Shown piece after piece: positions 1 through 42,127 of a DNA stretch of 42,127 bases (position 1 is the first letter of the stretch; each line of letters opens with the position of its first letter). This stretch comes from a virus. The translations under genes and the position numbers were made by a program. The notes under the pieces are model-generated. The model had not been told where the DNA came from. It ran no database searches and saw only the letters and a list, made by a program, of their open reading frames with translations. Location of the stretch: UHGV virus genome UHGV-0229413; one strand, written 5' to 3'.

Positions 1-148
1 CTTGGAACAGTGATTGCCCTAAAGACAGGATTGGAAGAGGATGTGGAGCTGGAGTGTGAGGATTATTTAGTAGCGGCATGCTTCCCGATACTGCTTTTTG
101 TGGTGTTTTTGGATTGGATAGTGCGGAGATTATGGAGGTGATACAGAT

Positions 149-355
149 ATGAGAGGGACTTTAAAGCACAGACGCGGAAAGAAAGAGATGAAGCAAGACC
201 GTGATGATCATTTTGCTGATCTGGCCGAACATGAACCAACAGAGAATGCCAAAAAGTGGATGCAAAGAGGTGCGTACTCAGTAGAGGACTGCTTAAGAAA
301 ATGGGGAGTAGATACGAAAGGGAGTGTTGCCAGTGGACAAGAAGATACTGATTGA
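149..355 (+). CDS. hypothetical small protein (68 aa)
   Basis: ORF with GGAGGTGA ribosome-binding site 7 nt upstream of ATG; overlaps the start of the next gene; no recognisable domain. Confidence 0.3.
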   Translation: MRGTLKHRRGKKEMKQDRDDHFADLAEHEPTENAKKWMQRGAYSVEDCLRKWGVDTKGSVASGQEDTD

Positions 356-797
356 GTATGCAGACATGAAAGAAGAGATAAAAGATCTGAGACGTAGGAT
401 TGCAGAGGATAAAAAGAAAATAGAGCAACTGAACAAGATTACTGTGCAAGATTCTGTTGCATGTGGAAAGAAAGGCAACAAACCATTGCGAACAGTGAAA
501 ATAACAGGATTCCCACAAAGAGAATATGAAAAACGTGAGTTTTTACTTGAAAAGCGCATTGCAAAGCTGCAGATGTTGGAGACGGATCTTCTGGAGAAAC
601 AGATACAGGTAGAGGAATATATAGAGAAGATAGAAAAGAGCCGTTTAAGAACTATGTTCAGATTATATTACATAGATAATCTAACGTGGGAAATGGTGGC
701 AATGAGGATGAATTACATGTTTCCCAAAAAGCGGATTCCATTCACAAAAGATAGTTGCAGAATAATGCACGAGAGATATCTTGAAAAAGTTTCATAA
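324..797 (+). CDS. putative phage late-gene transcriptional regulator (ArpU/RinA-like, sigma-70 region-4-like C-terminal HTH)
   Basis: ~150 aa; coiled-coil N-terminus; C-terminal 'RTMFRLYYIDNLTWEMVAMRM' HTH-like segment; sits just upstream of the packaging genes; true start probably GTG 333 or ATG 366. Confidence 0.5.
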   Translation: MLPVDKKILIEYADMKEEIKDLRRRIAEDKKKIEQLNKITVQDSVACGKKGNKPLRTVKITGFPQREYEKREFLLEKRIAKLQMLETDLLEKQIQVEEYIEKIEKSRLRTMFRLYYIDNLTWEMVAMRMNYMFPKKRIPFTKDSCRIMHERYLEKVS

Positions 798-927
798 ATG
801 TTCGCCACTGTTCGCTTCAAAGGTGATAATATGGTATAAAGCCAAAAGAAACAATCTGGACGGCTAAGGTGTTTTTAGCTTTCCTCCTAAAAACAACCAG
901 TAAAAACCACACACAAATTATAAAAGG

Positions 928-957
928 CGTCTTGCATGAAAATGCAAGGCGTTTTTT
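928..957 (+). terminator. rho-independent terminator
   Basis: 10-bp stem cgtcttgcat/atgcaaggcg, GAAA loop, then TTTTTT. Confidence 0.6.
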
Positions 958-1242
958 GTACGTTATGTCAATTGTAAAAATAGAACAAATGTTCTATAAT
1001 AATTAAACCGAAACACAACAAGAATGAGATGCAAATTGTTGATAATTGTCAAAATTTGGTATATTATTATTAAAATGTGGTGAGTTTGATAAGGTTTGTG
1101 TGGAGGGATTTTGAATGGATATTGAGAAGATTATCTCAGCTTTACAGATGGAGGGTATACAGAGTAGATGTCGATTATATTTTATTAGAAAAAAGAATAA
1201 CAATTCTTACATAAGTTATTCGCCTTTGATTGAAGAGGGGGG

Positions 1243-2049
1243 GTGGCAGAGCAGCTGATAGAATTAGTGCGGAATTATCTAGAAAAACAAAAAAGATTAC
1301 CAATTACCGAATTTAGCCCAATAGGATCTTATGGTGACATGTTGGAATCTTGCAAAACAGAAGAAATTCAAAATTATCAAGAAGTCATTGAAAGTTTACA
1401 AGAGGATAGAGTGGAAAGGGAGACTATTGGAAACAGTGTGATTAATAAACTAAATTTCTATTGTTTGTCTGTTGACTGTGTTATTGATGGGAGAGAAGAA
1501 AACATTAAATTTTTCCGTAGATTAACAAGATTTAAGAAATTGTCATCTAAAGGTATGTTTGGACAAATAAAAAATAATCGTTTTAGCAAGGTAGAAACAG
1601 AAATGTTGGGTGTAGATGGTGATATTGATACAATCTCAATCGGAAATAGTGTCATTATTTTAAATCATATCGCTCTTGAACGAATATTTTCGATGAATGA
1701 TCAATACATTGAAAAGTCGGAGGAGGCTATTAAAAAAATAGAAGAAGCAAAACGGATTGAGAATTTTGAACAATTTAAGGAAGACTGCAAAAATGATAAA
1801 AGAATAGTAAGAATTCTGACAAGGCTACTCAATGAGGAAAATAGACTTGAACATTGCTTTGAAAATTTTGAAAATGTACAAAAAGCTATAAATATTTTTG
1901 AGTTGGGTATACATACCGGTATGCAAGGGGGCAAACAGACTGTTATCTACGAAGACAAACATCAACTTATGGATATGGTCCGTTTAATTCGGGATTCGTA
2001 TTATACAAGTATTATCAGGGAGAGACACGGAGTTGATGACTCAATTTGA
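1243..2049 (+). CDS. hypothetical soluble protein (268 aa), first gene of AT-rich moron
   Basis: GTG start after a GA/G-rich ribosome-binding site; no TM segment, no P-loop, no motif I recognise; markedly AT-rich codon usage compared with flanking phage genes. Confidence 0.6.
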   Translation: MAEQLIELVRNYLEKQKRLPITEFSPIGSYGDMLESCKTEEIQNYQEVIESLQEDRVERETIGNSVINKLNFYCLSVDCVIDGREENIKFFRRLTRFKKLSSKGMFGQIKNNRFSKVETEMLGVDGDIDTISIGNSVIILNHIALERIFSMNDQYIEKSEEAIKKIEEAKRIENFEQFKEDCKNDKRIVRILTRLLNEENRLEHCFENFENVQKAINIFELGIHTGMQGGKQTVIYEDKHQLMDMVRLIRDSYYTSIIRERHGVDDSI

Positions 2050-2063
2050 TAGGAGGAGATGTA

Positions 2064-2636
2064 ATGAATAAAATCAATTTTAATATAATGAAAATTAAAA
2101 TGTTTATTACATCATATTTTCCGCTATACATTATTTTATTAGCACTTCAAATAAAAAAATATCCGATAGTATTTAATATAGATGCGATATTTGTGCCGGC
2201 AACGATATTTGCAACGGTTTTGATAGTTTTTATATCAATATCCATAACGAGCACAATTGATTTATTTGTGACTTGTAGTCATGAATCATATAGATATCAG
2301 TCAATAGATCGAACTGGAGATGCTGTAGTGTCATACTTGATGACATATGTAGTACCACTGTTATCTGAATCATTTCTGACATATAATGGATTTATAATAA
2401 ATACAGCTCTTTTTATATTAATAGGAATAATGTATATTAAATTAGATTTGATATATTTTAATCCGACGTGGATTATTTTGGGATATGCTGTATACACAAC
2501 AGAAAAAGGAGATCTGATAATAAGCAATATTCCATACGGAGTATTAAAACAAAATATCGGAAATCATTTAAAAAGCAGTTATCTGGTCAAAGGTGTGTAT
2601 CTGATCCAAAAAAAAGATAATTTAAATCACATATAA
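2064..2636 (+). CDS. hypothetical integral membrane protein (~190 aa, 4-5 predicted TM helices), second gene of moron
   Basis: AGGAGG at 2052-2057 then ATG 2064, immediately after the stop of the upstream gene (translational coupling); long hydrophobic stretches. Confidence 0.6.
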   Translation: MNKINFNIMKIKMFITSYFPLYIILLALQIKKYPIVFNIDAIFVPATIFATVLIVFISISITSTIDLFVTCSHESYRYQSIDRTGDAVVSYLMTYVVPLLSESFLTYNGFIINTALFILIGIMYIKLDLIYFNPTWIILGYAVYTTEKGDLIISNIPYGVLKQNIGNHLKSSYLVKGVYLIQKKDNLNHI

Positions 2637-2654
2637 AAATTTATATAATAGAGG

Positions 2655-2679
2655 AAGCACTCCCTTTGGGGTGCTTTTC
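2655..2679 (+). terminator. rho-independent terminator (bulged stem)
   Basis: agcac(t)ccc / ggggtgct stem, TTT loop, then TTTTCC. Confidence 0.5.
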
Positions 2680-2729
2680 CAATACATAAAACCTCTCATT
2701 CTTCACATACTATATCTGAGGTGAGGAAA

Positions 2730-2876
2730 ATGGATAAGAAGGATCAAGAGAAGTCAAACAGAAAGAAAAGCAATGAAAAATTCAACAGCATTACTCAAAA
2801 GGTAAAGCCGGAGAATCAGAACCAGCGTCATAATGCCAGAAAAGAGGCAGTTGATGTGAAGATGAGACAAATGTAA
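2730..2876 (+). CDS. small Lys/Arg/Asn-rich protein (48 aa), standalone gene
   Basis: GGTGAGGAAAA ribosome-binding site then ATG; MDKKDQEKSNRKKSNEKFNS...; has its own downstream terminator; not in the ORF track because under 60 aa. Confidence 0.4.
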   Translation: MDKKDQEKSNRKKSNEKFNSITQKVKPENQNQRHNARKEAVDVKMRQM

Positions 2877-2899
2877 GACGTCCATTAGGGCGTCTTTTC
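2876..2899 (+). terminator. rho-independent terminator
   Basis: agacgtcc / gggcgtct stem (one G:U pair), ATTA loop, TTTT run. Confidence 0.55.
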
Positions 2900-2913
2900 T
2901 AATACAAAAATAT

Positions 2914-2987
2914 GGATACATAACTCAATCGGTCAGAGCGGCAGCCTTATAAGCTGTGTGTCACGGGTTCGATTCCCGTTGTCCGGA
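2914..2987 (+). tRNA. tRNA-like sequence, possibly pseudo-tRNA or att remnant; anticodon loop reads UAU
   Basis: good T-arm acggg-TTCGATT-cccgt, anticodon arm gcagc-cttataa-gctgt, D-arm with GG; but the acceptor stem 'ggataca'/'tgtccgg' pairs at only 3 of 7 positions. Confidence 0.3.
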
Positions 2988-3095
2988 TTGTGGACTACTG
3001 CAAGTTCCTACTTGTGTTAGAGAATCCGGTAAAGTTGCCAAGTTACGTATTTTTTGCATTAGTCCTATAAATTTTAAAAACCTCAGAGAAAAGTG

Positions 3096-3124
3096 TTGAC
3101 ATATGGTTAACCATATGGTATTAT
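3096..3124 (+). promoter_or_regulatory. sigma-70/SigA-type promoter (TTGACA, 17-nt spacer, extended -10 TGgTATTAT)
   Basis: consensus -35 at 3096-3101, 17-nt spacer, TATTAT at 3119-3124 preceded by TG; drives the small-peptide/RHH cluster. Confidence 0.55.
3100..3117. promoter_or_regulatory. 18-bp perfect palindrome catatggttaaccatatg filling the promoter spacer (putative operator)
   Basis: exact dyad symmetry between -35 and -10. Confidence 0.5.
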
Positions 3125-3149
3125 ATACTTGTAAGGAGGTGAGATACAG

Positions 3150-3272
3150 ATGAGCAAGAAACGAAAGAAAAAGAAAAACTCCATAGATTGGATTGAAGTG
3201 CTGGTTCAAACAATCGTAGGAGTTGTTTCTGGAGTGATAGCCGGAGTTATTACATGGCTTATCACAAAATAG
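3150..3272 (+). CDS. small membrane peptide (40 aa): poly-Lys N-terminus plus a single TM helix
   Basis: AAGGAGGTG ribosome-binding site, ATG, MSKKRKKKKNSIDWIEVLVQTIVGVVSGVIAGVITWLITK; type-I-toxin/holin-like architecture. Confidence 0.45.
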   Translation: MSKKRKKKKNSIDWIEVLVQTIVGVVSGVIAGVITWLITK

Positions 3273-3344
3273 TAAGATACAGGAGAGGCGGAAAAGCCTC
3301 TCTTGTATAAATAATATAGCACATAGGCTCATCTGTGTAAAGCT

Positions 3345-3446
3345 ATGAGAATAGAAGTGATAGTAGCAATTGTTGTGGCTGTGACAGCAGGATTGATAGC
3401 AGGAAAATTATATCGTAAGTGGAGGGATGAACATGCCGGTAGGTAG
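3345..3446 (+). CDS. small membrane peptide (33 aa): TM helix plus basic C-terminus
   Basis: MRIEVIVAIVVAVTAGLIAGKLYRKWRDEHAGR; weak ribosome-binding site; overlaps the start of the downstream RHH gene. Confidence 0.3.
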   Translation: MRIEVIVAIVVAVTAGLIAGKLYRKWRDEHAGR

Positions 3447-3636
3447 CCCAAAACCTCAAACGATTGCATCGGAGAAGTATCAAAAGAAAGCAGGATGGAT
3501 GACAAAGGGTTTCAAGATAAAGCGAGAGTTAGCGGATGAATTTGCAGAAGCATGTGAAACCGCAGGAGTCAGTCAGGCTTCAAAGATCAGCGAACTTATG
3601 AAAGGATTCATAGAGGAAGTGAATAGTGAGAAATAG
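3433..3636 (+). CDS. ribbon-helix-helix (CopG/MobC-like) small DNA-binding protein
   Basis: GGAGGG ribosome-binding site; beta-strand 'KGFKIK' followed by two helices 'RELADEFAEACETAGVSQASKISELMKGFIEEV'; alternative start ATG 3427. Confidence 0.5.
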   Translation: MPVGSPKPQTIASEKYQKKAGWMTKGFKIKRELADEFAEACETAGVSQASKISELMKGFIEEVNSEK

Positions 3637-3641
3637 TAGAG

Positions 3642-3670
3642 AGCATCTGGTGAAAGCCAGGTGCTTTTCT
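3642..3670 (+). terminator. rho-independent terminator
   Basis: agcatctgg / ccaggtgct stem, TGAAAG loop, TTTTCT. Confidence 0.5.
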
Positions 3671-3737
3671 GCGTCCTGAGCAAAGACGATAAAAGGCTTT
3701 GGGCAAAAGCCTACAGTGTGCGATATCGCACAAATAT

Positions 3738-3809
3738 AGCAGGATAGAGCAGTGGAAGCTCGTCAGTCTCCTTAGCTGAAGGTCGGAGGTTCGATTCCTT
3801 CTCCTGCAA
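3738..3809 (+). tRNA. tRNA-Arg (anticodon CCU), phage-encoded
   Basis: cloverleaf: acceptor 6/7 bp, D-arm gagc-agtggaa-gctc, anticodon arm tcagt-cuCCUua-gctga, T-arm ggagg-TTCGATT-ccttc, discriminator A, no encoded CCA. Confidence 0.6.
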
Positions 3810-3822
3810 TCGAGGTGATTAT

Positions 3823-4161
3823 ATGACAGAACATGAGATTGCATTTGTAAAGAAATGTATAAGAGAAAATATCCACAGATTCTATACATGGGGCAAGTGG
3901 AAAGCATTAAGAGAACAGGTACTACAGCTTGATAAATATGAATGCCAGTTATGTAAGAAACGTGGAAAGTATACAAAGGCAACGACGGTTCATCATATGA
4001 ATTATGTAAAGAAGCATCCAGACAAGGCATTGGAAATCTGGTACAGCTTCAGAGGCGAGAAGCGGAGAAACCTAATCAGCCTGTGCCATGATTGTCATGA
4101 AGAGGTTCATGGATATCGAAAGCCAAAGAAAAAAGAACCGCTGACAGAAGAAAGATGGTAA
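3823..4161 (+). CDS. HNH homing-type endonuclease (packaging-associated)
   Basis: CxxC...HH...CxxCH motifs (CQLCKK...VHHMNY...CHDCHEEVH); directly upstream of terminase. Confidence 0.85.
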   Translation: MTEHEIAFVKKCIRENIHRFYTWGKWKALREQVLQLDKYECQLCKKRGKYTKATTVHHMNYVKKHPDKALEIWYSFRGEKRRNLISLCHDCHEEVHGYRKPKKKEPLTEERW

Positions 4162-4230
4162 AGAAAAATAAAATTGTCAGGATACCCCCGGTCGAAAAAA
4201 ATCGGGTTTTAATATGCCCCGTAGAGACCG

Positions 4231-4620
4231 GTGGGTGCTCCCGACAAAAGAAATTTCTCGTGCGCGCGTGACGGAGGGGGTGGTATAAGGGCGAGAAAAA
4301 CAAGAAAAGAATTATTGCGAGTGGAAATTAAAGAGGACCTTCTTGATCAGCTGGCCCGGAATGGAACCACAGGGAAATATTACATCGACTTGGTCGATAA
4401 ATATATGGACTTCTGGGACCTGGAGAACGAACTGATCGCAGACATTAAAAAGAGAGGCGCTATCGTTGAATATAATAATGGAGGAGGTCAAAAAGGGCAA
4501 AAGAAAAATGACTCGATAGATCAGAGAATTAAGGTCAATGCTCAAATGCTTAAAATACTGGACAGTCTAGGAATTAAGCCGGTTGGCGATGATTCGGGAG
4601 ATGATGAAGATGAGCTGTAA
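4231..4620 (+). CDS. terS: terminase small subunit (P27-like)
   Basis: position, size, basic N-terminus and acidic tail ...DDSGDDEDEL; true start probably internal (~4284-4320; GGAGGGGG ribosome-binding site at 4271). Confidence 0.65.
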   Translation: MGAPDKRNFSCARDGGGGIRARKTRKELLRVEIKEDLLDQLARNGTTGKYYIDLVDKYMDFWDLENELIADIKKRGAIVEYNNGGGQKGQKKNDSIDQRIKVNAQMLKILDSLGIKPVGDDSGDDEDEL

Positions 4621-6295
4621 CATACATCCATATATTCAGGAATGGATCGACATAGTTGAGAAAAAAATCTATGCAGTATGCGAAGAGCAGGAGCTGCTTG
4701 TCGCGCATGTAAAATGGTGTTTTGAGCATGAAGATATTTATATAGATTGTGATCAGTTGGAGAAATATATCGGGATGTCAAAATACTTCCCGTTTGAAGA
4801 AATATTTCCCTGGCAGAAGTTTGTGATCGGACTGCACGATTGCACATATTGGAGAGAATCCGGGCTTCCAAGATGGCCGGATTTATTCTGTATGTTGGGG
4901 AGAGGAGCGGGAAAAGATGGTACAATTGCGCTCGAATCAGTGTGTTTAATGTCCCCGCATAATGGAATCAGAGAGTACGATGTAGATATCTGTGCAAATA
5001 ATGAGGACCAGGCAATGCGTCCAGTCCATGACGTGATAAACGCATTTGAACGACCGTCTGTGATAAAGAAATTAAAGAAATTCTTCCGATGGACGAAAGA
5101 ACAGGTTTTATGCTTGAAAACAAAGTCTATTATGAAGGGAAGAACAAACAGTCCGAAAGGAAAAGACGGTCTTCGTTCTGGAATCTGTATTTTTAATGAG
5201 ATCCATCAATATGAAGACTATAAGAATATAAACGTCTTTACGACAGGACTTGGTAAGAAGAAACATCCAAGACGTTCTTACTACACGACAAATGGTGATG
5301 TGCGGGAAGGACCGCTGGATGATCTGCTGGAAACTTCCGAACAGATCTTACGGGGTGGCGAACCGGATAATGGGTTATTACCATTTATCTGTAAATTGAA
5401 TAAAAAGGAAGATGTGGATCAGGAAGAAAACTGGCCAATGGCAAATCCATCGTTGCCATATCTGCCAAGTCTTATGGAAGAGATCAGGAAAGAATACAGG
5501 GAATGGAAGAAAAATCCGAGAAGACTTCCGGCATTTATGACAAAACGAATGAATATTCCGGAAAATGCGGAAGAAATGAGTGTAACGGAGTGGGACAATA
5601 TCAAAGCGACCAACATCTTACTGCCGGATCTGGAAAGATGGAGCTGTGTATGTGGAATTGACTATACAAAATTAACAGATTGGGCTTCCGTAGATCTTCA
5701 TTTCCGAGATGGAGATGAACGGTTTGACATCAGCCATTCATGGATGTGCCTAAATTCGAAAGACATTACGAGGATCAAGGCTCCATGGAAAGAATGGGCG
5801 GATTCCGGAAGACTGACGCTTGTAGATGACGTGGAAATACATCCGTCATTGCTTACAAATTATATACAGGAAGCAAAACGCACCTACAATATCAAAGCTT
5901 TGGCCTTGGATGATTTCCGTTTTGCATTGATCGGAAAATATCTGCAGGAAATAGGCTTTGATATGAAAGTAAATAAGAATCTGAAGCTGATCCGGCCATC
6001 AGACATTATGAAAGTGGCACCTCTGATCGATAGCTGCTTTGTAAATAAATGGTTGCGGTGGGGAGATGCTCCAGAATTAAGGTGGGCCACCAATAATGCA
6101 AAACTAATCAGGCATGGAAGAAAACCAGGAAAAGAGGATGATGCCGATATGGGAAATTATGTATATGGAAAAATAGAAGGAAAAAGCAGAAAAACAGACC
6201 CATTTATGGCATTTGTAGCAGCGATGACTGTAGAAAACGTGCTGCCGCAGAAACGGGCAAAACCAACACCGAAAATACAGGTTTACAGTTATTAA
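4601..6295 (+). CDS. terL: terminase large subunit (Terminase_1 family)
   Basis: Walker A GRGAGKDG, nuclease C-terminal domain; ATG cluster 4601/4604/4610 overlaps the terS stop. Confidence 0.9.
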   Translation: MMKMSCNIHPYIQEWIDIVEKKIYAVCEEQELLVAHVKWCFEHEDIYIDCDQLEKYIGMSKYFPFEEIFPWQKFVIGLHDCTYWRESGLPRWPDLFCMLGRGAGKDGTIALESVCLMSPHNGIREYDVDICANNEDQAMRPVHDVINAFERPSVIKKLKKFFRWTKEQVLCLKTKSIMKGRTNSPKGKDGLRSGICIFNEIHQYEDYKNINVFTTGLGKKKHPRRSYYTTNGDVREGPLDDLLETSEQILRGGEPDNGLLPFICKLNKKEDVDQEENWPMANPSLPYLPSLMEEIRKEYREWKKNPRRLPAFMTKRMNIPENAEEMSVTEWDNIKATNILLPDLERWSCVCGIDYTKLTDWASVDLHFRDGDERFDISHSWMCLNSKDITRIKAPWKEWADSGRLTLVDDVEIHPSLLTNYIQEAKRTYNIKALALDDFRFALIGKYLQEIGFDMKVNKNLKLIRPSDIMKVAPLIDSCFVNKWLRWGDAPELRWATNNAKLIRHGRKPGKEDDADMGNYVYGKIEGKSRKTDPFMAFVAAMTVENVLPQKRAKPTPKIQVYSY

Positions 6296-6331
6296 GGGGG
6301 TGAATGTAGGAAATTAAGTATTAAAGACTGG

Positions 6332-7495
6332 TTGATCAAAAAACTTGGAGGCAGCAGTACCACAAGGATCACAGTGGATGACATTATGAAAGATAAAGAT
6401 GTACAGAGTGCTATGTACGAAGTGTGTCTGAGAGAGCTGGCTTTCTGGACTTGCGTCAATAAAATTGCAAATGCCATCAGCAAATGCGAATTTAAAACGT
6501 ATATCAAAAAGAAAGAAGTAAAAGGACAGGAGTATTATCTTTGGAATTACGAACCAAATCAGAACCAGAATGCAACATCATTCATGAATAAGCTGATTGG
6601 CAAGCTGTACCGGAACAATGAATGCCTTGTGGTAGAAGTAAACAATCACATTTATGTGGCAGACAGTTACAGCAAAGAGGTGCTGGCATTGAAGGAGTAC
6701 AGATTCAGCGGGATTACATTTGACGGTTACGAATTGTCTGAAACGCGGGAAATGTCGGAAGTCATGTTTTTCGAATTAAATTCAGAGAATATGAGGAATC
6801 TCACAAATGGGATGTATGAAACGTATTCAAAATTACTGATATATGCGCAGGATGCCTATAAAAAATCAAGAGGAAAAAAAGGAATCCTGAATATTGGAGC
6901 AATTGCACAGGAAAGTGAGAATTTCGATGAAACATTCCAGGAGTTGATGAGCACGCATTTTAAGAACTTCTTTGAAAGCGACAGTGCGGTGTTGCCATTG
7001 TTTGACGGATACGAATATCAGGATATTTCAGAAAGCGGAAAGACGTATTCTGCAGAGTCAACACGAGATATCAAGTCTTTAGCTGATGACATCTTTGAAT
7101 TTACAGCAAGAGCATTTTCTTTCCCACCGAGTCTGGCCAAAGGAGATGTACAGGATACAGGGAAAGCGATTGATGAACTTCTGACCTTTGTGATAGATCC
7201 GCTCATTAAGATGCTGCAGCAGGAGATCAACCGAAAGAGAAATGGATACACAGGATTTAAAGCTGGAAATTATGTGAAGATAGAGACTCTGGCAGTCAAG
7301 CATATTGATATTTTTGATATTGCAACTCCAGTAGATAAGCTGATCTCAAGCGGAGCATTTACGATCAATGATATTTTGGAAGTGCTCGGAAAACCGAGAA
7401 TTGAAGAAGACTGGGCAAACCAGCACTTTATGACGAAAAATTATAGTAAGATTCAAGACCTGCTTGCAGGATTGGATATAGAAACCACAGAGTGA
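6332..7495 (+). CDS. portal protein
   Basis: 387 aa, immediately after terL, typical portal composition; start (TTG 6332 or internal ATG) uncertain. Confidence 0.8.
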   Translation: MIKKLGGSSTTRITVDDIMKDKDVQSAMYEVCLRELAFWTCVNKIANAISKCEFKTYIKKKEVKGQEYYLWNYEPNQNQNATSFMNKLIGKLYRNNECLVVEVNNHIYVADSYSKEVLALKEYRFSGITFDGYELSETREMSEVMFFELNSENMRNLTNGMYETYSKLLIYAQDAYKKSRGKKGILNIGAIAQESENFDETFQELMSTHFKNFFESDSAVLPLFDGYEYQDISESGKTYSAESTRDIKSLADDIFEFTARAFSFPPSLAKGDVQDTGKAIDELLTFVIDPLIKMLQQEINRKRNGYTGFKAGNYVKIETLAVKHIDIFDIATPVDKLISSGAFTINDILEVLGKPRIEEDWANQHFMTKNYSKIQDLLAGLDIETTE

Positions 7496-7532
7496 AAGGG
7501 GTGAGACAAGGAAAAACATAACAAACTGGAGA

Positions 7533-8258
7533 ATGCAGCCTGTTCAGGCAGAGAACAAAACACTTCTGTACATTTATGATGATGTGACAGAATATGGAGA
7601 ATTTGACTGGAACGCATGGGAATATAAGGACTCGGAGACTTCTGCAAAATATTTTGCAGAGAAACTGAGTGAAATTCCAGAAGGACAGACAATTGAGCTG
7701 CATATCAACTCAAATGGCGGATCCGTAAAAGAGGGCGTTGCTATTTACAATTTACTGAAGCAAAAACAAAACCAGAAAGTCGGGATTGTGGATGGCGTAG
7801 CACACAGTGTTGCGTTTTTGATTCTACAGGCGTGTGACACAAGAAAAATGTGTTTAGGTACAACGGCACTGATACACAATATGTGGATGTATTGCTCAGG
7901 CAATGCAACACAACTGAGAAAATATGCAGATGATCTGGATGACATGATGGAAGCAAACCGGCAAGTTTTTCTGGAAAGGGCGAAGATTGAGGAAAGTGAG
8001 TTGATTGAGTTAATGGAAAATGAGACTTACCTCACTCCGGAAAAGGCGCTGGAATATGGACTCATTGATGAGATCATGGGAAAGACAGCAGAACCGGTCA
8101 ATACAGAAGAGATTCTGGAGAAGCTGTCCGATATGCAAAGACAGTTAAACAGTCAGGAGAGCTTCCGGCAGCAGATTGCAGCAATGCAGAAACCACAGGA
8201 AGACAAGAAACCAAGAAAAAACAATGTATTAAATCTTTTTAGAGGAGGCATGATTTAA
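7533..8258 (+). CDS. ClpP-like (S14) prohead protease
   Basis: 'INSNGGSV...GVAHSVAFLIL' ClpP-type serine nucleophile region; sits between portal and capsid. Confidence 0.8.
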   Translation: MQPVQAENKTLLYIYDDVTEYGEFDWNAWEYKDSETSAKYFAEKLSEIPEGQTIELHINSNGGSVKEGVAIYNLLKQKQNQKVGIVDGVAHSVAFLILQACDTRKMCLGTTALIHNMWMYCSGNATQLRKYADDLDDMMEANRQVFLERAKIEESELIELMENETYLTPEKALEYGLIDEIMGKTAEPVNTEEILEKLSDMQRQLNSQESFRQQIAAMQKPQEDKKPRKNNVLNLFRGGMI

Positions 8259-8281
8259 GGAAAAATTTAGATGTATTAGAA

Positions 8282-9727
8282 ATGGAAAAAACAGCAATCG
8301 TACAGAAGATGAATGAGGCGATCACAGCCGGAGATGCAGAGCAGTTCCAGGCAGCGTTTGTGGAGCTGTGCGATAAGATTCAGGAAAGTGTCATCGAACA
8401 GGCACGGGGAATCGTAGAAGAAGCAGATCAGAGAATTCTGTCTGAGCGCGGCGTAAGACAGCTGACATCCAAAGAAAAAGAATATTATCAGAAACTGGCA
8501 GAAGCCATGAAAGCACCGAATCCGAAACAGGCGGTAGAAAATCTGGATGTGGTAATGCCATATACCGTAATTGACAAAGTATTTGAAGATTTGAAAACAG
8601 ATCATCCGCTGTTGTCCAAAATCCAGTTTACATCTGTAACAGGGTTGACACGAATGATGATGAATACGAATGGATATCAGAAAGCAGCATGGGGAAAACT
8701 TTGCGCAGAGATCATCCAGGAGCTGACATCCGGATTTAAAGAGGTAGATGTGACACTGAGTAAACTGTCCGCATTTCTTCCGGTGTGTAAAGCAATGTTG
8801 GATCTGGGACCAGAATGGTTGGATACTTATGTGAGACAGGTCCTGTATGAAGCGCTTGCAAATGGATTGGAAGACGGTATCATCAATGGAACTGGAAAAG
8901 ACATGCCAATCGGTATGACAAAACAGGTGGGAGACTCTGTTACGATCAAGGGTGGAGTATATCCAGATAAAAAAGCAGTAAAGGTTACAAAGTTTAATGA
9001 TGTGCAGCTTGGAAAACTGGCGGCTGTTCTGGCAATCAATGAAAAAGGACAGGCAAGAACTGTAGACACACTGATTCTGGTGGTAAATCCGTCAGATTAT
9101 TTCAGCAAAGTCCTTCCGGCAACACAGAGACCAGCGCCGGGCGGTGGATATGTAAGTACACTGCCATTTCCGATCGATGTGATCCAGTCTCCGGCGGTAG
9201 GAGTCGGAAAGGCTGTATTTGGTATGGCAAAGCTTTACTTCATGGGATCTGGAATCGAAAATAACGGAAGAATCTTGTATTCAGATGATTACAGATTCCT
9301 GGAAGATGAGAGGGTTTACCTGATCAAAATGTATGGTCATGGATTTGCAGTAGATGATAATGCCTTCATGCTTTTGGACATCAGTGATCTGCAGCCAGCA
9401 CATTATGAAGTGGAAGTTGTTCCAAGTGTAGAAAATGTGGAAAATGCAAATCTTGCAGATTTCAAGGTAGGGGGACATACACTGACACCGGAGTTCGCAG
9501 AAGGAACATTGACATATACTTTGACAACAACAGACGCATCAAACACGGTGCAGGCGGTAATCGCAGACAGCACTGCAGAACTGGAATTGACCTACAATGA
9601 TAAACCGATTGCAAACGGCAGCAGAGTTACATGGGCTTCCGGCGCAGGAAATGTAGTAAAAGCAAAAGTGACAGATGGAAAGACAACCAAGACATATCAG
9701 GTGACTGTAACAAAGAATGAGGCATAA
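8282..9727 (+). CDS. major capsid protein (HK97 fold) with C-terminal Ig-like/cadherin-like beta-sandwich domain
   Basis: 481 aa after the protease; C-terminal ~110 aa Thr/Val-rich beta-sandwich-like 'TYTLTTTDASNTVQAV...KTYQVTVTK'. Confidence 0.8.
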   Translation: MEKTAIVQKMNEAITAGDAEQFQAAFVELCDKIQESVIEQARGIVEEADQRILSERGVRQLTSKEKEYYQKLAEAMKAPNPKQAVENLDVVMPYTVIDKVFEDLKTDHPLLSKIQFTSVTGLTRMMMNTNGYQKAAWGKLCAEIIQELTSGFKEVDVTLSKLSAFLPVCKAMLDLGPEWLDTYVRQVLYEALANGLEDGIINGTGKDMPIGMTKQVGDSVTIKGGVYPDKKAVKVTKFNDVQLGKLAAVLAINEKGQARTVDTLILVVNPSDYFSKVLPATQRPAPGGGYVSTLPFPIDVIQSPAVGVGKAVFGMAKLYFMGSGIENNGRILYSDDYRFLEDERVYLIKMYGHGFAVDDNAFMLLDISDLQPAHYEVEVVPSVENVENANLADFKVGGHTLTPEFAEGTLTYTLTTTDASNTVQAVIADSTAELELTYNDKPIANGSRVTWASGAGNVVKAKVTDGKTTKTYQVTVTKNEA

Positions 9728-9729
9728 TC

Positions 9730-10026
9730 ATGAGCGATCTGTTAGAAGATGTGAAGAATTTTCTGGATATTACATGGGATATGGATATCAGGGAGCGTAA
9801 AAAGCTCTCTGGTATCGTAGAGAGAGGAAAAGCGTACCTTGAGGGCAAAATAGGATTTTGTGATTTTGAAAGCGAAACACAAGAAAAAGAGCTGCTCTTA
9901 AATTACTGCATGTATGCAAGAGCTGGTCAGGTAGATGAGTTTATTCAAAATTATAAATCAGAAATCATATCACTGCAGATGCGCAGTTTTCGAAGAAAAG
10001 CGGGTGGATGCAATGCCGAGACGTAA
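9730..10026 (+). CDS. head-tail connector (gp6-like)
   Basis: 98 aa, position after the capsid gene. Confidence 0.55.
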   Translation: MSDLLEDVKNFLDITWDMDIRERKKLSGIVERGKAYLEGKIGFCDFESETQEKELLLNYCMYARAGQVDEFIQNYKSEIISLQMRSFRRKAGGCNAET

Positions 10027-10369
10027 GGATACAAAGTTTACCACATTTAACGATGGATCACTGGATATATGCAGCGTAAAAGGCCGGAAGATTGTAGAGA
10101 CCAGGCAAGCTGGAATTCGATTCGGATTTCGTACAGTTGGAATCAAACGGTTCTATGAGGCAAAGGTATTATCCAATCAGATTGACGAAGTAGTTGCAAT
10201 TCTGCCGGTAGAAGACATTTCTACGATGGACATCTGCATAATCGGAGAAAAGCAGTACAAGATCATACAGATCCAGAATAAATATGATGCAGCGCCACCT
10301 TGTTTACTGCTTTCTCTGGAAAGAGTAGTAACGACTTATGAGGATGTGAGAAACCATGCCGAAAATTAA
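10013..10369 (+). CDS. head closure / head-tail adaptor protein
   Basis: ATG 10013 in frame of ORF 9935-10369; ~118 aa; position. Confidence 0.5.
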   Translation: MPRRKDTKFTTFNDGSLDICSVKGRKIVETRQAGIRFGFRTVGIKRFYEAKVLSNQIDEVVAILPVEDISTMDICIIGEKQYKIIQIQNKYDAAPPCLLLSLERVVTTYEDVRNHAEN

Positions 10370-10739
10370 TATTGATCAGTTCGCAATCGAAGTCATGCAG
10401 GAGTTAGATGCGTATCGTGAGGATGTACAGGAAGCAGTGGAAAAAGCAGTGAAAGAGACAGCGAAGCAGACAGCTGCGGAATTACGTTCCATATCACCAG
10501 AAGGAGATACCGGTGAATATGCAAAGCACTGGAGCTATAAACGAGATAAAAATTTGAGTGGAAGGCACCGCTATGATATGGTGGTATATTCCAAAAAGCC
10601 GGAATACCGGATTACACATTTGCTGGAAAAAGGACACGCAAAGAGGAATGGTGGAAGAGTGAACGGAATCCCGCATATCAAAATTGCAGAAAAGCACGCA
10701 ACGGAAATTCTACAGGAAAGGATAGAACGCTATTTATGA
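10356..10739 (+). CDS. HK97 gp10-family tail component
   Basis: 127 aa, overlapping starts in the connector gene series. Confidence 0.55.
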   Translation: MPKINIDQFAIEVMQELDAYREDVQEAVEKAVKETAKQTAAELRSISPEGDTGEYAKHWSYKRDKNLSGRHRYDMVVYSKKPEYRITHLLEKGHAKRNGGRVNGIPHIKIAEKHATEILQERIERYL

Positions 10740-11053
10740 CAAAGGAGAGGATAGAAGCAATTCTGGATGCACTGGAAATTGAATATCGGTATCATCATTT
10801 TGAAGAACGTGAGGCGGTGAATCCTCCTTTTATTTGCTGGTTGATTCCGGAAACGAGAAATTTCTCCGCAGATGGGAAGGTATATTTTAAATCAAACAAA
10901 GTTGATATTGAACTGTATACAGATGAAAAGGACTTTGAACTGGAAGAACGTGTAGAAGCGGCACTTGATGCAGCAGATCTCTTCTGGCAGAAAAGTGAAC
11001 AGTATATTAAATCAGAAAATATGTATGAAGTATTATATGAAGTGGAGGGCTAA
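10736..11053 (+). CDS. putative tail terminator / tail completion protein
   Basis: 105 aa immediately before the major tail protein. Confidence 0.4.
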   Translation: MTKERIEAILDALEIEYRYHHFEEREAVNPPFICWLIPETRNFSADGKVYFKSNKVDIELYTDEKDFELEERVEAALDAADLFWQKSEQYIKSENMYEVLYEVEG

Positions 11054-11125
11054 GTAAGGAAAGAAAGACAGGCAACAAAAAAGGATAAAGTCAAATTTAA
11101 TATCCATAATGCGCATGTTGCGCTT

Positions 11126-11662
11126 TTGCAGGAAAGTGACACGGGAGAAATTACATTTGATACACCGTTTGCGGTACCTGGCTCCGTATCGCTTTCACTG
11201 GAAGCACAGGGAGAACTGACACCGTTTTATGCGGATGGAATCAAGTATTATGTTTCTTCTTCCAATAGCGGATATGAGGGAGACTGGGAAATGGCGCTGA
11301 TCACGGATGAGTTCCGGGAAAAGATTTTAAGTGAATACATTGACAAGAACAAAGTCATGCTGGAGGAAGCGACTGCAAAAGTAAAACGGTTTGCGCTGGG
11401 ATTTGAAATTGACGGAGATGTGAGGGGAACACGGTTCTGGTTCTATTGCTGTACCTCTACACGTCCTACAACAGAATCCAGCACAACAGAGGACGCGATT
11501 GAACCTACAACTGACACTGTCACAGTTTCTGCATCCGCTGTACAACTTGGAACAGCTAAGAAAATGGCAGTTCGGGCAAAGACAACAGCAGATACAACAG
11601 ATGACTTATACGAAAAATGGTTTGATAAGGTGTACATTCCAGATCAGGAAGTTGCAGCATAA
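11126..11662 (+). CDS. major tail protein
   Basis: 178 aa, Thr-rich C-terminus; directly before the G/GT chaperone; TTG start with no upstream ATG in frame. Confidence 0.6.
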   Translation: MQESDTGEITFDTPFAVPGSVSLSLEAQGELTPFYADGIKYYVSSSNSGYEGDWEMALITDEFREKILSEYIDKNKVMLEEATAKVKRFALGFEIDGDVRGTRFWFYCCTSTRPTTESSTTEDAIEPTTDTVTVSASAVQLGTAKKMAVRAKTTADTTDDLYEKWFDKVYIPDQEVAA

Positions 11663-11674
11663 AAGGAGAACAGG

Positions 11675-12094
11675 ATGAGAAAGACGATCACAATCAATGG
11701 AACAGAATATAAATTCAAAAGTTCTGCCGCAATCCCCCGGATTTATCGACTGAAATTTGGGAGAGATATTTTTGTAGATATGCAGAAAATTGAAAAGCAG
11801 ATCAAGATCCAGGAAAAACTCAAAGACGAGATGCAGAAAAAATGCGCAAAAGAAGGTACAGAATTTGATGAAAGTAAGTTTGAAAGCGGAATCCCGATCG
11901 AATCACTGGAAATGTTTGAAAACATTGCGTTTCTGATGCATAAACATGGCGATCCTGACCAGCCGGACGATATCAACGAGTGGTTGGATCAGTTCGAGAC
12001 ATTTGATATCTATGAGATTCTGCCGGAAATCATGGAAATGTGGAAATCAGAAAATAAACAGATGTCAGTTCCAAAAAAAAAGAGAGGGAAATAG
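11675..12094 (+). CDS. tail assembly chaperone G
   Basis: GGAGAACAGG ribosome-binding site then ATG; acidic protein ending at the slippery run CCAAAAAAAAAG. Confidence 0.7.
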   Translation: MRKTITINGTEYKFKSSAAIPRIYRLKFGRDIFVDMQKIEKQIKIQEKLKDEMQKKCAKEGTEFDESKFESGIPIESLEMFENIAFLMHKHGDPDQPDDINEWLDQFETFDIYEILPEIMEMWKSENKQMSVPKKKRGK

Positions 12095-12267
12095 ACCGTG
12101 AGGTCAATACCGCATTGTTTATGCTTCGATGTGCACAATGCGGTATTTCTATTTCTGATTTAGACCTGTTAAGCATTGGAATGATCAACGATATGTTTAT
12201 CGAAATGAAGAATGATGAGTATGATTATCCGAAAATTGCAACACAGGAGGATATTGATGCACTGTAA
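11675..12267 (+). CDS. GT fusion produced by -1 programmed frameshift at the A9 run (12073-12081)
   Basis: the -1 frame is open from the slippery site to TAA 12265-12267 (KKKEREIDREVNTALFML...EDIDAL), with no stop for 64 codons. Confidence 0.55.
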
Positions 12268-12336
12268 AGGAGGGATGTAAGGGCAGGGAGCAGAATAAAA
12301 GGAATTACCATAGAGATTGGTGGCGATACTTCCAAC

Positions 12337-15300
12337 TTGGAAAAGGCACTGTCCGGTGTTGACAAAAAACTATACGGTGTAGAACAGTCATTAAAAGATG
12401 TCAATAAATTGATGAAGCTGGATCCCACGAATACGGAATTGCTGAATCAGAAGCAGAAGTTGCTGCAGCAGTCGATCAGTGAAACGAAAAACAGGCTGGA
12501 AACTTTAAAACAGGCGAGTGAACAGGCAGCAAAAACCGCCGGAAATTATGATGCTTGGAAAGAGGCGTATACTCCGATTCAAGAGGAGATTGTAAAGACA
12601 AACAAAAAATTAGATGAATTAAAAAAGAAGCAGAAATCATCGGAAAAAATCGGAGAAATAAATACGCAAGAGTATGATAAGTATCAGAAGAAAATTGAAA
12701 GCACAGAGAAAAAATTAGAGAGCCTTGTTACGAAAAAAGAGAAAGTAGAGAAAAGTAACAATATAAATGTAGAGCAGTATAATAAACTGCAAAAAGAAAT
12801 AGAAGAAACTACATATTCTTTAGATGAATTAAAGAGAAAACAAAAAGATGTTTATAACGAAAGAATATACAATAGTGTTGATTACAAGCTATTTAGTGAT
12901 GAAATAGCGGAAACCCAAATAAAGTTGAAGGAATTAAATGCACAGAAAAAGCAAGTAGATGATGAATTTGGAAAGCCGATCAGTCCAGAAGGATTCGATT
13001 CTCTTCAAAGAGAGATTGTTGAGACAGAACAGAAACTGAAATCACTAAAAGAGACTACAGGAAGTGCAAGTGCGAATCTTGCAAAAGTATCTGCGGTATC
13101 AGGAGAGTTTGGAAATAAGGTCAAAGGAGTGGGACAATCCTTGCTGCCGGTAACGGGGGCACTGACTGGTGTAGGGGCGGCATCCACTGTTATGGCAAAT
13201 AATTTCAACGATGCAATGAGTCAGGCGGCGGGAGCACTTGATAAGCCCATGTCTGAAATGGAAGATCTAAGACAACTTGCAATCCAGACCGGACAGGATA
13301 CAGTCTTTTCTGCAACTGATGCAGGGAATGCGATCACAGAACTGGCAAAAGGTGGTTTGACAGAAGCCGACATTAAAGCAGGGGCATTAAAAACTACAAT
13401 GGACCTTGCGGCATCTTCCGGGATGGATCTTGGAGAGGCAGCAAATGTTGTTGTACAGGCAATGGGAGCGTTTGGTCTGTCTGCGAATGAGTCTGCAGAA
13501 GCGGCAAACGCTTTGGCCGGGGCAGCAGCTGCATCTTCTACGGATGTAGAACCTCTCACACAGGCACTGGCACAGTGTTCTGCAGGAGCAAAAAACGCAG
13601 GATGGTCTATACAGGAAACAACAGCGGTTTTGGCTCGTTTTGCAGATGCCGGAATCGAGGGAAGCGATGCCGGAACATCTTTAAAAACCATGCTCCAGAG
13701 GCTGGCGGCACCAACATCGGAAGCAGCAGCAACAAAAATAGAAACATTGGGCATTAAAACGAGAGATGCCAGTGGAAATCTTCTGGGAGCTGCTGAAATG
13801 GCTCAAGAATTGCAAGACAAACTGGGCGGATTGGATGCTGCTTCGAGGGATGCAGCATTATCAGCAATCTTCGGATCCGATGCAATGCGTGCTGCTACTG
13901 TGATGATGGATAGCGGGACTGAGGGGCTTCAAAAATATATCGATGCGGCAAATGATCAGGAGGCAGCACAAAGGCTGGCAAATTCTCAGATGAGTGATGG
14001 GTCAAGAGCAATCGAGGAATTAAAAGGATCTCTGGAAACCGCAGCGATTCAGATTGGAGATACACTGGCACCAATTGTCCAGAAGGTAGCAGAACTTATT
14101 ACCGCACTTGTCAATAAATTTTCAGCACTACCGGAAGGCGTGCAACAGGTGATTGTAGTAGTCGGAATTCTGGTTGCAGCATTAGGACCACTACTGATGG
14201 TAATCGGCCAGATATCACTCGGGATATCTGCGGTAGCAGGTACGCTGTCGGAATTATCTGGAATTGGAGGAGTGGTGACAAATCTGATCGGTGGAATTAA
14301 AACGGCAGTAACGGGGTTACTTGGAATAATAACGGCACATCCTGTAATTGCGGCTATAACGGCAATTATAGTGATATTGGTTGCTTTATACAATAAATGC
14401 GAATGGTTCCGGGATGGTGTGAACGGGATTTTAAAGGCAATCAAAGACGGATTTTTTGCAGCATGGGATGGAATTGTAGAATTTTTTACAGAAACGATTC
14501 CCAATGCATGGAATGAGATGGTATCGTTCTTTCAAGGAATACCGGCATGGTGGAGTGGTATATGGGATAGTGTACAGGCAAAGTTTGAATCTGTATGGAC
14601 AAGTATCATGGAAATTCCGATTATCAAAGAATTGACATCGATTATCAAAGATTCTTTCGAACGGCTAAAAGAAGATTTAGGTGGAATCTGGACTGGAATA
14701 AAAATGTTGGCTGAGAATACTTGGGAATTTATCAAAAATGCAACATTGGCTCCAGTTCTTCTTTTGATTGATCTTGTGACCGGAGATTTTGAAAGATTAA
14801 AATCCGATCTTGAGAATATTCTGAACAATATCAAAAATGCATTTACAAATATATGGACTGCAATTCAAAGCATTACGGAAAATTTCTGGGATGCGATAAA
14901 AACAGTAATCTTAACCAAAGTAGAGATGACAAATGAAATTGTATCTACATTGCTGAATGCATTGAAAACACAGTTAGAAAATATTTGGAACAGCATACAA
15001 AATACAGCTGAAAGAATAGGAAGCAATATTCAGGAATCCATGTCGAATATATGGAACAATATTCAAAATGCAATAAAAACTACGGTGGACAACGCGAGAA
15101 ATTCTGCAATCAGTGGGTTTGAGGCATTGCGTGATGGAATCAAAAATACAATTCAGGAACTACCACAAATTGTAAGTAATATTTTTGACAAAATAGGATC
15201 TACGATTTCCGGGTGGATAGACAACGCGAAGGAGTGGGGGGCTGATTTCATCCACGGATTAACAGAAGGAATTTTATCCGGAGTAAATGGGATTATAGAT

Positions 15301-15660
15301 GCAGTAAGAGGAATTGGAGACAAGATTCGTTCTTTCCTGCATTTTTCAAGACCGGATGAAGGTCCTTTGAGAGATTATGAAACATGGATGCCGGATTTTA
15401 TCGATGGAATGGTAAAAGGAATCAATGAGAATGTGTACAAGGTTTCCAATGCGGTAAAAAGAGTTGCCAAGACGATGAGTGAGAGCATGTACGGAGGAAC
15501 TCCGGCGCTGGCAAGTGCTACACAGACTAACATTGTTTTGAACAATAATGTCGGTGTGCAAATTGGAAATCAAAAGCTTGATTCTTATATTGTAGAAACA
15601 GCCAAAAAAGGATTTACATCTCAAGTACATCATGCAAAAAGAGGAAAGGGGAGACGGTAA
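12337..15660 (+). CDS. tape measure protein
   Basis: 1107 aa; coiled-coil N-terminus, Ala/Gly-rich minor-tail-protein core, hydrophobic glycine-zipper segments; start is unusual (see findings). Confidence 0.85.
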   Translation: MEKALSGVDKKLYGVEQSLKDVNKLMKLDPTNTELLNQKQKLLQQSISETKNRLETLKQASEQAAKTAGNYDAWKEAYTPIQEEIVKTNKKLDELKKKQKSSEKIGEINTQEYDKYQKKIESTEKKLESLVTKKEKVEKSNNINVEQYNKLQKEIEETTYSLDELKRKQKDVYNERIYNSVDYKLFSDEIAETQIKLKELNAQKKQVDDEFGKPISPEGFDSLQREIVETEQKLKSLKETTGSASANLAKVSAVSGEFGNKVKGVGQSLLPVTGALTGVGAASTVMANNFNDAMSQAAGALDKPMSEMEDLRQLAIQTGQDTVFSATDAGNAITELAKGGLTEADIKAGALKTTMDLAASSGMDLGEAANVVVQAMGAFGLSANESAEAANALAGAAAASSTDVEPLTQALAQCSAGAKNAGWSIQETTAVLARFADAGIEGSDAGTSLKTMLQRLAAPTSEAAATKIETLGIKTRDASGNLLGAAEMAQELQDKLGGLDAASRDAALSAIFGSDAMRAATVMMDSGTEGLQKYIDAANDQEAAQRLANSQMSDGSRAIEELKGSLETAAIQIGDTLAPIVQKVAELITALVNKFSALPEGVQQVIVVVGILVAALGPLLMVIGQISLGISAVAGTLSELSGIGGVVTNLIGGIKTAVTGLLGIITAHPVIAAITAIIVILVALYNKCEWFRDGVNGILKAIKDGFFAAWDGIVEFFTETIPNAWNEMVSFFQGIPAWWSGIWDSVQAKFESVWTSIMEIPIIKELTSIIKDSFERLKEDLGGIWTGIKMLAENTWEFIKNATLAPVLLLIDLVTGDFERLKSDLENILNNIKNAFTNIWTAIQSITENFWDAIKTVILTKVEMTNEIVSTLLNALKTQLENIWNSIQNTAERIGSNIQESMSNIWNNIQNAIKTTVDNARNSAISGFEALRDGIKNTIQELPQIVSNIFDKIGSTISGWIDNAKEWGADFIHGLTEGILSGVNGIIDAVRGIGDKIRSFLHFSRPDEGPLRDYETWMPDFIDGMVKGINENVYKVSNAVKRVAKTMSESMYGGTPALASATQTNIVLNNNVGVQIGNQKLDSYIVETAKKGFTSQVHHAKRGKGRR

Positions 15661-16359
15661 ATGTATGAAATTATCAGAAACGGCCATACAAATACAGAAA
15701 TAGGAATACTTGTACGAGAAAGACCGTCTATCCCTTCGGCAGAGTATAACTATACGGAATTGAACATACCGGGAAGAGATGGGAGCATATTCAAAGAAGA
15801 TGGAACTGTGAGCGACATTACAATCACAGTTCCTTTTACATTTGCAGAAAATCCTCAAAGATGGCAGGAACGATTTCGGACTGCGAGAAGATGGCTTATG
15901 AGAAAAGATGATACAGAACTGATTTTAAGCGATGAACTGGAGTACTTCTATCATGTAAAACATACTAAGATCAATGCGGCAGAACGGCAAGTAAAAGAGG
16001 TCGGAGAGTTTGAGGTAGAATTTACGTGTGAAGGATACCGATATCGAACAGATGGAAAAGCAGAATATACACCCGAAGAGGTGTTTTACAATCCATATGA
16101 CAGATCAAGACCAGTCTATTTGATCACAGGTGAAGGTGAGTGCATCCTGCAGGTAAACGGAAGTCAAATGAAAGCGAATGTTGGCCAGAATCTGGTGATT
16201 GATACAGACAGGCTGATGGCATACAGAAAAGATGGAAAATTGATGAACACATCTGTGTATGGAGATTATGCAGAACTGCATCTTTTACCGGGAGAGAATA
16301 CCGTGTATATCTCAAGAGGATTTGATCTGAAAGTGATTCCGAACTGGAGGTGCTTATAA
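15661..16359 (+). CDS. distal tail protein (Dit)
   Basis: 232 aa, directly after the tape measure protein (stop/start abutting). Confidence 0.7.
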   Translation: MYEIIRNGHTNTEIGILVRERPSIPSAEYNYTELNIPGRDGSIFKEDGTVSDITITVPFTFAENPQRWQERFRTARRWLMRKDDTELILSDELEYFYHVKHTKINAAERQVKEVGEFEVEFTCEGYRYRTDGKAEYTPEEVFYNPYDRSRPVYLITGEGECILQVNGSQMKANVGQNLVIDTDRLMAYRKDGKLMNTSVYGDYAELHLLPGENTVYISRGFDLKVIPNWRCL

Positions 16360-18203
16360 GGATAGAACTTTATAAACCAGAAAATACGGATTATGAACAT
16401 AACGGCGATATGCCATTACTTCCGGAGAGCGCTTCTGTAAAAGCAATACTAAACGGAAGTTGGAAAGCGGAGATTCAGCACCCGATCGATGAAGAGGGCC
16501 GTTGGAAGTGGATAGAAGAGGACGCAGTCGTAAAACTGGAGTCATTCAATGGAACACAGTTATTTCGGATCAAAAAGAAAGCAAAATCAGATGCTGGCGT
16601 GAGTGCAGAACTGGAACCGGTTTTTATGGATGCGATTGATGATTGTTTTCTGTTGGATATACGTCCAACGGAAAAAAACGGGCAGCAGGCACTGGACATC
16701 ATGACCGCACCAAATAAAAAGTACAGTGGAAAATCTAATATCAAAATAATATCAACAGCATATTACCAGACAAAGAACCTGATCGAAGCAATCTGCGGAG
16801 AAGAGGAGAACTCCTTCCTGAACAGATGGGGCGGTGAGGTTCTTTTTGATAATTATACGATCACCGTCAATGACCGAGTTGGAATCGATCATGGGGTGCA
16901 GGTTTTATATGGAAAAAATATTGCGGAAAACGGGCTGCAGGAAGAGATTGATACCAGCGAGGTCATTACAAGGATTGTACCAAAGGCATATAACGGATAC
17001 ATGATAGAGGGGAATGAACCGTGGGTGGACTCACCACTGATTGATAAATATCCAACAATAAAATACGGAGTGATCACATTTGAAGATGTGAAGATGAAGG
17101 CCGATGCTGCGGAAGATGACGAAGAGAACGGAATCGTGATCTGCAATACACAGGAAGAACTGAACAATGCGTTAAAAGAAAAATGCGAGGAACAGTTTGA
17201 AGCTGGAATTGACAAGCCGAAGGTTACGATATCCGCTGATATGGTTATGCTGCATGATACGGAATTGTACGCGGATATCCGGGAACTGGAAGAAGTTTCT
17301 ATCGGAGACACAGTACATTGTCGTCACAGCAAACTGGATATTGTAACAGATGCACGTGTCATAGAACTGGAATGGGATTGTATCAATGAAGAGGTTGCAT
17401 CTGTTGTGTTGGGAGACTTTCAATACAATTTCATTACGGATGTATCAAGTATGTCAAATCGGATAGAAAGTGCAATCCGGCCGGATGGCACTGTGATAGG
17501 AGCACAGGTAAACGGCATCATAAACGGAGTGAAAGCACAGTTTCGGGCACAGTCCGACATCGCACAAAAACAGAAAGTACGCGCTGTTTTATTTGAAGAT
17601 TTGAATCCGGAGTCGGAAACGTTTGGGGCAATGTGCCTTGGTACAATGGGGTTCGAGATTGCCAGCAAAAGAACTGCAGATGGAAGAGACTGGGACTGGT
17701 CCACCTTTGGAACAGGACAGGGATTCTTTGCTGATTTTATCACAGCAGGAACAATGCTGGCTGATCGGATCAGAGGTGGAACTTTGGAAATCGGAGGACT
17801 TGACAATAATAGTGGCGTTGCAAGGGTGCTGGATGCAAGCGGGAAAGAAATAGTCCGACTGGATAAAGATGGAATTTACGCAGAAGGGAAATATATCTGC
17901 GATTCTTTGAACGATAATCGGCGTGTGACAATAAAGGACGGAACAATATTATTTTCAAACAAAAATGATGAGGGCGTTCTTTGTATGACGTATGTTGGAA
18001 ATGCATTGTTATTCACCGATGGAAACAAAGAAGACAGCAAAAACTTACTAAGGATCACGAAGGATGCAGTTCTGTTAGATGCGGAAAACGTTGGACCAGG
18101 AGTTTATGGAAAGACTGGAACTGCAGTTTTTTCGAATGGGACAAATCTAAGGTTTGAAAAAGGATTTCTTGTGGGCGGAATCACGAAAGAAGGTGATTTC
18201 TGA
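16350..18203 (+). CDS. tail-associated protein Tal (prophage tail endopeptidase family)
   Basis: 617 aa after Dit. Confidence 0.7.
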   Translation: MLIRIELYKPENTDYEHNGDMPLLPESASVKAILNGSWKAEIQHPIDEEGRWKWIEEDAVVKLESFNGTQLFRIKKKAKSDAGVSAELEPVFMDAIDDCFLLDIRPTEKNGQQALDIMTAPNKKYSGKSNIKIISTAYYQTKNLIEAICGEEENSFLNRWGGEVLFDNYTITVNDRVGIDHGVQVLYGKNIAENGLQEEIDTSEVITRIVPKAYNGYMIEGNEPWVDSPLIDKYPTIKYGVITFEDVKMKADAAEDDEENGIVICNTQEELNNALKEKCEEQFEAGIDKPKVTISADMVMLHDTELYADIRELEEVSIGDTVHCRHSKLDIVTDARVIELEWDCINEEVASVVLGDFQYNFITDVSSMSNRIESAIRPDGTVIGAQVNGIINGVKAQFRAQSDIAQKQKVRAVLFEDLNPESETFGAMCLGTMGFEIASKRTADGRDWDWSTFGTGQGFFADFITAGTMLADRIRGGTLEIGGLDNNSGVARVLDASGKEIVRLDKDGIYAEGKYICDSLNDNRRVTIKDGTILFSNKNDEGVLCMTYVGNALLFTDGNKEDSKNLLRITKDAVLLDAENVGPGVYGKTGTAVFSNGTNLRFEKGFLVGGITKEGDF

Positions 18204-19201
18204 TGTCATGGACGATAGGAAACTTTTATCTGACCACAGAGCAGATGCAGGGGAATGCAAGAGAAGTACTAAGTTTTTTTGAACAAAAAGGATGGTCGCT
18301 GAATGCTATTGCTGGGATATGCGGCAACATGCAAAGTGAATCGAACATCAATCCCGGAATCTGGCAAAGCCTGCAGGAGGGAAACTATAGTGGAGGCTTT
18401 GGACTGGTACAGTGGACACCGGCAACAAATTATACAAACTGGGCAGGTGCGAACGGATATGGGATTACGGATCCAAACGGTCAGCTTACATGGATAGATT
18501 CTGTTACAGTTTCTTTTGGTCAGTGGATTGCAACCGATGCATATCCGCTGTCGTTTGATCAGTTTAAGGTCAGCGGAGAGTCACCGGAATATCTGGCATC
18601 TGCATTTTTGAAAAACTTTGAACGTGCAGGTGTAGAAGTGGAAGCCGAGAGGCGGCAGCAGGCAAGATATTGGTACAACTACCTGAGTCAATATGCAGGA
18701 GGATCTGAAAAAATAGAAGCTGCGGTAAACTGGGCGATTCAAATCGCAAATGATAACAGTCATGGATATGATCAGACAAACCGCTGGGGACCGGATTACG
18801 ATTGCTCCTCGTTATTGATTCAGGCGTGGGAAAATGCCGGGGTTCCGGTAAAAAGCAATGGGGCAACCTACACCGGTAATATGCGGGAAATATTTTTAAA
18901 TTGCGGTTTTACGGATGTGACAGGGCAGATAAATCTGACAACAGGATCCGGTGTACAAAGAGGGGATATCCTTCTGAACATCGTAAACCATACTGCAATG
19001 GGAATTGGAAATGGACAGGTTGTGCAGGCCAGCCAAAATGAATTTGGCGGAACAACCGGCGGCCAGACTGGTGATCAGACAGGAAAGGAAATTTGGACAA
19101 CCGGATACTATAACTATCCGTGGGACTGTGTGCTGCGATACAAAAGCGGTGGAGGTGTGTTGCCGGGAGACGTTTACCTCGTCAGGTGGATACTAGGATA
19201 A
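18203..19201 (+). CDS. virion-associated peptidoglycan hydrolase: N-terminal tail-tip lysozyme-like domain plus C-terminal Cys-His peptidase (CHAP/NlpC-P60/Amidase_5-like)
   Basis: 'GICGNMQSESNINPG...QWTP' N-terminal module; C-terminal 'GPDYDCSSL...NHTAMG...YYNYPWDCVLRYK', paralogous to the endolysin N-terminus. Confidence 0.65.
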   Translation: MSWTIGNFYLTTEQMQGNAREVLSFFEQKGWSLNAIAGICGNMQSESNINPGIWQSLQEGNYSGGFGLVQWTPATNYTNWAGANGYGITDPNGQLTWIDSVTVSFGQWIATDAYPLSFDQFKVSGESPEYLASAFLKNFERAGVEVEAERRQQARYWYNYLSQYAGGSEKIEAAVNWAIQIANDNSHGYDQTNRWGPDYDCSSLLIQAWENAGVPVKSNGATYTGNMREIFLNCGFTDVTGQINLTTGSGVQRGDILLNIVNHTAMGIGNGQVVQASQNEFGGTTGGQTGDQTGKEIWTTGYYNYPWDCVLRYKSGGGVLPGDVYLVRWILG

Positions 19202-19216
19202 GAAAGAAGGTGTGAT

Positions 19217-20314
19217 ATGGAAACAACGACAACTTTATACATTGACGTGAGAAACCCGGGAATTATGCAAACAATCTATGCAGTACAGTACGATTCGGGC
19301 AGACTTCTGCGCTGTATGTTTTCCGGAATGGCAAAGACAATCAGTAAGGCCAGGATTTATTGTAAGAAACCAAGCGGATCAGAAACTTACACAGAAGGAA
19401 CCGTGATAAGCAATTATTGCGTCCTGTTCAGTTTGACGCCGCAAATGGTTGCAGAAGTGGGAAATACGGAATGCCAGCTACATTTGATTGATGGTAGCAA
19501 TGCTGTCACATCATTCAAAGTGAAGATGGAGGTCAGAGAAAACTTAGTGGCTGCATCCGAAATACAGTCAACCAATGAATATCAGGCGCTTGTAGATATA
19601 CTGAATCGTTTGGAGAAGTATGATCCGATTGAAATTACAACGATGGAAATTGATTCTCTGCAGTCAGGGACCATAGAAAGTGGAAGCATTGCTTTAAACG
19701 TGCAAAAAATTTATGCCTCTGTAGGACAGATGAATGCAGGATTTGAAACCGATGGTCTTCCGGAAAATGCGATTGTGATGATAAGTACCGGTAACCCGGA
19801 TGATGCTGATAATGCCAAGGTTTATAGAAAGGGCGCAACTGGATATGAGTACATGGTAGATTTATCCGGTGCAACAGGGGCTAAAGGAGAGAAAGGGGAT
19901 CCTGGTCCAAGAGGAGAAAAAGGGATTCAGGGGGATCCGGGAAAAGATGGAACGGGTGTTACTATACTGGGGTCCTATAAAACAGAAGAGGAATTGAACA
20001 GAGAACATCCAACAGGAAATGTGGGCGAATCCTATCTGGTAGATGGAAATCTATATGTATGGGACAACGTATCTGGTCAGTGGAAAAATGTAGGACGTAT
20101 TCAGGGTCCGGAAGGACCGGCAGGAAAGGCAGCAACAATACGGATCGGAACTACTACGACTGGGGAGGCCGGAACAGAGGCGTCTGTTGAAAATTCGGGT
20201 ACAGAAACTGAGGCGGTATTTGATTTCGAAATTCCACGGGGTGCTTCTGGAGAAGTAACAGGAATAGAGGATATTCCGAATTCGGATATCGATTCGCTTG
20301 GAGGAGGCGCATAA
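19217..20314 (+). CDS. tail fibre / upper baseplate protein with collagen-like Gly-X-Y repeats
   Basis: GAKGEKGDPGPRGEKGIQGDPGKDGTG and GPEGPAGKA triplet runs. Confidence 0.7.
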   Translation: METTTTLYIDVRNPGIMQTIYAVQYDSGRLLRCMFSGMAKTISKARIYCKKPSGSETYTEGTVISNYCVLFSLTPQMVAEVGNTECQLHLIDGSNAVTSFKVKMEVRENLVAASEIQSTNEYQALVDILNRLEKYDPIEITTMEIDSLQSGTIESGSIALNVQKIYASVGQMNAGFETDGLPENAIVMISTGNPDDADNAKVYRKGATGYEYMVDLSGATGAKGEKGDPGPRGEKGIQGDPGKDGTGVTILGSYKTEEELNREHPTGNVGESYLVDGNLYVWDNVSGQWKNVGRIQGPEGPAGKAATIRIGTTTTGEAGTEASVENSGTETEAVFDFEIPRGASGEVTGIEDIPNSDIDSLGGGA

Positions 20315-20317
20315 AAA

Positions 20318-20857
20318 ATGATTATTGCAGTATTTGATGGATGCTCCAAGCGGGTAGATATCGATGGAAAACTTACACAATGGGACTACGGACAGGTTTT
20401 ACAGATCTGCGGAATGGAAGTAGAAGAAGAACAAATACAAGTACATTTCACTGACAAATGTACGAATGGTGCATTGGTAGTACTTGGGAAAGTGGAAGAC
20501 GGTGACATCACAGTCGACATTCCAAATGAATTACTGAAAAGAAGTGGAACAATCCAGGCATATGTATATAAGACTATTCCGGGAGAAGGAAAGACCATAT
20601 TTGAAATTCGGTTAAGTGTAAAAGCACGAAAAAAGCCAGAAGATTATGAGGCTCCAGCGGATAAACATGTACTGGAACAGATCGTGGAGCAATTAAAGCA
20701 AAAAGGAGACGGGCTGCAGTTAGAGGGGAATCAACTGCAGCTTTTGTCGGGTAATGATCCAATCAGTTCTGTAAATCTGCCAAACAGCGGAGGGACTGTG
20801 GAGATAGAGTCGATCACCAATCCGGAGATTGACGAGATTATGAAAGGAGCAGAGTGA
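20318..20857 (+). CDS. hypothetical tail-associated protein
   Basis: GGAGGAGG ribosome-binding site; 179 aa. Confidence 0.45.
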   Translation: MIIAVFDGCSKRVDIDGKLTQWDYGQVLQICGMEVEEEQIQVHFTDKCTNGALVVLGKVEDGDITVDIPNELLKRSGTIQAYVYKTIPGEGKTIFEIRLSVKARKKPEDYEAPADKHVLEQIVEQLKQKGDGLQLEGNQLQLLSGNDPISSVNLPNSGGTVEIESITNPEIDEIMKGAE

Positions 20858-21624
20858 AAATGCCAAGAAAGAAAGTAGCAAAAGCAGCAGTGCTCGCTGC
20901 AGAAAAGAAGTACCTGGATCAGGATGGACTTGCACACCTGGTACAGAAAAACGATGCAAGATACGTAAGAAAAGAGGAGGGGAAAGGGTTATCTGCCAAT
21001 GATTTTACAGATGAGTACAAGCAGAAGATTGACGATCTGGCATATACCAAGATTGCAATTAACAGCCTGACAGCTACAAACAGCAGCAATGAAATCGGCG
21101 CGACAGTAACTGCATCTGATGTAACATGGACTTTAAATAAAGAACCTAAGACCCAGAAAATCCAGTTTGCAAGCGAAGCTGCCGAAAATCTGGATAAGAG
21201 CATCCGGAAGAAATCATACACAGGAAAGACAGTGAAAGCAAATACGAATATCGTTCTTACTGTCACAGATGAAAGAGATGCGTCTGTATCCAGAACCGTG
21301 ACAATCACATTCCAGCCAAAAGTATACTGGGGCAAGACTGACAAAGCATCACTCGAAAATGCGGATATCCTTGCGTTAGAGGGTTCTTCGCTTGCAGGCG
21401 GCAGAGGACGCAGTTTTACAGTAAATGCCGGAGCAGGTGAGAAGATCGTGTATGCGATCCCAGCTTCATTCGGTACGCCTACATTTAATGTCGGTGGTTT
21501 TGACGGTGGATTTAAAAAAGTGCAGACATTAGAATTTACCAATGCATCCGGATATAAACAGAACTATGATGTATGGATGTCAGTAAACGCAGGACTTGGA
21601 TCTACAGCAGTTACAGTAAAATAA
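20854..21624 (+). CDS. hypothetical tail fibre-associated protein
   Basis: 256 aa, Thr/Ser-rich beta-strand-like repeats. Confidence 0.45.
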   Translation: MKMPRKKVAKAAVLAAEKKYLDQDGLAHLVQKNDARYVRKEEGKGLSANDFTDEYKQKIDDLAYTKIAINSLTATNSSNEIGATVTASDVTWTLNKEPKTQKIQFASEAAENLDKSIRKKSYTGKTVKANTNIVLTVTDERDASVSRTVTITFQPKVYWGKTDKASLENADILALEGSSLAGGRGRSFTVNAGAGEKIVYAIPASFGTPTFNVGGFDGGFKKVQTLEFTNASGYKQNYDVWMSVNAGLGSTAVTVK

Positions 21625-21640
21625 GGAGGAGGTTTGAGAG

Positions 21641-21835
21641 ATGGCACAGAGTATTGACGGAGGTGTAGTAATTGTCAACACCTTATCGACAAAAAACAAT
21701 GGGGATTATCCACTGTGTATGGCGGAAAGCGTACAGCTCTCGGAAGGAAAATCCGTCGAGCAGAAAATAGGGGAACTGGAAGCAGGAGCGGGAAATGAAG
21801 TAATTACAGAAGAAGAGATTAATGGATTGTTTTAA
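21641..21835 (+). CDS. small hypothetical protein (64 aa)
   Basis: ribosome-binding site GGAGGAGG; sits between fibre genes. Confidence 0.4.
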   Translation: MAQSIDGGVVIVNTLSTKNNGDYPLCMAESVQLSEGKSVEQKIGELEAGAGNEVITEEEINGLF

Positions 21836-21855
21836 AGAAAAGGAGAGAGAAGAAC

Positions 21856-22518
21856 ATGGCAAAATTTTTAGATTTAACAGGACTTGGAACATTTAAAACA
21901 AAGATACAGGAATGGGTGAACACTCGTCTAAACAGTGAAGTTACAATCAAAGTCGTAAAAGTGAACGGACAGGCATTAAGCCCAGATGGAAGTAAGGCGG
22001 TTAATGTGGATCTGTCCACCTATGCGATCAAAACAGAAGTAACAAAGGAAATCGCACAGGCTGTAAGCGGAATCAAGGGCTTTGATGCACAGGTTGTATC
22101 ATCCTTGCCGCAGACCGGAGAAAAAGGAATCCTGTATCTGGTGGCAAACAGCGGATCCGGTCAGAATATCTACGATGAGTATTTATGGGTAAACGGAAAA
22201 TATGAAAAACTGGGAACCCGCGAGATCGACCTGACGGCGTATGCAAAGAAAAGCGAACTTCCCACCAAGATCAGCCAGCTGACAAACGACAGCGGATTTC
22301 TGACGAGTGTGCCGGCGGAATATGTGACGGAAACAGAACTGACCGGGAAAGGATACCAGACAAGCGCCCAGGTGACACAGGCGATCACAAACGCCACAAA
22401 AGATATGGCAACTAATACAGGCGTAGAGGAAAAGTTGGAAGGTTATGCTTTGAAAACAGAGATTCCTACTGTAGAAAGCATTTCAAACTCAGAGATCGAT
22501 TCATTGTTTACCGCGTAA
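21856..22518 (+). CDS. tail fibre-like protein
   Basis: N-terminal 'FLDLTGLGTFKTKIQEW' motif; C-terminal 'SNSEIDSLFTA' resembles the end of the 19217 fibre ('NSDIDSLGGGA'). Confidence 0.5.
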   Translation: MAKFLDLTGLGTFKTKIQEWVNTRLNSEVTIKVVKVNGQALSPDGSKAVNVDLSTYAIKTEVTKEIAQAVSGIKGFDAQVVSSLPQTGEKGILYLVANSGSGQNIYDEYLWVNGKYEKLGTREIDLTAYAKKSELPTKISQLTNDSGFLTSVPAEYVTETELTGKGYQTSAQVTQAITNATKDMATNTGVEEKLEGYALKTEIPTVESISNSEIDSLFTA

Positions 22519-22532
22519 AGAGGGGTGGTTAA

Positions 22533-23123
22533 ATGAAATATTTAAGTTGGACAGGTCTGCAGCATTTTTACGGCAAATACATTGGAAATCTGAATGAACA
22601 GTTAAAGAATGTTAAGGAAAGCATTGGAAACTTAGACAGCCTCACAACAACATCGAAAGAGAATTTAGTGTATGCAATAAATGAAATAAAGAGTGCACTA
22701 TCATCCTTTGTAGAGAAAAAAGATATTGTGGATAATTTGACGTCACAGGCAGGTGATGCACCACTGAGTGCAAATATGGGCCGAGAGTTAAGCGAAGACA
22801 TGAGTGTAGAGACGGAATGGAAGACTTATAACGAAAATAACTGGGAACTAAAATATCGGAAAAGCGGATACAAACGGTATCAGGTAAGAATGATTTATAC
22901 AGACAAAAATGGATCGCACGATAACAAAGACAGAGTAGTTATGATAGGATGCCCATTTACTCCAGATAAAGACCAAAGATTAGTGATGTTAATGAGTGTT
23001 TCACAGCAAATTGTAGGAACGGGAAATATACAATTCAAAACAAATAGAAACGTTACATTGTCTGCAGAAGAATATAAAAGTCCTGTTACGTATGAGTGTT
23101 ATGGAGAGGTAATTGTGCAATAA
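22533..23123 (+). CDS. tail fibre / receptor-binding-like protein with AT-rich variable C-terminus
   Basis: N-terminus 'YLSWTGLQHFYGKYIGNL' paralogous to the previous gene; composition shifts to AT-rich. Confidence 0.45.
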   Translation: MKYLSWTGLQHFYGKYIGNLNEQLKNVKESIGNLDSLTTTSKENLVYAINEIKSALSSFVEKKDIVDNLTSQAGDAPLSANMGRELSEDMSVETEWKTYNENNWELKYRKSGYKRYQVRMIYTDKNGSHDNKDRVVMIGCPFTPDKDQRLVMLMSVSQQIVGTGNIQFKTNRNVTLSAEEYKSPVTYECYGEVIVQ

Positions 23124-23180
23124 GAGAGAGTCTGTACACATTTTATTTTACAATTCGAATACAGGAAGGAAAGTGAGGAT

Positions 23181-23648
23181 ATGAAGAAAATGAATTATGC
23201 AGAACCAATTATTGATGTTTATAATGCGATTGTAGGAACGGTCGTTGCTGTTCTCTCGTACATCCTCGGAGAACATTGGATTTTATTTGTAGCATTTTTG
23301 CTTTTAAATATTGCTGATTGGATAACAGGATGGATGAAGAGCAGAATGGCTAAGAAAGAAAATTCTGTTAAAGGATGGAAAGGCGTATTAAAGAAATTAG
23401 GGTACTGGTTGATGATTATGGTAGCATTTGGAGCAAGTGCAGTATTCATAGAAATAGGAAAGACTATCGGAGTAGATTTACAGGTTACAACATTACTTGG
23501 ATGGTTTGTACTTGCAAGCTTGCTTATTAACGAGATTAGATCGATCTTGGAAAATTTTGTAGAAGCTGGATTAAATGTGCCAGTTGTTCTTATCAAAGGA
23601 TTAGAAGTTGCAGATAAGTTGGTAAATAAAGACGATAATACTAAATAA
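23181..23648 (+). CDS. holin (phage_holin_4 / TcdE-like)
   Basis: 155 aa, three TM segments, charged C-terminus; immediately before the endolysins. Confidence 0.8.
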   Translation: MKKMNYAEPIIDVYNAIVGTVVAVLSYILGEHWILFVAFLLLNIADWITGWMKSRMAKKENSVKGWKGVLKKLGYWLMIMVAFGASAVFIEIGKTIGVDLQVTTLLGWFVLASLLINEIRSILENFVEAGLNVPVVLIKGLEVADKLVNKDDNTK

Positions 23649-23739
23649 TGAATGTTTATGGAATGGGGGTGGTTCCAATGTGTGTATAAATATAGAAACT
23701 CGTAAATAAGTAAAGAATAGATTATGGAGGTATTATTTT

Positions 23740-24597
23740 ATGGCAAATTTAGAACAATTCATTCAAAATATGATAAACATGTGTAATGACAATTCATATG
23801 GCTATCGTCTCGGAGGATGGGGACCAAAGGATTACGATTGTGCAAGCTCCATCATAACAGCATTGCGAAATGCTGGATTTGATACTGGATCAGCTACATA
23901 TACAGGCAATATGGCAGCAGAGCTTTGTGCGAGAGGATGGACAAGACTGTCAGTTGGCACTTCATTGAACAGAGGAGATATTCTTCTAAATGAAGTGAAT
24001 CATGTGGCATTATATGTAGGTAATAACCAGCTGGCTGAATTTTCTTCTGATTACGATGGAGTTTCAGGAGACAGCAGCGGAAAAGAAGCGAGTGTGCATG
24101 GGTATTATAATTTCCCGTGGGATTGTATTTTGAGATATAAAGGCAACACAGAAACGGAAGAAATTAAGAATGTACATTTATATGAATGGAACGGGGGAGA
24201 TAATCAGCGGTGGAAGCTGATAAAGGACACAGATGGATTCTATGAAATGCAGTGCAAAGGAAATGGTCTGTTTTTGGATGTACATGAAGGTAAAGATGAG
24301 AATGGACAGAATGTTGTAGCCTATAAAAGGAATGGAACAAATGCTCAGAAATGGAAGATAATTCCAGTAAATGATTCAATATTAGGGAATTTTGCGTTTG
24401 AACTCGCTCCGAAAATCAATACAAATAAGCGTTTGGATGTGTTTGGAAATGGAGTAGACAACCATACAAATATCGATATTTATGATACAAATGGTTCAGA
24501 TGCGCAGCGTTTTTACATGAGACCAATCGGAGAGGGCTATTATCAGATTATCAATATCAACAGTTTAAAATCTGTTGATGGAGGCGGAATCTTATAA
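23740..24597 (+). CDS. endolysin: N-terminal Cys-His peptidase/amidase (CHAP/Amidase_5-like) plus C-terminal ricin-B lectin (beta-trefoil, QxW repeats)
   Basis: 'GPKDYDCASS...NHVALYVG...YYNFPWDCILRYK'; three repeats with NQRWKL / AQKWKI / AQRFYM. Confidence 0.8.
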   Translation: MANLEQFIQNMINMCNDNSYGYRLGGWGPKDYDCASSIITALRNAGFDTGSATYTGNMAAELCARGWTRLSVGTSLNRGDILLNEVNHVALYVGNNQLAEFSSDYDGVSGDSSGKEASVHGYYNFPWDCILRYKGNTETEEIKNVHLYEWNGGDNQRWKLIKDTDGFYEMQCKGNGLFLDVHEGKDENGQNVVAYKRNGTNAQKWKIIPVNDSILGNFAFELAPKINTNKRLDVFGNGVDNHTNIDIYDTNGSDAQRFYMRPIGEGYYQIININSLKSVDGGGIL

Positions 24598-24653
24598 TAG
24601 TGAAAAGAGAGCTTGGAAACAGGCTCTCTTTTATTATGCAAGGAGGTGAGAAC

Positions 24654-24740
24654 ATGAGCGAACAGAACGAATTTGGCAGAGTATCCGCAGAGGAACTGGA
24701 AAAGGTATTTGAGACAGAAGAACAGGAGGAACAGGAGTAA
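24654..24740 (+). CDS. tiny acidic ORF (28 aa) between the lysin genes
   Basis: GGAGGTGAGAAC ribosome-binding site then ATG; stop overlaps the amidase start (TAATG). Confidence 0.25.
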   Translation: MSEQNEFGRVSAEELEKVFETEEQEEQE

Positions 24741-25483
24741 TGAGTATCTGTAGAGGAATTGCCGGCAGGAGAGGGAAGAATCCTGTCGGTATTTTTATCC
24801 ACAATGATGCAGGTGGCAATTCTCTGAATGCAGCTTATTGGGCTAATTCTTTAGCAAATGGTAGTCAGAACAAAGAAAAAGGGTTCGCTCACGCATATTG
24901 CGGTAGCGATGGTGTTAGGCAGGTAGAGGATGACGCAAACTGTGCTTGGCATTGCGGAAATACAGACGGCAATATAAATTACCTGAGCATCGAAGTTTGT
25001 CAGAGTATGGGAGATTTGAACACATTTAAAGCAAATGAGGAGCGCGCTTTACAGTGGTGCGCTCAAAAGTGTAAGCAATATGGAATCACGCCTAATGAAA
25101 ACACAATCCGATTGCATCAGGAAGTGTTTGCAACCGCTTGTCCGCACAGATCAGTGGAGATTCACGGCGGTGCAGCGCAGACAAAAGCCTATTTTATTAA
25201 CCGTATCAAGGAGCTTATGAACGGAAACCAAAGCACAACGACAGATCAGGAAGGAGTAGAGGATATGCAGTGTATGTTTACAGTAGAGGGAAAAGGATGT
25301 GTTTATTGGATGCATGATGGAGTGGTTACAGCTTTAGCACACCCTGACGAGTTAAAAATCATTCAGCAAATTTATAAGGATAACTTTGGAAAGGATATGC
25401 CATGCTACAGTTGGGGGAAAAGTGCACCATGGCATGTGAGACTAATAAACCCATTGTATCGGGATCCAGTCAAAACCATCTAA
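24740..25483 (+). CDS. N-acetylmuramoyl-L-alanine amidase (Amidase_2 / PGRP fold) endolysin
   Basis: 'IFIHNDAGG', 'LSIEVCQ', 'ACPHRS' zinc-amidase motifs. Confidence 0.85.
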   Translation: MSICRGIAGRRGKNPVGIFIHNDAGGNSLNAAYWANSLANGSQNKEKGFAHAYCGSDGVRQVEDDANCAWHCGNTDGNINYLSIEVCQSMGDLNTFKANEERALQWCAQKCKQYGITPNENTIRLHQEVFATACPHRSVEIHGGAAQTKAYFINRIKELMNGNQSTTTDQEGVEDMQCMFTVEGKGCVYWMHDGVVTALAHPDELKIIQQIYKDNFGKDMPCYSWGKSAPWHVRLINPLYRDPVKTI

Positions 25484-25490
25484 TAAAAAT

Positions 25491-25517
25491 CCCCTCGGAG
25501 ATCAGCTCTCTGAGGGG
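25491..25517 (-). terminator. terminator-like hairpin whose U-run lies on the minus strand (end of the int transcript)
   Basis: 10-bp stem cccctcggag/ctctgagggg; plus strand has AAAAAT before it, so the minus-strand RNA ends hairpin plus UUUUUAUUA. Confidence 0.4.
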
Positions 25518-25554
25518 TGAATATTGTATCATCTTATCGAATAAAAACATTCTA

Positions 25555-25576
25555 TTTACAACACACTTACAACAAA
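25555..25576 (+). repeat. 22-bp direct repeat copy 1 (tttacaacacacttacaacaaa)
   Basis: exact match to 25751-25772. Confidence 0.7.
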
Positions 25577-25647
25577 AATGCCGACAAAGCCCGTAAAACC
25601 GTTCAGAAACTTTAAGCATTTTTAAGATTTATTGATTTTCAAAGATT

Positions 25648-25691
25648 CCCGTGGTTGACGCAAAAACTTCAAAAAACGTGTCAACCACGGG
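25648..25691. repeat. 12-bp perfect inverted repeat cccgtggttgac / gtcaaccacggg with 20-nt A-rich spacer, then CTTTTTG
   Basis: seen directly; lies between the two direct repeats. Confidence 0.6.
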
Positions 25692-25750
25692 CTTTTTGTC
25701 GAATAAAATGCAATCAAAAAGGAATTGATTTCAGGTAGAATAATCGAACC

Positions 25751-25772
25751 GTTTACAACACACTTACAACAA
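25751..25772 (+). repeat. 22-bp direct repeat copy 2, overlapping the 3' end of the integrase gene
   Basis: exact match to 25555-25576. Confidence 0.7.
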
Positions 25773-26917
25773 ATTGATTTCTATTTTTTCAATCTCATTT
25801 CTTAAGTCTTCCAATGTCCGGTGACCATATGTGTCATTTGTAATATCACCTATCTTATGTCCAAGCATTCTTTTTCGATCATTCTCCGCGACTTTATATT
25901 TTTCGCACAATTTTGAAAATGTGTGCCGGCAATCATGCGGAGTATGCTTTTCAATTCCAAGTGTGGCCAGTTGAGTATACATCTTATCCCGGAATATATC
26001 GATTCTATCAGGCAGGAGCGCTCCATGTGTTTTCATCCGGCGTTTTACGAGATCTAAAATACCGGAATAAATAGGAACGATTCTGTTTTTCCCAGCATCC
26101 GTTTTGATACCGCCGAAAAAATAACGTTCTTTCAAATTTACATCTAAAGTCTTATATTCCGATATCCGAAAGCCGGAGTAGCACATGATCAAGATCATCT
26201 CAGACACTTCATTTTCTTTTGTTTCCCACAATTTCTTCAAATCTTCATCAGTAAATGGAATTCCATGTTCATCATCGTCATCCTGTGTAATTTCGACATA
26301 AGATGAATAATCTTTTGTACACAAATTATTTGACATAGCATATTTGTACATGTGGCAGTATAGATTTTGGATGTGTTCTATACTGGCGTGTCTGAGTGGA
26401 CAAGCGTCCATTACTTCCTGCAGATCGTCTGTAACAAGCTCTGCGAAAATTCTGTTGTGTAGGGCAGCAGAGTTCTTGAATCCTGCGCGTAGCGTATATT
26501 CCAAGCTGGTACGTTTTACTTTTTTGCATCGTATTCATGCCCGAATTTCTTAACATTGAATTTACGAAATACTTCCGCAAATGTTAATTGCGGCTCTTCC
26601 TTTGCTTTAATTCCTTGCACCTGATTATAATTTGCAAGCAGAGACTGGATAAAATCCTCCGCATTCTTTTTGTCATCCACCTGGATATCATTTTCCATGC
26701 CGGGAGTATAGGTGCCGGCTTTGTATGCTGTAAGAACTGCAAAGCCGATCATCCAGTCAGAAACATAGCATATTGCTTTCTGTGGCTTCATTTGCCCGTT
26801 TTCGTATTCTTCTTTAGCTGGCGGGTAAACGCCGTAAGGATTGCGGCGATTCTTACCAAGGAAGCGTATCTGGCCGTAACCATTGGGCAAACGAGGATGC
26901 TTTTTTCTTTTGGCCAT
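25764..26917 (-). pseudogene. int: tyrosine integrase (Arm-binding N-domain plus catalytic domain) interrupted by a frameshift in an A6 homopolymer
   Basis: N-terminal ORF 26516-26917 (LPNGYGQIRFLGKNRRNPYG arm-binding motif) and C-terminal ORF 25764-26504 (HDCRHTF...GHRT..Y catalytic motifs) are in different frames; adding one A at 26520-26525 gives a continuous ...FGHEYDAKKVKRTSLEYTLRAGFKNS... Confidence 0.75.
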
Positions 26918-27045
26918 ATCATCATCTCCTTTAAATTTAGGTATAAAAATAGCAGCCAGCACATGAACAAATGTTCTGGATTGTGTAGCTGCTCCGAAGA
27001 TGATACAATATTCTTGGCTTCAGATTGCATATCTTCAGATATGTA

Positions 27046-27090
27046 GACCGTCTCAGTGTTGGTAGCACTGGGGCGGTATTTTATTGCAGT
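27046..27090 (+). repeat. hairpin repeat B (12-bp stem accgtctcagtg/cactggggcggt plus T-run), terminator-like on the plus strand
   Basis: related to repeat A at 27689-27726. Confidence 0.5.
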
Positions 27091-27092
27091 TT

Positions 27093-27638
27093 TTATTTTA
27101 ATAAATCATCAATACAAATTTCAAAATCTTCATATATTTTCAATTTGAGTGTATCATGAAAAGGAATGATCACCGGCGCGACATCTTCCTCATATCGGTA
27201 TACCGTTGTGCGTTCTCTGGCAGGATCCACAATCCAATACTCCCGAACACCTGCGTCAGTATAGAGCGTATTTTTGGTAGAATAATCCATTTTACGGCTG
27301 CTCGGTGAAACGATTTCGATGATAAAGTCTGGTGCTCCTTCACAGCCACGGTGTGAAATTTTGTTAGAATCACAGACAATGCTGATATCAGGCTCCACAT
27401 AATTGGAATCATCATCCTTAATAAAAACAGCAAATGGAGCAGGATAAACTTTGCAATTACCGCCTTTTCCTTTGATATAATTTCTTAGAGAGGCGGAGAG
27501 TTCCATTACTAATTCCTGATGTAATGGAGACGGTGGTGCCATGTTATAAATTTGTCCGTCAATCAATTCCGCTCTCTGTCCATCTGGAAGAGCATAGATA
27601 TCATCAATTGTATGTGATGTTGTTTTTAATAATGGCAT
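27093..27638 (-). CDS. Uma2-family (DUF820) PD-(D/E)xK endonuclease
   Basis: 'LPDGQRAELIDGQIY' and 'PDFIIEIVSPSS' motifs; start moved to the second ATG, which has an AAAGGAAATG ribosome-binding site. Confidence 0.8.
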   Translation of the reverse strand: MPLLKTTSHTIDDIYALPDGQRAELIDGQIYNMAPPSPLHQELVMELSASLRNYIKGKGGNCKVYPAPFAVFIKDDDSNYVEPDISIVCDSNKISHRGCEGAPDFIIEIVSPSSRKMDYSTKNTLYTDAGVREYWIVDPARERTTVYRYEEDVAPVIIPFHDTLKLKIYEDFEICIDDLLK

Positions 27639-27688
27639 ACTTTCATTTCCTTTCTTCAAATAATTCATTTAACAGAATTGGTGAGTGT

Positions 27689-27726
27689 ACCGTCTCTGTT
27701 GGCACAGGGGCGGTATTTTTTACGCC
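27689..27726 (+). repeat. hairpin repeat A (10-bp stem accgtctctg/caggggcggt plus T-run)
   Basis: about 30 of 38 positions identical to repeat B, with base changes that keep the stem paired. Confidence 0.5.
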
Positions 27727-27953
27727 TATGCTGCTTTGTTATAATCAACTACTGCAAACTCGGTCAGCATAGTTTTGAGTTTTTCCAGAATAGTTTCAAT
27801 TTTCTTCAGGGTAACACCATTCAGATATTCTTCGCCACATTGAGTACATTTTTTACAAGGAACATTCTTGATGATAATGTAACAATTGTTATATTCTGTC
27901 ATATAAGTCGTTGTAGATTCTTCTACATTACCTTTACATGTAAAACACATCAT
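27726..27953 (-). CDS. YgiT-type zinc-ribbon protein (MqsA-N-terminal-like, 75 aa)
   Basis: CFTC...(25)...CKKCTQCGEEY pattern; AAAGGAGA ribosome-binding site; 87 nt upstream of Uma2 on the same strand. Confidence 0.65.
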   Translation of the reverse strand: MMCFTCKGNVEESTTTYMTEYNNCYIIIKNVPCKKCTQCGEEYLNGVTLKKIETILEKLKTMLTEFAVVDYNKAA

Positions 27954-28038
27954 GATTTTTTCTCCTTTCTTGTCTCAAGATCCGATTCCCACTTTCCAAA
28001 TGTATTATGAATTACTGCCCTCAGTGGGGCAGGAGAGT

Positions 28039-29328
28039 TTAATGACATCTTTTACAAGGTTCGTATCCCATACTTTGTGCTTCACTCAAAGAGACTTGGC
28101 GAGCGTTATTAGGATTCATATTGCCACAATCAGGAACACTATGGTATTTACTTCCAGTAGCAGATAACCATACAGAAGCTTCTTGAGGCTGTTGGGTCTG
28201 TTGAGCAGCCGCTTGCTGTTCTGCAGCTATTCTGGCAGCTTCAGCTTCTTGTTGTGCTTGAAGTTCAGCTTGTCTTTGAGCTTCTTGCTGTGCCTGAATC
28301 TCAGCCTGTTTTCGTGCTTCTTCTTGCGCTTGTTGTGCGGCCAATGCTGCGGCTTCTTCATCCATTTTTGCAAAAGATGCATCGATTTGTTCCAAAGCGG
28401 AAACAGTTGTATTACTTTCCGCTGTATCGGTTTGGCAATAAACATTTTTGATGCTTTGATAAAGACTACGTCCGAGATTAGAACGAGTGTCAGCATCATC
28501 ATATTTGTAATCAAGAAGATACCCGTACCAAAGGTATTTTTGCATACATGATTCATCCGTATAATATTGATGTGCTGCTGATCTTATATCGTTAATAATT
28601 AAAGTCGCTTGCTCATCTGATAAAGCAGAAGCATTTTCCTTCGCAGTGAGAGAAATTTGTTTAATCATTCCAGATGTTCCAATATCAGCAGTAAATACTG
28701 GCGTTTGCAACAAATCTCCTGTAAGAGAAACGGCATTTATAGTCTTCTTATCGGAAGTAGATTTTTTGGCTGTTGCCGACTTTTGGCTTGTATCAGCCTT
28801 ATTATTGGCAATAGTTTGTTCCTGTTTAGCTTCAGTACTACTGTTTTTATCTGAATCACTTTCCGATGAAGGCGGTATTGACATAAAAAGTAGTAGGGAA
28901 GTTATAAATATAATTGAACAAATCGCGACATTTCTCTTCCTAAATTTAGAATATTTTTTACTTTTTAGAAAATAGATTGTAGCAGGAATGGCAAGAATCC
29001 AGAAAGCGGGATATAAAGCTATAGCAAACGTCATTGCAATCAATCCTAAAACCAAAATAAGTATCCATCCAAGACATCCCATGTTCTTTATATTAAAACC
29101 ACCTGTGTTGGAGCGATTCTCGTCTTGCATTGAACCGGATCCTGCATTAGATGTTTCAGTATAGTATAATCCACTTCCAGGGATACCAATACTTTTAGTT
29201 GTTTTACCTTTTGAATTAACAGTGTAATGAACTCCTTTCCCTCCAAATGTAATACTTTGACTCTTTTTTCCGAAGTTTAATTTTACTCCTGGAGCAATTT
29301 TGAAACTTTTTCTAAATCTAAGCCCCAT
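28039..29328 (-). CDS. DUF4236-domain membrane protein with low-complexity linker, coiled-coil Q/A/E repeats and Cys/His-containing C-terminus
   Basis: N-terminal 'MGLRFRKSFKIAPGVKLNFGKKSQSITFGGKG...GIPGSGLYYTE'; two TM helices; (QAQQEA)n; ends ...YHSVPDCG...CKRCH; start set at the ATG with an AGGAAG ribosome-binding site. Confidence 0.6.
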   Translation of the reverse strand: MGLRFRKSFKIAPGVKLNFGKKSQSITFGGKGVHYTVNSKGKTTKSIGIPGSGLYYTETSNAGSGSMQDENRSNTGGFNIKNMGCLGWILILVLGLIAMTFAIALYPAFWILAIPATIYFLKSKKYSKFRKRNVAICSIIFITSLLLFMSIPPSSESDSDKNSSTEAKQEQTIANNKADTSQKSATAKKSTSDKKTINAVSLTGDLLQTPVFTADIGTSGMIKQISLTAKENASALSDEQATLIINDIRSAAHQYYTDESCMQKYLWYGYLLDYKYDDADTRSNLGRSLYQSIKNVYCQTDTAESNTTVSALEQIDASFAKMDEEAAALAAQQAQEEARKQAEIQAQQEAQRQAELQAQQEAEAARIAAEQQAAAQQTQQPQEASVWLSATGSKYHSVPDCGNMNPNNARQVSLSEAQSMGYEPCKRCH

Positions 29329-29544
29329 TTTTTCTTCCTTTCTTCGGCCCATACATAACACCACATATATAAACGCCATGGCGATTATATTGATTCCACA
29401 ACCGCTAAATGATGAGTAAAATAAATGACATAGTTATCTACAGCAATACATACACCACGAGTCCTTATTAGCAGTCAATACTTTCTTACATATATTCGGA
29501 TGTGTATACAGTCCCTATTTGTGAACTTAACGGGATAGTTTATT

Positions 29545-30072
29545 TTACAATCCAAGTATTTGTCTTTTCTTAATTTCAAACTCATCTCTCGTAATTATTC
29601 CTTGATCAAGAAGTGACTTGAATTTCAAAATTTCATCTGCACCACTTACGTTCGATGACTGAACAACTGGGGAAGATTGAAATTTGTAAGAGTCTATAGC
29701 TGCATTAAGTGAATCTACAAAAGAACCAATGCATCCTTTATCTATATTTTCGATTTTTATGGCAGATGCACCATCTTGTATTGTAATTGAACCGAGTAAT
29801 AATCCGCGTTTTTGTGAGATGCTGTTGATTTTATCGAGCGGCAGCTCCCTTTGCTTTAATCCGTATAGCATTCCTTTGTCTAAGAAAATCACTCTTCTAT
29901 CTGTTAGTGCAATAATCCACGTGTTTCCATCAAGAAATCCGGAGATCAGTCCAAGAACACGTTCATCCGGGTTGAGAATTTCTGGAAGATACGAAACCTC
30001 TTTCTTGGTTCCAAACATATTGAATGTAGGTAATTGCTTCAATTCTCTCATTACGCTTTGCTTTTCTCTCAT
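29545..30072 (-). CDS. bacterial PH-domain (bPH_2/YdbS-like) protein with C-terminal SHOCT motif
   Basis: central PH-like region; C-terminal 'ADEILKFKSLLDQGIITRDEFEIKKRQILGL' matches the SHOCT pattern. Confidence 0.55.
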   Translation of the reverse strand: MREKQSVMRELKQLPTFNMFGTKKEVSYLPEILNPDERVLGLISGFLDGNTWIIALTDRRVIFLDKGMLYGLKQRELPLDKINSISQKRGLLLGSITIQDGASAIKIENIDKGCIGSFVDSLNAAIDSYKFQSSPVVQSSNVSGADEILKFKSLLDQGIITRDEFEIKKRQILGL

Positions 30073-30140
30073 ACTAAAACTCCTTTTCCTAAGTACTTTA
30101 ACACCACTTTACTCTATATAAACGCCGAAGCGGTTATATC

Positions 30141-30779
30141 TTAAAATTTTCCTCTTAATTCTACAACCTTACCAATGATACGAACTGGTTTGCTGAGAAT
30201 TTCTTCATTGGAGAAGAACATCGGTTCATAACTTGGATTATTTGAAATCAATTCAATTCCATCTCTGTATTTACGGAGTCTTTTACAGGTAGCTTCATGA
30301 CCATTGATTGTGGCAATGACAACGTCACCGGATTCTGCATCATTTTGTTGGCGAACGATGACAACATCGTTTTCATAGATCCTTGGTTCCATGCTGTTAC
30401 CTTTTATTTTCAGCCCAAAGAATTCTCCGGTCTTTGCCATTTCTTCTGTGATTTCTTCCGTATCAATAATTTCCTCAATAGCATCAATGGGGATACCGGC
30501 GGCAACACGGCCAAGAACGTTGATTGTGACACCTGTGTGGGCAGTGGAATGCGATTGAGTAGTTTTGTCTTCCATTAAGTCAGACCTTTTGCAATGGAAA
30601 ATGTCACACATTGCATCTACTTTATCCATTCTGGGGGTTTTTATGCCATTACACCAATTATATACAGAAGTAGTACCGACACCGAGAAGTTTTGAAAGTT
30701 CTAGTTGTGTCATTTCATATTTGGTTAAGTAATAACGCAAACGTTCAGAAAATATTTGGTTAAATTCTCGCTCTGACAT
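30141..30779 (-). CDS. CI/LexA-like repressor (XRE HTH plus S24 peptidase)
   Basis: HTH 'MTQLELSKLLGVGTTSVYNWCNG'; S24 motifs 'GNSMEP' (Ser) and 'CKRL' (Lys); GAGGTGA ribosome-binding site; divergent from the cro-like gene. Confidence 0.85.
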   Translation of the reverse strand: MSEREFNQIFSERLRYYLTKYEMTQLELSKLLGVGTTSVYNWCNGIKTPRMDKVDAMCDIFHCKRSDLMEDKTTQSHSTAHTGVTINVLGRVAAGIPIDAIEEIIDTEEITEEMAKTGEFFGLKIKGNSMEPRIYENDVVIVRQQNDAESGDVVIATINGHEATCKRLRKYRDGIELISNNPSYEPMFFSNEEILSKPVRIIGKVVELRGKF

Positions 30780-30940
30780 TTCAGTCACCTCATTTCTTAT
30801 GATGATTATAGTATATACCAAAGGTGGTTTTATTTCAATAAAAAATCAAAATAGTTTCACTTTAAGTATTGACACACACTTAAAATGATGATACTATATA
30901 CTTGTATCAAAGAGGGAGTGGTTCAGAGAAAGAAGAGGTG

Positions 30941-31156
30941 ATGCAATTGGAAAAATTACAGATCAGTCTTGCAGCGGCTAGAGTTAATGCAGAGATGACA
31001 CAAGAAGATGTGGCAAAAGAAATGCATGTATCAAAAAATACGGTGCTTAATTGGGAAAAGGGGAAAGTCATACCTAATTTCGCAACATTAAATACATTGT
31101 CTGCATTATATAAAATACCAACAGATAATATTTTTTTGCCTCCAAAATCCACATAA
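30941..31156 (+). CDS. Cro-like XRE-family HTH regulator
   Basis: 'MTQEDVAKEMHVSKNTVLNWEKGK' HTH; divergently arranged to the CI-like gene across a ~120-bp AT-rich region. Confidence 0.6.
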   Translation: MQLEKLQISLAAARVNAEMTQEDVAKEMHVSKNTVLNWEKGKVIPNFATLNTLSALYKIPTDNIFLPPKST

Positions 31157-31168
31157 AGTGATATAATA

Positions 31169-31330
31169 TTGTATAAAACTGACAAAACAGCGTATCAAGT
31201 ATCAAAAGATACAGGGATTGCTCAATCGGTATTATCCGATTGGAAAAGAGGTAGGAGTAAACCTAAAGCAGAAAAACTAAAAATTCTAGCAGATTACTTC
31301 GGCGTAAGTGTTGAGTATTTCTTGGAGTAG
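31169..31330 (+). CDS. XRE-type HTH protein, possibly N-terminally truncated (TTG start, no ribosome-binding site)
   Basis: '...SDWKRGRSKPKAEKLKILADYFGVSVEYFLE' paralogous to the 32410 gene; lacks a convincing start. Confidence 0.3.
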   Translation: MYKTDKTAYQVSKDTGIAQSVLSDWKRGRSKPKAEKLKILADYFGVSVEYFLE

Positions 31331-31364
31331 GAAGGATTGATAGGAAGTGAGAGAAGTGGATGCG

Positions 31365-31526
31365 ATGAAAAGTTATAGAAATGCAGAGCGCTTAGCAAAG
31401 GAAATTATAGAAATGTGTACAGAAAAAGGAATCACATTAAAAGAATTACAAATGCTAAAGACCGCCCTGCCGATTGCGATTGATCAAAAGGTAGAAGAAT
31501 ACCTATCGAGGGAAAGATTATCGTAA
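31365..31526 (+). CDS. small hypothetical protein (53 aa)
   Basis: ATG after a purine-rich ribosome-binding site; MKSYRNAERLAKEIIEMCTEKG... Confidence 0.3.
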   Translation: MKSYRNAERLAKEIIEMCTEKGITLKELQMLKTALPIAIDQKVEEYLSRERLS

Positions 31527-31881
31527 ATCACTCTTACCCTCTTCCATAGAGTTGCGAATTTGATTTAGCAAACTTCTGTACTTCATACCATACTCAAAAG
31601 CATTCGATTCACTGATTTCGATATTTTGTTGTTGGTAATAAAGGACAGTAGCGGCAACGGCTAAATCATGAGTACGTTGTTCTAAACTGATTTCATCGTA
31701 CATATTATCACTCCTTTCGTAATACTCGGTGCTGCAACACCTGTAATTACAGTATAGGAGACAAAATGGTAAAAGACAACAGATGTGAAGGTGTTGATCA
31801 GCACATTATAATATGCCATTTTCAGAAAAATAAATAGTGCAGAAATAATACGGGGATCTTCCATCCCCGAACCCCTGGAAT

Positions 31882-31927
31882 CCTTGTTATAACAGTAATA
31901 GAAAAAATTATTACCGTTATAACAAGG
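31882..31927. repeat. 46-bp inverted repeat (18-bp arms matching 17/18, 10-nt spacer) containing GTTATAAC palindromic cores
   Basis: ccttgttataacagtaat agaaaaaatt attaccgttataacaagg; more TGTAACA copies at ~31990 and 32344-32366. Confidence 0.6.
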
Positions 31928-32409
31928 CTAAAAATGGGATATTTTAATTTTCCGAATTCTGCAAATTATGGCATCAAATAAAATGCGTTGTAACAGTGAA
32001 GGTGAATATTTCCATCTTGTAGACAACTGCATATATAAAATGGCCACACTTGAGGAAACAAGAACGACCATCCGAGTAAGTAACATGATGCTTACGGAAT
32101 TTTCAAATTTAGAAGAATGATACCTGGATATCAGCACCTAAACGATTAAGCCTAGGTGCCGAAAGAGCTCTTATATATCGTATTCATCTAAGATTTTCCA
32201 AATCTGTAAAATAAGTACAACACATTCGAGAATATTTTTGAAAAATTCCCTTAAGCCCCACCTCCTTTCCTGGAGGTATCCTTTAAAGCGTTACTCCTTA
32301 ATAAACTCCTTTCCGGCTAATAGCCTTTAGAAAATTATCTAAGTGTAACAAGGTTATTGTAACAGATATATGCAGTTGTATACAAGATGGAAAACAAAAG
32401 GAGGGAATT

Positions 32410-32592
32410 ATGATACTTAAAAAAATTTTAAAGCTGGCAGAGAAGAACAACATCTCAATCAGCTGTCTTGAGAAAACTCTGGGCTTTGGAAACGGAACAA
32501 TTAAGAAGTGGGGAGAATCGTCTCCAAGTGTGGATAAGCTGAAAAAGGTAGCAGATTACTTCGGCGTATCAGTGGATTATTTTCTTGAGTAG
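32410..32592 (+). CDS. XRE-family HTH regulator (60 aa)
   Basis: AAAAGGAGGG ribosome-binding site; 'ISISCLEKTLGFGNGTIKKW' HTH; C-terminus ADYFGVSVDYFLE. Confidence 0.55.
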   Translation: MILKKILKLAEKNNISISCLEKTLGFGNGTIKKWGESSPSVDKLKKVADYFGVSVDYFLE

Positions 32593-32609
32593 GAAGCGAG
32601 GCGAGGAAG

Positions 32610-32984
32610 ATGTGGATTTCAAGGAAAAAATGGGATTATCTGTTACTTCGCATCAAAAAGTGTGAAGACGATATCAGGAATCAAAAAGAGAATACAGAAA
32701 GTTTAGTTAGAAATACTGCAAAAAAAATCCTCGAACAGCCAAATGAACTGCACGAGGAAATTCAAGGGATTGAACATATTGAAAAGTATGTTGATGAGTT
32801 TATTGGTCTTGATAAGGAACGTGAGGTAAGAAAGATGTGCGAACCTAAAAAGGTGGATGAGTTAATTGATAAAGTTTGTTACAGGATTATAGAAGATCTT
32901 TCGCATGGTGAATTAGGAAAAACATTGTCAGAAGAAATTAAGGCTCTGGAAGACTTGATCACTGCCAGAGCGAGGTATTACTAA
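32610..32984 (+). CDS. hypothetical protein (124 aa)
   Basis: ribosome-binding site GAGGAAG; helical, acidic. Confidence 0.45.
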   Translation: MWISRKKWDYLLLRIKKCEDDIRNQKENTESLVRNTAKKILEQPNELHEEIQGIEHIEKYVDEFIGLDKEREVRKMCEPKKVDELIDKVCYRIIEDLSHGELGKTLSEEIKALEDLITARARYY

Positions 32985-33065
32985 TCATCATTTTGGAGGA
33001 GATAAACCAAAAGAAAGTAATCCCGCCACGGATGTTGCGAAGACAATAGAAGGAAGTGATAAAAA

Positions 33066-33299
33066 ATGAACACTACAATTGCGTTAAAAGAAACATTAAA
33101 AACTGCAGAAATTGCAAAGATTACCGGTTGCTCCGTGAATGAAGTACGATACCGCATGAGACACAACATCTGGACATTTGGAGTCGTGCGGAAGACCGGG
33201 GCAGTAAAGAAACACTATGAAGCTACTATTTCCGAAGTGGCTGAGTTCTTCAGACTGAGCCGGGAGGAAGTTATCAGGAGGTTAAACGATGGGAAATAA
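33066..33299 (+). CDS. HTH_17/excisionase-like small DNA-binding protein
   Basis: 'KTAEIAKITGCSVNEVRYRM' HTH; size and position fit an Xis-like role. Confidence 0.45.
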   Translation: MNTTIALKETLKTAEIAKITGCSVNEVRYRMRHNIWTFGVVRKTGAVKKHYEATISEVAEFFRLSREEVIRRLNDGK

Positions 33300-33469
33300 G
33301 AGATTAACCATACAAAGAGTTGATCAATTCATCAGGCTCCTGGGAGCAACTGAAAAAGTGAACGGGTATGCAGAACAGCAGAAGCAGCATGCGATTGCCT
33401 GTTTAAATAATTATTGCAGGGAGTTGGAGTATCAAAATAGAAAATCAGTAAAAATCAAAGGAGAAACAG

Positions 33470-33628
33470 ATGGACCAAAGGATCTTGAACATGACAGCAG
33501 GGCAAGTTCTGGAATACGGAGCACTTGTCAGCAGGAGGGATGAACTGAGGCAGCTTCAGGAAAATGAAGAAGTAACTGCAGAATTGAATCTGATAGAGGA
33601 GAGGATCAAAGAACTTGGATTTGAATGA
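33470..33628 (+). CDS. small hypothetical protein (52 aa)
   Basis: AAAGGAGAAACAG ribosome-binding site then ATG; overlaps the 3' end of ORF 33289-33543 in another frame; which of the two is real is unresolved. Confidence 0.3.
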   Translation: MDQRILNMTAGQVLEYGALVSRRDELRQLQENEEVTAELNLIEERIKELGFE

Positions 33629-33649
33629 AGAGAAGGAGAGGAAACAGAT

Positions 33650-33934
33650 ATGGATCATTCGCTGGCAGTCCGGCAGAATACGGAGCGAATATGGAACATA
33701 CGAAGAGGCGAAACAGGTAGCAGAAGAAATCGGAGGAGAGTACATCATTGTATGAGCTTCAGGGAGAGAAGAAAGATTCGGTATACTTTGGAACTGTTGC
33801 GGATTCTGGAAGCGGCTGCAGCAGTATGCACAGTGATGATGATAGAAGCGGGAACATTGTGGATAGGAATGATACTCGTTATTTTGGTGATTGAGTTCTG
33901 TTGCCGATACATAGAAAAAAGTATAAAAAAGTAG
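33650..33934 (+). CDS. small Arg-rich protein with C-terminal TM helix
   Basis: GGAGAGGAAACAG ribosome-binding site; 94 aa. Confidence 0.35.
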   Translation: MDHSLAVRQNTERIWNIRRGETGSRRNRRRVHHCMSFRERRKIRYTLELLRILEAAAAVCTVMMIEAGTLWIGMILVILVIEFCCRYIEKSIKK

Positions 33935-33963
33935 TGCACCTGCCGCAAACAGATGCACCGGAT

Positions 33964-34075
33964 ATTTTGCCAATACAAACAAAATAAAAACCCATTTATA
34001 TTGTACACCTGTATTGGCAAAATGTCAAAGAAAATGAGAGCAAAAAGCTCCCGTTTTTCACTTGATAAGAATATT
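33964..34075 (+). other. putative rolling-circle double-strand origin: 14-bp perfect inverted repeat (33964-33977 / 34010-34023) and CTTGATA nick-type motif (34061-34067) just upstream of rep
   Basis: attttgccaataca...tgtattggcaaaat; 'cacttgataagaat' matches the pC194-family nick consensus CTTGATA. Confidence 0.45.
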
Positions 34076-34095
34076 AAACTTAGGAGCAAAACAGG

Positions 34096-34818
34096 ATGTA
34101 TAAACGAAAGAGTTATGACCTGGGAGACATCAGAGAAGTGATGGAGTATCACAATGGGAGATATGGTGCTCCGGGAATGCCGAGAATGAAAAAGAAGAAA
34201 GCCACACCGGAGCAGATCAGGAAAGTGAATCAGTGGAATAAAGAACGGCGGTGCTGGAGAAAGATGAAGCTGAACTTTCAGGAGAATGACTACTGGGTGA
34301 CATTGACTTATAAGCCGGAGAACAGGCCAGAAGATATGGAGAACGCAGCAAAAGACATCAGGAAGTGGCTCAATAAAGTACGGACAGAATACAAGAAACG
34401 GGGAGCAGAACTGAAATGGATGCTGCATACCGAGATTGGAAGCCGAGGTGGTGTTCATCATCATCTGGTCATCAACCGGATTCCGGATGCAGATTTGATT
34501 ATGCGAAAGGTATGGGACAAGGGTGGAGTCCACATGGATTTGATGTATGACGAGGGTGGGTTTCGAAAACTGGCCGAGTATTTAAGCAAGACACCGGATG
34601 AAGAAAACAAACTAAAAGAGAGCCGGTACTCCTGCAGCAGAAATCTGAAGATTCCGGTTGCGGAAGTAAAGACATATAAAAGAAAAACATGGAGTGACGA
34701 GCCGAAACCGCCAAAAGGCTATTATCTTGACAAAGAAACATACCATGAAGGAATCAATCCGGTAACAGGATACAAATACCGAAGATACATCCTGATCCGT
34801 TTGAACAGGAGAATTTGA
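34096..34818 (+). CDS. rep: Rep_1 (pC194/pUB110-type) rolling-circle replication initiator
   Basis: three HUH-family motifs in order: 'WVTLTYK' (motif 1), 'GGVHHHLVIN' (motif 2, metal-binding His), 'LAEYLSKTPDEE' (motif 3, catalytic Tyr). Confidence 0.65.
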   Translation: MYKRKSYDLGDIREVMEYHNGRYGAPGMPRMKKKKATPEQIRKVNQWNKERRCWRKMKLNFQENDYWVTLTYKPENRPEDMENAAKDIRKWLNKVRTEYKKRGAELKWMLHTEIGSRGGVHHHLVINRIPDADLIMRKVWDKGGVHMDLMYDEGGFRKLAEYLSKTPDEENKLKESRYSCSRNLKIPVAEVKTYKRKTWSDEPKPPKGYYLDKETYHEGINPVTGYKYRRYILIRLNRRI

Positions 34819-34819
34819 T

Positions 34820-35257
34820 ATGAAAGCATTGAATATTTACATACAGACAAGTCTGACGGGTCCATGTATCAAAGATGGGTGCTGGGCGGCTGCAATCGAA
34901 TATCAGACAAGGAAAGGTCCGGCAGTCAAAGGAATATGTGGGGCGGAGAAAGAGACAACGTATTATCGCCTGGTACTGCTTGGAATCGTAGAATCCTTAA
35001 AAACACTAAATACGGCATGCCATGTGACCTTATATACAGACTGTATTTTTATCAAGAATATGATTGAAAACGGAAAACCGGAGCAGTGGAAACGGTCAGA
35101 GTGGAGAAAGCCATCTGGAAAGGGGATCAAGAATCCAGAATTATGGCAGCAGTATCAGGAACTGGCAGAGCGGAATGAAATAGCCGTCAGATTTAGTAAA
35201 CATCACGATTACGTGGAAAAATTAGAGAAATTACTGGAGGAAAAACAGCATGTTTGA
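34820..35257 (+). CDS. RNase H-like (RNase HI fold) protein
   Basis: 'VTLYTDCIFIKNMI...W...NPELWQ...KHHDYVE' follows the RNase HI template, but the first catalytic Asp position reads 'IYIQTSL'. Confidence 0.5.
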   Translation: MKALNIYIQTSLTGPCIKDGCWAAAIEYQTRKGPAVKGICGAEKETTYYRLVLLGIVESLKTLNTACHVTLYTDCIFIKNMIENGKPEQWKRSEWRKPSGKGIKNPELWQQYQELAERNEIAVRFSKHHDYVEKLEKLLEEKQHV

Positions 35258-35705
35258 TGTATTTGGAAATTTTGATTCCGTAGAAGAATTGAATGCATGT
35301 GCAAAAGGACTTTTGGAGGAGCAGGATCTGGAGCATTTAAAAGTGCTGGCAGAGGAAAACGGGATTCCGGATGGAATCCGGGAAGTATATGAGCAGCATC
35401 TGTCGGAAGAACTGGTAGATTTAGTAAATGCGGCACTTGGAAAGCTTCAGATCGAGTTAAAGGAGGAAACGGACGGGATGCCGGCAGGAGAGATCGTGTC
35501 GTATCTGTCCATGAGGTGCTTCGAAAAAGAAACTCTGGCAAAAGCAGTAAGAAGAAAGAACCGGACACTCAAAGAATGTCTGAAGCATATCCGGAAAGAA
35601 GCAGAAAAAAGAGTCAAAGAAAGAAGCGGGTCACAAATGGTGGCAATGCCGGATCTGGAAGTATTTGCCATGGCAGAAGAATACTATCTGGAGGCGGAGA
35701 AATGA
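35250..35705 (+). CDS. hypothetical acidic protein (151 aa)
   Basis: ATG overlaps the upstream stop; ends TGA overlapping the next ATG. Confidence 0.45.
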   Translation: MFDVFGNFDSVEELNACAKGLLEEQDLEHLKVLAEENGIPDGIREVYEQHLSEELVDLVNAALGKLQIELKEETDGMPAGEIVSYLSMRCFEKETLAKAVRRKNRTLKECLKHIRKEAEKRVKERSGSQMVAMPDLEVFAMAEEYYLEAEK

Positions 35706-37669
35706 GACGAGGAGAGTTATTAAAGCTTCCAGAGTTAAAAGTAACGGAAACTATGCGAAAGACAGTCAGGGAAGATCAAGGACATCAGGTACTAAGATGT
35801 GGAAGACCACCTGTCTGGAGTGCAACATATTATTGGTTCTATCGTGCCAAGAAGACAGGAACGGTTTTAGAGATCGATGTATTTACAAGGGATATGATCT
35901 TGGCTGGCACAGCACATCCGGAATACCGGCTATTCCTTTTGGAAGAAAACAAGTACTACACCTATGACAATTTGTGTGAGAAGTGGAGAACTGCAAAAAT
36001 AGATAACTTAAGCTACATGGAAGGATGTGAAGAGATACAACAAGGGTACTGGTACAGTAGCAGAAAAGTGTGGATACGAGAAGAGGATCAAAAACGGATC
36101 TCAGAATTTTGTCACAACGGAAAGAAAGAGCCACGTGCAGCAATCGCAAGATGGCAAAATTACAGTAAGGGCAGAAAAGAAATTGACGAAATTGATTCTG
36201 AGATGGCACTGGTGCCGGAACTGCCAAAAGATTTTGATGATTTTGTAGATCGGGAAGTCCTTCCACAGTATTTGTTTTATGATGCCGGAAGAAAGGTAAC
36301 AAAAGGGTATTGTACACACTGCAGAAAAGAAGTGAAAATCCAGAAGCCTCACTATGGGGAAGTGGGAGAATGCCCATCCTGCAAGCATCCCGTTACCTAC
36401 AGAAGCCGAAAGAAAGGCGGAAATGTCCATGTAAGAGGGTATGCAGGGCTCCTGCAGAAAACAAAAGAGGGATATGTATACCGATATTTTGAGTGTTACC
36501 GGAAATTCAGGAATGGACAGAGGGAAGAAGGTGGATACTGGGAGACGATCCGGATCACATATGACCGGAATTTAAAAAAGATTCATGAATTTGAATATGA
36601 ACAGTATAAGCAGACAGACTGGGTTCGATGGTGTTACAGAGACAGATGGAGATATTATGCAAAAGTGGCAGAGCATGAAGCAATCCTCTATAACCGAAAT
36701 CTCAAACAGATTCTAAAGGGAACACCGTTTCAATATTCTGCAATGGAATATTTTGTGAAACATGGGAAATATCGGGAAAAAATGTATTTGGATCAATATC
36801 TGGAGGGATACCGGCATATGCCTGGAATCGAACAGCTGGTAAAGTGTGGGTTTTACAGAATTGTCAAAGAAAAAATGCAGGGGTACAACACAGGAAACTT
36901 AAAGAAGAAAGAGAGGTCTTGTAAAAAGATACTGGGGCTAAACGGGGAATACTACCAGCTGTTGGCTGGAAAGAATCCAAGCACAAGGGAATACAACACC
37001 ACTTATAAAATGCAGGAAAAGGGATTGCATCCAACATGGCAGCAGGTTCAGTTTTTTGCAAGGTTTCCGAGGAATTTCACCAGGTATATCCGGTATACCA
37101 CCATTCACAAGATGGAACGGTACATCAAAGAAGTGTTAGGAGAAGATGAGAGACAAGCCGTGGATTATCACGATTATCTGAAGATGGCAGAGGAACTGGG
37201 GTACAACATGCGAGAGCCGTGGATCTTATTCCCGAAGAATTTGAAGCAGCGTCATGAAGAGTTGATTGAAGAGAGCAGAGAACGAGAAATAAAAGCCAAA
37301 GAAGATTTGGACAATAAAAAAGACAAAAAGTACGAGCAATACAGAAAACGGGACAGCTATCTGGAAATGGAAACAGAACAATTTTTATTGAGGCTTCCGA
37401 AACGGATCCATGAAATCCGGCAGGAGGGAAATGCCATGCATCATTGCGTTGCCACGTATATTGACCGGGTGGCCAAAGGGGAGACAACGATTCTGTTCCT
37501 GCGAAAGAAGCAGAATCCGGAAACACCGTTTTACACGATGGAGGTAAACAATGGAGCCATGATACAGTGCAGGGCAAAATATAACGGACCTATGACAGAG
37601 GAAGTGAAAGAATTTGTCGAGCTGTTCCAAAAAAAGAAGCTCAGGAGCACAGAAAGGAAAGCAGGATAG
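35702..37669 (+). CDS. PcfJ-like protein
   Basis: 655 aa; C-terminal 'AMHHCVATYIDRVAKGETTILFLR' signature; start taken at ATG 35702 with a GGAGGCGGAGAA ribosome-binding site. Confidence 0.65.
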   Translation: MRRGELLKLPELKVTETMRKTVREDQGHQVLRCGRPPVWSATYYWFYRAKKTGTVLEIDVFTRDMILAGTAHPEYRLFLLEENKYYTYDNLCEKWRTAKIDNLSYMEGCEEIQQGYWYSSRKVWIREEDQKRISEFCHNGKKEPRAAIARWQNYSKGRKEIDEIDSEMALVPELPKDFDDFVDREVLPQYLFYDAGRKVTKGYCTHCRKEVKIQKPHYGEVGECPSCKHPVTYRSRKKGGNVHVRGYAGLLQKTKEGYVYRYFECYRKFRNGQREEGGYWETIRITYDRNLKKIHEFEYEQYKQTDWVRWCYRDRWRYYAKVAEHEAILYNRNLKQILKGTPFQYSAMEYFVKHGKYREKMYLDQYLEGYRHMPGIEQLVKCGFYRIVKEKMQGYNTGNLKKKERSCKKILGLNGEYYQLLAGKNPSTREYNTTYKMQEKGLHPTWQQVQFFARFPRNFTRYIRYTTIHKMERYIKEVLGEDERQAVDYHDYLKMAEELGYNMREPWILFPKNLKQRHEELIEESREREIKAKEDLDNKKDKKYEQYRKRDSYLEMETEQFLLRLPKRIHEIRQEGNAMHHCVATYIDRVAKGETTILFLRKKQNPETPFYTMEVNNGAMIQCRAKYNGPMTEEVKEFVELFQKKKLRSTERKAG

Positions 37670-38818
37670 ATGGAGGAATTACAGACAATCAGTACACTGC
37701 AGGGAGTAGAAATTGCATTACGAAAAGAACTGGAACATATAGCAGAGGGATACATTAAAGTCGGGTATCTCTTAAAAAAGACCAGAGATGCAGAGTTTTA
37801 TAAAGAGAAGGGGTATGCAGATGTTTTTGAGTTTGCAAAGGAAACCTTCAATATCAGCAGGACGTGGGCAATTCGGTTCATGCAGATCAATGATACATAC
37901 AGTATTGATGGGAACAGCCCGGAAATTCAGGAGAAATACCGGGGATATGGCAGCAGTAAGCTGTCTGAAATGTTGGCATTGCCGGAAGAAGTGCGGGAAG
38001 TGGTACCAAGAGATGCCACGGTACGGGAAATCCGGGAAGTAAAAGAAGTTATCCGGGAAACAGAAGATCGTTATTCGCCGCAGATGAGCCTGTGCGACAT
38101 CGCACCAGAAGAACACCATGGAAGCTGGACGGAAACGTTAGTGTATGAATTTTTCAAAGGAGAGGGAAAAGGCTGCTTTGAAAAAATGGCTAAATGGATA
38201 TGGGCTGACGAGTCAAAAGAAGCAAGTACGATCAACCGGAAGATCATGGGAATTGTGGCTCCAACAAAATTCCGGATGTTTCGGATGCAATTTGCAAATG
38301 CACTATTCAGTGAATTTCAGATTCGGATCATGCCATACAACGGCAGGGGAGAACCAGAAGAGATGAGCTATCTGGAGTTGGCCAAAACATTTGAACAGAC
38401 CTTTTATCCGGAAGGCAGGAAGACTTCTGATTCAGAAGCCTATGAAAGAGTTTATCAGGTGCCGCTGAGAGAAAAGAAAGAGAGGGAAGTCTTAAAGACA
38501 GAACCATTAAAGAAAAAGGCAGAACCTGCAAAAGCACAGGAAACTTTGGAAGAGCCAAAAGAAACAGAAGAACAGATTCCAGGACAGATGGAAGTGGAAG
38601 ATTATCAGGAACTGATGCCGGATGCTCCGGTTATAAATCTTCCGGAAGAAGAAAAACAGGTACATGAGATCACAGAAGAGGTGGTCCAGGAAGGGGAAGT
38701 CATAGAAGACATCTTAAAATCCGGGGATTCGGAGAAAATCATCCAGCTTCTGAAGAAAGAATTTGCCTGGCCAAAAGGCGGATGGGACAACTGGAAAAAG
38801 AAAGTGATTACTTTATGA
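37670..38818 (+). CDS. hypothetical protein with acidic repetitive C-terminal half
   Basis: 382 aa, abuts the PcfJ-like gene. Confidence 0.5.
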   Translation: MEELQTISTLQGVEIALRKELEHIAEGYIKVGYLLKKTRDAEFYKEKGYADVFEFAKETFNISRTWAIRFMQINDTYSIDGNSPEIQEKYRGYGSSKLSEMLALPEEVREVVPRDATVREIREVKEVIRETEDRYSPQMSLCDIAPEEHHGSWTETLVYEFFKGEGKGCFEKMAKWIWADESKEASTINRKIMGIVAPTKFRMFRMQFANALFSEFQIRIMPYNGRGEPEEMSYLELAKTFEQTFYPEGRKTSDSEAYERVYQVPLREKKEREVLKTEPLKKKAEPAKAQETLEEPKETEEQIPGQMEVEDYQELMPDAPVINLPEEEKQVHEITEEVVQEGEVIEDILKSGDSEKIIQLLKKEFAWPKGGWDNWKKKVITL

Positions 38819-39252
38819 GTATTGATTATAGTGATATGGCGTTTCCTAAGCCGAAAAAGAAGAAAAAGAGAATCAGCCATCCGAAAAGCATTTTGAACAC
38901 AGAAAAGGGAGTGTGCTATCTCTGTGCCAATCTGTATGGAGACTATCGGCAGCAGTATACCGAGGAACACCATGTATTGTTTGGATCCGGGATGAGAATT
39001 CTATCGGAAGCCGGGGGATTGAAAGTGTATTTGTGTGAACCGCACCATAAAAGCGGGAAAGAAGCTGTACATAATTGCAGAAAGACAAGAGAACTGCTTT
39101 GCGAGATCGCACAGAGGGAATATGAAAAGTCACACACACGGAAAGACTGGATGAAGATCAGCAAGAAAAATTATCTGGATCAGCAAGAGTTGATGAAAGA
39201 ACCGCAAAATGAAAAGCAGAAAGAAGGACATCCAGGATTCCAATTTTTATAG
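38815..39252 (+). CDS. HNH-family nuclease-like protein
   Basis: CYLC...HHVLF...CEPHHKS...HN pattern; ATGA overlap with the upstream gene. Confidence 0.5.
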   Translation: MSIDYSDMAFPKPKKKKKRISHPKSILNTEKGVCYLCANLYGDYRQQYTEEHHVLFGSGMRILSEAGGLKVYLCEPHHKSGKEAVHNCRKTRELLCEIAQREYEKSHTRKDWMKISKKNYLDQQELMKEPQNEKQKEGHPGFQFL

Positions 39253-39358
39253 CATCTCCGGCCAAGTGCCGTGAAGATACAACAGCAGGTACGTCACAAA
39301 ACCTGTCGTAAGCCATTACATTATCTCCCAGATAACTCTGGGAGAGGAAAGGAGCATC

Positions 39359-39922
39359 ATGTTTATTAAGACGAGCATATTTAAGAGAATATTGAAGGAT
39401 GCATGGAAAGGTGCAGGACTCACTGTAGGAAAGAAAGAGGAAATGTACTTCATACAGGGAGCCTATTGGATATTATTTGTATATGAGAAGGACTTTACAA
39501 GCAAGAATAAGGCAGCAGTCATTGAACTTGTGGGGGATCTTCCGGAAGAGGGCGAAGTATACAGAGCCTATGAAAAAGGAGAAAAGCAGTATGAACTAAA
39601 AGTAAGGGATGAGTGGGAATACAAGAAATGGTTATCAGCCAGAGACCGGTATGAGGATACAGAAATCAAATACAGGGGAATGGCAGTGTTACAGAATGTA
39701 GAGACAAAAGAGATGAGTTACATACCAGATCAAATTCTGGAATTGGTAAGCCTATCCGAAACAGGTGAGTATGAAGACTTTCCGACAGGACCTATGGGAA
39801 TGGGATATTTCGTCCTGTGGGTAAATGAGACTGGAATGTTATTGACTGTAAAAACACCGGCAGATGAAGAGAGCAATGGCGGGAAGATTTTAAAAGCATT
39901 AGCCAGGCTGGAAATGGAGTAG
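39359..39922 (+). CDS. hypothetical protein (187 aa)
   Basis: ribosome-binding site GGAAAGGAG. Confidence 0.45.
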   Translation: MFIKTSIFKRILKDAWKGAGLTVGKKEEMYFIQGAYWILFVYEKDFTSKNKAAVIELVGDLPEEGEVYRAYEKGEKQYELKVRDEWEYKKWLSARDRYEDTEIKYRGMAVLQNVETKEMSYIPDQILELVSLSETGEYEDFPTGPMGMGYFVLWVNETGMLLTVKTPADEESNGGKILKALARLEME

Positions 39923-39925
39923 AAG

Positions 39926-40513
39926 ATGGAAGAGAACAACGTAAAGATCACAGGAAAAATCGTAGAGGAACCAACATATTTGCTGACTGCAAGGGGCGGC
40001 AGGAAAATTTATACATCGATTATAGAAATTATGCGGACTAGCGGAGTGCTGGATGTGATACCGATCCAGGTACCGGAAGAACTGGCAGGAGAGATCTGGG
40101 ATCATGTAGGAGGCAGAATCACGCTCTTTGGAGAATACCGATCATACAATGAAAAGGATGGAGAAAGAAATCATTTGAAATTGTATGTATTTGTAAAAGG
40201 AATCAGCGAAGCTGGTGAAGCGGATCAAAACAGAATTGATCTGATTGGATATATCTGTAAACAGCCGCTCTATCGAGAGACACCACTCGGAAAAGAAATC
40301 ACGGATATTTTAATTGCAGTAAACAGGAAACACAGAAAAAGTGATTATCTCCCGGCAATTTGCTGGTATTCGAACGCAAGGCTGGCAGAAGGGCTTCCAG
40401 TCGGAACAAAAGTGAGAGCCATGGGAATGATACAGAGCAGGATTTATGTAAAAGGCGACAGCGAGAGAACAGCTTATGAAGTCTCAATAAGAGAAATGGA
40501 AGTGATCGAGTAG
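39926..40513 (+). CDS. SSB-like OB-fold protein (tandem OB)
   Basis: 'NNVKITGKIVEEPTYLLTARGGRKIYTSIIEI' and a second similar half 'NRIDLIGYICKQPLYRETPLGKEITDILIAVNR'. Confidence 0.45.
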   Translation: MEENNVKITGKIVEEPTYLLTARGGRKIYTSIIEIMRTSGVLDVIPIQVPEELAGEIWDHVGGRITLFGEYRSYNEKDGERNHLKLYVFVKGISEAGEADQNRIDLIGYICKQPLYRETPLGKEITDILIAVNRKHRKSDYLPAICWYSNARLAEGLPVGTKVRAMGMIQSRIYVKGDSERTAYEVSIREMEVIE

Positions 40514-40875
40514 TGGAAGGTTACGAGAAATACGCATCCAGGATACAGGAACTTTTATTTGACGGGATGGATGTGCATGAGGTGTGGGTGTACATGAAAG
40601 TTATGTTCCAGATTGAGAAAAATGAGATTTGTTTTCGGGCATATCTGGAGAGATCGGGACTGATCTGGTTTGCGGAAGCGGGCAGCAGAAGACAGGTCCA
40701 GATACCGGATCTGCTAGAGACCAAGAGAAAACTGGAAATGAATCGAACGAAAATTTCAAAGCCGCTCTGTAAATATCCGGATTGTTTCCGCTGTGTATAT
40801 CCGGATTGCACATGTAATGAAGGCCTTACGAAAAAAGGAAATGATGAACTGGTTCGGGAGTTGGCGAAGAGATAG
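40513..40875 (+). CDS. hypothetical Cys-rich protein
   Basis: CKYPDCFRCVYPDCTCNEG cluster. Confidence 0.4.
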   Translation: MEGYEKYASRIQELLFDGMDVHEVWVYMKVMFQIEKNEICFRAYLERSGLIWFAEAGSRRQVQIPDLLETKRKLEMNRTKISKPLCKYPDCFRCVYPDCTCNEGLTKKGNDELVRELAKR

Positions 40876-41032
40876 GGGAAAAAAGATTAATGGATGAGGA
40901 AAACACGGAGAGGAAAAGAAGAGGTAAAAGCAATGCTTATTGGGAATGGAGATTTTGTCAGACCAGTGTTGAATCCGTGTATTAAAGAGAAATGCGTAGC
41001 GTACAAGGATGGAAAGTACCTGAAATACAACA

Positions 41033-41218
41033 ATGAAGTGGAGCGAAAAGATGAGAGAACAAACATTTGAAGATATCCTGTGCATGATTAAAAGATCGTG
41101 TAACAAGAATTTCTACAAAGGCACTGATTACGATGGCATGAAACCAGAAATTGTAAGGTGTGCAACAGATATTTACATTGAACAGATGCGACAGAACGGA
41201 GGAAAGGAAAATGAGTAA
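41033..41218 (+). CDS. small hypothetical protein
   Basis: 61 aa, overlaps the next gene start. Confidence 0.3.
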   Translation: MKWSEKMREQTFEDILCMIKRSCNKNFYKGTDYDGMKPEIVRCATDIYIEQMRQNGGKENE

Positions 41219-41453
41219 GAGACATAAGTGCAAGAAAACTTTCTGCGTAGATAAATACGACGATGATGATTTCTTAATCGAAAACGATACAATTGTGATT
41301 GAAGAAGGGAAAATTTACGAGCTAGACGAAAGTGGTCACATGATGATTGGTGGTTCTGATCATGTTCATCTTGATGCTGTAGATGATGGTTCGTGGTTGG
41401 AAATTACAAAAGAGACATTGGAAGAATGGCTTGATTTGTTGGAGGTGGAGTGA
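41211..41453 (+). CDS. small hypothetical acidic protein
   Basis: GGAAAGGAAA ribosome-binding site then ATG 41211. Confidence 0.35.
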   Translation: MSKRHKCKKTFCVDKYDDDDFLIENDTIVIEEGKIYELDESGHMMIGGSDHVHLDAVDDGSWLEITKETLEEWLDLLEVE

Positions 41454-41641
41454 TGAACGTATTAGAGAAAATCGTGGAAGAAATCGAAAGCATGAAAAAT
41501 GACGCCTACGAAACTTTGAAAGAAGAAAAGCGAAGATACGGAACAAGCAAAACAGCGGAAGAATTGGAAAGCTATATTTATGGGCTGACTTGCGCAGTGG
41601 ATGTCGTAGAGAAGTATGTGGATAAGGAGAATGTGGAATGA
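41450..41641 (+). CDS. small hypothetical protein (63 aa)
   Basis: ATGA overlap; N-terminus MMNVLEKIVEEIES paralogous to the next gene. Confidence 0.4.
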   Translation: MMNVLEKIVEEIESMKNDAYETLKEEKRRYGTSKTAEELESYIYGLTCAVDVVEKYVDKENVE

Positions 41642-42075
41642 ACGTATTAGAGAAGATTTTGGAAGAAAAAGAAATTGTAGCGATCAAAGAACTAATAGAA
41701 GAAAATGAAAAATGCTTTAATCAATGCGAAGGTGCTTGCTGTGACGTGGAAGATGGTATATGCAATTGTGATGATGGCGTGATAGTGCAAGCAATTCATA
41801 AAATGAAGAAGTATTTAGAGTTGGCTAATGACACAAATGTCCCTAGTAAAAACGGTTGGATTCCGGTAAGTGATAAATTGCCGGAAGCTGGTGATGGTAA
41901 ATATTATCCATTGCTGAATGTGCAAACATCATATGGAGCTGTTAAGTGTGGTTTTTACAGAGTTAGAGACGATCGATGGTATATTTACGAAGAATTTTAT
42001 AATGAGTTCATAGAAGCAAATAAGAAAGAAGTTGTTGCATGGCAGCCATTTCCAGAACCATACAAGGAGGAATAA
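41638..42075 (+). CDS. DUF551-like phage early protein
   Basis: N-terminus MNVLEKILEEKE; 'WIPVSDKLPEAGDGKYY...FY' resembles the DUF551 W..V.E.LPE signature. Confidence 0.45.
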   Translation: MNVLEKILEEKEIVAIKELIEENEKCFNQCEGACCDVEDGICNCDDGVIVQAIHKMKKYLELANDTNVPSKNGWIPVSDKLPEAGDGKYYPLLNVQTSYGAVKCGFYRVRDDRWYIYEEFYNEFIEANKKEVVAWQPFPEPYKEE

Positions 42076-42127
42076 CATGGACATTTTAATCACAATCGCA
42101 TTCCTAGCCCTGTATTACATCCTGGGG

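Follow-up and report, generated by a model that had tools for sequence, protein, structure and literature searches.

What is the function of a strongly promoted cluster of two tiny membrane peptides and a small RHH protein, located between two tRNA genes in a virus genome? The cluster was analysed within a stretch of DNA of 42,127 nucleotides, referred to here as the window, and is organized as a cassette in the order promoter/operator, pep1, pep2, RHH gene and intrinsic terminator. With the exception of the RHH start codon, all elements described in the initial annotation were found where it had placed them. The annotation had also proposed conservation of the palindrome and the peptides in related phages as a check, and the unit of promoter, palindrome, pep1, pep2 and RHH gene recurs in about 150 related loci, down to 45% RHH identity. 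Thus, the unit is conserved far beyond chance. The two flanking tRNAs, tRNA-Ile(TAT) at 2913-2986 and tRNA-Arg(CCT) at 3737-3811, are indeed present, and a scan of positions 2600-4300 against Rfam at E <= 1 returned no RNA family besides these two. However, their position appears to be incidental. Depending on the locus, the tRNA on the upstream side is specific for Ile, Asn, Trp or Met or is missing, and the downstream tRNA-Arg occurs in a subset of the loci only. A functional link to the tRNAs was rejected because both their identity and their presence vary between loci. The cassette is closed by an intrinsic terminator on the plus strand (3640-3670; GCATCTGG-TGAAAG-CCAGGTGC, then TTTTCT), with a dG of approximately -32 kcal/mol including the flanks, which was found in most of the loci.

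The promoter on the plus strand (3096-3124) consists of the -35 hexamer TTGACA (3096-3101), a 17-nt spacer and the extended -10 element TGgTATTAT (3116-3124), in which the hexamer TATTAT at 3119-3124 is preceded by TG at 3116-3117. It matches the sigma-70 consensus at 11 of 12 positions, the top score within positions 1-8000 of the window, and transcription is predicted to start at about 3131. Scores of 10-12 out of 12 were obtained in nearly all unique operator/RHH combinations. Immediately 5' of the -35 hexamer is an A/T-rich tract with an A-run, GAAAAGTG (3066-3095, plus strand), which is a possible UP element; most related loci likewise have an A-run, for example gaaaaagt(g/a), before TTGACA. 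The spacer contains a perfect 18-bp palindrome, CATATGGTTAACCATATG (3100-3117), that shares 2 nt with the end of the -35 hexamer and also takes in the TG of the extended -10 element. Both the near-consensus promoter and the perfect palindrome in its spacer, as originally annotated, were thereby confirmed. The palindrome is present in a single copy in the 42-kb window, where 0.04 matches are expected at up to 3 mismatches. Searches across the window for half-site enrichment and for second operators, as copies of either the palindrome or its half-sites, yielded nothing beyond chance, and the RHH protein is therefore without another evident target in the phage. Across the related loci, 64 of 72 operators had at most 2 mismatched arm pairs, as compared to 0.24% of random 18-mers, and four distinct perfect palindromes were observed among them.

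The RHH gene encodes a putative repressor of 67 aa (3433-3636, plus strand). Its start codon had been placed at ATG 3427, whereas the conserved start is ATG 3433 (MPVGSP...), with the Shine-Dalgarno (SD) sequence GGAGGG at 3421-3426 on the plus strand, inside the pep2 coding sequence. The RHH ORF overlaps the 3' end of pep2 by 14 nt, and in 72 of 76 modules the gene is preceded by an SD of its own. The protein displays a conserved N-terminal arm of about 25 aa, PQTIASEKYQKKAG, followed by the RHH sequence pattern of a beta-strand (TKGFKIK), helix A (RELADEFAEACETA), a G-V-S turn and helix B (QASKISELMKGFIEEV). A total of 433 homologues were identified, the exact sequence being present on more than 1000 contigs, and residues F27, F37, G45, S47 and others were invariant or nearly so among 28 homologues. 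Profile matches to RepB-RCR_reg, RHH_1, RHH_5, RelB, ParG and Arc were weak but in register; no curated RHH profile scored above its gathering cut-off (RepB-RCR_reg E 0.04, RHH_1 0.009, RHH_5 0.02 in a few members), and the hhalign probabilities were 5% for Arc and 20% for ParG. The AlphaFold monomer (pLDDT 78) presented residues 8-44 as a single helix, the beta-strand included. The top PDB matches in Foldseek were all RHH proteins (ParG, Arc, CopG and CopA_SO), although weak at E 3-10, and the match to the Arc fold showed 33-36% identity over about 33 residues. The gp58 protein of phage phiRgPS_6 is annotated as RHH.

Comparison of the loci revealed that the central bases of the operator track residues 28/29 in the beta-strand of the RHH protein. 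Operator centres TTAA/TAAA occurred with G-F at these residues in 43 of 46 cases, TGCA/TACA with S/T-Y in 16 of 16 and TATA/TAGA/ATAA with S-F in 6 of 7. The mutual information was 1.29 bits as compared to 0.26 +/- 0.06 in permuted data, a covariation that is inflated by shared ancestry and that involves an operator and a gene only about 330 bp apart. However, the match was seen with payloads of types A, B, C and others alike, and these payload swaps argue against pure linkage as its cause. Phage Villandry, with the operator centre TACA and the RHH strand SKSY, is in line with the match. In addition, a natural swap was observed in loci L021-L025 and L071, in which a different palindrome occurs together with its own divergent RHH. 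These comparisons suggest that the palindrome behaves as an operator and that the cassette's own RHH protein, previously named as the candidate, is its most likely binder. Since symmetric operator variants track RHH residues and the operator and the RHH gene have been swapped together in nature, autorepression of the operon is well supported by comparison and very probably takes place.

The two peptides differ in their translation signals. The pep1 ORF (3150-3272, plus strand) encodes 40 aa with a polybasic N-terminus (MSKKRKKKK) and one transmembrane (TM) helix with a GxxxGxxxG motif, predicted from the positive-inside rule to be oriented N-in, C-out. The peptide ends 1-2 residues beyond the TM helix and is without a cleavage motif. 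It is preceded by a perfect 10-nt SD, AAGGAGGTGA (3133-3142, plus strand), and a strong SD was present in every detected pep1 gene, the SD being among the detection criteria. The pep2 ORF (3345-3446, plus strand) encodes 33 aa, in which a TM helix at the N-terminus is followed by a basic tail on the cytoplasmic side, KLYRKWRDEHAGR, and is without an SD in all 76 modules. The 58 unique pep1 variants (35-45 aa) fall into discrete body types, at least three in number, between flanks that are approximately 94% identical, and the 73 unique pep2 variants have either one TM helix (25-43 aa) or two (49-65 aa); the pep1 type pairs with the pep2 type.

Both peptides were detected beside 130 of 161 RHH genes. 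TM helices are encoded by both ORFs in all cases, and the ORFs stay open in about 130 loci although their sequences have turned over extensively. Differences by codon position numbered 448/239/713 in pep1 and 485/303/1021 in pep2, and codon changes were synonymous in 435 and non-synonymous in 579 cases for pep1, as compared to 728 and 649 for pep2. Thus, both of the tiny single-TM ORFs noticed initially display an excess of third-position differences and many synonymous changes, in the proposed frame only, which indicates that they evolve as protein-coding genes under purifying selection. None of the pep1, pep2 and RHH products matched the PADLOC defence profiles, and searches of the peptides against toxin, holin and defence families in Pfam, PHROGs, NCBIfam and PADLOC gave sub-threshold matches only. 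These matches, among them a LydA holin and a FeoB-associated protein, were driven by TM composition and were rejected as indications of function. A literature search returned nothing on the cassette or on expression in R. gnavus phages.

Analysis of the RNA revealed a long-range helix of 10-12 bp that pairs the start-codon region of pep1 with an element just 5' of pep2. Its 5' strand, AUACAGAUGAGC (3144-3155, plus strand), contains the pep1 AUG at 3150, and its 3' strand, the anti-TIR element GCUCAUCUGUGU (3327-3338, plus strand), ends 6 nt before the pep2 AUG; together the strands constitute the inverted repeat I13. The dG of each locus's own pair was -15.7 kcal/mol as compared to -11.5 kcal/mol for mixed pairs, with none of 20000 permutations as low. 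Pairing was retained in 81% of the helix cells as compared to 31-45% in slid controls, and 34 cells had changed on both sides as compared to 11.4 in shuffles (0 of 500). The helix is present in the MFE fold of the window (z = -8.8) and was formed in 73 of 76 full-length MFE folds. Several lineages have G-U pairs in place of Watson-Crick pairs, which fits RNA pairing on the sense strand and disfavours the inverted repeat 3146-3155/3327-3336 as a pair of protein-binding sites in DNA. The helix buries the pep1 AUG but leaves the SD free.

Two further structures were considered. The first is a stable hairpin just 3' of the pep1 stop codon (3277-3308, plus strand) with a 13-bp stem, the loop GGAAAA and no U-tract. 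At least 6 pairs were formed in 69 of 76 modules, with a median dG of -18.3 kcal/mol, and the loop was GAAA in 47 of 76; the stem sequence varies between loci. The T content 3' of the hairpin is low, and a role as an intrinsic terminator was rejected since the U-tract is absent in every type. The second is a local alternative hairpin, seen in the window, that would bury the pep2 AUG and thereby produce a toggle with two states. It was rejected since its stability across modules did not exceed that of shuffled sequences (median z -0.08).

A convergent promoter was identified on the minus strand at 3313-3341, with the -35 hexamer TTTACA (3341-3336), a 17-nt spacer and TGc TATATT (3321-3313), scoring 10 of 12 with the TG in the window. 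The predicted start at about 3306 coincides with the base of the hairpin that follows pep1, and transcription would read back over pep1. Scores of at least 9 of 12 were obtained in 91% of 76 modules as compared to 13-33% in controls, scores of at least 10 of 12 in 62% as compared to 0-3%, and the TG extension was found in 63% as compared to 0-1%. The spacer was 17 nt in 65 of 76 modules. Candidate terminators of any kind for the antisense transcript were found in 31 of 76 modules only, at scattered positions, and none was consistent. Thus, the convergent promoter is conserved well above controls, suggesting the production of an antisense RNA. The covarying long-range helix, the SD-less pep2 and the conserved antisense promoter are new features of the locus.

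The phages that carry the cassette have Mediterraneibacter (Ruminococcus) gnavus and related Lachnospiraceae as hosts, and the cassette is always located between the late activator and the HNH/terminase packaging genes. The block from the tRNA to the terminator is 94% identical between phages with different flanking genes, and the same shell holds other payloads elsewhere, including soluble and non-membrane ones. The sibling phages phiRg507T2_3 and RG-TP1 are without the cassette, and since their RinA is the same (86-97% identical), a core phage function was rejected. The cassette has its own promoter (3096-3124) and its own terminator (3640-3670), and it is present or absent between syntenic relatives, as is characteristic of phage morons. 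In the window, the same slot holds a Kiwa defence system, of which KwaB and KwaA gave strong PADLOC matches.

Based on these comparisons of sequences, we consider it somewhat more probable than the contrary that the cassette is an exchangeable moron, similar to the Arc/Pant/sar region of P22, with an RNA-level control resembling that of type I toxins and a capped dose of membrane peptides. The near-consensus sigma-70 promoter would transcribe pep1, pep2 and the RHH gene into an mRNA that ends at the cassette's own terminator. As suggested by the covariation of operator and protein, RHH would bind the 18-bp palindrome in the spacer and repress its own operon, as Arc does at Pant of P22. Entry of the DNA into a repressor-free cell would then result in a burst of expression followed by a low, self-limited level. 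After approximately 180 nt of further transcription, the covarying helix would join the start region of pep1 to the element 4-9 nt 5' of the pep2 AUG and probably lock the pep1 start codon, and the conserved convergent promoter in the spacer between pep1 and pep2 would produce an antisense transcript over pep1. The predicted products are a single-pass N-in peptide, often with a glycine zipper, from pep1 and a peptide with one or two TM helices and a basic cytoplasmic tail from pep2. Restraint at three levels suggests that pep1 is an effector that acts on the membrane, is sensitive to dose and is probably harmful, with pep2 as its likely cognate partner or modulator. The most likely role would be a benefit at the membrane to the prophage or the infection, such as phage exclusion, abortive infection or host takeover. 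The shell alone does not imply toxicity, since autorepression is equally compatible with harmless cargo and soluble payloads occur within the same shell at other loci.

The closest regulatory parallel is to immI of P22. The Arc operator is located between the -35 and -10 elements of Pant. Both loci have a strong sigma-70 promoter under the control, very probable in the case of the cassette, of a small RHH protein from the same operon, and a convergent promoter in an intercistronic spacer that makes an antisense RNA, which for the cassette is a prediction. However, the payload is first and RHH last in the cassette, whereas arc is first in P22, and a pair of tiny membrane peptides takes the place of the antirepressor. 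The cassette is without a counterpart of Mnt as a second repressor, and its predicted antisense RNA would lie over the first cistron, not over the ribosome-binding site of a gene further downstream. The cassette also has the additional long-range mRNA helix and a Gram-positive host of the Lachnospiraceae. Like the cassette, the ant moron of P22 (arc, mnt, sar) is inserted in the late operon or adjacent to it, where genetic flux is high, and is expressed independently (PMC2629481).

The cassette also resembles the anti-CRISPR acr-aca operons in its very strong promoter, its small exchangeable payloads and its downstream RHH protein as the probable autorepressor acting on an inverted repeat, an arrangement that would give a burst followed by shut-off. 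In acr-aca operons, a strong promoter with an inverted-repeat operator is repressed by the downstream Aca protein. In contrast to these, the usual payload of the cassette is a pair of membrane peptides, which are unlikely to be Cas inhibitors. We know of no counterpart in acr-aca operons of the RNA-level controls of the cassette, and no match of the cassette to any Acr or Aca family was found.

A more specific idea, which we put forward tentatively and regard as unlikely, is that a single SD (3133-3142) serves pep1 and thereafter the SD-less pep2 by means of an RNA switch that acts as a split ribosome-binding site. While the mRNA is open during transcription, the SD would initiate pep1; once closed, the helix would bury the pep1 AUG and place the SD across the helix base beside the pep2 AUG at 3345, spanning a translated ORF of approximately 170 nt. 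In genes 38 and 25 of T4, an intervening RNA structure brings a distant SD near the start codon (PMC3014915). As in these split sites, the helix would set the pep1 SD 4-6 nt from its one end and the pep2 AUG 4-9 nt from the other. In contrast to the T4 hairpins of 17-22 nt, the domain in the cassette is about 170 nt long and contains a whole translated ORF, and the summed spacing is loose at 8-16 nt. If true, each transcript would yield pep1 in a short pulse before switching to pep2 (and RHH), with order and ratio fixed, and the translation of two genes on one mRNA would be ordered by a mechanism that is new.

The type-I-toxin-like architecture suggested in the initial annotation is borne out in part, by the covarying helix over the pep1 start and the conserved antisense promoter, but an autorepressor and a second peptide are foreign to type I systems. 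Taken in full, this reading would make the locus an addiction module that stabilizes the prophage, with pep1 as the toxin and the antisense RNA from 3341-3313 as the labile antitoxin. The 5'-3' helix would then keep the mRNA inert until it is processed back to the hairpin at 3277-3308, as in hok/sok, and the hairpin, being free of a U-tract, could protect the processed 3' end. In common with hok/sok, aapA1/IsoA1, fst and txpA/RatA, the locus has a small hydrophobic single-TM peptide, a convergent antisense promoter and a 5'-3' mRNA interaction. Long-distance 5'-3' locks occur in type I toxin mRNAs, and such features define the T1TAdb loci (PMC8594479). Although a structure over the pep1 AUG that would block toxin initiation is thus present, the locus is not a two-component system without a protein regulator, since pep2 and RHH are part of the operon and pep2 is conserved. 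The 3' strand of the helix is located inside a polycistronic mRNA and not at its 3' end, and it is the AUG that is hidden, with the SD left free. Toxin promoters are usually weaker than antitoxin promoters, and the near-consensus sense promoter is at odds with this. Furthermore, there is no conserved antisense terminator, pep1 is without a match to known type I toxin families and the shell carries non-membrane payloads elsewhere. An addiction module of this kind, including its processing step, is thus doubtful.

A rather improbable alternative is that the cassette, located in the late-operon leader, mainly gates transcription and that the peptides are secondary. RNA polymerase would cross the cassette to reach the HNH/terminase genes, and RHH, the antisense promoter and the terminators would tune the read-through. 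The constant position of the cassette between the late activator and the packaging genes agrees with this idea. The sole candidate late promoter lies upstream of the cassette, and the only tandem activator-type boxes follow the regulator gene directly (799-815 in the window; TTGTCC three times in phiRgPS_6). In phiRgPS_6, the HNH gene begins about 15 nt beyond the RHH terminator and therefore leaves no room for a promoter. A comparable mechanism has been suggested to underlie the effect of the P22 ant moron on tailspike expression (PMC2629481). However, the siblings package their DNA without the cassette, and a pure gate has no need for peptides that are under purifying selection in fixed pairs.

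A holin/antiholin or other lysis-timing pair under RHH control, as also proposed initially, is very unlikely. In pep2, above all in its two-TM form, TM helices precede a basic C-terminus on the cytoplasmic side, as is typical of holins, and pep1 gave weak matches to holin profiles (PF16083, E 0.007; phrog_785, E 0.019), which fall well short of threshold and reflect TM composition. The phage has separate lysis genes at 23181-25483, a holin (23181-23648) and an endolysin (24740-25483), approximately 20 kb from the cassette. Moreover, the cassette is under a sigma-70 promoter that is very probably self-repressed rather than under late control, and it is absent from close lytic-competent relatives with the same RinA.

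We attach equally little credence to the idea that pep1 resembles a signal peptide and serves as the precursor of a communication peptide that is secreted, within a convergent-promoter switch of the prgQ/prgX type. In pCF10, convergent promoters 223 nt apart are associated with a small peptide ORF, the IRS1 hairpin and the Anti-Q RNA (PMC3181467). Likewise, convergent promoters about 200 nt apart flank a small basic-then-hydrophobic peptide ORF and a hairpin in the cassette, which gives scope for transcriptional interference and antisense control, and the discrete pep1 bodies between nearly identical flanks would suit such a role. The regulator is, however, a 67-aa RHH protein encoded on the sense strand and not PrgX on the antisense strand, the hairpin has no U-tract and the neighbouring genes encode neither an RRNPP-type receptor nor a peptide-binding domain. 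The end of pep1 so close to its TM helix, without a cleavage motif, also argues against secretion, and the covariation of pep1 and pep2 types fits a membrane complex better than pherotypes. Finally, it is hardly credible that the small ORFs are not genes and that the 300 nt from promoter to RHH are a structured non-coding leader regulating RHH: the region is unusually structured, pep2 is SD-less and pep1 of the window type is almost never called as a protein, but both ORFs remain open with their coding signature and TM helices, and a perfect SD precedes pep1.

We thus favour the exchangeable moron with a capped dose of membrane peptides. It combines a probable autorepression, a putative start-codon lock, a convergent promoter and an SD-less cistron in a compact, multi-layer control. 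The matching of operator-centre bases to beta-strand residues 28/29 provides a natural recognition table for this RHH family, which could serve to build orthogonal repressor/operator pairs for Clostridia. M. gnavus has been linked to inflammatory bowel disease, and the cultured phage phiRgPS_6 and its host exist for experiments. More generally, the cassette is widespread and almost unannotated in temperate phages of the abundant Lachnospiraceae of the human gut. The slot that it shares with Kiwa marks the interval between the late activator and terminase as a hotspot for cargo and, because the cassette occupies this variable slot, the peptide pair is a candidate for a new exclusion, abortive-infection or host-takeover effector.

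The sense promoter of the cassette (TTGACA at 3096-3101, a 17-nt spacer and TATTAT at 3119-3124, with TG at 3116-3117, plus strand) scored 11/12 and ranked first among the sigma-70 matches within the first 8 kb of the window. The 18-bp palindrome CATATGGTTAACCATATG (3100-3117) has no mismatch and occurs a single time in the window, where chance alone would give 0.04 matches. Elsewhere in the window, its half-site showed no enrichment. Both elements were thus present as described in the initial annotation. Downstream are pep1 (3150-3272, 40 aa), which is preceded by a Shine-Dalgarno (SD) sequence of 10 nt, pep2 (3345-3446, 33 aa), the RHH-like ORF, and a clean intrinsic terminator (3640-3670). 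The conserved start of the RHH gene is the ATG at 3433 and not, as first proposed, the ATG at 3427.

The exact RHH sequence was found on more than 1,000 contigs, M. gnavus chromosomes among them, and 433 homologues of about 65-75 aa were retrieved, hardly any of them usefully named. For comparison, the parts were extracted by script from viral loci (a set of 61 and further ones) and from 41 loci in Lachnospiraceae genomes. Beside 161 RHH genes, pep1 was detectable in 140 cases, pep2 in 144 and both in 130, with most of the seeming absences representing misses by the extraction filters or truncated contigs. The sense promoter was nearly invariant (10-12/12). The region is thus conserved as a unit. 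In the R. gnavus phage phiRgPS_6, the block from tRNA to terminator is 94% identical; the RHH gene (gp58) is its sole annotated part, the phiRgPS_6 paper does not discuss the region, and we found no prior description of the cassette in the literature. In one locus (L015, 2677-2859), a frameshift after MSKKRKKK turns pep1 into a non-hydrophobic ORF of 60 aa, with promoter, pep2 and RHH intact; either pep1 is naturally knocked out here or the assembly is in error. In a Lachnospiraceae genome (L090, 2086-2917), the place normally taken by promoter and peptides is occupied by a CRISPR-like array (repeat GTCGCGTCCCGTGTGGGCGCGTGGATTGAAAT, with a period of about 67 nt), the end of which is about 80 nt from the RHH homologue downstream; similar repeat-derived ORFs occur in locus L101.

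The palindrome had been proposed as the operator of the RHH protein of the cassette, and the comparison across loci argues for this pairing. Among 72 unique operator/RHH combinations, 64 operators had at most two mismatched arm pairs, as compared to 0.24% of random 18-mers, and four different perfect palindromes were found, with symmetric changes in both arms (CATAAGG..CCTTATG, CATAGGG..CCCTATG, ..GGTGCACC..). The central four bases track residues 28/29 of the RHH beta-strand: TTAA and TAAA go with G-F (43/46), TGCA and TACA with S-Y or T-Y (16/16), TATA, TAGA and ATAA with S-F (6/7), and ATAC, in the ACGTATACGT operator, with T-Y (3/3). The mutual information was 1.29 bits, as compared to 0.26 +/- 0.06 after permutation. 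Linkage between neighboring parts could produce such a match, but three observations suggest more than linkage. Six loci (L021-L025 and L071) carry an unrelated palindrome, ACATACGTATACGTATGT, with its own divergent RHH (beta-strand PKTYK) right behind the pep2 of the module; the match is kept across payload types A, B, C and others, the payload being located between operator and RHH gene; and the distant cultured phage Villandry (RHH 39% identical) combines a TACA-centred operator-like spacer with an SKSY strand. The RHH protein would thus be expected to bind the palindrome.

Tandem RHH genes were observed in L021-L025 (e.g. L025, 2420-3204), L071 and L072, where the module of the second specificity is complete and is followed by a C-terminal fragment of the old 2-TM pep2 (..DVVPRQWKEWKKCR) and an orphan RHH of the window type, for which the locus has no cognate operator; the arrangement resembles a scar left by recombination during cassette replacement. 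The protein itself fits the superfamily sequence pattern, its matches to RepB-RCR_reg, RHH_1, RHH_5, RelB, ParG and Arc are below threshold but in register in every case, and its top fold matches are RHH proteins throughout; we therefore regard it as a divergent RHH protein with a long conserved N-terminal arm, ParG-like. The monomer model misfolded the beta-ribbon as a helix. The frame homologous to RHH in Clostridium phage Villandry (ON453902, 1207-1675) lacks a start codon and continues, in frame, immediately after the TGA that ends an upstream 96-aa ORF; stop-codon read-through into a fusion protein, a nonsense mutation and a pseudogene are all possible explanations. In two further loci (L057 and L059, 3001-3456), the RHH has about 85 aa fused to its C-terminus and reaches 151 aa; L058 encodes the corresponding stretch as two ORFs, an RHH of 65 aa and another one downstream of it.

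By comparison of their variants, the two small ORFs are real genes. Differences among related variants at codon positions 1/2/3 numbered 448/239/713 in pep1, 485/303/1021 in pep2 and 5290/3863/13755 in RHH; this third-position excess, with frequent synonymous changes, supports the earlier proposal that both peptides are encoded. The 58 unique pep1 variants (35-45 aa) have a polybasic N-terminus followed by one TM helix reaching almost to the C-terminus, and fall into at least three body types, with a GxxxGxxxG motif in the type found here. The 73 unique pep2 variants have one or two TM helices and a basic tail. The types travel in fixed pairs, A with 1-TM (20), B with 2-TM (18) and C with 1-TM (28), which suggests that the two peptides work together. 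Searches of both against toxin, holin and defence families gave nothing above noise, and only five called relatives of the window-type pep1 were found in a large protein collection.

Within the pep1-pep2 spacer, we identified a convergent promoter on the minus strand (TTTACA 3341-3336, a 17-nt spacer, TGcTATATT 3321-3313), the conservation of which is supported by comparison of 76 unique modules. A score of at least 9/12 was reached in 91% of the modules as compared to 13-33% in controls, and of at least 10/12 in 62% as compared to 0-3%; the TG extension was present in 63% versus 0-1%, and the spacer was 17 nt in 65/76. The putative antisense RNA would start at the base of a hairpin and cross pep1 in the direction of the sense promoter; a conserved terminator for it was not found across the modules. 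The hairpin, located after the pep1 stop codon, was stable in 69 of the 76 modules (median dG -18.3 kcal/mol), with a GAAA loop in 47/76 and stem sequences that vary by locus. None was followed by a U-tract, so that the hairpin is a conserved RNA structure and not an intrinsic terminator.

Comparative evidence supports a long-range helix between the pep1 start region (3144-3155, AUACAGAUGAGC) and a complementary strand, located at 3327-3338 and separated from the pep2 AUG by 6 nt. The strands covary across loci (AAAGAUGGCGA/UCGCCAUCUUU, GACAUGAAAGG/UCUUUCGUGUC, GCCGAUGAUAA/UUAUUAUCGGC, ACAGAUGGGA/(A)CCCAUCUG(A), CAGAAAUGAG/CUCAUUUCUG, ACAAAUGAGC/GCUCAUUUGU). Pairs from the same locus gave -15.7 kcal/mol versus -11.5 kcal/mol for mixed-locus pairs (0/20000 permutations as low). 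In a MAFFT alignment not fitted to structure, 81% of the helix cells paired versus 31-45% in slid registers, 34 cells were changed on both sides versus 11.4 expected, and 0/500 shuffles reached the covariation score. The helix is part of the MFE fold of the window cassette (-76.6 kcal/mol, z = -8.8) and formed in 73/76 full-length folds, in 57 of which the pep2 AUG is unpaired, with the pep1 SD mostly free. G-U pairs replace Watson-Crick pairs, which points to pairing in the sense RNA rather than to a DNA site. No module has a pep2 SD at functional spacing (0/76); the RHH gene has its own in 72/76. It is possible, though rather unlikely, that the helix brings the SD of pep1 next to the AUG of pep2, which has none, and so forms a split ribosome-binding site like those of T4 genes 38 and 25 (PMC3014915), here spanning a whole ORF; the summed spacing of 8-16 nt is permissive but loose.

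The window is a complete temperate siphophage genome with terminase, structural genes, integrase and a CI-like repressor. The position of the cassette is constant, between a late activator (RinA or phrog_36 type; here 324-797) and HNH/terS/terL, and the families of these flanking genes vary from phage to phage. The cassette is absent from sibling phages with RinA 86-97% identical: in phiRg507T2_3 the slot holds two tRNAs and a zinc-ribbon ORF, and in RG-TP1 it is nearly empty, terS following almost at once. The comparison thus supports accessory cargo rather than a core phage function. In the window, the slot is shared with a complete Kiwa anti-phage defence system (1243-2636), in which kwaB (1243-2049; PADLOC 2e-91, Pfam PF16162 5e-31) overlaps kwaA (2046-2636; PADLOC 2e-45), the reverse of the usual gene order; promoter-like sites lie nearby (972-1000 and 1039-1067). 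Elsewhere, the promoter/operator/RHH shell carries other payloads, among them soluble ORFs of 96 aa (Villandry) and 43 aa (L102) and a membrane-anchored coiled-coil protein of 140 aa (L094). The cassette therefore qualifies as a moron, placed in a cargo hotspot. An Rfam scan of the cassette region gave two tRNAs, tRNA-Ile(TAT) and tRNA-Arg(CCT) on either side, and no other RNA family; these flanks are incidental by comparison across loci.

Several further elements were observed in the slot. Two tandem TGTTCGC boxes (799-815) directly 3' of the phrog_36 gene, with no second occurrence in the window, are followed by a -10-like GATAAT (region 799-835) and a strong terminator (about 924-956); in phiRgPS_6 (about 2629-2680), rinA is immediately followed by three TTGTCC boxes and a -10-like sequence. 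These could be activator-dependent late promoters, in which case late transcription would have to cross about 3 kb and several terminators, cassette included, to reach HNH/terS. Between rinA and the first tRNA, a hairpin and terminator-like element (CACCGCCGGAC...GTCTGGCGGTGTTTC) occurs in phiRgPS_6 (about 2700-2800) and in locus L154 (2960-3050), and the same interval of phiRgPS_6 holds a tRNA-like T-arm fragment (GCGGGTTCGAACCCCGC) not called by ARAGORN. Just upstream of tRNA-Ile (region 2721-2900), a highly basic, hydrophilic 51-aa ORF (MRKMDKKDQEKSNRKK...), followed by a clean terminator (2877-2900), had no family match and recurs at 90-100% identity in several related loci. About 20 nt after the upstream tRNA (GTGGACTACTGCAAG..TTCC; window 2987-3010, L154 3385-3410, L025 2305-2330) are kept despite tRNA change (Ile, Asn) and cassette absence, and may mark a recombination joint or act as a signal for tRNA 3' processing.

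The control logic of the cassette resembles that of acr-aca operons. The closest likeness to its control shell is the P22 immI region, an 'ant moron' with arc, mnt and sar (PMC2629481), and the convergent promoters recall prgQ/prgX (PMC3181467). The type-I-toxin-like architecture noted initially holds in part: the RNA controls resemble the 5'-3' long-distance interactions of type I toxin mRNAs (PMC8594479), but the protein regulator and second peptide place the cassette outside the type I toxin-antitoxin systems. A holin/antiholin role in lysis, also proposed, is contradicted by location, control and dispensability, the phage having its own holin (23181-23648) and endolysin (24740-25483) and sibling phages lacking the cassette.

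The regulatory anatomy of the cassette is well supported, and from it we infer how the RNA controls may affect translation and how the peptides may act. In the model that we favor, the sense promoter would fire strongly in the absence of RHH; as RHH builds up, it would bind the palindrome and repress its own operon in the manner of P22 Arc. Translation of pep1 would occur only from open mRNA, mainly during transcription, after which the long-range helix would bury the pep1 AUG, with the antisense transcript as a further brake, and the folded mRNA would yield pep2 and RHH. These three independent restraints suggest that pep1 is a dose-sensitive, membrane-active effector, and the fixed type pairing suggests that pep2 is its partner.
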